Notes: generated by a model not told the origin, from the letters alone. DNA of 64,000 nucleotides from Pseudomonadota bacterium (GCA_016702545.1 JADJDT010000029.1:10500-74499), one strand, 5' to 3'; shown: positions 1 to 64,000, counted from the stretch's first letter. Program-made: numbers and translations.

Positions 1-3000
1 GCCGGCTGTGGCAGCGGCGACCTCGATCCGGTGCTGGATGCGCGGGTGGACGGCCGTCCCGTGCGGGTCGATGGGGGCAGCGTGGCCCGCGACCGCGGCG
101 CTGGACCGCAGGACGCCGCAGCCGGGGACCTCGCGGTGGCACCCGTCGCCGTGCTCTCGATCGCCGGCGCGCCCGCAGTGACGTTCCAGGCGGTCGTGGG
201 CGGCGCTGCCGACGAGCAGACGATCACCGTGGACAACGCCGGAGAGACTGTGGCCTCGGCGCTGGTCGGCACCGTCGGCGCGCCCTTCGCGTTCAAGGGT
301 GGCAGCTACCCGGGGACGGGGGGCACCTGCGGGGCCACGCTGGCCGCAGCCGAGAACTGCACCGTCGTGGTCAGCTTCCGCCCGGCGGCGGCGGGGGAGT
401 CGACGGGAGCGCTGAGCGTGGATTACCGCGACGGGCAGCGCGACCAGCGCGCGCAGCGGTCGCTGGTCGGTGGGGCGACGCGACCCGCGCAGCTCGCGAT
501 CAGCGGTGCTCCATCGTTTTCTTTCGGCAGCGGCGTGGTCGGGGCCACGATCGAGCACACCTTCAGCGTCGACAACACGGGGGGCACCGAGGCGACGGCC
601 CTGACCGCCAGCGCGCTCGGCGCGCCCTTCGCCTTCAAGGGTGGCAGCTACCCCGGTGGCGGCAGCTGCACGGCAGCGCTGGCCGCGGGGGCGAGCTGCA
701 CGTTGGTGGTGGTCTACGCGCCGAGCGACGCCGCCGCGAGCACTGCGACGCTGCGCCTCGGCTACCACGACGGCGCCGCCCCGCGGCAGGCCGAGGTCGG
801 GCTTGCCGGGTCGGGCGTCACCCCGGCGGCGCTCTCGATCTCGGACGGCGCTCGCTACGACTTCGGGCCGCGCGCGCTCGGCACGAGCGCTGACAAGACC
901 CTCACGATCAGCAATAGCGGTGCGGCGGGGGCCACGGCGCTGAACGCCGAGGCCCTCGGCAACGGCTTCGGCTTCAAGGGCGGCAGTTACCCCGGGACGG
1001 GGGGGACCTGCGGGCCGACGCTGGCGGGCTTGGCCTCCTGCACGGTGGTGCTGACCTTCGCGCCGACCGTGGTGGGGGAGGCCACGGCGACGCTCTCGTT
1101 GCTTTACGCCACGGGTGCAGGCAACCGCGGCGCCACGCGTCCGCTGGTGGGCCGCGGGCTCAGTCGCGCGGCGCTGGTCTACGACGCCGGGGTGGGCTTC
1201 GACTTCGGCACGCTCGCGGTCGGAACGCGGGTCGAGCGCGCCTTCATGGTGACCAACTTGGGCGAGCTGACGGCGACCGCCATCGCCCCTTCGGCCGGGC
1301 CGGCGGCGCCCTTCGCCTACGCGGGCGGCAGCTATCCGGGCAGCGGCGGCACCTGCGGCGCGAGCCTCGTGCCCTTCGGGAGCTGCACCCTCGTCGTGAG
1401 CTACCAGGCGCCGACCGGCGGCTCCCACGTCTCGGCGGCGACCCTGGGCTTCCACGACGGCGTCGAGGCCAAGGTCGCGGCGCTGCAGCTCCGAGCGGCC
1501 GCGACCGGAGCGGCCTTCCTCGTGTTGTCGGATGGCCCGAGCTACGACTTCGGTGCGGTCGGGGTCGGCGCGCAGGCGGCGTACGGCTTGACGCTGGCCA
1601 ACACGGGTGCGTTGGCCGCGACCGGGATCCTACCCGACGCGCTCCCCGCGCCCTTCACGTTGCCCGGGGGCTACCCAGGTACAGGGGGCGACTGCGGCAC
1701 GACCCTGGCCGCCGGGGCGACCTGTACGATCGTCGTCGCCTTCGCGCCGACCACAACCGGACCGAGCAATGCCTTGCTCACCTTGCACCATCACGATGGA
1801 ACGGCGACCCTCGCGACGACCCGCGCGCTGAGCGGCACGGGTACGGGCGACGCGGCCTTGGCCTTTGCCGATGCCCCGGTGCGGGATTTTGGGCGCCACG
1901 CCGTCGGCGCGACCCGCGAGCTGGCGTTGACCGTGCGCAACAGCGGCGCGCTGGCCACGGTCGGCGAGCTGCGCAGCACCGTTGCCCTGACGAGTGGCTT
2001 TAGCTTCAAGGGGGGGGCCTTCCCCGGGACGGGCGGAAGCTGCGGGCCACAGCTCGCGGCCGGAGCGAGCTGTACGGTCGTGGTCAGCTTCGTGCCGGCG
2101 GCGAACGGCCCCGCCAGCGCGCGCCTCGTCCTCGCCTATAGCACCTTGGCGGGTGCGGACAGCGCCGAGCTGGCGTTTTCGGGCCTCGGGGTCGCGCCGG
2201 CCACGCTGTTGATCTCCGATGGGCCGAGCTTCGACTTCGGCACGCGTACGGTCGACTCCAGCACGCGCAAGCAGCTCACGGTGACCAACGAGGGCGGTGT
2301 AACGGCGACGGCGTTGGCGCTCAGCGGGCTGGCCGCGCCCTTTGCCTACGTGGCGGGGAGCTGTGGGGCCACGCTCGATCCATCGGCGAGCTGCACCTTC
2401 GCCGTGGACTACCAGCCGAGCGCGGCGGGCGACCACGCCGACACGGTGCTGCTCGACTATAGCGATGGCGCGGCGACGCGGCAGACGACGCGGGCGCTGA
2501 CGGGCAGCGCGACCCTTCCCGCGCTGCTGACGATCTCCGATGGTCCGACGCTCAAGTTCGGCTCGCGCGCCACGGGGTCGGTCAGCGAGGCGACGCTGAC
2601 GGTGACCAACGGGGGCGCCTCGAATGCCACGGCGCTGAGCGCGGCGTCGCTCGGTGCGCCCTTCGCCTTCAAGGGTGGCGCCTATCCCGGCACGGGCGGC
2701 ACCTGCGCCGCGGCGCTCGCCCCCGGCGCCGGCTGCCTCGTGGTGGTGACCTTCGCGCCGAGCAGCGTCGACGCCTTCACCGGGACCCTGACGCTCGACT
2801 ACCACGACGGCGCGGCGGCGCGTTCGGCGCAGCGGGTGCTCTCGGGGGCCGCCCTGCCGCCGGCGCGCATCGAGTTCACCGCGGTGGCGGGCTACGACTT
2901 TGGTGCGCAGGCCATCGGCGCCACGCCCGTGCTGCGGCTCTTCCTGAACAACACCGGCGGTGTCGAAGCAACGAGCATCGCGCTCTCGGGGCTGCTGCCG

Positions 3001-6000
3001 CCCTTTGCCGTGACCAGCACGGACTGCGGCGCGACGCTGGCCGCAGCCCATATCTGCAGCCTCGATGTGACCTTCTCACCCACGGTCCTGGGGGCAGCGA
3101 GCGACAATCTGGTGGTTGACTACAACGACGGCGCGGCGACGAGGACCGCGAGCCAGGCTCTCCAGGGCACCGCGATGCCGCCGGCGCTGTTGACCATCTC
3201 GGATGGGCCCGGCTTCGACTTCGGCACTTTGGGGATCGGCGCGACGGCGCAGCACATCTTCACGATCAGCAACAGCGGAGGTGTGCCGGCCGTGCGCTTG
3301 ACAGCCCTGAGCTTGACGGCGCCCTTTGCCTTCAAGGGCGGGGCCTTCCCGGGGTTGGGTGGAAGCTGCGGCGAGAACCTGGCGGTGGGCACGAGCTGCA
3401 CGATGGTCGTGACCTTCGCGCCCTCCGCTGCCGGCGCGGCGACCGATACCCTGGCGCTGACGTACCACGATGGTGCGGACGCGACCGCGGCGGGTCGCGA
3501 CCTCCGCGGGCTGGCCACGGCACAGGCGGCCCTGGCGATCGCCGACTATCCGCAGGAGTACTACCAGGAGTATGGGCTGCAGCCGGACGGCCCCGTGCAC
3601 GACTTCGGGCGCAGTGGGGTGGGTCGCGCGGCAGCGCATGTCTTCGTGGTGACCAACAACGGGGCGTCGGCAGCGACGGCGCTGAGCGCGTCGGCGCTCG
3701 GCGTGGGCTTCGCCTTCACGGGCAACGGCAGCTTCCCGGGCCAGGGCGGCACCTGCGCTGCCACGCTCGCCGTCGGGGCGAGCTGCACGGTCGCGATCGA
3801 CTTCCATCCGCCGGCCGCTGCGACCTACACCGCCGAGCTCGCGCTCGCCTACCAAGACGGTGCCGGGGCGGTGACGGCCACACGCGCGTTGACGGGCATC
3901 GGCGTGACGACTGCGGTGCTAGCCCTGGCGGATTTCGAGGGCGGCATCCGGCTCGGTCCGACCTACGACTACGGCACGCAGGGCGTCGGTAGCCAGACGA
4001 GGCATGAGTTCCATCTGCGGAATCAGGGGGCGGTGGCGGCAACGGGGTTGGCGGCTCGCCTGAGTCCCTCGTTCGCCCTCAGCGGCGCGGCTTTCCCTGG
4101 GGTGGGTGGCACCTGCGGCACCACCCTGGCGCCGGGCGCGGAGTGCCTGGTCGCGATCGACTTCAGGCCGACGGACGTTGGTGCCGTCGCGGGAACCCTG
4201 ACTGTCGACTACCACGATGGCGCCGAGGCCCAGTCGGTCGCTCGCGCGCTGGGTGGCAGTGGCACGGCGCGACCGCTGGTGCGCGTGGCCGAGGAATTCG
4301 GCTATCCGCTACCGCTGGCCTTCGACTTCGGCAGGGTCGGCATCGGCCGACAGCTCGTGCGACGCTTCGTGCTCTTCAATGTGGGCGCGGAGACGGCCAC
4401 GCACCTGACCGTGTACGCCAACGGCGCGGCGTATACGGTGTATGCGAAGGATCCGGCGCCGCCCGCCGGTGGTGGCACGTCTGACGCTCCGCCGGCCTGC
4501 GGCACCGAGCTCAGGCCGCGAGAGACGTGCAGCGTCTGGGTCGGCTTCCAATCGACGACGGCGGGAACGCACCCCGGAACGGTCTTTGTCAGCTCCTTCC
4601 GCGGCAATTGGCTCGACCCGGTGACGACCGCGCGCGCGCTGACCGGTTCGGCCACGATCGGGGCCGAGCTGCTCCTCGTCGACTACCTCGACCGAGAGGA
4701 GTTGCAGCGCGATCCGCACGACTTCGGCACGGTCGGCGTCGGCGGCACGCGCGACCGGAGCTTCTTCCTCAAGAACTTCGGCGCGCACGAGGCCACGCTG
4801 CTGAGCGCCTTGGGCCCGGCGGGCGTCTTCAGCTATCCGGATGGCTACCCGGGTACGGCGGTCGCCGTGTCTGGCGCGAGCCCGTGCGGGACGAGCCTCG
4901 CCGCCGGAGCAAGCTGTGCACTCGTCGTGCGCTTCGCGCCCACCACCAACACCGTCAGTGCTGACGCGGTCGCCTTGCAGTACGACGACGGTGTTGCGAC
5001 GCGGGTCGTTCGCCGCGACCTGCTGGGCACCGGCACCCTCCGGGCGCTCGTGCGCGTGGCGGATTATCCCGACGGCTGGGCCGATTCTAGCCGCCCCTAT
5101 GACTTCGGTGTGCGCGGTCAAGCGCTCGATCACACCTTCTACCTCTTCAACGACGGCGCCCTCGCCGCGACCGTGTCCGACGCCGGCCTGCTGGCAGGAT
5201 CCTTCGGCTGGAAGGGCGGCGCCTACCCCGGCACGAGTGGGAGCTGCGGCGCGGCGTCGCTGGGGCCGGGCGCCACCTGCACGGTGGTCGTGACCTTCGC
5301 TCCGAGTGGTGACGGGCCACGGGCGGCGGGCCTCGGCCTCCGGTACCTCGACGCCACCGGTGAGCAGCTCGCGGAGCGCGCCCTGGCAGGTACCGCCACG
5401 ACAGCGCCGGTGCTGCAGCTTCAGAGCTGGGTCGGTCAGACGGAGCAGCAGGCACGCTTCGACTATGGGATCGCCGGAAGGCCCCGCGACCAGGTCTTCT
5501 ACCTGTCCAACCTGGGAGGGAGCGCGGCGACGGTCGCTGGCGGCGCGGTGACGGGGCTCGGCTTCGCCTTCAAGGGCGAGTCCTTCCCCGGTAGCGGAGG
5601 CACCTGCGTGGCCGGCGGCACCCTGGACGCCGGCGCGCGCTGCGAGCTCGTGGTGACCTTCGACCCGCGGGGGAGCCCCTACGGCGTGCGCTCGGGGCGG
5701 CTGGTCATCGCCTGGCATCCCGCTGGAGCGCCGAGCTCGGGTCACGAGACGAGCCTGGAGCTGGCGGGCAACGCCGCCGCTGGAGCGGTGATCGCGATCA
5801 GGGCCTTCCCGGGCGAGTTCGATGTTTCGCGGCCGATCGATCTCGGCGCGGTGCCGGCCTCGGCCGACGGCAGCTCGGCCCGCAGCCAGATACTCTACGT
5901 GGCCAACCTGGGCGCCACGGACATCACCGACCTCGCCCCCGTGCTCACCGCGCCGGCCGGGCCGCATCTTCGCTATCTGGGCGGCGCCTTCCCCGGAACG

Positions 6001-6180
6001 GGCGGGACCTGCAGCGCGGTGCTGCCCGCCAGCTCGACCGACCATTGCACGATCATCCTCGAGTTGGCGCCGCGGACGGTCGGGGTGGTCAGCGATGCGG
6101 TGTCGCTCACCACGGCCGGGGGAGCGCCCTTCCCAGTGCCGTTCACGCGCGGCCTGATGGGGCGCGGCCTCAATCCCTGA
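1..6180 (+). CDS. Very large secreted repeat protein (5' end lies outside the window) with about 17 tandem Ig-like modules of the choice-of-anchor-D / ASH-HYDIN kind
   Basis: The frame is open from base 1, with no stop before the listed start at 31. It has ~17 modules of ~105-120 aa. Each carries DFG..(A)VG....F.V.N.G...A and F-K-G-G-x-[YF]-P-G-x-G-G-[ST]-C-G..L..G..C.vvV.F.P. Stop codon TGA at 6178-6180. Third-position GC is high throughout. Confidence 0.85.
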   Translation, partial: AGCGSGDLDPVLDARVDGRPVRVDGGSVARDRGAGPQDAAAGDLAVAPVAVLSIAGAPAVTFQAVVGGAADEQTITVDNAGETVASALVGTVGAPFAFKGGSYPGTGGTCGATLAAAENCTVVVSFRPAAAGESTGALSVDYRDGQRDQRAQRSLVGGATRPAQLAISGAPSFSFGSGVVGATIEHTFSVDNTGGTEATALTASALGAPFAFKGGSYPGGGSCTAALAAGASCTLVVVYAPSDAAASTATLRLGYHDGAAPRQAEVGLAGSGVTPAALSISDGARYDFGPRALGTSADKTLTISNSGAAGATALNAEALGNGFGFKGGSYPGTGGTCGPTLAGLASCTVVLTFAPTVVGEATATLSLLYATGAGNRGATRPLVGRGLSRAALVYDAGVGFDFGTLAVGTRVERAFMVTNLGELTATAIAPSAGPAAPFAYAGGSYPGSGGTCGASLVPFGSCTLVVSYQAPTGGSHVSAATLGFHDGVEAKVAALQLRAAATGAAFLVLSDGPSYDFGAVGVGAQAAYGLTLANTGALAATGILPDALPAPFTLPGGYPGTGGDCGTTLAAGATCTIVVAFAPTTTGPSNALLTLHHHDGTATLATTRALSGTGTGDAALAFADAPVRDFGRHAVGATRELALTVRNSGALATVGELRSTVALTSGFSFKGGAFPGTGGSCGPQLAAGASCTVVVSFVPAANGPASARLVLAYSTLAGADSAELAFSGLGVAPATLLISDGPSFDFGTRTVDSSTRKQLTVTNEGGVTATALALSGLAAPFAYVAGSCGATLDPSASCTFAVDYQPSAAGDHADTVLLDYSDGAATRQTTRALTGSATLPALLTISDGPTLKFGSRATGSVSEATLTVTNGGASNATALSAASLGAPFAFKGGAYPGTGGTCAAALAPGAGCLVVVTFAPSSVDAFTGTLTLDYHDGAAARSAQRVLSGAALPPARIEFTAVAGYDFGAQAIGATPVLRLFLNNTGGVEATSIALSGLLPPFAVTSTDCGATLAAAHICSLDVTFSPTVLGAASDNLVVDYNDGAATRTASQALQGTAMPPALLTISDGPGFDFGTLGIGATAQHIFTISNSGGVPAVRLTALSLTAPFAFKGGAFPGLGGSCGENLAVGTSCTMVVTFAPSAAGAATDTLALTYHDGADATAAGRDLRGLATAQAALAIADYPQEYYQEYGLQPDGPVHDFGRSGVGRAAAHVFVVTNNGASAATALSASALGVGFAFTGNGSFPGQGGTCAATLAVGASCTVAIDFHPPAAATYTAELALAYQDGAGAVTATRALTGIGVTTAVLALADFEGGIRLGPTYDYGTQGVGSQTRHEFHLRNQGAVAATGLAARLSPSFALSGAAFPGVGGTCGTTLAPGAECLVAIDFRPTDVGAVAGTLTVDYHDGAEAQSVARALGGSGTARPLVRVAEEFGYPLPLAFDFGRVGIGRQLVRRFVLFNVGAETATHLTVYANGAAYTVYAKDPAPPAGGGTSDAPPACGTELRPRETCSVWVGFQSTTAGTHPGTVFVSSFRGNWLDPVTTARALTGSATIGAELLLVDYLDREELQRDPHDFGTVGVGGTRDRSFFLKNFGAHEATLLSALGPAGVFSYPDGYPGTAVAVSGASPCGTSLAAGASCALVVRFAPTTNTVSADAVALQYDDGVATRVVRRDLLGTGTLRALVRVADYPDGWADSSRPYDFGVRGQALDHTFYLFNDGALAATVSDAGLLAGSFGWKGGAYPGTSGSCGAASLGPGATCTVVVTFAPSGDGPRAAGLGLRYLDATGEQLAERALAGTATTAPVLQLQSWVGQTEQQARFDYGIAGRPRDQVFYLSNLGGSAATVAGGAVTGLGFAFKGESFPGSGGTCVAGGTLDAGARCELVVTFDPRGSPYGVRSGRLVIAWHPAGAPSSGHETSLELAGNAAAGAVIAIRAFPGEFDVSRPIDLGAVPASADGSSARSQILYVANLGATDITDLAPVLTAPAGPHLRYLGGAFPGTGGTCSAVLPASSTDHCTIILELAPRTVGVVSDAVSLTTAGGAPFPVPFTRGLMGRGLNP

Positions 6181-6249
6181 CGCACCCACTTCCCGAGACC
6201 GCTCGACTGCTTGACCGCCTGTGGGCCGGCTGGCAGTTTAGCGTCCGCG

Positions 6250-8785
6250 ATGGCCGTCGAGCTGCACCCGAGCGATCCCCCTGCATCGACCGATCATGTC
6301 GCGGGCGGAGCTCCGGCCGATGGGGCGGCCGGTGCCGGGCCATCCCGCGGCAGCGCGTGGCTCGCCGATCTGATCGTGCGTCACCACCGCGCGATCCTGA
6401 TCGGCGCGCTGGTGCTCACCGCCCTCGGCGTCTGGCGCGTCACCCGCCTGCAGCTGCGCTCCGACTTCGCCGAGCTCTTGCCCGCGCGTGACCCGGCGGT
6501 GGTGGTGCTGCGCGAGATGGATCGCCGCATCGCGGCGCTGGCGACGCTGATCATCGGCGTCGAGAGCCCGTCGCCGGCCGCGAACGAGCGCTTTGTCGAG
6601 GCGCTGGTGCAGCGCCTGCGCGCGGCGCGCTCGTCCGACATCGTCGCGGTGCAGGCGGGGGTGCAGGAGGAGCAGCGTTTCTTCCGCGCGCATCGCTGGC
6701 TCTACGCGGGGCTCGACCAGCTCGAGGACGCGCACGATCGCCTCGAGCGGGCGATCGCCAAGCGCAAGAACCCGCTCTTCGTCGACCTCGACGACGACGG
6801 CGCCAAGGAGCCACCCCTCGGCCAACAGGCCGACAAGCTCGACCAGCGTCAACGCGAGCGCTTCGCCAAGTTCCCCGGCGGGTATTTCGCCACGCGCGAC
6901 CGCGGCACCTACGCGGTGGTGATCTCGGTGCGCGGCTCGGTCTTCGGCGGCGGCGCGGGCGAGCGCGTGGTGCGGCTGGTGCGCGAAACGACGGCGCAGC
7001 TGCAGCCGCGGCGTTTCCACCCGGCGCTGGCCGTCGAGCTGACCGGGGGCGTGACCTCGGCGCTGGCCGAGCGCCACGCGCTGGAGAACGACCTGGTCTG
7101 GGCCACGACCGTCAGCGTGGTGCTGATCTTCCTCTCGATCGTGCTCTTCTACGGTCGGCTCTCCGCGGTGCCGCTGTCGACCGTGCCGGCGCTGATCGGC
7201 GTGATCTTGGCGCTGGCCTTCGCCCAGCTCGTCTTCGGCTACCTCAACTCCTCGACGGCCTTCATGGGCTCGATCATCGTCGGCAACGGGGTCAACTACG
7301 CGATCATCCAGCTCGCGCGCTACGAGGAGGAGCGGCGCTTCGGGCGCAGTGTGCGCGATGCGATCGCGATCGCGCTGCACACGACCTGGCGCGCCACGGC
7401 GACGGCCTCGCTGGGGGCCGCGGTGGCCTATGGTTCGCTCGCGATCACGAGCTTCCGCGGCTTCAACCAGTTCGGCTACATCGGCGGCGTCGGGATGGTG
7501 CTGTCATGGTTGGCCACCGTGCTGGTGCTGCCGGCGCTGTGGGTGCTTTCGGACCGACGGGCCGCGGGGGCGACGCTGCCGCGCCTGCGCGGGTTCAGGT
7601 TGGCCGCACCGCTCGCGCGCTTCGGCGTCGAGCACCCGCGACTGCTGCTGGGCCTCGGCGCGGCGCTCTCGCTCGCCGCGCTGATCCCGCTGCCGCGCTA
7701 CGCCCGCGACCCCTTCGAGTACGACTTCCGCAAGCTGCGCAATCAGGTCTCGCGCGAGTCGGCCTCCGAGCGGCTGAACGCGCGCCTCAGCCCGGTCTTC
7801 GGCCGGTCGCTCTCGCATAACTTCATCGTCGCCGACGACCCCTCGCAGGTCGAAGCGATTCGCGACAAGCTGCGGGCCAAGGACCGCGGCGTCGGGGCGC
7901 TGGGGGCGGTGCGCACGATCAACGACTTCTTGCCCGGCGCGCCCGCGCTGCAGCGGCGCAAGCTCGAGGTGCTCGGCCGGATCCGCGCGCTGATCGACCG
8001 CAACCTGCGCCTGCTCGACGACACCGAGCGCGCGGATGCGCTGCGCCTGCGCCCGCCCGAGCACCTGGGCGTCTTGCGGCCGGGGGACCTGCCCTATGGC
8101 TTGCGCCGCGCCTTCACCGAGGTCGACGGGACGATCGGGCGACCCGGTGCTCTATTACGCGCGCGAGAACGTGACGGTCTGGGACGGGCGCTACCAGATG
8201 AAGCTGGCGGGCGTCGTGCAGAGCGTGCGACTCGACGACGGGCGGCTGATTCGCTCCTCCGGCTCGGCGGTGGTCTTTGCGGCGATGCTGCGGGCGATCG
8301 TCGAGGATGGCCCGCTGGTCACGGCGGCCTCGCTGCTCGGCGTGGTGCTCTTGGTCGTGGCGCTGACCTGGCGTCGCGGCGGCGCGCTGCTGATCCTGCT
8401 CACGCTGCTTGCCGGCGTGCTGTGGATGGTCGGCGCGGCGGCAGCGGCCGGCGTGCGCATCAACTTCCTCAACTTCATCGCGCTGCCGATCACCTTTGGC
8501 ATCAACGTCGATTACGCCGTCAATCTCTACCTACGCTATCGCTTCGAGGGGCGCGGGCGGGTGCGCGAGGCCGTCGAGGCCACGGGCGCGGCCGTCGCGC
8601 TCTGCTCGCTGACGACGATCATCGGCTACGGAGCGCTGCTGGTGGCCGACAATCAGGCGCTGCGCTCCTTCGGCGCGATGGCCATTCTGGGCGAGTTCGC
8701 CTGCATCACGGCGGCGTTGCTGCTGCTGCCGGCCGCGCTGGTCGTGCTCGAGCAGCGGCAGGCGCGCCGGGCCGCCGCGCCGTGA
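6250..8785 (+). pseudogene. MMPL/RND-superfamily membrane transporter with the reading frame broken (+1) near 8146-8147
   Basis: The N-terminal half is in the frame of ORF 6211..9672 (LRSDFAELLP, first TM bundle VWATTVSVVLIFLSIVLFYG...). The C-terminal half is in the frame of ORF 8036..8785 (second bundle LVTAASLLGVVLLVVALTW...INFLNFIALPITFGINVDYAVNLY). The junction EVDGTIGRP|VLYYARENV is restored by removing one base at GG 8146-8147. ATG at 6250 is the preferred start; TTG 6211 is an alternative. Confidence 0.75.
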
Positions 8786-8799
8786 GCGCCGCGCCGGCC

Positions 8800-9672
8800 G
8801 TGCCGGGCGCCGACTACAGCCACGCCTTCCACGCGGGCAACGTCGGGGATGTCTGGAAGCACTGCGTGCAGGTCGCCGTCGTGCGGGCGCTGGTGGCCGG
8901 GCCGCGGCCGCTGCGCGTGATCGAGACGCACGCGGGGGCCGGTCGTTATTCCCTTGGTGCGACCGGAGAATGGCAGGAGGGGATCGGCCGGCTACTGGGG
9001 GCCGGTGGGCTGCCCGCCGCCGCGCCCGAGGCGCTCAGGAGCTACCTCGAGCTGGTGTCCAACGAGGGGGCGGGTGCGAGCAGCGGTCCGCGGCACTACC
9101 CCGGGTCGCCGCGACTGACGCTGGCGCTGCTGCGCGCGGCCGACGCGCTGGTGCTGCACGAGCGAGACGCCGCGACGGCGACGGCGCTGCGCGCGGCGAT
9201 CGCGGTCGATCCACGCATCAGCGTGCACGAGGCCGACGGCCTGGCCGGCCTGGCCGAGCCGCTCGACGGCGATCACGAGCAGCTGGTGCTGATCGATCCG
9301 ACCTATGCCGACAAGCACGAATGGCCGCGCGTGGGCGAGGCCCTGCTCGCCGCCGCAGCGCGCCAGCCGGCGACGCGCTTCCTCTTGTGGTACCCCGTCA
9401 AGAGCCTGACCCGCCCCAATGCGCTGCTGGCCCAGCTCCGCGCGGGGGGCCTCGCCGCGAGCGTCGTCGAGTTGCTGACGACCCCGCTCGAGCACCAGCG
9501 CCAGCGCCTCAACGGCAGCGGCGTGGTGCTGGTGCGACCGCCACCCGGCGTGCTCGAACAGGCGGGGGCCGCCGCCCCGATCCTCGGCGCCCTGTGCGCC
9601 ACGCGCGCCGGCTGGTGGTCCTACCGCGCGCTGAGCTGGGAAGGGACCCCCCGCGCCAGCGCCGGGCCTTGA
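8800..9672 (+). CDS. rlmJ: 23S rRNA (adenine2030-N6)-methyltransferase RlmJ
   Basis: N-terminal YSHAFHAGNVGDVWKH matches the RlmJ signature (E. coli SYRHSFHAGNHADVLKH). HYPGSP and LIDPTY (DPPY-type catalytic motif) are present. It lies in the tail of composite ORF 6211..9672. GTG 8800 is preferred; GTG 8782, overlapping the upstream stop, is an alternative. Confidence 0.85.
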   Translation: MPGADYSHAFHAGNVGDVWKHCVQVAVVRALVAGPRPLRVIETHAGAGRYSLGATGEWQEGIGRLLGAGGLPAAAPEALRSYLELVSNEGAGASSGPRHYPGSPRLTLALLRAADALVLHERDAATATALRAAIAVDPRISVHEADGLAGLAEPLDGDHEQLVLIDPTYADKHEWPRVGEALLAAAARQPATRFLLWYPVKSLTRPNALLAQLRAGGLAASVVELLTTPLEHQRQRLNGSGVVLVRPPPGVLEQAGAAAPILGALCATRAGWWSYRALSWEGTPRASAGP

Positions 9673-9805
9673 GACCGTGACGGCGGGACGATGGTCGCCG
9701 CCAGATATGCCTCTCGCGGCAAGAGAACGGGCCATATACGCGTCTGTTGAAGCGTCGGAATTGTGCAGCCTCGTGTTGAAGAAGGACCCACCGGTGGCCT
9801 TCTTG

Positions 9806-10189
9806 TCACCACTGGACGCGGTGCAGGCCCTTGACGTGGTCGAAATGCTGGTCGCGTGTGACCACGCTCAGGTGGTGCTGAAGCGCGAGCGCGGCGATCC
9901 AGACGTCGTTTTCGGGAATCGGTGTGCCTTGCGCTCGCAGCTGGTGGCGAAGTGCGGCATAGGTGTTGGCCGTGACTTGGTCGAGGTTTAGGACGATGGA
10001 TTCGTCGACGAGCTGGTCGAGAAGCGGATCGAGCTCGCGCCTGTGCTTCGAGCGCAAGAGGCCATAACGGTACTCACCGATCACGACGACAGGGAGGTGA
10101 TGGCGAGGCTCGGGATCCAGCACAGCGGCGAGGGCCAGGTCACCCGCCAGGACGCCGGAGACGGCATTCGTGTCGAGGATCAACGCCAA
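9806..10189 (-). CDS. vapC: PIN-domain ribonuclease toxin VapC
   Basis: 127 aa. Starts LILDTNAVS (first acidic PIN residue) and has later conserved acidic positions (ENDVWIAA..., TRDQHF). It overlaps an upstream small antitoxin-like ORF by 10 nt. Confidence 0.85.
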   Translation of the reverse strand: MALILDTNAVSGVLAGDLALAAVLDPEPRHHLPVVVIGEYRYGLLRSKHRRELDPLLDQLVDESIVLNLDQVTANTYAALRHQLRAQGTPIPENDVWIAALALQHHLSVVTRDQHFDHVKGLHRVQW

Positions 10190-10437
10190 CCCTCCGCCTC
10201 AATCTGGGCGAGGTCCTGCTCGATGACGCGCGCCACCTGCGCCACGGGTGCCCTCCGCGCTCGGCCGAAGACCCGGCGCCAGCCGCTTGCTTCGATCGGG
10301 GGTGCGCCTTCGGCGCTGTGAGCCAAACGGTCACGCAGTGCTGCGGTAACGAACTCCTTCAGGCTGGTGCCACTCATCGCGGCGCGGGCCTTGCTGCGGC
10401 GGTACAGGTCGTCCGGGATCTCGATGGTCGTCTTCAT
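10180..10437 (-). CDS. vapB: Type II antitoxin partner of VapC
   Basis: 85 aa. Starts MKTTIEIPDDLYRRSKARAA, as in small DNA-binding antitoxins. It is translationally coupled to the PIN toxin. Confidence 0.7.
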   Translation of the reverse strand: MKTTIEIPDDLYRRSKARAAMSGTSLKEFVTAALRDRLAHSAEGAPPIEASGWRRVFGRARRAPVAQVARVIEQDLAQIEAEGWR

Positions 10438-10440
10438 GCC

Positions 10441-10469
10441 CCATATCTACCATATTACCGCAAATATGG
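10441..10469 (-). promoter_or_regulatory. AT-rich inverted repeat upstream of vapB; candidate autoregulatory operator/promoter
   Basis: CCATAT at 10441-10446, then CCATATT (10450-10456)-N6-AATATGG (10463-10469), immediately 5' of the antitoxin start. This is a local AT-rich patch in a GC-rich background. Confidence 0.35.
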
Positions 10470-10577
10470 CATCGCTCGGTGTGGCGCGCGCACGCGTGGC
10501 GGCCGTGCCGGGATAGGAGTCGCGGGGCGCCCTCGGTCAGGTGCGGGGACGTGGTCTCTGTTCGTCGCGCGGACGCG

Positions 10578-12302
10578 CTAGCGCTCCGGGCGCGGGAGCA
10601 GCGGGGGGGGCTGGGGGCGCGGGGGTTGGCGTTTGAGGTCGAGGTCGGCGATCAGCAGGGCCGGTGCTGCCACCGAGGAGGCCACCCACCGCGGATCCGG
10701 CTGATCGGCGAGCAGGGCGGGGCCCGCGGCGTTGTCGACGTAGGCCTCCCGACCGGCGGCCAGCACGCGCTTGAAGGCGCCGAGTGGGATCGCCGCGAGC
10801 TCGAGGCCGCGCAGCGGGATCTCCTGGCCGTCGGCGGTGACCTTGAGCACGACCAACGGCCGCAGCCGCGGGGTCGCCGCCGAGCGAACGAGCTCGCCCA
10901 GCGTGGCGAGCTTGCCGGGGAGCGCCAACGCGCGGACGATCAGTCCGTAGTCCTCGCCCGCCCGCTTGGCCTCTTGCAGCAAGCGGCGCACGAGCTGCGC
11001 TCGGGAGAGGCCGCCTCCTGCGCTCAGCAGCAGGTTGCCCGGCCGCGCCGCGGCGGGCCCGAAGATCGCGTAGCGCCCGTGCCCCGTCGAGCCGACGAGC
11101 CCGCGCCGGGGCGTGAGCGCCATCAGCAGACCCGCGAGCTGCCCGCGCCGCACGAGCTGCACGCGTCGCGGGGGCGTGCCCTCGTCGTCCGCCGCGTAGC
11201 TGCCGACGAGGGGTTGATCCGCGTAGCGCGTGAGGGTGGGGTCGTCGACGAGGTCCAGGTTGTTCGCGACCACCTGCCGGCCGAGCTTGCCCTCGAAGGC
11301 GGTGTCGGCTCGCAGCGGGTCGGGCAGGCCCTGCAAGGGCGTTGTTCCGCTCAGGTGCGCCGCCAGCAGCACGCGCACGAGCTGCGCTGCTGCGCGGCCC
11401 TCGAAGAGCACGGGGCCGCTGTAGTCCTCGCCGCGGGGCGCCGTGCGACGCAGCACCAGGGCGTGGAGGGTGTCGCGCCAGGCGGCGGCCATGGCCGCCG
11501 CGGGAGGCAGCGCGTCCAGCGTCGGCGCGGCGACCTGCCAGCGCGCCTCGAGCGCCTCGCCGTCGCTGGGCCGGGTCGAGGCCCGGGCCGCGACCTCGAC
11601 CAGCGATTGGACGTCGCGGATCAAGGCACCCGTGCTCGAGACCAGCGTGCGGGTCGTCGTGCCGACCCGCAGCGCGATCGCGGCCTCATCGACCGCGGGG
11701 AAGTCCCAGCACAGCGCGCTCAGGCGCCGCACCAGGGCCTCGGCGCGGCCGGCAGCGGGCGTCGTCGGCTCGTCACTCGCGGTCGCCAGGCGCTGGCCGG
11801 TGGGCAGCACGAAGTCCGCCGGGTGGTCGGCGTCGCGCGGGGCCTGCGCCGCCGCTGCACGCTGTATCTCGAAGGCCTCCACGGCCTGCTTGTAGGCGGC
11901 ATCCGTCGCCAGCCAAATGCGGCGACGCAGCGCCTGGTAGTCGTCGTCGAGCGGCAGCGGCGTCTGGCCGCTGACCTCGCTGGCGCTGCCGGCCCGGCGG
12001 GCGTTGTCGAGCTGCGGGCTGCCGACGCGCAGGCTGACCACCAGCCCCCGGCTGCGCTCCTGCGCCTGGCGCACCAGGCCGCCGAACTCCCCGGCCACCT
12101 GCAGCGCGCGCACGTCGTGCACGGTATAGGCGACATAGTAGGGTGGCGGCACGCCGGGTAGCTGCATCGTGCGCGTCCGCGCCAGCTCATCGCGCAGTGC
12201 CCGCACGAGCGGTTCGGTCTCCAGGCTCGGTTCAGCGCGCAGGCTGCACGGCGCGGCGACGATCGCCACCAGCGCTCCCAGCAGCGGCCAACGGCACCTC
12301 AT
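10578..12302 (-). CDS. Exported PmbA/TldE-like metallopeptidase-family protein
   Basis: 574 aa with a signal peptide (MRCRWPLLGALVAIVAAPCSLRAEPS). The overall layout resembles the TldD/PmbA family and it is 4-nt-coupled to the upstream TldD-like gene. It lacks the H-E-x-x-x-H-type motif seen in its partner. Confidence 0.75.
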   Translation of the reverse strand: MRCRWPLLGALVAIVAAPCSLRAEPSLETEPLVRALRDELARTRTMQLPGVPPPYYVAYTVHDVRALQVAGEFGGLVRQAQERSRGLVVSLRVGSPQLDNARRAGSASEVSGQTPLPLDDDYQALRRRIWLATDAAYKQAVEAFEIQRAAAAQAPRDADHPADFVLPTGQRLATASDEPTTPAAGRAEALVRRLSALCWDFPAVDEAAIALRVGTTTRTLVSSTGALIRDVQSLVEVAARASTRPSDGEALEARWQVAAPTLDALPPAAAMAAAWRDTLHALVLRRTAPRGEDYSGPVLFEGRAAAQLVRVLLAAHLSGTTPLQGLPDPLRADTAFEGKLGRQVVANNLDLVDDPTLTRYADQPLVGSYAADDEGTPPRRVQLVRRGQLAGLLMALTPRRGLVGSTGHGRYAIFGPAAARPGNLLLSAGGGLSRAQLVRRLLQEAKRAGEDYGLIVRALALPGKLATLGELVRSAATPRLRPLVVLKVTADGQEIPLRGLELAAIPLGAFKRVLAAGREAYVDNAAGPALLADQPDPRWVASSVAAPALLIADLDLKRQPPRPQPPPLLPRPER

Positions 12303-14056
12303 GGCGCACCCGAGGGCACGCCCGGCGGCGGCAGCACCGGCGCGCTTTGACGGCGCCAGGCCGCCCGCGTCAGCTCGAGGTGGGCCAGCAGCACGCTCGG
12401 GCTGGCGATCGACGCCGGCACCAGCCCCGACTCGGCGCCGCAGTAGCCGTTGAAGACCGCCAGGTCGTCCCCGGCGGCCAACACCTGAGACAGCGCCGTC
12501 AAGGGCGTGCCCTCGATGTCGGCGCCGCGCACCAGCTCCTCGCGCCCGTCGGGATAGACGCGATAGACCAGCACCGGGGTGACCTTGAAGGCCTGGGGCA
12601 GCGCGCGATCGGTCGTGGTGAAGCCGCCGCTGACGAGGCCCAAGCGCAGCCCGTAACGCTTGCCCTGCCGCTTGATCTCCGCCAGCAGCATCCGGCGCAG
12701 CGCCGCGGGCGCGACGGTGCTGCGCGGCTGCACGATCAGGTTGCCCTGGCGCGCTACGACGGGTAGGCCCTCCTGGCGCCGCCCGTGGCCGTTGGAGCGG
12801 GGGAAGCCGGCGATCGGCCGGCGCGACATCAGAAAGCCGCGCAGCACCCCCGCCTGCACGAGATCGACGCGCTGCGGCGGCACGCCCTCGTCGTCGATGC
12901 GGTAGTGGCCGGCCAGGGGCACCCCATTGAGCGTGCGGATCGTGGGATCGTCGTAGAGGTCGATGAAGGCGGGCATGATCGGCTGCCCGACCTGCTTGGC
13001 GAAGGTCTGGCCCTCGCGCTCATCGCGCTGGCGGTGACCCTCGACGCGATGACCGAAGACCTCGTGAAAGAGCACGGCCGCGGCGCGACCCTCGAGCAAG
13101 GCCGGACCACTGTAGGGCTCCGCCAGCGGCGCGCGCCGCAGGGCCGCGAGCTCGCTGGCGACCCGCTCCACCAGCTCGCGCACCACGGCGTCGGCCGGTA
13201 GCTGCTCGGGCGACTCGACGAGCACGCTCTCCTCGCGCACCAGGGTCATGCCGTCGGGGGCGCGCGCCAGCGCCGAGATGCGGAGCTGGGCGTAGCGGCG
13301 GCTGGACTGGGCCAGCGTGCCCTCACTGTTGGCGAGGTAGCGGGTCACCTGCTGGACCTGGAGCGCCACACGGCTGTCGAGCACCCCCGCCGCGCGAGCG
13401 AGCTGGGCGGAGTAGGTCCGCAGACGCTGCTCCCATGGCCGCGGATCGAGCGCTACGCGCGCCACGGGCTCGAGCTGGCGCCGCGGCGCCTCGCGCGAGA
13501 AGTCGTCGGAGCCGTCCTCGGGCCGCGCCTGCACCGCTCGTGCGCCGCGGGCCCCCAGCAAGGTCTGCTGCGCCCGGCGGTAGCTGCGATCGGTGGCCCA
13601 CCAGATGGTGGGGCGCAGCAGCGCGCTGTCGTCGTCGAGCGGCAGCACCCACAGCACCGAGGGTCGCTCGCGGGCTCGCTCGTGGCTGTTGTCGAGCCGG
13701 TAGTCGCCGACGCGCAGATCGACGTCGAGCGCGCGCCGATCCGAGCGCTCGGTGGCGAGCAACGCACCATCCGCGGCGGTGATCTCCAGCTCGTGGCGGT
13801 CCGTGAGCTCGTAGCCGAGGAAATAGGGCCGCGGCGCCGGCAGCTCCGCGAAGCGCCGGCTGTGACGGGCTAGCTCCTGCTGCAGGGCCCGGGTGGGGGC
13901 CGCGGGCTCGGCTGGCGGCAGGGCGGGCCCGTGGGTGAACGCCAGGCGCAAGGGCGCGCTTGGGGCCGCCGCCCGCGGTAGTCGCGGCGCGGTGCCGCGA
14001 GCGCCACAGCTCGCCAGTGGCATGTAGCATGCGATGAGAAGCAGAATGTGCCGCAT
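12299..14056 (-). CDS. tldD: Exported TldD-like zinc metallopeptidase (lipoprotein signal)
   Basis: 585 aa. HEVFGHRVEGHRQRDEREGQTFA matches the TldD active-site region. The N-terminus MRHILLLIACYMPLASCG has a lipobox-like LASC. Confidence 0.8.
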   Translation of the reverse strand: MRHILLLIACYMPLASCGARGTAPRLPRAAAPSAPLRLAFTHGPALPPAEPAAPTRALQQELARHSRRFAELPAPRPYFLGYELTDRHELEITAADGALLATERSDRRALDVDLRVGDYRLDNSHERARERPSVLWVLPLDDDSALLRPTIWWATDRSYRRAQQTLLGARGARAVQARPEDGSDDFSREAPRRQLEPVARVALDPRPWEQRLRTYSAQLARAAGVLDSRVALQVQQVTRYLANSEGTLAQSSRRYAQLRISALARAPDGMTLVREESVLVESPEQLPADAVVRELVERVASELAALRRAPLAEPYSGPALLEGRAAAVLFHEVFGHRVEGHRQRDEREGQTFAKQVGQPIMPAFIDLYDDPTIRTLNGVPLAGHYRIDDEGVPPQRVDLVQAGVLRGFLMSRRPIAGFPRSNGHGRRQEGLPVVARQGNLIVQPRSTVAPAALRRMLLAEIKRQGKRYGLRLGLVSGGFTTTDRALPQAFKVTPVLVYRVYPDGREELVRGADIEGTPLTALSQVLAAGDDLAVFNGYCGAESGLVPASIASPSVLLAHLELTRAAWRRQSAPVLPPPGVPSGAP

Positions 14057-14227
14057 CGACCCCGTCCGCGCGGCGCAGCATGATACGCCTCCGCCCGCCT
14101 GTCGAGGTCCGTCGCAGGGCTACCCTCGGGCGCCGCGCGACCTCCTCATCGCGGCGAAAAATGGGCGCAGGACGCGCTCGCCTTGGGCCTATCCCCTCCG
14201 CTCACCTGAGTTGAGGGGGAGGTCGAC

Positions 14228-14671
14228 CTACGACTCGCGCAGGTTGCGGTAGCGCAGACCCGGGAAGCGGGCGAAGTCGTCGTCGAGGGTCCACCATTCG
14301 CAGCCGTGCTCGATGGCGAGAGCGGCCAGGTAAGCGTCCGTCGTGTCACTGCCGCGAATCCCGGTTTGCTCGACGAGGTCCTGGAAGATACGCCAATGCC
14401 GTTGTGCGGGGTGGATGACGACCGCCCTGGGGTGGCGACGCCACGCATCGGCAAAGGCGAAGACCGCCCGTGTCGAGGGCGCGGGACGAAACACCCGCGG
14501 GTTGGTGCCGATGCGAACCACGGCGGCCAGCACCAGCTCTGAGACGGCGAGCGGCCCAGCGCTGCGGCGCAACTTTTCGAGCTGTGCGCGGCAGCGCTCG
14601 TGCATGGGTGCAGCAGCCACCATGCCGGCAAGCAGCACGTTCACGTCGCACAGAATCACTCGAGCTCCCAC
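14228..14671 (-). CDS. vapC: PIN-domain toxin, VapC family (second copy, unrelated in sequence to the first)
   Basis: 147 aa. Starts VILCDVNVLL; has GSDTTDAYLAALAIEHGCEWWTLDDDF, typical of the PIN C-terminal acidic residues. It overlaps the upstream antitoxin ORF. Confidence 0.8.
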   Translation of the reverse strand: MGARVILCDVNVLLAGMVAAAPMHERCRAQLEKLRRSAGPLAVSELVLAAVVRIGTNPRVFRPAPSTRAVFAFADAWRRHPRAVVIHPAQRHWRIFQDLVEQTGIRGSDTTDAYLAALAIEHGCEWWTLDDDFARFPGLRYRNLRES

Positions 14672-14889
14672 AACGCGCTGGTGTCGGTGAGGTTCACGCC
14701 CTTGCGCGGGCGCGCGTCGCGGATCACGGGGAGGGGTTCGATGTCGTCCGCTCCCGTCGTCGCCAGCTGGTGTGCCAGGTACATCCGAAGGCTGTCGGCG
14801 AGCAGCTCAGTCAGCGAGGTGTGCCTGGCGGCGGCGAGTTGCTTGGCTTGGACGAGCAGGTGCTCCGGCACGTTGACGGTGGTGCGCAT
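14656..14889 (-). CDS. vapB: Type II antitoxin partner of the second VapC
   Basis: The internal start MRTTVNVPEHLLVQAKQLAAARHTSLTELL (ATG at 14889; an alternative ATG at 14907) resembles the first antitoxin's N-terminus. The longer ORF reaching 15036 has an implausible N-terminal extension. Confidence 0.65.
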   Translation of the reverse strand: MRTTVNVPEHLLVQAKQLAAARHTSLTELLADSLRMYLAHQLATTGADDIEPLPVIRDARPRKGVNLTDTSALWELE

Positions 14890-15126
14890 GATGCCGTTAT
14901 GTCGCATCGATGCATCACCGTCAACGTCTCGCTGCCATGACTTCGCGCTGCCAAGCGAGGCGATCGCGGCGAGGAAGCAGCGCAGCCGTTCGGGAAAGGC
15001 GGAAAATTTTCGGTCGCTGAGGTCCGGGCGCTGCATGCATGGCCCCCGGGCGCCGACCCGGGATCGGGACGGCCCACCCAGCGCCGGGCGCGGGTGACCC
15101 CGTTGGTCGGGCGAGTGGTGCCGCGG

Positions 15127-16257
15127 CTAGCGGATCTCGCTCTGCGGGCGGGCCGGCGTGCGGTAGAGGTTCCACAGCGTGTCGGCGGGTAGGTTGGCGC
15201 TGCCGAGCGCTTCGAGCCCCTTGAGCTCGAGCGCATCGCGGTGCTGCTCGTACCAGCCGGCCTCGGCCAGATAGACCGTGCCGCTGCTCGCGTCATAGAG
15301 GCGCTCCTCGCCGCGGTAGGCGTCGATGCCCTTGTAGGCGGTGACGTCCTCGGTGCGGCTGCGCGCCTGCCAACCCTCGGCGACGATGTCTGAGGCCTCG
15401 CTCAGCGTGCGGCCGGCGGCGGCCACGGCGCCCCAGCTCGCTTGCTGCTGGCGCAGGCAGAAGTTGAAGTAGTCCTGGGTTAGGGTGAAGCTGTCGAGCG
15501 CCTCGACCAACCGTGCTTCGATCGCGTCGAAGTCGCCGGCCGGCGCCGTGGCGCCCAGCACGAGGTTGGCGTAGGCGAGGCCGCTGGCCCCGAGGAAGGG
15601 CGTCACGGTGACCAAGAGCTGCCCTTCGCCCACCGCGCTACCCTGCCGGAAGATCAGCCGCAGCAGCGCCGTCTGACCCTCTGCGAGCAGCGCCGGCTGC
15701 GGCGCGTTGCCGACGACCCCTGCTTCGTCCATCGACGGGAACTCCGCCATGAAGGCGCCCGCCGCCCGCATGCGGGCGAGCTGCGGCCAGGCCTCGACGA
15801 AGCCCTCCGGGGTCAGCGGCGTGACGACGGGCGCGTCGACCCAGGGGATGATCGCCGGATCACCGTGGGCCGCGGTCTGGTCGAATTGCTTGCGTTCGGC
15901 GCTGCGGTAGAAGGGACCGAGCGTGCCGAAGTAGAACACCTGTCGCAGCGGCTGCGCGGGATCGCGCGCGACGAAGGCCAACGTGGTGCACGAGCCCGCC
16001 GTGTGCACGTCCCAGCCCTTCGGCTTGCGCAGCGAATAAAAGCCCGTGTCGTGGAGCTCGAGCGCGAGCCCACCGGTAGCGCCCGCGGCGTCGCGGCCCG
16101 GCTTGCCACCGCCGTCGGCGGGCGCCGCGCGAGCATCACGGTCGCTTGCTCCAGGCCCGTCGCGCCCTCCTGCGCTTCCGCAGCCACCCGCGGCCGCGAC
16201 GACGATCAGCGCCACCACCCCGAACCACTGCCCCGCGAGCCACCCTGCGCATGCCAT
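15127..16257 (-). CDS. Hypothetical lipoprotein
   Basis: The start at ATG 16257 gives MACAGWLAGQWFGVVALIVVAAAGGCGS (TM plus lipobox-like AGGC). The frame has high GC3 and no motif I recognise. Confidence 0.6.
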   Translation of the reverse strand: MACAGWLAGQWFGVVALIVVAAAGGCGSAGGRDGPGASDRDARAAPADGGGKPGRDAAGATGGLALELHDTGFYSLRKPKGWDVHTAGSCTTLAFVARDPAQPLRQVFYFGTLGPFYRSAERKQFDQTAAHGDPAIIPWVDAPVVTPLTPEGFVEAWPQLARMRAAGAFMAEFPSMDEAGVVGNAPQPALLAEGQTALLRLIFRQGSAVGEGQLLVTVTPFLGASGLAYANLVLGATAPAGDFDAIEARLVEALDSFTLTQDYFNFCLRQQQASWGAVAAAGRTLSEASDIVAEGWQARSRTEDVTAYKGIDAYRGEERLYDASSGTVYLAEAGWYEQHRDALELKGLEALGSANLPADTLWNLYRTPARPQSEIR

Positions 16258-16542
16258 GGCCCACCTCCCCCCGACACCCGGCCGCCCAGCTCCCAAACGC
16301 GACCCTCTGCCGACCATCGTGCGCTCGTCGCGTGAGAGGCGCAACGGGGCCGATCGATGGGGGGCTGACCGCGATCGGTCGCAGGGCGCCGGGGAGGGGC
16401 AGGCGCATCAGCGTTCCAGGTGTCGGGGACGAAGGCTGAGGGGCTGACGCTGCTGTGACCTGCCCGGGGGGCGAGACGGCCTCGACGCTCGCTTGCTCTC
16501 GCGGGTCTGAGCCAGGTGGCAGACGGCCGCCGGTGCGGGACG

Positions 16543-16800
16543 TCAACCCATCGGCTTGGAGGTGGGAAGGGCGGCGCGCGAAGCGCTGAGGACGACGCAG
16601 AGTCGGTGTTGGCTAGCGCCTCCGCTCAGGACCTGCCCCCAGCGCGCTTCGAAGGTGGAGCGGGAGACGATTACGGGGCGGCCGAGGCGGCGCGGTGACT
16701 CGACGGTCACCTGCGCGCCGTCGAGGGCGTAGGGGATCGCATAGGTGTAGGCGTGTGCAGGCCGGCGGGTCAGCGTGCCGGCCTTCAAGGCGGCGATCAC
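16543..16800 (-). CDS. Hypothetical small protein
   Basis: 85-aa ORF with ~85% GC at third positions, counted by hand. The start is uncertain because the frame stays open upstream to the repeat element edge. No recognisable motif. Confidence 0.3.
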   Translation of the reverse strand: MIAALKAGTLTRRPAHAYTYAIPYALDGAQVTVESPRRLGRPVIVSRSTFEARWGQVLSGGASQHRLCVVLSASRAALPTSKPMG

Positions 16801-16898
16801 GAGCCGCTGGGCGCGGATCTCCCGCGCCAGGGCGTCCAGACTCGGAATGGACCGCAGCGCCGCCGCGTTGGGGATGGCCCGATTGACGACCTCTCAGC

Positions 16899-17081
16899 CT
16901 AGACCCAAAACAAGCGCGTCCCGCGCTCGTTTTGGGCCTAGATATGACTCAGGGGGCTTTCGCAAAGCCCCCTCGTCGCGGGGAGTGAATCCCCGCGACT
17001 TCACCCCATAACGCTCGCCATTCGGCTCGTCTAGCCCGAAAACAAACGGCTCGCGCCCAAGCGCGCTTGTTTTCGGCCTAG
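16899..17081 (-). mobile_element. MITE/REP-like four-hairpin element, copy A (inverted relative to copy B)
   Basis: The reverse complement aligns with 32708-32885, with about a dozen substitutions and one 3-nt indel. Both ends carry CTAG. Terminal hairpins are CCCAAAACAAGCGCG...CGCGCTCGTTTTGGG. Internal hairpins are GGGGGCTTT-CGC-AAAGCCCCC and GTCGCGGGGA-N5-TCCCCGCGAC. Confidence 0.8.
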
Positions 17082-17871
17082 AGCGCGCGGCGCTCGTCGG
17101 CGAGGACCCGCTGCGCCGATTCCAGGAAGAATCCCACGACATCGAGCGGCGGAGCGAGAGGCTCGCCCCCTCTTTCGCGGCGCGTGATCCGGCGAAAAGC
17201 GCGATGTGCGGCCGGCACGAACGGCCGCCAATCCACCGCCTCCAAATCGACTTCCTTTCCGGCCGCATCTTCCCCGCGCCAGGCGTCGCTTGCGGCCGGC
17301 TTCGACGGCCCGGGCCTCAGGCCGACGAGTGGCGGCCCCAACGACGCCGACTCCTTCGCCGGGTTGCCGGTCCCCGCCGCCGCGGCGTTCGCGATGGGTG
17401 TGGTCGCCGCGGGTGGCTGCTCGGAAACGATGCGCAGGCTGAAGCGTCGAAGCCAGGCGTTGGCAGCCTCGAGGTCGGCCGCCGCGCTACCCTGGAGGTC
17501 AGTATGCTCAGACGCCTCGGCCTTCTCATCGAGGGCGGGCGCCCAACCACCAGCAGGCGTCGCGGACGCTGCGTTCGAGTGCTCGCATCGGGGGCACTGA
17601 CCGGCGCCAGCCCTCGTTCGCCGGGCCCGTAGCGGCGGCTGGGCGCTTTCGCGGCCGCGAAGGTACGGGAGGCGCGATGCTTGAGATCGGAGGCGCCTTG
17701 CGTAAGCCGGTCGGACGGCCCGGTCGGTGAAGGAGCTACCGGGCAAGCCGCGCCACGGTGCCCGGGTCGCCGTGGTCGGGCGGTGGCCTCCGCGCTCAGC
17801 GCGCCGGCCCCTGAGCAGAGCATCACGAGCATCCAGATCGCTTCGCGTCGGGCACGGCAGGTCCTGGTCAT
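17078..17871 (-). pseudogene. Hypothetical secreted protein; the frame appears broken at G-run 17590-17594
   Basis: The signal-peptide-like start MTRTCRARREAIWMLVMLCSGAGALSAEA (ATG 17871) is in the frame of ORF 17317..18177. The high-GC3 C-terminal part (...EHTDLQGSAAADLEAANAWLRRF...VVGFFLESAQRVLADERRAL) is in the frame of ORF 17078..18058. One extra G at 17590-17594 joins them. The stop codon lies in the CTAG end of repeat copy A. Confidence 0.4.
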
Positions 17872-18248
17872 CGGCGAGGCTCCTTGCGGTGAGAGGCGAC
17901 GGCCGAGCGCTAAGCAAGGAACGTGCTTGGTCGCGTGCGATCGGGTGGTCACGCCGAGGAGGCTGCGAAGTGTCGATCGCAGCCTCATGATTACGATAGC
18001 TTCGACGCGCTTCACGCCAGAGCGTCGGCCGGGCGCCGCGAACGCGCGGCCGACGCACCCAGCCGGAAGCTCACCAGGACGTAGGATCGTCTCCAGACCA
18101 TCTCCCGGGACGTCGGTTTCGCCAGGTGGTGCACAGGGCTGGCCGAAGCGAGCCTTCGCCCAGCGTCCTGGAGGCACGTGACCCGAGCGCGATGGGCCGG
18201 GGGGCGATCCCGATGCAAGCAGACGCGCGGCGCCTTGCGCTCGGCTGC

Positions 18249-19648
18249 TCAGCGCTCGCCCGCCCCGCGGAAGTCGGCGGCCTCGACCCCGTAGCGGCGG
18301 AGCAGGCGGTAGAAGCTCTCGCGCTCGACGCCGGCGTGGGCCGCGGCCTCGGTGATTTGGCCGCGAAAGCGCCGCAGCACGGCCTCCAGGTAGCCGCGTG
18401 CCGCCTCGGCGCGGCCGCGCTCGAGCGCCTCGGACCAGCTGAGGGCGGCGAAGTCCGAAACGGTCGTCGGCTGCGTGGCGGTCGTGGCGAAGAGCTCGGG
18501 CGGGAAGTCGCTGACGTCGAGCTGTTCGTGTTGCGCCACGACGCAGGCGCGCTCGATCGCGGCGCGGAGCTGTCGCACGTTGCCGGGCCAGTCGTAGGCG
18601 TGGAGCGCTGCGCTGGCGGCGGCCGTCAGGCCGGAGCTGCGGCGCGCGGGCAGGCTCGCCGCGATCTCACGCAGAAAGTGGATCGTGAGCGCTTCGACGT
18701 CGTCCCGGCGCTCGCGCAGCGGCGGAATGCGCAGCGCCGCGACGTTGAGCCGGTACCAGAGATCCTCGCGGAAGGCGCCGCTTCGCACCAGCGCCTCGAG
18801 CGGCCGATGCGTGGCGGCGATGATGCGCACGTCCACCGCGCGCTCCGTCGATTCGCCGAGCCGCCGCACTGCCCGCTCCTCGAGCGCGCGCGTGAGCTTG
18901 GCCTGCAGCGAGAGCCGCAGCTCGCCGATCTCGTCGAGGAAGAGCGTGCCGCGGTGCGCGTCCTCGAACAGCCCGCCGCGGTCGCGCGCCGCCCCGCTGA
19001 AGGCGCCCCGGGCGTAGCCGAAGAGCTCGCTCTCCAGCAGCTCGCGGGGATCGCCGCGCAGTTGACGGCGACGAAGCGCTGCGATGCGCGGGGGCCGAGC
19101 TGGTGCAGGGCGCGGGCGATGCGCTCCTTGCCCGTGCCGGTCTCGCCCAGCAGCAGGGCCGTGGCATCGCTCTGCGCCACGCGATGCACCAGCTCCGCGA
19201 GCTGGCGCATTACCGCCGAGCGGGCGATCACGCCCGGCAAGACCTCGCTCGACTCCGCCCCCGTCGGCGGCGCCGCGGCCGCGCGGCCGAGCGCGCGCAA
19301 CACGACCGCCCGCGCGGCCTCGGGCGTGAAGGGCTTGGTCAGGTAGTCGTAGGCGCCCAGTCGCAGCGCCTCGACCGCCGTGCCGACGGAGGCATAGGCC
19401 GTCATCAGGATGAACTCGGTCTGCGCGCGCAGGCGCTTGCAGCCACGCAGCACCTCGAGACCGTCGAGGTCCGGCAGCCGCAGATCGCAGAGCACGACGG
19501 CGATCGGTTGCGCGGCCAGCACGCGTAGCGCCTCGGCGCCCCGCTCGGCCTTGAGGATCTGTGCGTCGGCGCGCAGCACCTTGGCCAGCAGGCGCAGCAT
19601 GTTGGGCTTGTCGTCGACAACCAGCACCAGCGGCTTCTCGCTGCTCAT
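18249..19648 (-). pseudogene. Sigma-54-dependent response regulator (NtrC family), frame broken at G-run 19046-19049
   Basis: Receiver domain ([10 protein letters not shown]...[13 protein letters not shown]...LTKPF), Walker A GETGTGKE, then AVNCAAIP. One extra base at that point restores [19 protein letters not shown]...[10 protein letters not shown]...VRIIAATHR...WPGNVRQL and a C-terminal HTH, which runs into ORF 18249..18869. Confidence 0.85.
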
Positions 19649-21111
19649 GGTGTCAGCTCCGCGGCGGCGGGCAGCCGCACGCGCATCAACGTGCCACCGC
19701 CTGGTCGCGCCTCGGCGCTGATGGCGCCGCCGTGGGCCTGGATCAGGCTCTGGCAGACCGCCAGGCCGAGGCCCGAGCCGCCGCTTCGCCGCGAGAAGAA
19801 GGGCTCGAAGAGGCGCGCGCGGTCGGCCTCGGCGATCCCGCTGCCGCGATCGGCGACGCTGAGCTCATAGCCGCCGGCGGCGTCGGGGGCGCAGGAGACC
19901 TCGATCGCGCTGTCGCGCGGGCTGGCCTGCGCGGCGTTGAGCACGAGGTTGGCCAGCACCTGGCGCAAGCGAGCCGCGTCGCCGTCGACGCGGCCGGGGG
20001 TGGCAAGCAGCTCCAGCTCGCGCCCGGCGAGCTCGGGCAGCTCCCGCAGCCGGCGCAGCGCCTCCGCGAGGAAGGCGGCCAGCTCGAGCGGCTCGCGCTG
20101 CAGCTCGGGCAGGCGGGCGAAGGCCAGCAGATCCTCGGCGATGCGCTGGCAGGCGGCGGCCTCGTCGTCGAGGATCTGCAACTCCTCGCGCAGCGTCTGC
20201 GGGTCGGAGTCGTGCATCGTCCTGAGGTAGCCGCGAATGATGCCGATCGGGTTGTTCATCTCGTGGGCCACGCCGGCGGCGAGCTGACCGATCGCCGCCA
20301 TGCGCTCGGACTGCACCAGGCGCCGCTCGCGCGTGGCGAGTTCGTCGCGCATGTGGTCGAAGGCCCGCGCGACGGCCTTCAGCTCACCGGCCCCGATGTC
20401 GCCCAGTCGCGTGGCGAAGTCGCCGGAGCCCAGCCGGCGCGCGGCGGCGACCAGGAGCTGGAGCGGGCGGAGCACCGTGGCGCGCAGGCGCAGCGCCGAG
20501 CCGAGCGCGAGGGCCAGCATCAGCAGGCCGCCCAGACTGGCCACCAGCAGGGCCAGCCGGGCTGAGCGTGTCGCCGAGACGTGGGCCGTGGCCATGCGGT
20601 GCGCCACCGCGTGGGCCAGCCGGTCGGCGCGGGCCGCGGCGCGATCGGTCAGCCCGCGCAGGCCGCGGTCGAGCAGCGCCGCGCTGGCCGCCGCCTCGGC
20701 CCGCGCCGTGAGGCGCAGGCGTTGGCGGAAGAGGGTGTCAAGCGCGCGCAGGTCGGCCTGCAGCAGCCCGAGCTGGTCGCGCTGATCCTCGGGCAGGCGG
20801 GGGCCGAGGGTGTCGAGCCCCGCCTGCACGCGCGCGCGCGCTTGGTGATGGCGCTCGAGCGCGTCCGCGCTGGGCCCCAACAGCGCGCGGGTGAGCGCGA
20901 GCGCCTGCTCGCGCACGGCCGTGGCGAGCTGCAGCCCGGCGCTGATCGAGCTCTCGTCATGGCGCATGTGTGTCACCAGCCCGGCGACGTCATTGATCAG
21001 CGCCAGCAGCAGCGCGCACATCGTCAGCGCGACCGCGACGACGGAGCCGAAGCCGAAGGCGAGTTGTCGGGCGAGCACGGCGCGCGGAGGGGCAGGGGAG
21101 GGCGTGGTCAT
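19645..21111 (-). CDS. Membrane sensor histidine kinase (HAMP-HisKA-HATPase)
   Basis: H-box [15 protein letters not shown]-box [13 protein letters not shown]-boxes DRGSGI and [13 protein letters not shown] overlap with the regulator start. ATG 21111 is preceded by GGGAG; the longer ORF reaches 21186. Confidence 0.85.
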
Positions 21112-21339
21112 GTTGGGGCTCCCAGGGGTCGCGGCTCGCGTGACGGCGAGGGTCACGATTGTAACCGCAGCAGTTACGAGGCGCACGCAGGAGTGGGGAG
21201 TGGTGGCGTCTGCGGCGCGCGTTGCGCGGCGGCGCCGCGAGCCGGCGGGAGGGGCAGGCGGGCCGCCTCGTCGGCCCGGGGTTGCAATCGTGACGGTTCG
21301 GCATTATTGCCGTGACAACCAACTGCGAGGCACGGGGCG

Positions 21340-22029
21340 ATGACGCTGCTGATTATGCTGACGATTGTCTTGGCGCTGTCCGGGCTGGCGATGCATGGTC
21401 TGACGCGGCGCTACCTCTCACCGGCGGGGCAGACGCAACACCTACGCGAGAGCAAGGGCCGCCCGATCAGCGAGGCGCAGTTCCAGCGCTACGCGCGGAT
21501 CAACTCCGTGCTGTCGTTGGCCTTGGTCTACGGCCCCGCCTGGGCGCTCCAGGGGATCGTGCTGCGCAGCGGGCCGGTGTCGCCGTGGCGCGTGATCGTC
21601 GAGGGCGTGGCCGTGCTGCTGGTCTACGACTTCGGCTACTACCTGGTGCACCGCTACCCCTTCCACGAGTGGCGCCTCCTGCGCGCCGTCCACGCCGTCC
21701 ACCACACGATCAAGAACCCCAACGCGCGGGATAGCCTCTATCAGCACCCGCTGGAGAACTTCCTCGGGCTGGCGCTCTTCTGGCTGACGTGGGTGGTCGT
21801 GGCGGCGGTCGCCGGGCCGCTGAGCATCTATTCCTTCGGCTGGACCTTCCTGGTCTACTCGCTGATCAACGTGATGAACCACGCGGGTCTGCGCTTCCAG
21901 ACCTTCCCGCTGACGGCGCTGAACTACTTCGGCACGCGCCACTACAAGCACCACACCAGCATGAAGTCGAAGAGCTACGGCTCGATCGTGCCCTTCTATG
22001 ACTGGATCTTCCGCACCGAAGAGGCCTGA
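21340..22029 (+). CDS. Fatty acid hydroxylase / sterol desaturase-family membrane protein
   Basis: 229 aa with TM segments and histidine boxes HRYPFHE, HAVHH, NHAG and HYKHH. Confidence 0.8.
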   Translation: MTLLIMLTIVLALSGLAMHGLTRRYLSPAGQTQHLRESKGRPISEAQFQRYARINSVLSLALVYGPAWALQGIVLRSGPVSPWRVIVEGVAVLLVYDFGYYLVHRYPFHEWRLLRAVHAVHHTIKNPNARDSLYQHPLENFLGLALFWLTWVVVAAVAGPLSIYSFGWTFLVYSLINVMNHAGLRFQTFPLTALNYFGTRHYKHHTSMKSKSYGSIVPFYDWIFRTEEA

Positions 22030-22038
22030 GCGTGCCCC

Positions 22039-25000
22039 TCAGCGTGTCAGGGCTGCGCTAGTCACCACCCGCCCCAGGTCGACATAGGCGTGGTCGTTCA
22101 TTACGACGAAGGGGCGCGTGTCGTAAGTGAGGTGACCGTGGCCGTCGTGGCGGATCACCTCGAGTCGGCCCAAGCCGTAGCCCATCGGACCGCGGCTGTA
22201 GTAGTGCGCCGACAGTCGGTAGGGTGCGGCGCGCGGGGTGCCACGGATGGTGAAGCACTCGGGGCCGTAGCCGGTGGTGACGTCGGCGTAGAGCTCGCCG
22301 CCGGAGGCGAGCTGCCGCTGGCCGTAGTAGGCGTGGCCGCCGCGAGCGTCGCGAATGTGGAAGTCGACGTCGTTGGCATCCGTCTCCCAGGTCAAGACGA
22401 AGCGTAGCGAGGGTGCGCGCTCGGCGGCGCCCCCGTCGCGCTGCAGGCGCTCGCGGATCGCCGCGGCCTCGGTGGGGCGCTGGCGGATCCAGGCCGCCGC
22501 GGCGAGGCCGAGGTCCTCGCGCAGAATCACGTCGGAGCCGGCGAAGCGGCCGGCGGGATAGCTCAGGCGCAGCGCCTGCTCGAGCACCTCGAAGGCCTGC
22601 TGCGCGCGCCCCTGCTTCAGCAGCGCCAGGGCGTAGAGATGGTGGCTCGACGGGTGATCGGGGCGGTCCGCGGCGGCCTTCTGTAGCGTGTCCATGGCGA
22701 GGGCCAGCGCCTCGCGCGTGCCGAGCGCTTCGAGCTGGCCGGCAACGAAGCGCCGCAGATCGGCCCGGGAGGGGAAGAGATCGATGATCGAGCCGAAGAC
22801 GCGGGCGGCCTCGTCGCGCCGTCCGCTCGCCGTCAGCGCGCGTCCGAGGGCGACGATCGCCAGCAGCTCTCCGGGCTCGCGGTGGCGCCAGCCCAGCGCG
22901 CGCCGCAGCGCCGCTTCGCGCTGGCCGGCCGTGATCAGTCGCACGACCTCGGCGAGCTCGCCCGTCAGGGCCGGGGGCCCCTCGGCCTTCTTCGCCGCGA
23001 CGGCGGCGACCCGGCGGGGCGCTGGGCGCGCGCTTGCGACCTGTGCCACCACCGTGCCGGCCGGGCGATCCTCGCGGGCCAGCCGATCACGCCGGGCCGG
23101 TGCCTCGCGTGCGTCGTCGCGCTCCGCCGCGGCCTCCTCCAGTCGTGAGGCGGCAGGCGCGGGCGCGGAGGCGACGGGCTCGCGCGCAGGCGTTCGGGGC
23201 GCCGGCGTGGACGGTGCGGGCCGTGCGGCGCGTGCGCCCAGCTCCGCCTGTTGGCGCTCGGTCTGACCACGGGCGCGTCGTTGCTCGGGCGCCGGGGCCC
23301 CGCCGGCGCTGTCCGCGGCGGGCGCGCCCCCAGGCGCCGAGGCGTTGGCGAGCGTGGCGCTCCGTCCGTCCTGGCCCTCTCCTCCGGTCGGAGCACCCCC
23401 GCGACCCTTGGCGAGCGGGAGGTCGGCGGGGGGCAGCGCCACGCCACTGCGGGCCACGACCTCGAGGCCCTGGAGGCCGACCGTCAGGATGTCGGCCAGT
23501 GCGCGCCGATCGATGTTGAAGCGCGCGTAGTCGGCCTCGGTCTCCAGCACCAGCAGCGCGGTGGCGTCGCAGAGCACGCGAGAGCGCGTCGAGAGCGCGA
23601 TCATCTGCTGTTGCAGGGCGGCGCGTAGATCCGTGTCGCCGGCAGCCAGCGTGTCCCGTTGGTGCGCTAGCCGCGCCAGGCGCGCCTTGACCCAGGCGCG
23701 CTCGAGCAGCGGCCGCTCGGCGCTGATCAACTGCCTGCCCTTGGCCTCGGCGGCGACCACCGCCCCGTCGACCTTGACCTGGAGGCTTTGCCCGGCCGGG
23801 AGGTCGGCGTAGATCAGGACCTCGTCGCCAGGCTGCACGCCCTCGAGCACCGTGGGCCAGCTCCAGCGGGCGCCCGGTACCTCGACCTTGAGGCCCGAGC
23901 GGGCTGCCAGCCAGAGGCGACGGGCGGCCTCGCCCGCGCTCGTCTCCGCGTCGAGCACGATCCCGGGCCGGGGCAGGCCGGCGGTGGCGAGCGCCGTCAG
24001 GCGCGCGTCATCGCGGATGCCCCCGCTGGCCAGCACGTCGAGGCGCTTGATGCCCACGGCCGCGAGCCCCCGCGTGTGGGCCCGCAGCGCGTCGCCCGCG
24101 GTCTCGCCGGCGGTCACCACACCGTCGCCGACGACGAGCAGGCGCTCGGCCTTGATCAGACCGCCGTTGCGCGCGAGCGTGGCGAGGCCAGTGAGTGCGC
24201 GACCGAGGTCCGAGGCGCCCTCGGCCCGGCGCTGGAGCAGTTGTCTGGCGGCGGCGGGCCAGCCGCCGGCCCGTCCGCGGAAGAGCGGGCTGAGCTGCTG
24301 GTCGAAGGCCACCACCTGGAGCTCGAAATCCGCGCGCGCCCGTAGCGCCTCCACGACGGCGCCCAGGCGCTCGATCTCGGCGGCGAAGCCGAGCGCGCGC
24401 GAGGCGCTGGTGTCGAAGAGCACGACCAGCGCGTTGATCGGATCGCTGCCCAGGCGCTCAGCCAGCGGGGTGATGCGAGCCACGAGCTGGTCGGCATGAC
24501 GCAGACCCAAGCGCCCCTCGGCTCCGCGCTGAGCCACGACGAGGTCGGTGTCGGGCCGCCAGTTGCGCTTTTGCACCTCGACCACCTGCTGCTCGACCAG
24601 CGCGCCACCGAGCGAGGAGGCCGGGCCCGCCGCGCGGTCGCGACGCGCCACCATCACGCGGACATCGACGCGCTCGATCGCGGGCAGACCGACGAGCGGC
24701 AGGCGATAGGGCTCATTGCGCCGCACGAGCTCCTGCGAGTAGGAGACGATCAGCTCCTTCTCGCCGCGGGCCGGGATCGGAAAGATGCGCGCGGCGAACT
24801 CGTTGCCGCCCTCGTTCTCGAGCAGCGCGGGGTCTTGCCGGCGGTGCAGGAAGTCCTCGTAGGCCTGGCGCGCGGCCTGCCGCTCGACGACCTCGCCTTC
24901 TTGCCAGGCGCCGCCGATCTTCATCGCGAAGCGGCTGATCGCGGCGCTGCTGGGCAGGGCGATGCGAAAGCGCCCCTCGAGCACGCGATCCTGCGGGTTG

Positions 25001-25236
25001 CGGAAGACCAGGTGCAGCTCGGTGAAGGCCAGCGGATCCTCGACCACGGCGCGAACGCCGTAGGAGACGAGCTCGAGGCCCGTACCGTCGCTGGCCGTCA
25101 GGCCGAGGGGCGGCGCGACCTCGCGCGCGATCATCGCCGCGGCGTGGACCGCCGGTCGCGGTAGGCCCTCGCCCGCGAGCACGAGCAGGGCACAGAGGGG
25201 CAGCAGCAGGGGTCGGGAGCGGTGGGTCGGGTGCAT
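22039..25236 (-). CDS. Secreted VIT-vWA protein with Ala/Pro/Arg-rich linker, TPR-like region and DUF2135-like C-terminus
   Basis: Signal peptide RPLLLPLCALLVLAGEG. VIT-like LVFRNPQDRVLEGRFRIALP...ISRFAMKIGG.WQEGEVVE. vWA MIDAS-like VVLFDTSASR. The C-terminus FVLTWETDANDVDFHIRDARGGHAYY...ADVTTGYGPECF matches what I recall of the DUF2135 family. Confidence 0.85.
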   Translation of the reverse strand: MHPTHRSRPLLLPLCALLVLAGEGLPRPAVHAAAMIAREVAPPLGLTASDGTGLELVSYGVRAVVEDPLAFTELHLVFRNPQDRVLEGRFRIALPSSAAISRFAMKIGGAWQEGEVVERQAARQAYEDFLHRRQDPALLENEGGNEFAARIFPIPARGEKELIVSYSQELVRRNEPYRLPLVGLPAIERVDVRVMVARRDRAAGPASSLGGALVEQQVVEVQKRNWRPDTDLVVAQRGAEGRLGLRHADQLVARITPLAERLGSDPINALVVLFDTSASRALGFAAEIERLGAVVEALRARADFELQVVAFDQQLSPLFRGRAGGWPAAARQLLQRRAEGASDLGRALTGLATLARNGGLIKAERLLVVGDGVVTAGETAGDALRAHTRGLAAVGIKRLDVLASGGIRDDARLTALATAGLPRPGIVLDAETSAGEAARRLWLAARSGLKVEVPGARWSWPTVLEGVQPGDEVLIYADLPAGQSLQVKVDGAVVAAEAKGRQLISAERPLLERAWVKARLARLAHQRDTLAAGDTDLRAALQQQMIALSTRSRVLCDATALLVLETEADYARFNIDRRALADILTVGLQGLEVVARSGVALPPADLPLAKGRGGAPTGGEGQDGRSATLANASAPGGAPAADSAGGAPAPEQRRARGQTERQQAELGARAARPAPSTPAPRTPAREPVASAPAPAASRLEEAAAERDDAREAPARRDRLAREDRPAGTVVAQVASARPAPRRVAAVAAKKAEGPPALTGELAEVVRLITAGQREAALRRALGWRHREPGELLAIVALGRALTASGRRDEAARVFGSIIDLFPSRADLRRFVAGQLEALGTREALALAMDTLQKAAADRPDHPSSHHLYALALLKQGRAQQAFEVLEQALRLSYPAGRFAGSDVILREDLGLAAAAWIRQRPTEAAAIRERLQRDGGAAERAPSLRFVLTWETDANDVDFHIRDARGGHAYYGQRQLASGGELYADVTTGYGPECFTIRGTPRAAPYRLSAHYYSRGPMGYGLGRLEVIRHDGHGHLTYDTRPFVVMNDHAYVDLGRVVTSAALTR

Positions 25237-25266
25237 TGGGTCTCTCCGCCTAGGTTCTCTCTCGGT

Positions 25267-25300
25267 TTCGGGTCGATCACGGCTTCGGGTCGATCACGGC
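25267..25300. repeat. Perfect 17-bp tandem duplication in the divergent promoter region
   Basis: TTCGGGTCGATCACGGC occurs at 25267-25283 and again at 25284-25300, between the VIT-vWA start (25236) and the kinase start (25447). Confidence 0.9.
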
Positions 25301-25446
25301 CGCCGTGGGCCGGCCCTGGCTTCAACGCGCGGCCCCTGCCGGGCGATCTACGGTCGATGACAAAGAGGGGGCCGCGCCGATGATACCCTGGCCGCCACAG
25401 CGAAACGGAGCGGGGTTGCATTATTTCGGGTAAAGTTTCGGCCGAA

Positions 25447-28143
<2,697 letters not shown>

Positions 28144-28355
28144 CGCATCCCATGGGGCTTAGGAGCCGCCCTATTGATTCGCCAAGAGCTTCGTTCCGGC
28201 GCAAGCAGCGAAGGGAATGGGATGCCATGGCGGGCGGAGACCGGGCGTACCGCCTGCGGCGCGGTCGGGCTGCCAGCCCTCGCCTTGGCGCTTGGGCGCC
28301 GACGCCGCTAGCGCATCGAGTAAGGGCCTCTGGCAGGACCTTTCGCTGAGTCATA

Positions 28356-28417
28356 CCTCTGATGCATCATGGACCTGGCCTCTGATGCATCATGAAGGAG
28401 GCCTCTGATGCATCATG
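28356..28417 (+). promoter_or_regulatory. Three exact 16-bp direct repeats at 23-bp spacing, each with a 10-bp palindromic core; candidate operator array
   Basis: CCTCTGATGCATCATG at 28356, 28379 and 28402. The core TGATGCATCA is its own reverse complement. The array ends ~40 nt upstream of the 28456 start codon. Confidence 0.55.
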
Positions 28418-28455
28418 AAGCAGGCGCCCGGTAGAACCGCCGTGGAGCAATCGGC

Positions 28456-29205
28456 ATGTCGCGTAGCTTTACATCGACCTCGGACCGCCTGGCCTGGAGC
28501 CGGGCTCGGCTCTTAGCTCTGATCGTTCTCGTTGGGGGTTGGGGTTGTGGCAGCGCGGTCGAGACGAGCGTCGTGATCGAGCGCACGACCTCGACGGCGT
28601 GCAAGGCGACGGTCGACGGGCAAGCTCGGCCGATGAATGCCTGGGTTGTGGAGGTCTATCCGGCGCTCGCTAGCGGGAGCGGCGGGGAGCCATCGTGCTT
28701 GGGCATCAACCAACGGCTCTGCGCTCTGGCCGTCCGGCGTTGCAGCTGCCGGGACGCGCTGCCTCCCAGCCCCGAGGGTCTGCGCGCCGCGCTTTCAGGC
28801 ACCCGCCTGCCCGATCTCGACTCGGGGCACTACTGCGTGCGCGTGCTCGCGCTGGAGCTGACCGGCCAGCCCGTCGGGCCCCTCAGCGACAGCGATCGAA
28901 TCTGCGACTGCAAGGACGCTGATTTGAATTTGCTCGCGACCGTCCTGGCCGGCGCGGAGGGGGCCTGGCAGCTGTCACGGATGCCACTTCCCGGAGGCCC
29001 TGGCCTACCTGCCTTGCCCCGGACCTGGGACCAGACACGGTCGATCCTGCGAGGGTGCGCCATGTCGCCCACGCCCGCGGTCTTGAACGAGGGTGGGCAA
29101 CACAGGCTCGACCTGCACTGCCTGGATGACGTGCCGGCCGATGCCAGTGCGTCGCCGCCTGTCGGTGCCAACAAGGCAGCCCTCTGGCGCTGTCTTGGCA
29201 GCTAA
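28456..29205 (+). CDS. Hypothetical Cys-rich lipoprotein
   Basis: N-terminus ...RARLLALIVLVGGWGCGS (lipobox-like GGWGC). Multiple Cys residues. Stop is 1 nt before the next gene's ATG. Confidence 0.6.
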   Translation: MSRSFTSTSDRLAWSRARLLALIVLVGGWGCGSAVETSVVIERTTSTACKATVDGQARPMNAWVVEVYPALASGSGGEPSCLGINQRLCALAVRRCSCRDALPPSPEGLRAALSGTRLPDLDSGHYCVRVLALELTGQPVGPLSDSDRICDCKDADLNLLATVLAGAEGAWQLSRMPLPGGPGLPALPRTWDQTRSILRGCAMSPTPAVLNEGGQHRLDLHCLDDVPADASASPPVGANKAALWRCLGS

Positions 29206-29206
29206 C

Positions 29207-30337
29207 ATGTCGATGCATCCGCTGGGCGCTGCGCTCGTACTCACCCTGCTGCCGGCGTGGGCAGCGGCGGGCGAGGAAAGGGCCGATCCCGTTGGCGTGG
29301 TCGTGGCGATCGGTGACGTCGCGCTCGAACCACTCGTGACCGGCGCGCGAGCGCTCGGTCGCGCGATCTGGCGCGGGGAGCGCGTGCTGCCGCGTCTGGG
29401 AACTCCGCGACGGGGCGGGGACCAAGCCATGAGCGGACTTCGCGAGGCCTACTTCGAGGCGGATTTCCTTCGTTGCCTGGGCATGCTGCAGCGCCCGGAT
29501 CTCAGTTTCGAACGCTTCCTCGAGCGCGGCGCGGGCGCGTCGGCTAGCACGGCAGGTGTCTTCGCCGCGGGATGCGCCCACGGGGCGGACAATGTCGAGC
29601 TCGCGCGCCAACTGCTCGCGCGCCTGTTCAACCACGAGCTCGACGTCACGGCGACGCTTCGGCTGATGCGCCCCGATTTTCAACGACTGGCCGAGGAGGT
29701 GCGCCGGGGCTTCCGCACGCAGCGGCGCGTGACCTGGCTCGTTCGCACTGTTCCTGTCGCTGCCGAGGCCTCGGTCGACGGAGGCGTGCGGCGCTGCTCG
29801 CCCACACCCTGTTCGGTCGATGTGCTGCCGGGTCAGCATGTCGTCGTTCTGCGGCGCTTGGGCTACGCAGCCAGGGCCGTTTGGCACGATAGCAGCGCCG
29901 GGACGATCGTGAATGCGTCGCTGGACGAGGCCGCCCGCCCCGAGGCCACGGAGCAGCTCGTGGACGCCCTGGCGCGAGGCGCCGACCCGGGCCGTCCGGA
30001 GCTGGGAAGGCTTGCCGCGACAGCCTACGGAGCCTCGGTCGTGGTCCTCGCCTGGCGCGGCAAGCGAGCGGGCCACGCGGCGCTCTTCGATCGGCACGTC
30101 GGCCGCGTCGTGAGCCGGGTCTCGGTAGTCGATCCGAAGCGGACCTCGAGCGCGGCGAGCGCGGACAAAGCCGTTCGTGCGGCGATTGACGAGTGGCGCG
30201 GGAGTACCATGCCGCCGCCAGTGTACAAGCGACCGCTCTTCTGGGGAGCCGTAGTGGGTGCCGCGGCGGCCACCGGGACGATCGTCTATCTGCTGCTCCG
30301 ATCGGCCCAGCCCGAATACGAGATGGTCTTCCCGTAG
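29207..30337 (+). CDS. Secreted protein with PEGA-like domain and C-terminal TM anchor
   Basis: ATG 29207 gives MSMHPLGAALVLTLLPAWAAAGE (signal peptide). PEGA-like CSPTPCSVDVLPGQHVVVLRRLGYAARAV. C-terminal TM PLFWGAVVGAAAATGTIVYLLL. The longer listed ORF (from 29093) overlaps the previous gene. Confidence 0.6.
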   Translation: MSMHPLGAALVLTLLPAWAAAGEERADPVGVVVAIGDVALEPLVTGARALGRAIWRGERVLPRLGTPRRGGDQAMSGLREAYFEADFLRCLGMLQRPDLSFERFLERGAGASASTAGVFAAGCAHGADNVELARQLLARLFNHELDVTATLRLMRPDFQRLAEEVRRGFRTQRRVTWLVRTVPVAAEASVDGGVRRCSPTPCSVDVLPGQHVVVLRRLGYAARAVWHDSSAGTIVNASLDEAARPEATEQLVDALARGADPGRPELGRLAATAYGASVVVLAWRGKRAGHAALFDRHVGRVVSRVSVVDPKRTSSAASADKAVRAAIDEWRGSTMPPPVYKRPLFWGAVVGAAAATGTIVYLLLRSAQPEYEMVFP

Positions 30338-30467
30338 CGACGGGCGAGGGGCGGTGTTGTGGCGCTCCAACGGCCAACGCAGCCCATGCGTAGGCCCTGA
30401 CCAACAGAGCAGCACGCGGGAAGACTGTTTTCTCTTGAGGAACCGGGGGGCCGCCTCCGGGCACGCG

Positions 30468-30484
30468 ACGTGCATTCTCCTGCT
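30468..30484 (+). promoter_or_regulatory. Candidate sigma-54 (-24/-12) promoter
   Basis: GGGCACGcgacGTGCAT compared with the consensus TGGCACG-N4-TTGCW. The invariant GG and GC are at the correct spacing. It lies ~47 nt upstream of ATG 30531, which has an AAGGAGG ribosome-binding site. An FHA-sigma-54 activator is encoded just downstream. Confidence 0.5.
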
Positions 30485-30530
30485 TCCGTAACCAAACGGC
30501 CGCATCGGCCACTGGACAAGGAGGAGATCC

Positions 30531-31342
30531 ATGAGAGGTACACGTCGAATCGGGTCATGTGTTTTGATCGCGGCTTTCGCTGCCTGCGGCGGCGGAGAGC
30601 AAGATCCGAACACCCAGACGAATGCGCTGGTGGAGAAGGTCCTCGCCGAGCACTCTAATCCGCAGGCATGCGAGAAAGGCTACGAGGTTTGTGTGAGCGT
30701 CGCCGGGAAGGAGGCATGTGCGAAGTTCATCGAGATCTGCATAACCCGGGCAGGGAGCGTCGGTAGCGTCGACGCGTGCGCCCCGCCGCCCGCCGTGCCC
30801 GCCGGCCCGCCCCCAGCCGAGCCACTGTCGTGTGACGAGATGGCCGAGGAGTGCACGAAGAAGGGCGCCGAGAACTGCGCCGGTATGTTGGAGGCGTGCC
30901 AGAAGATCGAGACCTGCATACTCAGCCTGACGGAATGCGCCGAACCAAGGGACGCGAGGGTTTGCCACGAGGCGCTCGTGACGGCTGGCTGCATCGCCAA
31001 GCCTCCCGCGCTCGAGGTCCAGACGGGCACCCCGCCCTTCGGCATGCTTCCCCGGGATCTCCCGCGGCTTCCGCCCGTTGGGTGCGACGGTCACGCGGCA
31101 CCTCCGGTGCCGCCGGCTGCCAACCTTCCGGTCGATCGGCCTGCGCTCCCGGCCCGGTGCGGCGCTCCCGCGGCGCCTCCGCTACCACCGGCTGTGAAGC
31201 TTCCGGTCGATCGACCGGCGCCCCCGTCAGGTGCGGCAATCGCGCGACGCCTCCGGTGCCGCCGGCTGCGAAGCTTCCGGGCGATCCGCCCGCGCCGCCC
31301 GCGAATCCGCCCGCGCCGCCTGCGGGTCCGATTGTGTACTGA
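30531..31342 (+). pseudogene. Cys-rich lipoprotein with three 25-aa Pro-rich C-terminal repeats; frame broken at C-run 31221-31225
   Basis: N-terminus MRGTRRIGSCVLIAAFAACGGG (lipobox AAFAAC). The 75-nt coding repeats start at 31083, 31158 and 31232, so the periods are 75 and then 74 nt. The third repeat (CGNRATPPVPPAAKLPGDPPAPP...PAGPIVY, stop at 31342) is in the frame of ORF 30851..31342. One extra C restores continuity. Confidence 0.65.
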
Positions 31343-31412
31343 CGTCGTCTTTGCGAACGCTTCTCGGCCGCCAGCTAGTGGCCCAAGGAGCTGACGTGTT
31401 AAGCAGAGATAG

Positions 31413-32710
31413 ATGAAGACGCATGCGCAGCCCGCCCGCGGCCACGCTATCCGCAAGGTGCGCGTCAGGGTGCTGGAGGGCGCTGACGCTGGGGCGACGT
31501 GCGAGGCTCAGTCCCGCAAGGCGCTCGCAATCGGCAGCGCGCCCGACAACGATCTCGTCCTTCGGGATCCCAGCGTCAGCCGTTACCATCTCGAGCTCGG
31601 ACAAGCCCAAGACGGCATTCAGATCGTCGACCTGGGCAGCCGCAACGGCACCCACCTGCGCGAGCTGCGCATCGAGCGCGCGGTCGTTCCCCCTGGCACT
31701 CGCGTGCTTGTCGGTCGAACGCTGCTCGCCCTCGAAGATGGCGCCGCCGCCCGCAGCGATGAGGGCACGGGGCGGCGCCGGTGCCCGGGTTGATCGGCGT
31801 TAGCCCCGCGCTGGTCGAGATCGCGAGGTTGGTGCGCAAGCTCGCTCCGACGAGCGCTTCCGTGTTGATCCAGGGCGAGACGGGCACCGGCAAGGAGGTC
31901 GTCGCGCGTGCGGTCCACGAGCTTGGTGGCAACGCCGAGCGACCTTTCGTGGTGGTCGATTGTGGCTCGCTTCCGCCCACGCTGATCGCCTCGGAGCTGT
32001 TCGGTCACGAGCGCGGGGCCTTCACCGGTGCCGAAAGTCAACGCGCAGGTGCGTTCGAACGCGCCCACGGCGGGACGGTGTTTCTGGATGAGGTAGGCGA
32101 GCTGCCCCTCGATGTGCAGCCCGTGCTGCTGGGAGCGCTCGAGCGGCGGCGATTTCGCCGCCTGGGCGGTCGTCACGAAATCGAGGTTGACGTGCGTGTG
32201 CTCGCGGCGACGAACCGCGACCTGCGCGCCGAGGTCAACGCGGGCACCTTCCGCGCCGATCTGTACTACCGGCTCGCGGTGGCGAGGGTGGTCATCCCAC
32301 CGCTGCGCGAGCGGCCCGAGGATATCGAGCCCTTGGTCGCTCACTTCGTGCAGCAGCTCACCGGCGCCCTGGATGGCGTCGGGTTCGGGTCTGCGGCCCT
32401 CGCGGCGATGAGCGCGCATCGCTGGAGCGGGAACGTTCGCGAGCTGCGGAACGTCGTCGAGGCAGCGCTGGCCGTCGGTACCTTGAAGCTCGAGCACGAC
32501 GAGCTGGGGGCGCCCTTAGCCGCGGCCGAAGCGGCAACCGCGCTCGCGCCCTACCGGGAGGCACGTGCTGAAGCCCTCGCGCGCTTCGAACGCGGCTACC
32601 TTGGCGAGCTGATCAAGCAATGCGGAGGCAACGCGTCGCAGGCCGCGCGCCGAGCGGCGATGGATCGTCCTTATCTGCTGAACCTGCTGCGGCGCCACGG
32701 GCTGCGTTAG
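31413..32710 (+). pseudogene. FHA-domain sigma-54 enhancer-binding protein, frame broken at G-run 31769-31772
   Basis: The FHA part (ORF 31413..31793) reads LAIGSAPDNDLVLRDPSVSRYHLEL...IVDLGSRNGT. The AAA+ part (ORF 31781..32710) reads [44 protein letters not shown] and a C-terminal HTH. GGGG changed to GGGGG gives ...DEGTGAAPVPGLIGVSPAL. Confidence 0.85.
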
Positions 32711-32885
32711 CCCCAAAACAAGCGCGCTTCGGCGCGAGCCGTTTTGGGGCTAGACAGGCCGAAAGGCGAGCGTTATGGGGTGAAGTCGCGGGGATTCGCT
32801 CCCCGCGACGAGGGGGCTTTGCGAAAGCCCCCTGAGTCATATCTGGGCCCAAAACGAGCGCGGGACGCGCTTGTTTTGGGGCTAG
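32708..32885 (+). mobile_element. MITE/REP-like four-hairpin element, copy B
   Basis: It aligns with the reverse complement of 16899-17081. The left TAG (32708-32710) is the stop codon of the FHA activator. The right CTAG (32882-32885) contains the stop codon of the convergent PEGA gene. Terminal inverted repeat TAGCCCCAAAACAAGCGCG. Confidence 0.8.
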
Positions 32886-33565
32886 CGCAGCACCCGCTGA
32901 GGATTCGATCGGGTGTGAAAGCCGTTGATCAGCACCGTCTGATCCACGAGCGGGCGACCGCTCTCCGCGTCCAGGACGACCAGGCGATGCTCGCCGGCCG
33001 GGAGCTCCTGTTCGAAGGGGGCATAACCCGAGGGCCGACCATCGATCAGCACGCGGGCCCCTGCCAGCTTCAGCCCGCCGACACGCAGCCATCCCCGGTC
33101 CGAGGGCTCAGGGACGGCACTGGAACGCGCCACGCGGAGCTCGCGACGTGCGGCGCGGCGACCGCGCGCCGTGTCCTCGCCGCGCTGTCCGCGCTGCCGC
33201 TCGGCTTCTGCCGGTAGCCTGCCGGTCGGTGGTGGTTGCGCCGCGCGGGTGGCCGCTCCGGTGACGACTGGGTTGGTCGCGATCGACGGCCTGGCGACCG
33301 GGAGCTCGGGCGTGGCTGTCCGCGGCACGCCAGCAGCAGGAGGCTTGCTCGGCTGTCTCTCGCGTCCCGGCGTTGCCCCTTCGAAGGTGGGGACGTGTGA
33401 CGTTTCGCGGCTCTCTCCGCGCCAGATCCAGGCCGCGGCCGCGGTGGCCCCGCCGAGCACCAAGGCGGCCAGTAGCGCGGGCCAGTGGCGACGCGTGCGA
33501 GGCGCGGATCGCGCCGTCGCCTCGCCCAGGTCTCGCGCTGGGGTGACCGCCAGACTCGGGATCAC
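32882..33565 (-). CDS. Single-pass membrane protein with C-terminal PEGA domain (possibly the C-terminal part of the upstream kinase)
   Basis: TM WPALLAALVLGGATAAAAWIW, a Pro-rich linker, and PEGA-like GWLRVGGLKLAGARVLIDGRPSGYAPFEQELPAGEHRLVVL. GTGA overlap with the kinase stop. Confidence 0.7.
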   Translation of the reverse strand: MIPSLAVTPARDLGEATARSAPRTRRHWPALLAALVLGGATAAAAWIWRGESRETSHVPTFEGATPGRERQPSKPPAAGVPRTATPELPVARPSIATNPVVTGAATRAAQPPPTGRLPAEAERQRGQRGEDTARGRRAARRELRVARSSAVPEPSDRGWLRVGGLKLAGARVLIDGRPSGYAPFEQELPAGEHRLVVLDAESGRPLVDQTVLINGFHTRSNPQRVLR

Positions 33566-34572
33566 CCGAGGTCCCTCTGCCCGCGTATCGGCCGCCAGCC
33601 TCCCGCCACGGCCGCGTCGGCGGCGCGCGAGACGGTGAACGCGCGCCCGCCGAGCGGGACGAGAGCGAGCGCGAAGGCCTCATCGAACGGACTGCGTCGA
33701 CTCAGCCTCGGTTGCAAGGGTTCGAGCCACTCACGCAGGGCGCCGCGCCCATCACGTCCAAGCGTCGCCGCCACGAGCTCGCCGGCGCGCTCGGCGATGT
33801 CCTCGGCGGCCGGACGCGCCTGCGGATCGTGCTGTGTGCAGGCGTCGATCAGCCCCACGACGGCCGCGGAGGCGCCGCACATGTCGGGCACTGGAACGGG
33901 TCCAGGCGGCCGCGTATCGCTCGCCAGCAGCGCACGCAGGGTCACGCCGAGGGCATAGACATCGGCAGCGACCGTGATGCGGTGGCCGAGCGCCTGCTCC
34001 GGCGCCATGAAGCTGCGTTTCCCCTTGATCACGCCGCTGCGCGTGCGGCGGTCTCGCTCCCCCAACGCGAGCGCGATGCCGAAATCCGAGAGCTTGACGT
34101 CCCCCTGCCAGGAGAGCAGCACGTTGTCGGGCGCCACATCCCGGTGGATGATGCCGGCGGGCCGATCATCGTCCGCGCGGAGCGTGTGCGCGTAATGCAG
34201 GGCGTCTGCGACCTGCGAGATGATGTGCAAGGCGATCCCTTCGGGGAGCGGCGATCCTGCGGCCAGGCCGGCTCGCATGGCTCTGTTGCTGTCGACGCCG
34301 TCCACGTACTCCATCGCGATGAACTCGCACTCGTCCACGACCCCGTAGTCGAGAATCTGGACGATGTTGCCGTGGTGCATGCGGCTCGCGAGCTGCGCCT
34401 CGTCGAAGAACATCCGGCGCATCGCCGGATCGTGCGAGTGCTGCGGCAGCACGCGCTTGATCGCGACGCGCCGTTCGAACCCGCGCGCACCCACCAGGAC
34501 GGCCTCATAGACCTGGGCCATGCCGCCGCTCGCGATCGTGCGTACGAGCCGATAGCGTCCATCAGAGCTCAT
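33562..34572 (-). CDS. Ser/Thr protein kinase
   Basis: GGMAQVYEA, VAIKRV, HRDVAPDNVLL, DFGIA, SFMAPEQ. Confidence 0.9.
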   Translation of the reverse strand: MSSDGRYRLVRTIASGGMAQVYEAVLVGARGFERRVAIKRVLPQHSHDPAMRRMFFDEAQLASRMHHGNIVQILDYGVVDECEFIAMEYVDGVDSNRAMRAGLAAGSPLPEGIALHIISQVADALHYAHTLRADDDRPAGIIHRDVAPDNVLLSWQGDVKLSDFGIALALGERDRRTRSGVIKGKRSFMAPEQALGHRITVAADVYALGVTLRALLASDTRPPGPVPVPDMCGASAAVVGLIDACTQHDPQARPAAEDIAERAGELVAATLGRDGRGALREWLEPLQPRLSRRSPFDEAFALALVPLGGRAFTVSRAADAAVAGGWRPIRGQRDLG

Positions 34573-34661
34573 TCGCGGCGATCTCCGCGCCTCGCGTTCC
34601 GGAGGCCTTCCGCCGCCAGCGTAGGCTCACCGGCGCTGGTGGGGCAACTGCGTCAGACAGC

Positions 34662-35756
<1,095 letters not shown>

Positions 35757-35828
35757 CGGCGCCAGTCTACCGCCGAAGGGCCCGGAGGGCAGGGGCCGCC
35801 GTCGGCGCTGCAGACCGACCAGCGATAG

Positions 35829-35860
35829 CATTGGAACATGTAAGATATAATATCTGTTCT
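35829..35860. promoter_or_regulatory. AT-rich island in the divergent intergenic region; candidate promoter(s)
   Basis: CATTGGAACATGTAAGATATAATATCTGTTCT contains a perfect TATAAT (35846-35851). I found no well-spaced -35 element. It lies between the radical SAM start (35756, minus strand) and the lipoprotein start (35908, plus strand). Confidence 0.3.
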
Positions 35861-35907
35861 TGTGCATGAAGAAGCGCCGCACTACTGTCAATGAGCGAGG
35901 GGCAAGC

Positions 35908-38900
35908 ATGCGTACTCTTAAGTTTGTCAGAGGTGTGTGCGCGCTGGGCGGGCTGCTCGTGGCGGCGATCGTCCCCGGTCTGGGCTGCAGCGGTGGTGGT
36001 GGGGACCAGGCGCCGCCGGTGGTGGGCGTGGCGGCGCGGGCGGCGACCAACGCCGCCAACAGCATGAACGCGATGAACGCGATGAACGCGATGAACGCGA
36101 TGAACGCGATGAACGCGATGAACGCGATGAACGCGATGAACGCGATGAACGCGATGAACGCGATGAACGCGATGAACGCGCTCAATGCGATGAACGCGCT
36201 CAACTCGATGAACGCGCTCAACTCGATGAACGCGCTCAACAGTGTGACGACCGGCACGCCGCTCGACGTCGGCGCGCTGCGCATCCCCTCGACCACGCTG
36301 ACCGACCTTGGCCGCTACACGCTGGCGCAGACCGAGCTGCTCTGCCCCGCGACCCGCCTCCCGCACAGCTTCGACCAGGGCACGCCGGGGGACCCGAGCG
36401 ACGACATCGCCGCGCACCTGACCTTCCCGCGCTGGCTGGTGCTCAAGCAGCAGTTCGAGCGCGTGCGCGTGGCCTGCGCCACGCCGGTGCCCGGCACCTG
36501 CGGCAACGGCGTCGTCGACGGCGGCGAGGACTGCGACACCGGCATCCCCCTGGGCAGTCCGGGCGCCTGCCAGACCGTCACCGTCGCCATCGACGAGGAC
36601 CTCGACGGCAACGGTACGCCCGAGACGAGCGTCACCTACGAGGTCTTCTCCGGCATCGGCCTGGCCTGCGCCGACCGCGCCTATCGCCCCTTCCTGCTGC
36701 ACCCCACCACCGGCCCCGAGGCCACCTCCAGCCCCGAGACCTTCAACACCTTCTTCCGCTACCTCTGCCTCCAAAGCTGGGATGAGGCCCAGGGCAAGGC
36801 CGTCTACCGCTGCGGCAAGGGCCGGCTCGCCGCCGGCGTCTCCGGCTACGCCGTGCGCGAGGGCACGCTCTCGGCGCGCCCGATCTACCTCTCCTCGCTG
36901 ACCTGGGGCGACGGCGCCGGCAACGTCTGGGACCGCCACTGGCAGTTTCGCGAGCACCACATCGGCTCGATCCCCGAGCCCATCGCCGCCGGCCAGCAGA
37001 TCGGCTACGCCCTCGACGCCGCCTGGGGCCTCAACCCGCGTGACACGCACCCGGGTGGCGCGAGCAAGGAGCCCGACTACCTGGCGGCCCTCGCGCTCAA
37101 GACCGCCACCAACCGCACGGGCGTCACCGTCAGCCCCTACAACCGGGCGAATGCCACCGGCGGCCTCGGCTTCGACGCCCGCGAGCTCAACCAGTGCGAG
37201 CCCGGCTACCACAGCGTCCCCGACCTCGCCTCCACCGGAGGCCTCGAGCAGGGGATGCAGCTCAACCTGAGCGTCGCCGGCTGGTACCAGGACGGCTGCA
37301 GCTGGGCCCGCGACTGGAACCTTCCCACCCTGCCCACGCAGCAGGTCGGCAGCTGCCAGGTCTTCGACATTGGGGCCGGCCCCCTGCAGACGCGGATGGG
37401 TCTCAACCTCGGCGATGCCACTCCGCGCCGGTGCCCCAGCTTCGCCACCTGCGAACCGGGCAAGAGCTGCTGCGTCGGGCAGTTTGCGCTGGGTTATCGG
37501 CATAGCTGCGCCATCAAGAACAACGGGACCCTGTGGTGCTGGGGCGACAACCAACAGGGTCAGCTCGGAGATGGCACCTTCGGTGGCGGACGCGGCGTGG
37601 CCGGGCCGGTCGTGGCATCGGAGACGGGTGGTCCGCTGACGAAGGTCTTGGACGTCTCGCCCGGGGGTCTCCACAGCTGCGCGCGACGCTCGGACGGAAG
37701 CGCCTGGTGCTGGGGCTACAACGGCTCAGGACAGGTGGGTGACGGGACGACGCTCGACCGCCCGAGCCCCGTTGCCATCACGGCGCTCGGGACGACGACG
37801 GCGGTCGAGCAGCTGCAGCTTGGCGCGTATCACAGCTGCGCGCGGCGGGCGGACGGGACGCTCTGGTGCTGGGGCGAGAACGAGGACGGTCAGCTCGGTG
37901 ATGGTACGACGCTCGCGCGCTCCAGCCCGGTTGCCGTCACGGCGCTCGGCACGATGGTGAGCGACTTCGCGCTCGGTTGGTACCACACCTGCGCGCGCCT
38001 CGCTGACGGCAGTCTGTCGTGCTGGGGGTGGAATGCGTATGGCCAGCTTGGCGAGGGGACTCAGAACAGCCGCTCGAGCCCCGCGGCCGTGACCGTCCTC
38101 GGCACGACGGTGGCTCGCATCTCCCTCAGCCGGTACCACACCTGCGCCCGGCGCGCGAATGGCACGGTGTGGTGTTGGGGCGACAATACCTACTATCAGC
38201 TTGGCGACGGCACGACGGTCAGGCGTTTGGAGCCGGCGCAGGTGACCGCGCTCGGCACGGCGAGCTCGGAGGTCGTGGCAGGGTCGGGGCACAATTGCGC
38301 CCTGCGCGCCGACAACAGCGTTTACTGTTGGGGAAGCAACGCCTACGGCCAGCTCGGCGATGGGACCTATTCAGCCGAGCGAGCCCCGTCGCCGTCACGG
38401 CGCTCGGCGCGACCGTCGCGGCGATCTCCGTCGGCGCCTGGCACACCTGCGCGCGGCGCAGTCATGGAACGCTGTGGTGCTGGGGGGATAACGGATGGGG
38501 CGCGCTCGGTGACGGATCGGTGGCTCGCACGGCCCCGACGCCAACGCGCGCCTGGAGCCTGCGCTGCGAATGCGGCGACGGGGTGTGCAGCGCCAGCGAG
38601 ACGGCGGAAAGCTGCCAAGCTGATTGCCGGCAGCAAAGCTGCGGCGATGGCAGCTGCGCTGCCACGGAGACTGAGGCGAATTGCCCGGACGACTGCCACC
38701 GCCAGCGCTACGCCGCGCTCGCGCTGGGGCCTACCACAGCTGCGCTCGACGTACCGACGGACGCGTGTGGTGTTGGGGAGAGAACGCCGAGGGTTCGCTC
38801 GGCGACGGCACGACCCTTCCGCGGCTGGGCCCCGTCGAGGTGACCGCGCTCGGCACAACCACAACTCAGATCGGGCTCGGCTTCTCCTTTGGCTGTGCGC

Positions 38901-41900
38901 GGCACGCAGACGGCAGCTTGTGGTGTTGGGGCTACAACGGCTACGGCCAACTGGGAGACGGTAGCTACTCGACTCGCCCGAGCCCGGTGGCCGTGACCGC
39001 GCTCGGCCTGCCGGTGGTCGACTTCGACCTGGGCCGCCGCCACAGCTGTGCGCGCCGAAGCGACGGTAGCGTGTGGTGCTGGGGATCCAACTCCGATGGT
39101 CAGCTCGGCGACAACACGTTGGTGCAGCGCCCGAGTCCCGCCGCCGTCACCGTGCTGGGCACGACGGCTCTCGACGTGGCGCTCGGCTGGTATCACAGCT
39201 GCGCCAGGCGCAGCGATGGGAGTGCGTGGTGCTGGGGATCCAACTCCTATGGCCAGCTCGGCGACAACACGTTGGTGCAGCGCCCGAGCCCGGTCGCCGT
39301 CACGGCGCTCGGCACCACGGTCGCGCGTCTGGCGCTGGGCGGCTACCACAGCTGCGCAAAACGCACCGATGGCAGCCTGTGGTGTTGGGGGGCCAATGGT
39401 AACGGCCAGCTCGGCGACGGCACGACCGTCGCGCGCACCGGTCCTGTCGCGGTGACCGCCCTCGGCACCGCGGTCGAGGATGTGTTGCTCGGGTACTGGC
39501 ACACTTGCGTGCGGCGCACCGACGGCAGTCTGTGGTGTTGGGGGGGAAAGGCCTTCCCCAGTTCCAGCGGCCCGCTCGCGGCGGGGCAACTGGGTGACGG
39601 CACGACGTTGGCGCGCTCGAGTCCCGTGGCGATCACTGCGGTGGGAACCGCGGTGGCTGAGGTGGCCCTGGGCTACTGGCACACCTGCGTGCGCAACACC
39701 GAGGGGGCCCTGTCGTGCTGGGGTTACAACACCAACGGCCAACTCGGCGCCGCGACCGGCCTCTCGGCGTGGGCACCCGTGGCACTTGCCGTTTGCGGTG
39801 ACGGGGTTTGCGCGTTCGATGAGCAGCGAAACGGCGCCTGTCCGCGCGATTGCGCCACGAAGTGCGGCGACTGCGTCTGCGACGGGGTGCTGGAGGATGC
39901 GACGACGTGCTCGGCGGACTGCATGCCAGGCGGCGCGTGCACGCCCTCGGCCTGCGGCAATGCGCGCTGTGAGGCCGATGAGACCTGCGCATTGTGCCCG
40001 GGTGACTGCGGCACCTGCTACACCACCTGCGGCAAGCACGGCTGTGAGCCGGGGGAGACGTGTACCAGCTGCCCGGGTGACTGCGGGGCCTGCGCGGCGC
40101 CGGTCTGCGGCAACGCGAGCTGCGATGCGGGCGAGAGCTGCGGCTCGTGTCCGGGTGATTGCGGGGCGTGCGGTGGCACGGCCTGGGGGCAGCCGGCGGG
40201 GGCGATCAGCGCGAGTCTGCAAGCCGTGAGCTTCCCCGTGAACACCAGCGTGGGCTTTGCGGCGGGCACCAACGGGACGCTGCTCAAGAGCACGGACAGC
40301 GGCGCGAGCTGGACGGCGCTGAGCGCGACACGGCGCGACGCTAGGGACGCTGGCCTTCCTCGACACCCAGACGGGCCTGGTCGCGGGCGATGGCGGCGTG
40401 CTGCTCAAGACGACCGATGGCGGCCTGAGCTGGACGGCGCTGACCTCGGGCACCACGGCCGCGCTGCGGGCGCTGGCGCTGCTCGATGCGCTGACGGCCT
40501 TCGCCGCGGGCGACGGCGGCGTGCTGCTCAAGACCACCAACGGTGGCACGAGCTGGACGGCGCTGACCTCCGGCACGGCGGCGGCGCTGCGGGCGCTGCG
40601 CTTCGTCGATGCGCAGACGGGCTTCGCCGCCGGCGACGGCGGCACCATCCTCAAGACCAGCAACGGCGGCACGAGCTGGGCGGCGCTCAGCTCGGGCACG
40701 GCGGCCACGCTGCGGGCGCTGGCCTTCGTCGATGCGCAGACGGGCTACGCCGCCGGCGACAACGGCACGATCCTCAAGACGACCAACGGCGGCACGAGCT
40801 GGAGCACGCAGACCACCGGCGTGCATGGGGCCCTGCACTCGCTGGCCTTCCCGCTCGGTGGCCTGCACGGCACGGCGGTGGGCGAGGGCGGCCTGGTGCT
40901 GCGTACGACCAACGGCGGCACCTCGTGGACGCAGGAGAGCTCGGGCACCTCGGAGACGCTGCTCGGGGTGACGCTGCCGGCGGACTGGACGATGGGCGTG
41001 GCGGTCGGCGCCAGCGGCACCGTGGTGCGGCGCATCCCGCCCTGGGAGCCCTCGATCCTCTACGACACCGAGGTCGCCAGCCTGGCGCCGCCGACGATCA
41101 TCCCCAGCGCGGTGATGAGCCAGCGCGTGGCCTTCACCGGCAACAACAGCGGCTGGCTCTATGCCCTCAGCCCCACGGCGCGCGTGCCGCGCTACAGCCC
41201 GGCGCGCCTCGCCGACGCCGTGCAAGGCCGCAGCCCCGTCGGCCCGCTGCCGGGCGAGAGCTTCCAGACCCTCTACGCCGCCACGGCCTCGGGCCTGGGT
41301 TACGCGCTCAACGCCTCCACCGGCGCCCTGCGCTGGACGACCGACGGCAACAGCGGCCTGGCGGGCAACCAGCCCCTCGGCACCGCGCTGGTCGCGGCCC
41401 CCGTGGTCTCCCCCACGCGCAACCTGGCCTTCTTCGCCACGCGCAACCTCACGGGTGCGCAGAACCGCCTCTTCGCCTTCGACGCCAAGACCGGCGCCTG
41501 TCGCTGGGTGCTCAATGGCTCCTGCGCCGGCGCGACCGACACGCTCAACCTGGGCCAGATCAGCGGCAGCCCGATTCACGACGCCACGGCGCGAAAGCTC
41601 TTCCTCACCAGCACCAGCCTCAGCGGCGGCGCCACCGTCTGGGCGGTGGACGCGGGCGACGCCACGCCCGGCACCGTGAGCTGGAGCCGCAACCTCGGCG
41701 ACAGCGATGCCTCGCCGACCTTGGCCGAGACCACGCGGACGAGCCTCTACGTCGGCACCAACAGCGGCCGCCTGCACCGCGTCCGCACGGCCGACGGCGT
41801 CAGCTGCTGGAGCACGACGGGCAGCGGCTGCACCAGCTTTGGCGGCAGCGAACAGGCCTTCTGCACCGCCACCGACGCGCTGGGTACCGCCTGCGCCGCC

Positions 41901-42266
41901 GGCAGCGCCATCGCCTCCGGCGTCGTCGTGCTCTGGAGCGGGACGCACACCGGCCGCCTGCTCTTCGCCACGGCAGACGGCCACCTGCGCCTGCTCAACG
42001 CCGACGGCACCCTGGTCTGGAAGACCACCACCCCGATCCCCGGTGCCAGCCTGCCCCTCGCCATCCCCGAGCGCGACAGCCTCTTCGTCGGCGCCACCGA
42101 CGGCAAGCTGCGCGAACTCAGCCTCACCACCGGCGCCGTCCTCAGCACCCAGACCGTCGGCCCCGGCACGGCGGCCGTCGGCAGCCCGACCTACGACACG
42201 CGAGCGGCGATGCTCTATGTCGGGACCTCGACCGGCGTCCTCTACCGCTACAACCTGTCGCCCTAG
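35908..42266 (+). pseudogene. ~2100-aa multi-propeller lipoprotein (MNA repeat, unknown ~430-aa domain, 2 x RCC1-like propellers, Cys-rich CGxGxC modules, BNR/Ycf48-like propeller, PQQ-like propeller) with three frame breaks
   Basis: Start ATG 35908 (GAGG 7 nt upstream) gives MRTLKFVRGVCALGGLLVAAIVPGLGCSG. RCC1 blades read YHSCA.R.DG..WCWG.N..GQLGDGT. Continuity across ORFs 35860..38964, 38019..38843, 38681..43825 and 40398..42266 is restored by one extra base at C-run 38384-38387, one extra base at G-run 38726-38729, and a +1 change at ~40325-40340. T.DGG.SW blades run from 40270 to 40960. The protein ends ...VLYRYNLSP, with stop at 42264-42266. Confidence 0.8.
36064..36243 (+). repeat. In-frame 9-bp tandem repeat (13 perfect ATGAACGCG units plus 7 degenerate units) encoding (Met-Asn-Ala)n
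   Basis: Counted directly. The perfect units span 36064-36180. They are followed by alternating CTCAAYKCG/ATGAACGCG units to 36243. The array lies ~40 codons after the lipobox Cys. Confidence 0.95.
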
Positions 42267-42268
42267 AG

Positions 42269-42417
42269 CATCGATCGGGTTGCCGGACCGAGCGAGGCGA
42301 AGGCATTGGAGGCACAGGCGCGAAGCGAGGAGGGCGCCTGCTGGTGGCAGGCAACCGACGAGCGACAATGCCTGTGCCTCCAAGGGCAAGCCTCGCGACG
42401 GGAGTCAACCCGATCGA
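42269..42417. repeat. ~150-nt imperfect palindrome (four-helix long hairpin) just 3' of the giant lipoprotein gene
   Basis: Hand-paired helices are 42270-42281/42405-42416 (12 bp), 42291-42297/42389-42395 (7 bp), 42305-42318/42369-42382 (14 bp) and 42335-42340/42346-42351 (6 bp, loop TGGTG). The internal loops are near-symmetric. Confidence 0.7.
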
Positions 42418-42640
42418 GGCTCGAAAACCTGCTGCGCGGCCCGGGGCGTGGCGTCGCCTCAATAACCATAGAACGCGAATGCACGCCAGCATACTGGCGC
42501 AATGGCCATGCTTCACACCACTAGCAGTGGAGCGCGGCAGATCACGAGCCGTAACGTTGACGCAGGCCTCGACACAGGGCTTGCTCAGTTGGCGATCCAC
42601 TGCGACGAACAGTCCCCCCTGCCACGAGACGGGCAGTTCG

Positions 42641-43825
42641 GAGGCTAGCTTGTTCAACGCGCTGTCGTGTTTGTCCGCCTTTAGCGTGCTGCTGGTCGCG
42701 GGTTGTCTGGGCGACACCTACGCCATCTCGAAGCGCGAGCTCGGTCGCCTGGCTCAACTCGCGCCAGCGTCGCGTGGCGCGTCGGTGCGGGTGACGCAGC
42801 AGCTCGGCGAGAGCTTCGCCGATGCGCCTCCGCTCGCTGAGGGGCACGCCCCGTGGGTCGTCGAGGGGCAGGTCGACCTGTTGTGGCGAGGGCCTGCTGG
42901 GCCAGGGCCGTACGGCCCTGGCGGGTATCGGCGCCTGCAGGTGACCCGAGCAGGGCCACATGGCGCGAGCACGGTGAAGACGCCGCCCGGGAGCGGACGG
43001 GCGCAGTCGGGCGCGCGGGGCCGCGGTGGGGGCACGACCGCGCGCGGTGGCACGGGCGGTGGGTCAGGCAGCGGGTCGGGCGGAAACTCAGGCAGCGGTG
43101 GCGACATCGGTGACCTCGCGGGGGCCGCGGCGGTCGTGGTCGCCGTCGCGACGGTGGCAGGCATCGCTCTGGCAGCGACCGAAGGCGCGCGGTTCGACGG
43201 GTGGGCGCGCCTTGGCAGCACGCATCCCGTGCACTTGATCGGGCCCAAGGAGGAGCATCGCTGGGTGCCGCTCAACCAGCTCGGTCCGAGCCACGCTGAG
43301 TGGGCGAAGCAGGCGCTCGTGTCTCCAGTCGAGGGCTTGGTTGTCGAGCTGCAACGCGCTCCGCTCGATCGCAAGGGGTGGGCCTATGCGGTCGAGCTCG
43401 GCGCGAGCCAGCTGAGTACGCTCACGCGCGGCGCGCCCTGGGGCTTTGCCTCGCACATCGTCTTCGGGGGCTTTCCCTTGCAGCAGCTCGGCATCCTCGG
43501 TGGTACCGAGCTGGCGTGGGGACAGAACAGCCTCGGCTTTGATGTGCTCAATGCCCGACTGCTGCTCGAGGCGCAGGTGTTGCCGCTGCGCCTAACGCGG
43601 CTCCATGCGGGCGTCTACGGCCAAGGCGGCTACGACTGGCTGATCGAGGAAAGCGCGCGGGGTACGGCTGCTCGAGGATCGGGCTTTCTCGGCGCGGGCG
43701 CGTTGCTCCAGCTCGACGTGACTACGCGCCTCGCGCTGACCATGCGGACGGGCTTCGCCGCGCCGCTGCGCGCTGACGGCGGCCAACTCGTGCCCAGCGT
43801 CATGGCCGGCTTCGCGGTCTACTGA
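42641..43825 (+). CDS. Hypothetical lipoprotein with Gly/Ser-rich linker
   Basis: TTG 42641 lies 5 nt after GGAGG and gives LFNALSCLSAFSVLLVAGCLGD (lipobox LVAGC). Internal GGGTTARGGTGGGSGSGSGGNSGSGG. It occupies the 3' tail of composite ORF 38681..43825. Confidence 0.6.
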   Translation, partial: EASLFNALSCLSAFSVLLVAGCLGDTYAISKRELGRLAQLAPASRGASVRVTQQLGESFADAPPLAEGHAPWVVEGQVDLLWRGPAGPGPYGPGGYRRLQVTRAGPHGASTVKTPPGSGRAQSGARGRGGGTTARGGTGGGSGSGSGGNSGSGGDIGDLAGAAAVVVAVATVAGIALAATEGARFDGWARLGSTHPVHLIGPKEEHRWVPLNQLGPSHAEWAKQALVSPVEGLVVELQRAPLDRKGWAYAVELGASQLSTLTRGAPWGFASHIVFGGFPLQQLGILGGTELAWGQNSLGFDVLNARLLLEAQVLPLRLTRLHAGVYGQGGYDWLIEESARGTAARGSGFLGAGALLQLDVTTRLALTMRTGFAAPLRADGGQLVPSVMAGFAVY

Positions 43826-43866
43826 CCCCGGGGAGGGTCCGCGGGAGGGTCCCGAACCACGGGGGG

Positions 43867-43968
43867 GCTCGGTCCCGGGCTCGGTCCCGGGCTCGGTCCG
43901 AACCAGGGTTCCTCCGCCCGCTCGGTCGCTCGGGTTTCCTCGGTCGCTCGGTCCGCACCGCTCGGTCC
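43867..43968. repeat. Cluster of seven (G/C)CTCGGTC(C/G) 9-mers, including a 12-bp unit repeated three times
   Basis: GCTCGGTCC at 43867, 43879, 43891, 43946 and 43960, with variants at 43920 and ~43938. It sits in non-coding DNA between convergent genes. Confidence 0.7.
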
Positions 43969-44396
43969 GCACGGGAGTGCCGCAGGCCGGTAGCCCGGGC
44001 CTGCCGGACCGGGGTCCGGACGAGGCGGCCTTCCGGGTGTGCCAAGGGCGGGAGAACAGTACGTGCCGGATCGGGCCCGGCGCTTGCGGAGGGCAGAGGC
44101 CGCATCAGTCTGCCCCGTCCCTTGATCGCCGCCGGTGAGACGATCGTGATCACGCAGCGCTGCACGCAGCGACAGTTCCTGCTGCGCGATGTCGAACCAC
44201 CTGCGCATCCTGGCTACCGACCTTCGCGGCGAGGCTGCCGAGTTCTGCCGCTGGCTCTTCGAGCTCACGGCCAGGTACAGCGCTTCGGTGCCTCAACGCC
44301 CATTGGGGCCGGTGGGAGGACCTCTGGGCCAGCGAGCAACCGTCGGTGGGGCGCCTCGCCGCCGCTCTGCGCGGGGCGATGGCGCGGGGCGATGGC

Positions 44397-44448
44397 GCGG
44401 GGATTCACTCCCCGGGACGCGCTTGTCCTGGGTCTACTTCGGGTCTAG
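44397..44448 (+). mobile_element. Truncated third copy of the MITE/REP-like element
   Basis: GCGGGGATTCACTCCCC (an internal hairpin arm) is joined directly to GGGACGCGCTTGT..GGGTCTAG (the right terminus). The terminal CTAG (44445-44448) contains the atpC stop codon. Confidence 0.6.
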
Positions 44449-44882
44449 CGCGGCCCTGTGGCGCTCGCGGCCGCGCCGATTTGGGCCTCGGCCCAGCGCA
44501 GGGCGTCGAGCAGGGCGGCGTACTGGGGATCGGGCGTGTCATCGGCGTTGGTCAGCGGCGCGGACCATTGTTGGAGGGCCGTCTGGCTCGCGGCCAACGC
44601 GCGGCGCGCGGCGTCCAGGTCGATCTGATCGGCCCGCAGCGCGCGCTCGGTGACGACGAGCACACTGTCGAGGGCGCCGACCTTGGCGAAGCCCGGCCCG
44701 ATCGCCAGCGTCGTCTCCTGCGAGCCGCAGCGCCAGGCCAGCACGCCCGAACGCAGGGCGGCGAGCAAGGGCCGGTGGCCCGGCAGCACGCCGAGCTCTC
44801 CCAGGGTGCCTGGCAGGCGGAGCTCGTCGACGGAGGTGTCTGCCAGGGCGCCGCTCGGCGTCACCAGCTCGAGGCGCAGCAT
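44445..44882 (-). CDS. atpC: F1 ATP synthase epsilon subunit
   Basis: MLRLELVTPSG...LPGTLGELGVLPGHRPLL, last gene after atpD. Confidence 0.9.
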   Translation of the reverse strand: MLRLELVTPSGALADTSVDELRLPGTLGELGVLPGHRPLLAALRSGVLAWRCGSQETTLAIGPGFAKVGALDSVLVVTERALRADQIDLDAARRALAASQTALQQWSAPLTNADDTPDPQYAALLDALRWAEAQIGAAASATGPR

Positions 44883-44885
44883 GGC

Positions 44886-46343
<1,458 letters not shown>

Positions 46344-47210
46344 CTAGCGCAGGGCCTCGGCGCCAGCGATGATCTCCAACAGCTCCTTGGTGATCGACGT
46401 CTGGCGCGCCTTGTTGTACTCGAGCGTCAGCGAGCGGGCCATCTCGGCCGCGTTCGTGGTCGCATTCTCCATCGCGGTCATGCGGGCGCCATGCTCCGAG
46501 GCAATCGCCTCCAGCGCCGCGCGCTGCAGCTCGACGCGGACGTAGATCGGCAGCATCGTCGCCAAGAGCTCGCGCTCGCTCGGCTCGTAGAGGAAGTCGA
46601 GCGGGGCTTCGTCGCCGCCGGTGCGTGCGGCCGGCACTACGGGCAAGAGCTGCTCGACCGCCACCGCTTGGCTCATCGCCGACTTGAACGCGGTGTAGAC
46701 CACGCAGACCCGGTCCACCTGACCGCTGATGAAGTGATCGCTGACGAGGGCGGCCAGCGCCTCGGCCCGGGGGATGGCGCTATTCGTGTCGACCCCCGGC
46801 AGGTAGTCCTCGAGCGCGACCCGCCGATAGCGGTAGTAGTCGCGGCCCTTGCGGCCCACGACCACGAGCTGGGCCGTCTGTCCCGCGGCGCTCAGCTGCT
46901 CGCGGAAGTGCTCCGTGGCGCGGATGATGTTGGTGTTGAAGGCGCCGCACAGCCCCCGGTCGGCGCTCAGCACCACCAGCAGCACGCGCTGCGGCTCGCG
47001 ATCGGCGAGCAGCGGATGCTGGGTGCGCTCCGCGCGCAGTGCCAGCTCGGCGACGATCTCGGCCACCTTGCGCGCGTAGGGGCGCGCGCCGACGATGGCC
47101 CCCTGCGCTCGGCGCAGCTTGGCCGCCGCGACGAGCTTCATCGCTCGCGTGATCTTCTGCGTGCTCTTGACCGAGGCGATGCGGCGGCGGATGTCTTTCA
47201 GCGCGGGCAT
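46344..47210 (-). CDS. atpG: F1 ATP synthase gamma subunit
   Basis: MPALKDIRRRIASVKSTQKITRAMKLVAAAKLRRAQ and the C-terminus ITKELLEIIAGAEAL. Confidence 0.95.
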   Translation of the reverse strand: MPALKDIRRRIASVKSTQKITRAMKLVAAAKLRRAQGAIVGARPYARKVAEIVAELALRAERTQHPLLADREPQRVLLVVLSADRGLCGAFNTNIIRATEHFREQLSAAGQTAQLVVVGRKGRDYYRYRRVALEDYLPGVDTNSAIPRAEALAALVSDHFISGQVDRVCVVYTAFKSAMSQAVAVEQLLPVVPAARTGGDEAPLDFLYEPSERELLATMLPIYVRVELQRAALEAIASEHGARMTAMENATTNAAEMARSLTLEYNKARQTSITKELLEIIAGAEALR

Positions 47211-47219
47211 GTCAGGTGC

Positions 47220-48770
<1,551 letters not shown>

Positions 48771-48811
48771 TCCTTGGCCGCCGAGTCGGTGGCGGCGCTC
48801 GCGTGGTTTGA

Positions 48812-49360
48812 CTAGACCTTATCCTCGAGCAGAGCCTGGCGTAGCCGCGCTAGCCGCGCGCGCAGGCTGCCGTCGAAGAGCAGCGACCCGACGCGGGTCG
48901 ACAGACCGGCGATCAGCCCCGGATCGACCGCTGTCGTCAGTAGCACGCGCAGGCCCGTGCGCTGCTCCAGCGCGCGCGTGAGCTGATCCTGGGCCTCAGG
49001 GTCGAGGGGCGTAGCGCTGGTGACGTGGGCCCGCACGCGGCCCGCGTAGCGGTCGGCGGCAGCGGTGTAGCTGCGCGCAATGTCGGGTAGCAGGGCGATG
49101 CGGCCGCGGTCGAGCAGCAGCAGCAGACCTTGGCGCAGCGCGGGCAGGAGCTGCAGGCGCTGCGCGAGCTGCTCGATCAGCGCCCGCCGCCGCGGCGCGG
49201 CGTAGCTGGGGTTCGCCAGCGTGTCGAGCAACTCGCGCTGGTCTTGCCAGAGCGCGGCGAGCTGCTGCAGCTGCTCGCCGAGTTCGTCGACGCGCTGCTG
49301 GTCGACGGCCAGCCGCAGCATCGCGTGGGCGTAACGCTGGCTGATGCGGCCGCCGATCAT
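48812..49360 (-). CDS. atpH: F1 ATP synthase delta (OSCP) subunit
   Basis: The internal ATG at 49360 gives [18 protein letters not shown]...[23 protein letters not shown]. The upstream part of the 441-aa ORF is Arg-rich read-through. Confidence 0.85.
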
Positions 49361-50109
49361 GGGCGTGGTCCGCCGCTGGGTTGCCCGAGCTGGGCCAAGC
49401 ACTCCTCCTGCAAACGCTGGCGGTCGTCGGCGGTGACGCTCTGCTGTAGCAGGCGCTCGGCTGCCTCCAGCGCCGCCCCGATCGCGCCGACCTCGAGCTG
49501 CCGCCGGATGCGATCGACCTCCTGCCGTAGGGTCCGCTCGGCGCCGGCGACGATGCGCTGCGCCTCCGCCGCCGCTTGGCTCAGCAGGTGCTCGCGCTCG
49601 TGCTCGGCGTCGCGCGCCGCCGCGGCCAGCAGCTCGGCGACCTCGCCCTCGACGCGCCCGAGCTGCTGCTGGGCCGCAGCCAGCTGTTGCTCGGCCTGGG
49701 CGCGCAGTTGGGAGGCCTCGGCGATCTGCTCCTCGAGCTCGCGCCGGCGCGTGTCGAGGAAGATGCGCAGGGGTCGGCGGCCGAGCCGCACGACGAGCCA
49801 CAGCAGCAGCGCGAAGTTGAGCAGCGCCAGCGCCAGCGGCGGTCCGCTGTGCGCGACGGTGTCCGCGCCGCAGCCGAACCAGTTGATCGGCGCGAGCGTC
49901 TCGGCCGCGCTGTGCGGCGGAGGATGCACGGGCTGGCCGGGGCCAGGGGCGTGCCCAGGCGCGAGGGATTCGGCGCTGGCCGAAGGCGCGGCGCCGCCGA
50001 AGGCGAGGCATGCGCTGGCGAAGACCCCGACCGCGAGCGCCCGGCCGCGAGCGCTGCGGCGCGAGCCGCAGGATCCGCGCTGGGCCTGCTGGGGGAGGGC
50101 TAGGGGCAA
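49357..50109 (-). CDS. atpF: F0 ATP synthase b subunit (start uncertain)
   Basis: TM LALALLNFALLLWLVV followed by a long coiled-coil (RRRELEEQIAEASQLRAQAEQQL...). ATGA overlap with atpH. TTG 50109 follows a purine-rich AGAGAAAGA; ATG 50181 is the maximal alternative start. Confidence 0.7.
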   Translation of the reverse strand: MPLALPQQAQRGSCGSRRSARGRALAVGVFASACLAFGGAAPSASAESLAPGHAPGPGQPVHPPPHSAAETLAPINWFGCGADTVAHSGPPLALALLNFALLLWLVVRLGRRPLRIFLDTRRRELEEQIAEASQLRAQAEQQLAAAQQQLGRVEGEVAELLAAAARDAEHEREHLLSQAAAEAQRIVAGAERTLRQEVDRIRRQLEVGAIGAALEAAERLLQQSVTADDRQRLQEECLAQLGQPSGGPRP

Positions 50110-50149
50110 CGGTCGTATCTTTCTCTGCGGCGCCCACGCGCCGATGGGG

Positions 50150-50626
50150 TCAGGGGCGACGTCCAAGCACCTTGGCTGCAATCTCTTCGGCCAGCTGGTC
50201 GGCGCGCGCCCGCAGCGCCAGAGCGGCGGCTGGCGCAGTCTTGGCCAGAACGGCGCGAGCCGCGGTGAGCTGCTCTTCGGCCGCTCGTCGCGCAGCGGCG
50301 ATCTGGCCCTGGGCGCTGGCCTCTGCGCTCAGGCGATGTTTCACGCGCTGGGCGTTGGCTTGCTGGCGCGCCCCGGCCACGCGCTGCGCGTGGGCCTCGG
50401 TGGCCGCAGTAGACGCTTGCGCCAGCTGCTCGGCCTGCGCGCGGGCCCCCCCGACCAACGCTGCCCGCTCGCGGCGCAGGGCTAGGTGGGGCAGGAAGAC
50501 CAGCTGGCGCAGCACCAGGAAGACCAAAAGGAACACGGTGAGCTGCAGCAACACGGTCCCGTCGATGTCGATCACCGGCGGCGACGCATGCGCAGCAGCG
50601 CTCAGCAGCGAGAGCAAGATAGGCAC
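50150..50626 (-). CDS. F0 ATP synthase b'-like subunit
   Basis: 158 aa. TM LLQLTVFLLVFLVLRQLVF followed by an Ala/Gln/Arg coiled-coil. It is directly upstream of atpF. Confidence 0.7.
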   Translation of the reverse strand: MPILLSLLSAAAHASPPVIDIDGTVLLQLTVFLLVFLVLRQLVFLPHLALRRERAALVGGARAQAEQLAQASTAATEAHAQRVAGARQQANAQRVKHRLSAEASAQGQIAAARRAAEEQLTAARAVLAKTAPAAALALRARADQLAEEIAAKVLGRRP

Positions 50627-50721
50627 GTCCGGCCGCCTAACACGGCCCGCCGCGAGCTGTCAAACACCAAGGTAAACATGGAGATGTGTCCCGGAGTCGC
50701 GCGTGCCGCTTGAGCCGGGCG

Positions 50722-52938
50722 CTACTCGGCTCGGCGCAGCGAGATGCTCAGCCGATGTTCCGAGGCGCTCTCCCAACGCACCACGCGGCGCTCGCTCTGA
50801 TATCCGCGCTGGCGCAGCTCGATCGTGAAGCGATCGGTCAGCGCGAGGTTGGAGAGGGTCAGCGGCGTCGTGCCGCGCAGCACCTGGTTGAGGTAGACCT
50901 CGGCTCCCTGGGGATTCGAGTCGACGATCAGGCGTCCGCTGGCGGCGGTCAACGAGGCGACCAGCCGGTGGCGGCGCTCGCGGGGGCGGAAGGCGGTGCG
51001 GGTGCTCCACGGGTGGTAGCCCTTCAGCGTCAGCGCCACCAGTAAGGGGCGCAGGGGCTGGGCCAGGCCGACGGTCACGGGCGTGGGCTGCCCGAGCGGG
51101 CGCCCATCGATCGCGACGGCGGCACCGGGGGGCACCGACACGATCTCCAGCACGGCATTCGCTGGGAAGGGATCCCAGCGGTCGAAGGCGGCCCAGCCGG
51201 CGGCGAAGGCCCCGGTCGCGAGGGCCAGGCCCAGGAACACGCGCCGCACGGTGTGTCGCGGTCGGACGCGCAGGCTCGGCGGGAGCGGGGCGTCTCCGCT
51301 CGTGAAGTGGCGCTCTGGCGGGCGGCCGGCGCCGAACAACCCGCTGCCGAGTCGGTGCGGGCGCTGGCCGGAGGTGCCCTCGCCGCGATCGCGCGCACCG
51401 GTGGGTCGGCGGGCCTGCTGTCGCAGTGCCTGGTCGAGCGGGTGCAGCGCCGAGGTCCGCGCGGCGCGGGCCGCCACCGAGGGCGGGCGCCCCGTCGGCG
51501 GCCGGCCTGGGCTCGAGAGACCGGGGCGTGCGCCGGCGTCGAGATCAGCGGATGCCAGCGGCCTCGAGGGGTTGCCGGGGGACCTCGTGAGCTGCGCCTC
51601 AGCACCGCGCCGGCTGTCCCCCGTGCTCGGTCGCTCGCTGACCGCTGACGAGCGCCGATGGGGGCCGTCGCCCCACGCGGCCGCGCGTCCACGAGTGGGT
51701 CCCGCGTAGGGGGGGAAGTCGAGCACCTGGTGCAGCGTGGGCGTGGGCCTCTTACCTCGATCCAAGGGCGCCGGGGCCGGCACGGGCGTGACCGCGTCGT
51801 CCTCCGGCGAGGAGGAGATCGCGTCCAACAGGCCGAAGGTCGCGTCGGCCAGGGTGGGGTCGCCCGACATCGGGCCGCCCGCCAAATCACCGGTCAGCGC
51901 GCCATCGTCGAAGAACCCGTGTGGGTCGTCGCCGAGCGTGGCCGTGACATCCTCGGCCCGCGCCGGGCTCAGCTCCGTCGGCGGCCGCGGGGGGCGCGGC
52001 GCCGCGTTGGGGACGCTGCCGATGGTCTTCTGCACGAAGCGCGCGACCCGGTCGGCGGTGAAATCGGGCGCATAGGACGAGAGGAAGGCGGTCAGGCGGC
52101 CCTGGAACTCGAGCGCCGAGCTCCAGCGGTCCTCCGGACGGCGCGCCAGCGCGCGCAGCACGATCTGCTCGAGCGCCGTCGGGAGGTCGGGGCGGAGCTG
52201 ACTGGGCAGAGGCACCTCGGCCTCACGCACCAGCTGCAGCAGCGCCTCGGCGCGCTCCTCGGTGTAGAGCGGGCGGCCGGTCAACACCTCCCAGAGGATC
52301 GCGCCCGCGGCGAAGATGTCGGTGCGGTGGTCGACCCTGCCGCCACGCGCCTGCTCGGGCGCCATGTAGCGGTACTTGCCCTTGATGACGCCGACCTCGG
52401 TCTGGCGCCGGCTGTCGGCCGCCTTGGCGATGCCGAAGTCGACGATCTTCACCTCGCCGGCATACGAGAGCAGCACGTTCTGCGGGCTGATGTCGCGGTG
52501 CACGATCTGGCGCGGGCGACGCGCCTCGTCCAGCTGGCTGTGCGCGTAGTGCAGGCCGGTGGCGACCTGCTGGCCGATGTAGGTGGCGATGTCGAAGGGC
52601 ACCAGCGCGCGTTGCTCGCCCAGGCGCTGCAAGATACGGAACAGGTCGGCGCCTTCCACGTACTCCATCGCGATGTAGTAGGTGCCCTCGAGCTGGCCGA
52701 GCTCGAAGACCTGGGCGATGTTGGCGTGCGAGAGGCTGACGGCGATCTTCGCCTCCTCGATCAGCATCTGTACGAAGCTTTCGTCGCTGGCGAAATCGGG
52801 GTGGATGACCTTCAGCGCGCAGTACTTCTCGAAACCGGCGACGCCCTCGCTTTTCGCGAGGAAGACCTCCGCCATGCCACCGACGGCGATCCGGCGCACC
52901 AGCTTGTACGGGCCGAATTTATAGTTCGGGGCGAGCAC
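50722..52938 (-). CDS. Ser/Thr protein kinase with TM segment and two C-terminal PEGA domains
   Basis: GGMAEVFLA, CALKVI, HRDISPQNVLL, DFGIA, YMAPEQ. TM VFLGLALATGAFAAGWAAF. PEGA domains LEIVSVPPGAAVAIDGRPLG and LIVDSNPQGAEVYLNQVLRGTTP. Confidence 0.9.
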   Translation of the reverse strand: MLAPNYKFGPYKLVRRIAVGGMAEVFLAKSEGVAGFEKYCALKVIHPDFASDESFVQMLIEEAKIAVSLSHANIAQVFELGQLEGTYYIAMEYVEGADLFRILQRLGEQRALVPFDIATYIGQQVATGLHYAHSQLDEARRPRQIVHRDISPQNVLLSYAGEVKIVDFGIAKAADSRRQTEVGVIKGKYRYMAPEQARGGRVDHRTDIFAAGAILWEVLTGRPLYTEERAEALLQLVREAEVPLPSQLRPDLPTALEQIVLRALARRPEDRWSSALEFQGRLTAFLSSYAPDFTADRVARFVQKTIGSVPNAAPRPPRPPTELSPARAEDVTATLGDDPHGFFDDGALTGDLAGGPMSGDPTLADATFGLLDAISSSPEDDAVTPVPAPAPLDRGKRPTPTLHQVLDFPPYAGPTRGRAAAWGDGPHRRSSAVSERPSTGDSRRGAEAQLTRSPGNPSRPLASADLDAGARPGLSSPGRPPTGRPPSVAARAARTSALHPLDQALRQQARRPTGARDRGEGTSGQRPHRLGSGLFGAGRPPERHFTSGDAPLPPSLRVRPRHTVRRVFLGLALATGAFAAGWAAFDRWDPFPANAVLEIVSVPPGAAVAIDGRPLGQPTPVTVGLAQPLRPLLVALTLKGYHPWSTRTAFRPRERRHRLVASLTAASGRLIVDSNPQGAEVYLNQVLRGTTPLTLSNLALTDRFTIELRQRGYQSERRVVRWESASEHRLSISLRRAE

Positions 52939-53038
52939 TGCCGTGATTATTTCACATTATCGGCGGGCGTGACGGATCTGCGGTCCGGGAACTCCCGACG
53001 TGGCGACGAGCGCTCCAGGGCCGAGGGGCCTGGGCGGC

Positions 53039-54484
53039 TCAGAACATCGCGACGGCCCCAAGGGAGAGGTCGAAGGTCGTCACCTCAGAGACGCGAAAAC
53101 GACGACCCACGGTGTCGATCAGCGGCTGGAAGCTGGGATTGACCTGGAACGGATCCGATATCTGGATCTCTTGGTTTGGATCGCTCCCACGCCCAACGCT
53201 GGCGAAGGTGATGGCGTGCGACTGCTCATGGCCGAGCGCCAGGCCGAGGCGCAGCTGCGCCCAGCGCGTCACCTGGGCGCGCACGGCGAGCGTTCCCGTC
53301 ACGCCCAGGTGATTCTCGATGCTGGTGATGCCCGGATAAGGCAGGAGGTCCGTATCGGTAGCGCAGTAGGTGCCGTTGTCCCAGGGCGTCAGGCCGCCGG
53401 CGCCCCCCGGCGCCGGATGGCAGGTGCGGGCGAGGCGCGGGCTATTGGCGAAGACCTCCCACATCGGCGAGTAGCCCCGTCCCTCGAAGGTCGCCTGCAG
53501 GGCGGCGCTGCCCTCGATGGTGACGGCGTAGTGCTGAGCGGGTCGTTCCCAGGCCACGACGGCGGCGCCGATCTCGCCGCCCGCGCTTTGCTGGGGCGTG
53601 GCGCGCTGCTGGCCGGAGCGCGGGAACTCGGTCTTGGCGAAGAGCGAATCCTTGGCCGCGATGGGGACCATGTAATACGCGCTGAACCAGGGTTCGATCC
53701 AGCGGAAGCGGCGCGAGACGCTGGTGTGAAGGCGAAGCTCGTGCAGCCCGCGGCCCACCGAGGTGTTCGCACGCGGGTCGGTCGTCGCGTCGTACTCCAT
53801 CGGCGAGCCGACCGCGAGGCGCGCCTCGAAGCCCGTGACCCAGGTTGGCTTGGTCGGATCACGGCGTTGGTTGAGCGGTGCCCAGGCGATGCCCAGGTAG
53901 ATCTGGTCGATGCCGCTGCGGGTCGGCAGTACGAGGCCACCGGCCGGGCCACTGGCGTTGCCGACGGCCACCTGATTGGGCGCCATCTGGCCGCCGTCGA
54001 GGAAGCCGTCGCGGACCAGCGAGGAGTTCTCCGGGGTGACGCAGTTGGTGCTGCGCGGATCGCCGCAGGGGGCGCCGCCGTTCTGCGCGAAGCTCAGGCT
54101 GCGGTCGTCGCTGACGACGATCGGCAGCTCGAGGTGGAGCTGAAGATCGCGCCACACGCCGATCTCCAGCCGCGGAGCCAGCACATGCCGCGTTTGGCTG
54201 AAGCGCAGCTCTTTGATCCGTTGCACCGCCGTCTGGCCGGCGGCGCGGCCAACGGCCTCGCGGTCGATCGCACCGCGATAGAGGGCACGCCGGTAGTCGA
54301 GGGAGACGCGCGCATCGAGCGCATCGCCGGGCTCGAAGCCGCTGGCCAGGTCCGTGACGTCCGCGGCCTGCGCCGCCGGAGGCCGCCCGCCCAGGGTCGC
54401 CGCGACGCAGCACGCGAACACGGCCGCCACGCCACGACCGGCAGGCGCGCCGATTCTCCGACAGGATCCTAAGGAGAGATACAT
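53039..54484 (-). CDS. Hypothetical outer-membrane beta-barrel-like protein
   Basis: Signal peptide ending AAQAAD, alternating-hydrophobicity segments and a C-terminal ...LSLGAVAMF (terminal Phe, as in many outer-membrane proteins). I do not recognise the family. Confidence 0.55.
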
Positions 54485-54508
54485 GGCGTTGGCCCAGGCT
54501 CGCGCTCG

Positions 54509-54673
54509 TTAGGGCTCGTGACGAAACAAATCGGTCGACTGTGGCTGTCGAGGCGCGCGGCCGGCAAGGAGCGACGACGAAGGTCTACCTGGGGTAAACC
54601 TAGGAGGAGCGACGCTGGCGGACGCGATGGATCGGCGGCCACAACGATCGAGCTGTTTTATCACGAGCCCTTA
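54509..54673. repeat. 19-bp inverted repeats flanking 127 bp in the intergenic region
   Basis: TTAGGGCTCGTGACGAAAC (54509-54527) against the reverse complement of GTTTTATCACGAGCCCTTA (54655-54673), 17/19 matches. It lies between the NtrC-type gene stop (54697) and the outer-membrane-protein gene start (54484). Confidence 0.6.
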
Positions 54674-54696
54674 GTAGCGTGCGCGTTCGTTGTCCG

Positions 54697-56097
<1,401 letters not shown>

Positions 56098-56160
56098 GCG
56101 TTACCGGTCTCGCGCGGGAGGGGGTGTGGCGAGCGGGCAGGCCAGTGCGCCCCGCGTGGC

Positions 56161-57603
56161 TCAACGGACGCGCAGGTCGAGCTGCTGGTCGGTGAGGTTG
56201 GCGAAGAACACCAGCGCGGCGTCCGTGCCGTTGCTGGTCAGCAGTTCGGCCGAGACCTCGGCGCGGCGAAAGGGCAGGGTGGTCAGCGCCTGACCGAGTA
56301 GCTGGCCGGCCTCGGCATCGCGCAGCTCCGCGAGGCCGAGCTTGGTCGGGGGCTCGCCGCCGGCGACGAGGTCGGCGGTCTTGTAGAGGTAGATGCGGCC
56401 CGCGCTCGCCGCGCCCTTGACGCTGGCCGTCGGGGCACCGACCGCGAGCAGCACGCGATCGCTGCCCTCGAAGCGCCCGATCGCCAGCGCCTGACCGAAG
56501 GCCTCGCCGGCCTCCGGAGCGGCGACCGTAACGCGTAGGGTCGCGGCGCCGCTGCTATCGAAGTCGTAGACATAGACCGCGCCGGTGCCGCCAGCGGTCT
56601 TCGGCGCGCCGACCAGCAGCTCGAACTGCGGGTCGCTGTCGAGGTTGGTGAGGAGCAAGGAGCGGCCGAAGCCTGCGGCGCCGGCCGGCGGGGCGAGCAC
56701 GGTCAGCGGGCAGCCGCTGGCCCCGTCGGCGCAGGTCGCCAGGCCGCCGCCGGGCCGCAGCACGGCGACGAAGTTGCTGTCGGGTGCGGCGATCACCAGC
56801 TCGTCGGCCCCGTCGGCGCTCCCGTCCAGGTTACCCGCGGCCAGCGTGACGAAGGTGCTCTCGGGTGCCGCCGTGGCGGGCCAGCCCGGGATGCCGGTGC
56901 CAGCGATGACGTGCCGCGCCGGCTTGTTGGCCCAATCGTCGGAGAGATAGCCCCACAGCCGCCCGCGTCCGCCGACCAGCAGTCCCCGCGAGGTGGCGTT
57001 GCCGCTGCTGTCGCGGGCCAGCGCGAAGCTCACGACCGCGGCGCCGAAATCCGCCGCCTGTGTTTCCGCTGCCGGCGCGAGGTCGCCCGGCCGGAGGGTC
57101 GCCAGCGCCTTGAACGAGCGGAAGTCGGCCAGCACGACCAGCCCCGCCGCCTCGACGCTGGAGCTGCCGACGCTGGTGGCGCCGACGTAAGCGAAGGGCC
57201 CTTCGTCCGTGGCGGGGGCCGTGAGCACCCGCGCCAGGCTGCGCGGCTGGTGGTTGCCGAGGTCGAGGGCGGTGCTGTACTGGCTGCCGCTGCTCGCGCT
57301 CGCGCGGTGCTTGCCGTCGATGGCGAAGCGCGCGCTCAGCAGCCCGGGCCGACTGCCGGTGCCGGCCGCCAGCAGCACGCCACCCTCGTCGTCCGCGGGC
57401 AGCGCGGTGCCGAGCAGCAGGCCGCCGAAGAAGTCCGAGCTGAGACCCCCGCCGCGCTCGACGCGGGCGACGGGCACGCGCTGCTCGAGGTCGTCGAAGG
57501 GGCCGAAGCTGCAAGCCGACAGGGCGGCGCTCGCGCCGCCGAGCAGCAGCGCGAGTGCTACGCGGTGGCCCGTTCTCGTCGTGGTGGTGCGTGCAGGCAG
57601 CAT
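56161..57603 (-). CDS. FG-GAP (integrin-alpha-like) repeat lipoprotein
   Basis: N-terminus ...ALALLLGGASAALSACS (lipobox). FG-GAP-like repeats GFGRSLLLTNLDSDPQFELLVGAP...GAVYVY, FGQALAIGRFEGSDRVLLAVGAP...GRIYLY and FGAAVVSFALARDSSGN. Confidence 0.75.
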   Translation of the reverse strand: MLPARTTTTRTGHRVALALLLGGASAALSACSFGPFDDLEQRVPVARVERGGGLSSDFFGGLLLGTALPADDEGGVLLAAGTGSRPGLLSARFAIDGKHRASASSGSQYSTALDLGNHQPRSLARVLTAPATDEGPFAYVGATSVGSSSVEAAGLVVLADFRSFKALATLRPGDLAPAAETQAADFGAAVVSFALARDSSGNATSRGLLVGGRGRLWGYLSDDWANKPARHVIAGTGIPGWPATAAPESTFVTLAAGNLDGSADGADELVIAAPDSNFVAVLRPGGGLATCADGASGCPLTVLAPPAGAAGFGRSLLLTNLDSDPQFELLVGAPKTAGGTGAVYVYDFDSSGAATLRVTVAAPEAGEAFGQALAIGRFEGSDRVLLAVGAPTASVKGAASAGRIYLYKTADLVAGGEPPTKLGLAELRDAEAGQLLGQALTTLPFRRAEVSAELLTSNGTDAALVFFANLTDQQLDLRVR

Positions 57604-59111
57604 CAGAACCTCACTTCTGTGGTGACACCGGCGAAGGTCGGGCCGAGTACCGGGGTCAGCGCCACCCGGCGTGTCTCCGTTTCGCCGTAGGAGTCCGGGC
57701 CCTCGTTACGCACGAGGTAATAGACGCCCAGTACGCCGACCACGCCGCCGAGGGCGAAGAGCGAGTCGGCCACGACGGCCGCCACGCGACCCTCGAGGAA
57801 GCGCCGGTCCGAGCGATCGATCAGCGCGCCGCCCTTGATGTCGGCCTCGAGGCCATCCTTGCGCTTGTTGCTGACGATCGCCGCGCCGACGCCCACGCCC
57901 AGCAATGCGGCCGCCATGCCGAAGGAAACGTAGGCCTTGGTGCGCGAGGGCTCCGGGTTGAGGCGCACGGCGAGTTGCACCTCCTCGGCCTTGGACACGC
58001 TGATCCGCGTCTCGTAGGCCTTGAAACCTTCGCGCTCGAGGCGCACGCGGTGGTCGCCGACGGTGATCTCCGCGCGGCAGGGCGTGCCGCTGCAGGTGAC
58101 GAGCCGGCCATCCACGCGGATCTGCGCCCCGCGCGTCGTGCGTCCGGTGACGCGCAGCCAGCCGTGGCGGACCGGCTCGAGCGTGAAGTTGACGACGTGG
58201 GTTTGGCCGGCGACGACGTTCACCTGGCGCTCGAAGTCGGCGTAGCCCTCGCGCGCGACGACGACCTTGCGGCGGCCGGGCAGGAGGTACCCGCTATAGG
58301 GCGTGTGCCCGACCGCGCCGAACTGGCGCTGGTCGAAGAATACGCTGGCGCCGGGGATGTTGCCCTTGACCTCGATCCAGCCGAGGTTGCGCTGCGGGGT
58401 CAGCGCAAAATAGAGGTAGGTCAGCCGATCGGTGCGCACGCTGACGGTCTTGCGCACCGTGGTGAAGTCCTTGAGCTCGATGATCAGCGTCTGCTGGCCT
58501 GGTGGCAGGCTGCCGGTGTAGGGCGCGCGGGTGAAGATGCCGTTCTTCTTGTCGCCGAGGTAGATCGCCGCCCCTTCGGGAGCGGACTCGATGACGACCA
58601 GGCCCTTGGGCTGCACCGGCGGCAGCGTGGGGAGCGCGGGCTGCACGGGTTGCACGGGTTGACTCGTGGGCTGCGAGGTCGCCGACGAAGCCTTGTCCGT
58701 CGAGGGGGCCTCCACCGGCACAGGCGGACTCAGATAGCTGCGAATGGCGCCGATGCGCGCTTCGACCATCTTGTGGTCCTGGCTGTGCGGCTCCGCGGCC
58801 AGGAAGCGCTCGTAGAACTCCAGCGCGCGCTGGAAGTCCTTGTTCTTCTCGTAACAGACGGCGACGTTGAAGAGGAACGCGCTGAAGGGCTTGGCCTCGT
58901 AGGCGCTGCGAAAGCGCAGCGCGGCGGCGAGGAAGTCGCCTTGCAAATAGAGGTTCTGCCCCTCGTCGAAGTGATCCTTGGCCTGTTGGGTAGCGCTGTC
59001 CTGGGCCCCCGCGGCGCCCGGGGCCAGCAGCGCGGCCAGCAGCAAGGCCAGAGACAGCCCGCGCCGCGCCCAGGTGTGGGGTCGAGCAGATACGTGACGC
59101 CAATAGCGCAT
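57603..59111 (-). CDS. Secreted TPR plus multi-PEGA-domain protein with C-terminal TM/anchor region
   Basis: Signal peptide LSLALLLAALLAPGAAGAQD. TPR-like FDEGQNLYLQGDFLAAALRFRSAYE...NVAVCYEKNKDFQRALEFYERFL. At least three PEGA-like units (VVIESAPEGAAIYLGD, IEVKGNIPGASVFFDQ, LRVTGRTTRGAQIRVDG). Its stop shares 1 nt with the next gene's start. Confidence 0.8.
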   Translation of the reverse strand: MRYWRHVSARPHTWARRGLSLALLLAALLAPGAAGAQDSATQQAKDHFDEGQNLYLQGDFLAAALRFRSAYEAKPFSAFLFNVAVCYEKNKDFQRALEFYERFLAAEPHSQDHKMVEARIGAIRSYLSPPVPVEAPSTDKASSATSQPTSQPVQPVQPALPTLPPVQPKGLVVIESAPEGAAIYLGDKKNGIFTRAPYTGSLPPGQQTLIIELKDFTTVRKTVSVRTDRLTYLYFALTPQRNLGWIEVKGNIPGASVFFDQRQFGAVGHTPYSGYLLPGRRKVVVAREGYADFERQVNVVAGQTHVVNFTLEPVRHGWLRVTGRTTRGAQIRVDGRLVTCSGTPCRAEITVGDHRVRLEREGFKAYETRISVSKAEEVQLAVRLNPEPSRTKAYVSFGMAAALLGVGVGAAIVSNKRKDGLEADIKGGALIDRSDRRFLEGRVAAVVADSLFALGGVVGVLGVYYLVRNEGPDSYGETETRRVALTPVLGPTFAGVTTEVRF

Positions 59112-59310
59112 GAACGAACCTCGTCTCGTTGGGGCTCGGCGATCCGAGCGCGCCGCGTTCGAGCGTGAATGCGGTGAACGCCGGCATTATTGACCGCCGC
59201 CGCTTGGCGCTGTCAACGCCCGTGGCAAGATAGGGGCAAGACGCCCCGGCCCTGCCAACCCCGCGCTTCGGCGGGCCGAGGCCCGTGACGGGGGCGGCGG
59301 GCGTGTTACC

Positions 59311-59853
59311 GTGGGCGGGATGAAGCAGGTCGCCAAACGTGGCGTGCTCGTGCCGGTCGCGCAGGCCCTGCGGCGGCTGGTCAGCCGGCGCGGCATCGAG
59401 ATGCCGCTGCGGCAGCATGCGGTCGCGGCGCGCTGGGCGGAGCTGGTCGGCGCCCGCATCGCGGCCCACTGCTGGCCGCTCGACCTGCGCGATGGTGCGT
59501 TGACCGTGGCCGTCGCCGACAGCTCCTGGCTCCACCAGCTCAGCTTCCTGCGGGCCGAGCTGGTGGTGCGCATCCGGGCCAAGCTGCCCGACTGCGAGGT
59601 CGAGTCGATGCGCCTCGTCGCGGCGGCCCAGCTGCGACGCGCGCGGCCAGACGCGCTGAGCGGGACCTTGCGCCTGCCGGACGCGGAGAAGGAGAACGTC
59701 TCAACCGCCCAGCGCCAGCAGGCGGAGGCCCGCGCCGACGCCGAGCTGCCCGCGTTGCCCGATGGCGAGCTCAGGCGTCACATCGTCTCGGCGCGAGCGG
59801 CGCAGCTCGCCGTCGACCGGGGGCAGAGCGGGCCAGGATCCGCCCGCTCGTAG
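59311..59853 (+). CDS. DUF721/DciA-like protein
   Basis: ...LRQHAVAARWAELVGARIAAHCWPLDLRDGALTVAVADSSWLHQLSFLRAELVVRI matches the family pattern as I recall it. ATG 59320 is an alternative start. Confidence 0.65.
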   Translation: MGGMKQVAKRGVLVPVAQALRRLVSRRGIEMPLRQHAVAARWAELVGARIAAHCWPLDLRDGALTVAVADSSWLHQLSFLRAELVVRIRAKLPDCEVESMRLVAAAQLRRARPDALSGTLRLPDAEKENVSTAQRQQAEARADAELPALPDGELRRHIVSARAAQLAVDRGQSGPGSARS

Positions 59854-59904
59854 CGGGCGACGCCACCGGCGCGCGCGGCCTTCGAAGGGTTGCCCCGTGG
59901 CGGG

Positions 59905-60633
59905 CTACGCCCGCTTGCGCAGCTCGAGCAAGTTCAGGAAGCAGAAGCCCGGCCAGGCGAGGGTGGCATTGAGCAGGCGGTGCAGGGGCAGCGAGCGAGC
60001 GGGGGCGAACCAGGTCAGGGCGGAGATCAGCGGGAAGGTCGGGAAGACGCCGCGCCTGCTCAGTACCTCGAAGCCGCTGTCCTTGATCAGCTCGAGGTAC
60101 TCGGCGATCGGCCGGTCGCCCGGATGGCGCTCGGCCTGCGACGTCCGCAGCAGGCGCCCGGCGAAGAGGAAGGCCAGGCGCGAGGCGAAATGGGCCAGGT
60201 TGGGCAGCGAGACCAAGGCGCGCCCGCCCGGCTTGAGCACGCGGGCCAGCTCGCTGAAGGCCTGCGCCTGCGTGGCATAGCCGAGGTGCTCGATCACATC
60301 GAGGGCCAGCACCAGGTCAAAGCTGCCGGGCTCCCAGGGCAGCTGGGTGATGTCCCCGCGCGTGACGAAGGGCGAGCTGTAGTGCAGGTCGAGTCCCTGA
60401 ATGTCCCGACCCTGCTTGCGGTACTCCTCGACGAGCAGGCCCTCGCCACAGCCGACATCGAGGATGCGAGCCTGCGCGGCCGGCACCCGATCGAGGTACG
60501 CGCGGACGCGCGCCAGCTTCTCGACGTAGACCGGATAGTAGCGCCAGCTCGGGTCGGGCTCGCGATGGTAGTCGCCACGCTGCTGATATTCGCCGGCACG
60601 CGCGGGAGGGATCGACGAAGTCGAGGTGTCCAT
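59905..60633 (-). CDS. Class I SAM-dependent methyltransferase
   Basis: ATG 60633 gives MDTSTSS.... Motif I ILDVGCGEGLL; post-I GLDL; later LKPGGRALVSLPN. Confidence 0.8.
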   Translation of the reverse strand: MDTSTSSIPPARAGEYQQRGDYHREPDPSWRYYPVYVEKLARVRAYLDRVPAAQARILDVGCGEGLLVEEYRKQGRDIQGLDLHYSSPFVTRGDITQLPWEPGSFDLVLALDVIEHLGYATQAQAFSELARVLKPGGRALVSLPNLAHFASRLAFLFAGRLLRTSQAERHPGDRPIAEYLELIKDSGFEVLSRRGVFPTFPLISALTWFAPARSLPLHRLLNATLAWPGFCFLNLLELRKRA

Positions 60634-60858
60634 GAGGCCGCCTATACCCCGAAAATTGCCCTGGCCGCCATGCAGAAAATGGCCATCAGAACCTGGCGCG
60701 CGAGGGGAGCGGTCCCGCCTCTTCGCGTGTTCCCACCGCATGGGCTTGCTCCGAAGGGGATGGCCTCGATGGATCGTCGCGCAGGCTCGTGGCCCCTCCC
60801 ACTATCCGTCTGCGCTCGGGTCTACTCAACGGCGCACGCGACGCCCGCGAGCGGGTCG

Positions 60859-60886
60859 GGTTGACAGAGGTGGTGAGGCCGATAGA
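60859..60886 (+). promoter_or_regulatory. Candidate sigma-70-type promoter for the efflux operon
   Basis: TTGACA (60859-60864), 16-nt spacer, TAGAGT (60881-60886), ~80 nt upstream of the small Cys-rich ORF. Confidence 0.4.
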
Positions 60887-60965
60887 GTTGTCTACACACG
60901 TTATGAGAACGGCATGAATCCAGCGAGCGCAGCCCCACTGCGCCACCTTACGGCGACGAGGGCCC

Positions 60966-61331
60966 GTGGCGGAGGCGCGCGGCGTGCGCTGTGTGCTGGG
61001 GCGCCCGGTCGTCGCGCCGGCCCTAGTGGTCGCTGTGGTGGTCTTCGCGGCGGCCGGCGCCTGGTGGCTCGCGCCGGCGAGCCTGGAGCGGGCGCGCCCC
61101 TTCTTGCACTCGACCTCGCACTCGACGTGCCCGGACGCGGGCGACGATGGCAATCCTTGCGATCCCACTTGCCCCTGCTCGTGCTGCCCCGGTCACGCGC
61201 CAGCGGTGGCCTTCCTGTCGCTGCGAATCACGACCCAGGCCCCGTCATCGCAGCCGCGTCGGGTCTCGCATGCCGACGACGTGCAACCGAACGACCTCCC
61301 CTTTCGCATCTTCCACCCGCCGCGCGCCTGA
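60966..61331 (+). CDS. Small membrane-anchored Cys-rich protein (C-D-P-T-C-P-C-S-C-C-P-G-H motif, C-terminal HPPRA) preceding the efflux genes
   Basis: The 121-aa ORF has one hydrophobic segment (VVAPALVVAVVVFAAAGAWWL), His/Cys/Asp-rich LHSTSHSTCPDAGDDGNPCDPTCPCSCCPGH and a terminal FHPPRA. The start codon is uncertain (GTG). Confidence 0.5.
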   Translation: MAEARGVRCVLGRPVVAPALVVAVVVFAAAGAWWLAPASLERARPFLHSTSHSTCPDAGDDGNPCDPTCPCSCCPGHAPAVAFLSLRITTQAPSSQPRRVSHADDVQPNDLPFRIFHPPRA

Positions 61332-61391
61332 GCTCCGTCGCTCGCGCGATCTCGACGTGTCCTTGGGCGTCCTTGCCTGCAGGTGGTTGCC

Positions 61392-62697
61392 ATGCGTTGC
61401 ACGGCCCTGCGTGCCTCCCTTGGGAGGCGCGATCAGCTCCTGTTCGTCGTCCTGCTGCTGGCCAGCCCGGCGCGGGCCAACCCGGGCCCGGTCGCTGCCG
61501 TAGCCGCGCCGGCCGCAGCCTCGAGGCTCTCCTCCACCAGCGCCGTCAGCGTCGACTGGCCGGCCGTCGTTCGGCTGGTGCAGCAGCATCCCCGACTCGC
61601 CGCGGGCAGGCTGCTGGTCGATGCGGCTCGCGGGGGCGTCGACGCGGCCCTAGCCGTGCCCAACCCGACGCTGGCGGGCAGCGTCGGCCAGGGGCGGGCG
61701 CGCAGCGGGGACGCCTCGCGCGCCGAGGTGGGGCTGGCGCTGACGATGCCCCTCTCTTGGCTCGCCCAGCGCCGGTCGCGGGTCGACGCGGCGGCGGGCG
61801 AAGTCGAGCTGGCGGTGGCCGAGAGCGAGGCGCTCAGGCGAGCCGTGCTGGTACAGCTCAGGACACTGTTCTGGAGCCTGGCCTACGAGCAAGCCCGAGT
61901 CGCGGCGCACGAGGCCTTGCTGGGCCAGACCTCGACGCTCGTTCGCCTGGTCCGGCGGCGCGTGGAGATGGGAGAGGTTCGCCCCGTGGAGGGGATCCGG
62001 GTCGAGATCGAGCTCGAGAAGATCACCAGCGACCTGGAGTCGGCACGGGTCGCCTGCGCGGCCCGCCAGGCTGAGCTCGCATTGTGGGTCGGCCTGCCCG
62101 TGGGCCAGGCACTCGTCGCTGTCGCCGACCTGGAGACGCTACCCCGCGCCATGGCGCGCGACACGGCCCTGGCCCGTGCGACGCATCCGGCGCTGGGGGT
62201 CGCTCGGGCGCGCGCACGGTTGCTCGCCGCGGAGGTGGGCACCGAGCGGATGGCGCGTGTCCCAGCGCTGTCCGTCAACGGTTTCACGCTGCACGAGCTC
62301 GATCGCCGAGCCTATGGGGTCGGGCTCACTGTCGACCTGCCGCTCGGCAACTGGAACGCCGGGCGGATCGCCCAGGCCGAGGCCAGGCTGGCGGCGGGTC
62401 GAAAGGCAAGCCGAGGCCACGCGACTGGAGATCGCGGCGAGCATCGTCGAGGCCCAGGCCGCCTGCCGGGCGGCGGTCCTGACCGCAACCCGCTTCCGCA
62501 ACAACGTGGTGCCGCGCGCGGCGACCGCCGCGGCCACGATGGCCAGGACCTACCAGCTCGGCGAGACGAGCCTGCTCGAGGTCATCGACGCCCGTCGGAC
62601 CCTGCTCGACGCGCGCCGCCTCGAGCTGAGCGCGCTGGCGCAAGCCCAAATCGACTGCAGCCGTCTCCGCGCGCTGGTCGGAGAGGAGCCTCAATGA
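61392..62697 (+). pseudogene. TolC/CzcC-family outer-membrane efflux protein, frame broken (+1) at G-run 62396-62398
   Basis: Signal peptide MRCTALRASLGRRDQLLFVVLLLASPARA. Coiled-coil repeats. After ...AEARLAA the sequence continues in the frame of ORF 62176..62697 (VERQAEATRLEIAASIVEAQAA...LLEVIDARRTLLDARRLEL...). ATGA overlap with the next gene. Confidence 0.8.
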
Positions 62698-64000
62698 GTA
62701 TTCGACCCACCCTCGATGCCCTCGCGCTGGTCCTGCTGACCGCGAGCCTGTCCTGCCACGGCGGTGATCGAAGCGAGGTCGCCAACGCCAGGCCCGCCCC
62801 AGCCGACGACCACGCGGAGCACGGACGATCGGACGGCGAGGGCCAGCCGGAGGGGGCTGAGGCCAAGCCGCCCTCGGATCTCGACAGCCCGGTTGAGGTG
62901 CTGGTGGCGCGCACCTGCGAGCACCAGAAGAAGACCTTCGAGTGCGACCAGTGTCGCTACGAGGTCGGCTTCGTGCGCGCGCCCGCGAGCCTCATGCAGG
63001 GCGGGCTGATCACGACGGTCAAGGCCGAGCAGCAGAGGGTCGCGGTGCCGATCGCGCTCACGGGTGAGATCCGCTTCGACGAGCGACGCGTGGGCCACGT
63101 CAGTTCGCAGGTGCAGGGCATCGTCAAGCAGGTGCACGTCGCGCTCGGCGACCGGGTCAAGCAGGGCCAGGCGCTGGTCAGGATCGAGAGCGTCGTGGTG
63201 GGGAGGCGCAGGCCGCCTACCTCGAAACCCACGGGCTGCTGACGCTGGCCCGCCGCAACTTCGAGCGGGTGTCCATGCTGCGCCGCGAGCACATCGCCTC
63301 CGAGAAGGAGTTCCTCCTGGCGCAGCAGGAGCGCGAGGCCGCCGCGATTCGCACCGAGGGGGCGCGCGGCAAGCTCAGGCGCCTGGGGACGCAGGGGGCC
63401 GCGCGCGGGCGGTTGGTGCTCCGCGCCCCGATCGACGGGTCCGTGCTGGTGATGCACGCGGTGTCGGGCGAGGTCGCCCAGACCGATGAACCACTGGTCA
63501 CCGTGGGTGACAACACGACGGTCTGGGTCTGGGCCGATCTTTACGAGCGCGACATCGCCACGGTGACGAGGGGACAGGCGGCACAGCGGCTCACGGCGTC
63601 GATCGCCGTCAGGGCCTACCCTGGCGAGAGCTTCCCCGGGACCGTCGATCTGGTCAGCCCGGCGATGGACGAGTCCTCGCGCACGGTGAAGGTGCGGGTT
63701 GCGGTGAAGAACCCAGATGGCCGGCTCCTGGCCGGGATGTTCGCCGCGCTGCAGCTCTTTCTGCCGGGGCCGAGCAGACCCTGGTGGTCCCCGCGTGGCG
63801 CTGCTGGAGGACGAGGGAAGAACGTTCGTCTTCGTCCACCACCACGGCGACTACTACCTGCGCCGACCCGTCGTCGCGGGGCGCCGCTGGGCCGGGTGGG
63901 TGGAGATCGCGCGGGCTTCGGGCCGGCCCAGACGGTGGTCGCCACGAGGGGCCTTTCTGATGAAGTCCGACGTCCTGCGCTCGAAGATGGGCGCCGGCTG
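62694..64000 (+). pseudogene. Efflux RND periplasmic adaptor (CzcB/HlyD family), 3' end outside the window, with at least three frame breaks
   Basis: Lipoprotein-like MSIRPTLDALALVLLTASLSCHGG. A His/Asp/Glu-rich stretch, then CEHQKKTFECDQC. Lipoyl-like GIVKQVHVALGDRVKQGQALVRIES. Continuity (...VVGEAQAAYLE..., ...LFLPGAEQTLVVPRVALLEDEGRTFVFVHHHGDYY..., ...GAFLMKSDVLRSKMGAG) needs one extra base at each of 63200-63203, 63766-63769 and 63789-63792. Confidence 0.8.

Follow-up and report, generated by a model that had tools for sequence, protein, structure and literature searches.

The repeat at positions 16899-17081 of the window (the whole stretch of DNA that was analysed, 64,000 nt in length) belongs to a dispersed family of elements that are very likely mobile and non-coding. 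The family is new, and the kind to which it belongs, the bacterial MITE, is already known. On balance, we favour a MITE that inserts at the TA within the tetranucleotide CTAG and is mobilised in trans, with an IS630/Tc1-mariner-type enzyme as the preferred candidate. The characteristics of a MITE that were found here are a length of 183 or 196 nt, the lack of coding capacity, terminal inverted repeats (TIRs), dispersed copies with unrelated flanks, and polymorphism between strains. The original prediction had placed the repeat between a MITE and a REP-like element, and this ambiguity has now been narrowed.

Copies in the window, family size and host

There are two full-length copies and one degenerate copy of the element in the window. 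The features of these copies are as follows.

16899-17081, plus strand: copy A, full-length 183-nt element including the flanking CTAGs (profile positions 1-183, nhmmer E = 1e-63)
16900-16901 and 17079-17080: putative TA duplications of copy A
16899-16941, plus strand: left palindromic module L of copy A, consisting of CTAG, 16-nt arm, loop TCC, 16-nt arm and CTAG (from the fold, module census and compensatory pairs)
16942-17030, plus strand: central module C of copy A, with two perfect hairpins at 16951-16973 and 16975-16999 (from the fold and alignment)
17031-17081, plus strand: right palindromic module R of copy A, with an A-tract, GC stem and T-tract, terminator-like on both strands
32708-32885, minus strand: copy B, full-length 178-nt element with a 4-nt deletion in R (repeat search, blastn and nhmmer)
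32708-32710, plus strand: TAG stop codon of the sigma-54 activator gene 31781-32710 (Pfam Sigma54_activat, E = 1e-65), made up of the flanking TA and the terminal base of copy B
32882-32884, minus strand: TAG with which the PEGA-domain gene 32882-33565 stops, contributed by the opposite end of copy B
~44365-44448, minus strand: copy C, degenerate rearranged derivative of the 196-nt variant, with a damaged left terminus, hairpin 3 and a duplicated 13-nt unit

Copies A and B are reverse complements of each other, as was originally predicted. Their arms match over 145 nt at 95% and over 37 nt at 92%, and blastn aligns them with 93.1% identity over 175 nt. The earlier count of about a dozen substitutions between them holds, but the indel is of 4 nt and not 3 nt. 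The third copy, which had been placed at 44397-44448, is genuine, though it is weaker and longer than was claimed. It is matched by two collinear blast pieces (E = 9e-6 and 0.002), and its local alignment to the 196-nt variant has a score of 82.5, where none of 300 random segments of the window exceeds 63.5; at E < 1e-3, nhmmer with the full-length profile misses it. In this copy, the degenerate left terminus is joined to hairpin 3, and this is followed by the duplicated 13-nt unit of the long variant.

The prediction of a multi-copy family is borne out by more than 40 further copies with unique flanks. A 22-nt core, which spans the junction of the two central hairpins, has 42 exact matches, i.e., two in the window and 40 in Ga0268298. 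The 37 contigs with a match to this core (the loci with L numbers below) are all from this single JGI metagenome. In the 218 kb made up of the window and these loci, the profile census gives ~46 copies, 22 of which are full length. Their flanks are all unique, and are related neither to one another nor to the window. Most of the full-length copies are 182-184 nt long (183 nt is typical, and copy B has 178 nt), and four are 195-196 nt long. There is no exact match to the 22-nt core among 185,579 species-representative genomes or in viral contigs, and no blastn match to the element in the plasmid collection. A search of Rfam gives no match over the whole window at gathering thresholds, and at E <= 1 it gives nothing on the element apart from chance hits far below threshold.

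The element recurs across many independent runs and assemblies. Wastewater and activated-sludge DNA runs have a word depth over the element that is ~30-400 times the depth of the flanks. Taken together with two to three copies per 64 kb, this suggests a number of the order of 100 copies per genome. Short-read assemblies are broken by these repeats, as is seen from the many loci that end inside the repeat. The contigs that four DNA runs yield over copies A and B are short and of low depth, and they end at the repeat.

The host is an uncultured wastewater bacterium with a G+C content of 71%, and its genes include FHA/sigma-54 activators, Ser/Thr kinases, PEGA, RCC1-like and BNR repeats. For AtpD, the best identity among the matches listed is 74%, and these matches are from mixed phyla (Geobacteraceae, Bdellovibrionota and alphaproteobacteria; a Sorangium MAG has 70%). 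The element is absent from all 80 AtpD-bearing loci among the matches listed. Exact-protein look-ups with the sigma-54 activator, the PEGA protein, AtpC and AtpD give no other contigs. In addition, the PEGA-domain protein encoded next to copy B (32882-33565) has no homologue but itself among 5.8 billion clustered proteins, which suggests a very poorly sampled lineage or a fast-evolving gene. Run X18 contains 99% of the sampled words of locus L033, but only an element-sized share of the region of the window. Thus, the organisms of the window and of Ga0268298 probably belong to different strains or species and have the family in common.

Modular anatomy, fold and hairpin covariation

According to the alignment of 21 full copies, CTAG divides the element into three modules.

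Module L, 43 nt: CTAG, N, CCCAAAACAAGCGCG, loop TCC, CGCGCTCGTTTTGGG, N', CTAG
Module C, 89 or 102 nt: two perfect hairpins, then a tail
Module R, 51 nt: CTAG, CCCGAAAACAAACGGCTTGCGC, loop, GCGCGCTTGTTTTCGGG, CTAG

The TIR of 17-19 nt (GNCCCAAAACAAGCGCG) is made up of the two outer arms, one from L and one from R, and in copy A the outer TIR inside module L is ACCCAAAACAAGCGCG. An inverted repeat at the termini had been recognised before, and it is recovered here over 26 nt at 96% in copy B and at 18 of 20 positions in copy A, as read from the sequence. The long variant arises from a slippage-prone 13-nt unit in the tail of C, which is triplicated in L016 and duplicated in copy C. The number of modules also varies. 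Some copies have no L (L004, L006, L018, L037 and others), some have C modules in tandem (L002, L013 and L019), and at L020:1595-1644 a solo R hairpin stands between CTAGs.

For copy A, fold prediction recovers on both strands the four hairpins that were originally described, including one at each terminus, and the two central hairpins are perfect. The minimum free energies of the two strands are -94.9 kcal/mol (z = -8.75) and -113.5 kcal/mol (z = -8.87), and none of 200 dinucleotide-preserving shuffles folds as well. Averaged over pairs of copies, the identity amounts to 0.87 in L and 0.84 in R. In those parts of C that the search pattern does not cover it is 0.90-0.94, a figure that is inflated because the copies were found via the exact 22-nt core pattern. 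Within the family, conservation is highest in the central double hairpin.

The terminal hairpins show compensatory change. Ten pairs are altered on both sides, a number that is reached by none of 500 shuffles, and structures in which the 3' partner is slid by 1-3 columns have far worse covariation than the actual pairing. At the position beside TAG, GC, AU, CG and UA pairs all occur. The bounding tetranucleotides covary as well, with CTGG...CCAG in R of L031, L020 and L033a, and CCAG...CTGG in L of L004. The copies in L031 and L020 are at different loci and have subfamily markers in common together with the CCAG right end, a hint that an element can bring its terminal tetranucleotide with it.

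Transcriptomes, which had been proposed as a place to look for expression, do contain the element: sludge metatranscriptomes hold contigs that carry it with various flanks, one of them at a depth of 273. From these contigs, which give neither strand nor RNA ends and could include DNA carry-over, the copies appear to be transcribed with their neighbours. Module R fits a simple terminator pattern on both strands; the region has 2 such sites against 0.9 +/- 0.9 expected, which is not above chance. The copies may be co-transcribed with neighbouring genes, and the end modules, with their A-tract, GC stem and T-tract, would probably act as 3' hairpins or weak bidirectional terminators, a putative role that is plausible.

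Target site, gene ends and co-resident MITE families

Every copy of the family is intergenic. The gene contexts of the classifiable copies are tandem in 12 cases, convergent in 8 and divergent in 5. At least 19 termini, belonging to 18 copies, have a terminal TAG that serves the adjacent predicted gene as its in-frame stop codon. In the window, the last CTA of module R of copy A is the stop codon (TAG, minus strand) of ORF 17078-18058, copy B exactly fills the gap between two convergent genes, and the atpC TAG stop codon lies in the terminal CTAG (44445-44448) of copy C. Locus L004 is like copy B, in that the element is between genes whose TAG stops come from the element ends. This stop-codon pattern is explained by the target, since CTAG is rare and is often a stop codon. 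CTAG is five-fold depleted in the window (33 observed versus 166 expected) and TA is two-fold under-represented (661 versus 1300), and a large share of the window CTAGs outside the elements are stop codons.

The left tetranucleotide is CTAG in 18 of the 21 full copies and the right one in 15 of the 21. The right end of copy B reads CTAA, differing at the outermost base. Such departures fit a 2-bp TA duplication around an element with the ends G...C. A TTAG flank in L036 was created by the insertion of another element, fam7, into the TA beside the studied element, and the allele without fam7 reads GGGCCTAGTCG.

Insertion at the TA of the rare CTAG, which would leave TA on both sides, is well supported. 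Judged from its sequence, the element would start with G and end with C, and CTAG would be rebuilt at both junctions. Because of this rebuilding, a TAG stop codon would be kept for the gene on either side, and two new target sites would be formed, giving side-by-side nests with other MITE families. In a genome with 71% G+C, a rare target together with ends that rebuild it would channel insertions to gene ends and spare the genes, while the multiplication of target sites would favour MITE nests.

At least four other MITE families are present in the same DNA. They have ordinary long TIRs and no end hairpins. Most of them are bounded by CTAG and have the ends G...C, and fam7 is bounded by TA/CA and has the ends A...T. 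They often directly adjoin the studied element, with one CTAG in common.

Window 42263-42425: fam2, ~160 nt, TIR GAGCAYCGATCGGGTTG, starts exactly at the TAG stop of the beta-propeller gene 40323-42266
Window 54510-54673: fam3, ~160 nt, TIR GGGCTCGTGACRAAAC, TA-flanked, between an NtrC-like sigma-54 response regulator gene and the next gene
L005, L009, L011, L017, L021 and L022 (e.g. L017:3835-3982): fam5 (GGAGCCTGTCGGGAAAT...) and fam5b (GCTGTGCTCGGCCGAAG...), CTAG-bounded
L036:4509-4650: fam7, 142 nt, TIR CCCCACCGCTCAGCTG, in the TA beside the studied element, with the junctions CTAA...TCAG, where one TA copy is CA

The window copy of fam2 is 82-84% identical to the copies in L005 and L017. 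A strain related to that of L017 lacks precisely the fam2 copy, and its joint there shows a 4-nt overlap of CTAG. The window copy of fam3 is 94-96% identical to the copies in L026 and L034. In L034, fam3 is nested inside the studied element at CCCCG-TA-ACGC and has TA on both sides, as compared with the uninterrupted consensus. Fam5 and fam5b adjoin the studied element with one CTAG in common, giving nests of two to three elements, and fam7 at L036 is absent in a related strain (run X4). Clean TA/CTAG duplications are found only in the neighbouring families fam2, fam3 and fam7. A further insertion, of 181 bp, is found inside fam5 at L011:1602-1782 by comparison with L021 and L005. It has the TIR GTAGTCGTTCACGG and an 8-bp direct duplication, CTTCGGCA. 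This MITE, although in the same genome, belongs to another transposase type.

The studied family is itself polymorphic between strains that are 3-5% diverged in the flanks. Insertion polymorphism had been named as a check on the original prediction, and the element is present in some strains and absent in others at L033 and L017. At L017, the strain in run X4 is without the element and keeps a single CTAG, but it has an extra 13-nt near-duplicate of the flank. At L033, the element is missing in four independent runs (X4, X11, X15 and X48), and the empty allele, which is not clean, looks as if the sequence between 7-nt direct repeats (GCAGCGG) had been deleted. The copies in L004 gave no usable empty site, the relatives being too divergent. 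The polymorphism shows the mobility or instability of the family. In addition, the single CTAG at the empty allele of L017 supports TA duplication within CTAG, short of proof.

At a CTAG target, a TA duplication is indistinguishable from a 4-bp duplication, and also from the case in which the element has a CTAG at its own end and inserts 3' of CTAG. A 4-bp CTAG duplication of the IS5-like type was considered and rejected. TA plus element ends is the better fit to the CTAA of copy B and to the CTAA...TCAG junction of fam7, and only the TA is duplicated where fam3 is nested at G-TA-A.

These repeats also bear on annotation. Spurious ORFs, among them one for a peptide of 40 aa that recurs, arise from the studied family and from at least four co-resident ones. 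Since the repeats lie on stop codons, gene ends and intergenic regions in this lineage would be mis-called unless the repeats are masked.

Transposition machinery and alternative explanations

No transposase had been seen in the window, and this holds both for the window and for the 37 loci. Neither a transposase nor a longer element with matching ends is found in the 218 kb, which are a small part of the genome, and inverted repeats 600-3000 bp apart reveal no IS-like structure. A C-terminal Y-x(1-4)-NP motif is the signature of RAYT/IS200-type transposases. The search of the six-frame ORFs of the 218 kb for tyrosine-transposase motifs (Y-x(1-4)-NP and NP[VL][RK][AH]G) gave nothing convincing, and the lone Y-x(1-4)-NP match, a 743-aa ORF in L008, is not RAYT/IS200-like in look. 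We infer that a transposase whose gene lies elsewhere in the genome mobilises the element in trans, and that this is most likely a TA-duplicating DDE enzyme of the IS630/Tc1-mariner type.

Known systems offer parallels for this mechanism. Elements of the IS630/Tc1-mariner group insert at TA in general (PMC2170065), and IS630 is described as preferring the TA within 5'-CTAG-3' and duplicating TA (PMC2170065; Tenzen and Ohtsubo 1991 cited therein). This preference of IS630 itself matches that of the studied element. The bacterial MITEs RUP and Correia are small and have TIRs, TA ends and stable stem-loops (PMC2229807; also PMC2817692). RUP and other IS630-associated MITEs are, like the studied element, ~100-200 bp long, non-coding and bounded by TIRs with TA at both ends; they are also intergenic, occur in the order of 100 copies, and are thought to be mobilised in trans (PMC2229807). 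They differ in that no cognate IS with matching ends is found in the 218 kb here, and in that the termini of the studied element are each palindromes of 43-51 nt, within modules delimited by CTAG.

Two other systems are similar in part. BOX elements of Streptococcus pneumoniae are modular, and the number of their sub-units varies. The variable modular build is found here too, in the copies without L and those with tandem centres, but the sequences are unrelated, and BOX has neither TA/CTAG-delimited modules nor palindromic end modules. Correia elements are known to have terminator and RNase III effects. The Correia/NEMIS elements of Neisseria are TA-flanked MITEs with two length variants, as here, though theirs measure 100-155 bp; they lie beside genes and are co-transcribed with them, and their transcripts are strongly folded (PMC2229807). 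Their sequence is unrelated to that of the studied element, which has no IHF-site variant, rebuilds CTAG at ends that are often TAG stops, and is found in an environmental bacterium with 71% G+C.

The enzyme could alternatively be one that acts on single strands. In a REP/REPIN/BIME-like element, the L and R hairpins would be the active units, recognised as ssDNA by a HUH tyrosine transposase (RAYT or IS200/IS605-like) that cuts at CTAG. The element would then be an inverted REP doublet with a long spacer, and CTAG would be a cleavage or target tetranucleotide and not a duplication. We consider this rather unlikely, though several of our observations speak for it. Both terminal hairpins are kept paired by compensatory changes, with four different base pairs beside TAG and with CTGG...CCAG pairs at the hairpin bases, and a CCAG right end is common to the L031/L020 subfamily. 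Mosaic copies (without L, with tandem centres, or reduced to the solo R hairpin), the extragenic position, the high copy number and the clustering with other repeats point the same way. REP, REPIN and BIME elements with RAYT likewise are extragenic, have high copy numbers and form inverted hairpin pairs and mosaic clusters, and REPs are reported to keep their palindromes by complementary mutations and to cluster in BIMEs (PMC2817692). However, a REP is defined as an imperfect palindrome of 20-35 nt preceded by an unpaired GT(A/G)G head (PMC2817692), whereas the hairpins here are longer (43-51 nt), have no such head, and hold the palindromic CTAG inside the stem. The predominant repeated unit is the whole 183-nt composite and not the hairpin, orientation is unbiased, and the 218 kb, though a small part of the genome, contain no convincing Y-x(1-4)-NP transposase ORF and no RAYT. 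Moreover, the co-resident families behave as classical TA-duplicating MITEs, which have long TIRs without end hairpins and use the same TA/CTAG target with clean duplications. The TA-within-CTAG MITE, for its part, leaves some of the data unaccounted for. A transposase that binds double-stranded TIRs gives no reason for hairpin covariation, neither empty allele of the studied family (L017 and L033) is clean, and the CCAG right end is shared by a subfamily. The covariation could be explained by a hairpin-recognising HUH enzyme (RAYT-like), by selection on DNA or RNA structure after insertion, or by hairpin-templated repair. Because it reaches the flanking tetranucleotides, and because the right end is subfamily-specific, we retain a small probability that the end modules are the substrates of a hairpin-recognising enzyme (REPIN/RAYT-like, with a CTAG 'head', in a lineage for which none is described), or that the element is a host-adopted mobile cassette that delivers a stop codon and a bidirectional terminator to both neighbours. 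In the light of the host genome, the hairpin covariation could help to tell whether the transposition machinery binds double strands or hairpins.

Selection by the host could also have kept the structures, as bidirectional terminators, mRNA-stabilising 3' hairpins or protein-binding sites, with mobility being incidental or extinct. The very stable fold on both strands is in keeping with such a role, as are the end modules with their A-tract, GC stem and T-tract in both directions, the many copies at gene 3' ends (8 between convergent genes), the well-conserved central double hairpin, and the presence of the element in metatranscriptome contigs. Nevertheless, we find this explanation highly doubtful. 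Five copies lie between divergent gene starts and twelve in tandem contexts, presence or absence at the level of strains indicates recent gain or loss, and the terminator scan is not above chance. In addition, the conservation of the core is inflated by the search pattern, and the contigs show neither RNA 3' ends nor strand. There is next to no probability that the segment is protein-coding, with the peptide ERYGVKSRGF...LVLGL as a real domain, or that it arose by chance or as an assembly artefact. The same spurious peptide was rightly reported in ORFs over copies A and B, and it also occurs in L004 and L033. This shared peptide is not a gene, because the copies differ by indels of 1, 4 and 13 nt that break the frame between them. 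The copies also begin at the stop codons of their neighbours and lie outside the GC3-rich ORFs. A conserved coding gene, the alternative that the original prediction had named against itself, is thus contradicted by the indels and by the intergenic position of all copies, and an artefact is contradicted by the occurrence of the element in many independent runs and assemblies.

With respect to local GC skew, the copies are oriented 21 versus 19, i.e., without bias, and opposite orientations occur inside single contigs (L004 and L033). Elements derived from IS200/IS605 (PATE-like) lack TIRs, insert strand-specifically 3' of a fixed tetranucleotide and are biased in orientation; such an origin was rejected on the basis of these orientations and of the clear TIRs. 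The window appears to be part of a single replichore, as its cumulative GC skew rises from one end to the other.

Some further features of the window were observed. The FHA-domain ORF 31413-31793 and the sigma-54 activator ORF 31781-32710 are in different frames and overlap by 13 nt; the pair could be a split FHA/sigma-54 regulator, or could result from a frameshift or an error of sequencing. Three tandem 75-nt units (78-80% identical) precede the FHA-domain ORF closely on its upstream side, at 31074-31302. A giant ORF at 1-6180 has internal repeats of 340-690 nt and runs off the start of the window. Coding repeats are also found at 37500-39800 (153 nt, RCC1-like) and at 40250-40830 (123 nt, BNR/Ycf48-like). 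Finally, ~20 tandem copies of the 9-nt unit GCGATGAAC, decaying 3'-ward, lie within a long ORF at 36043-36260.
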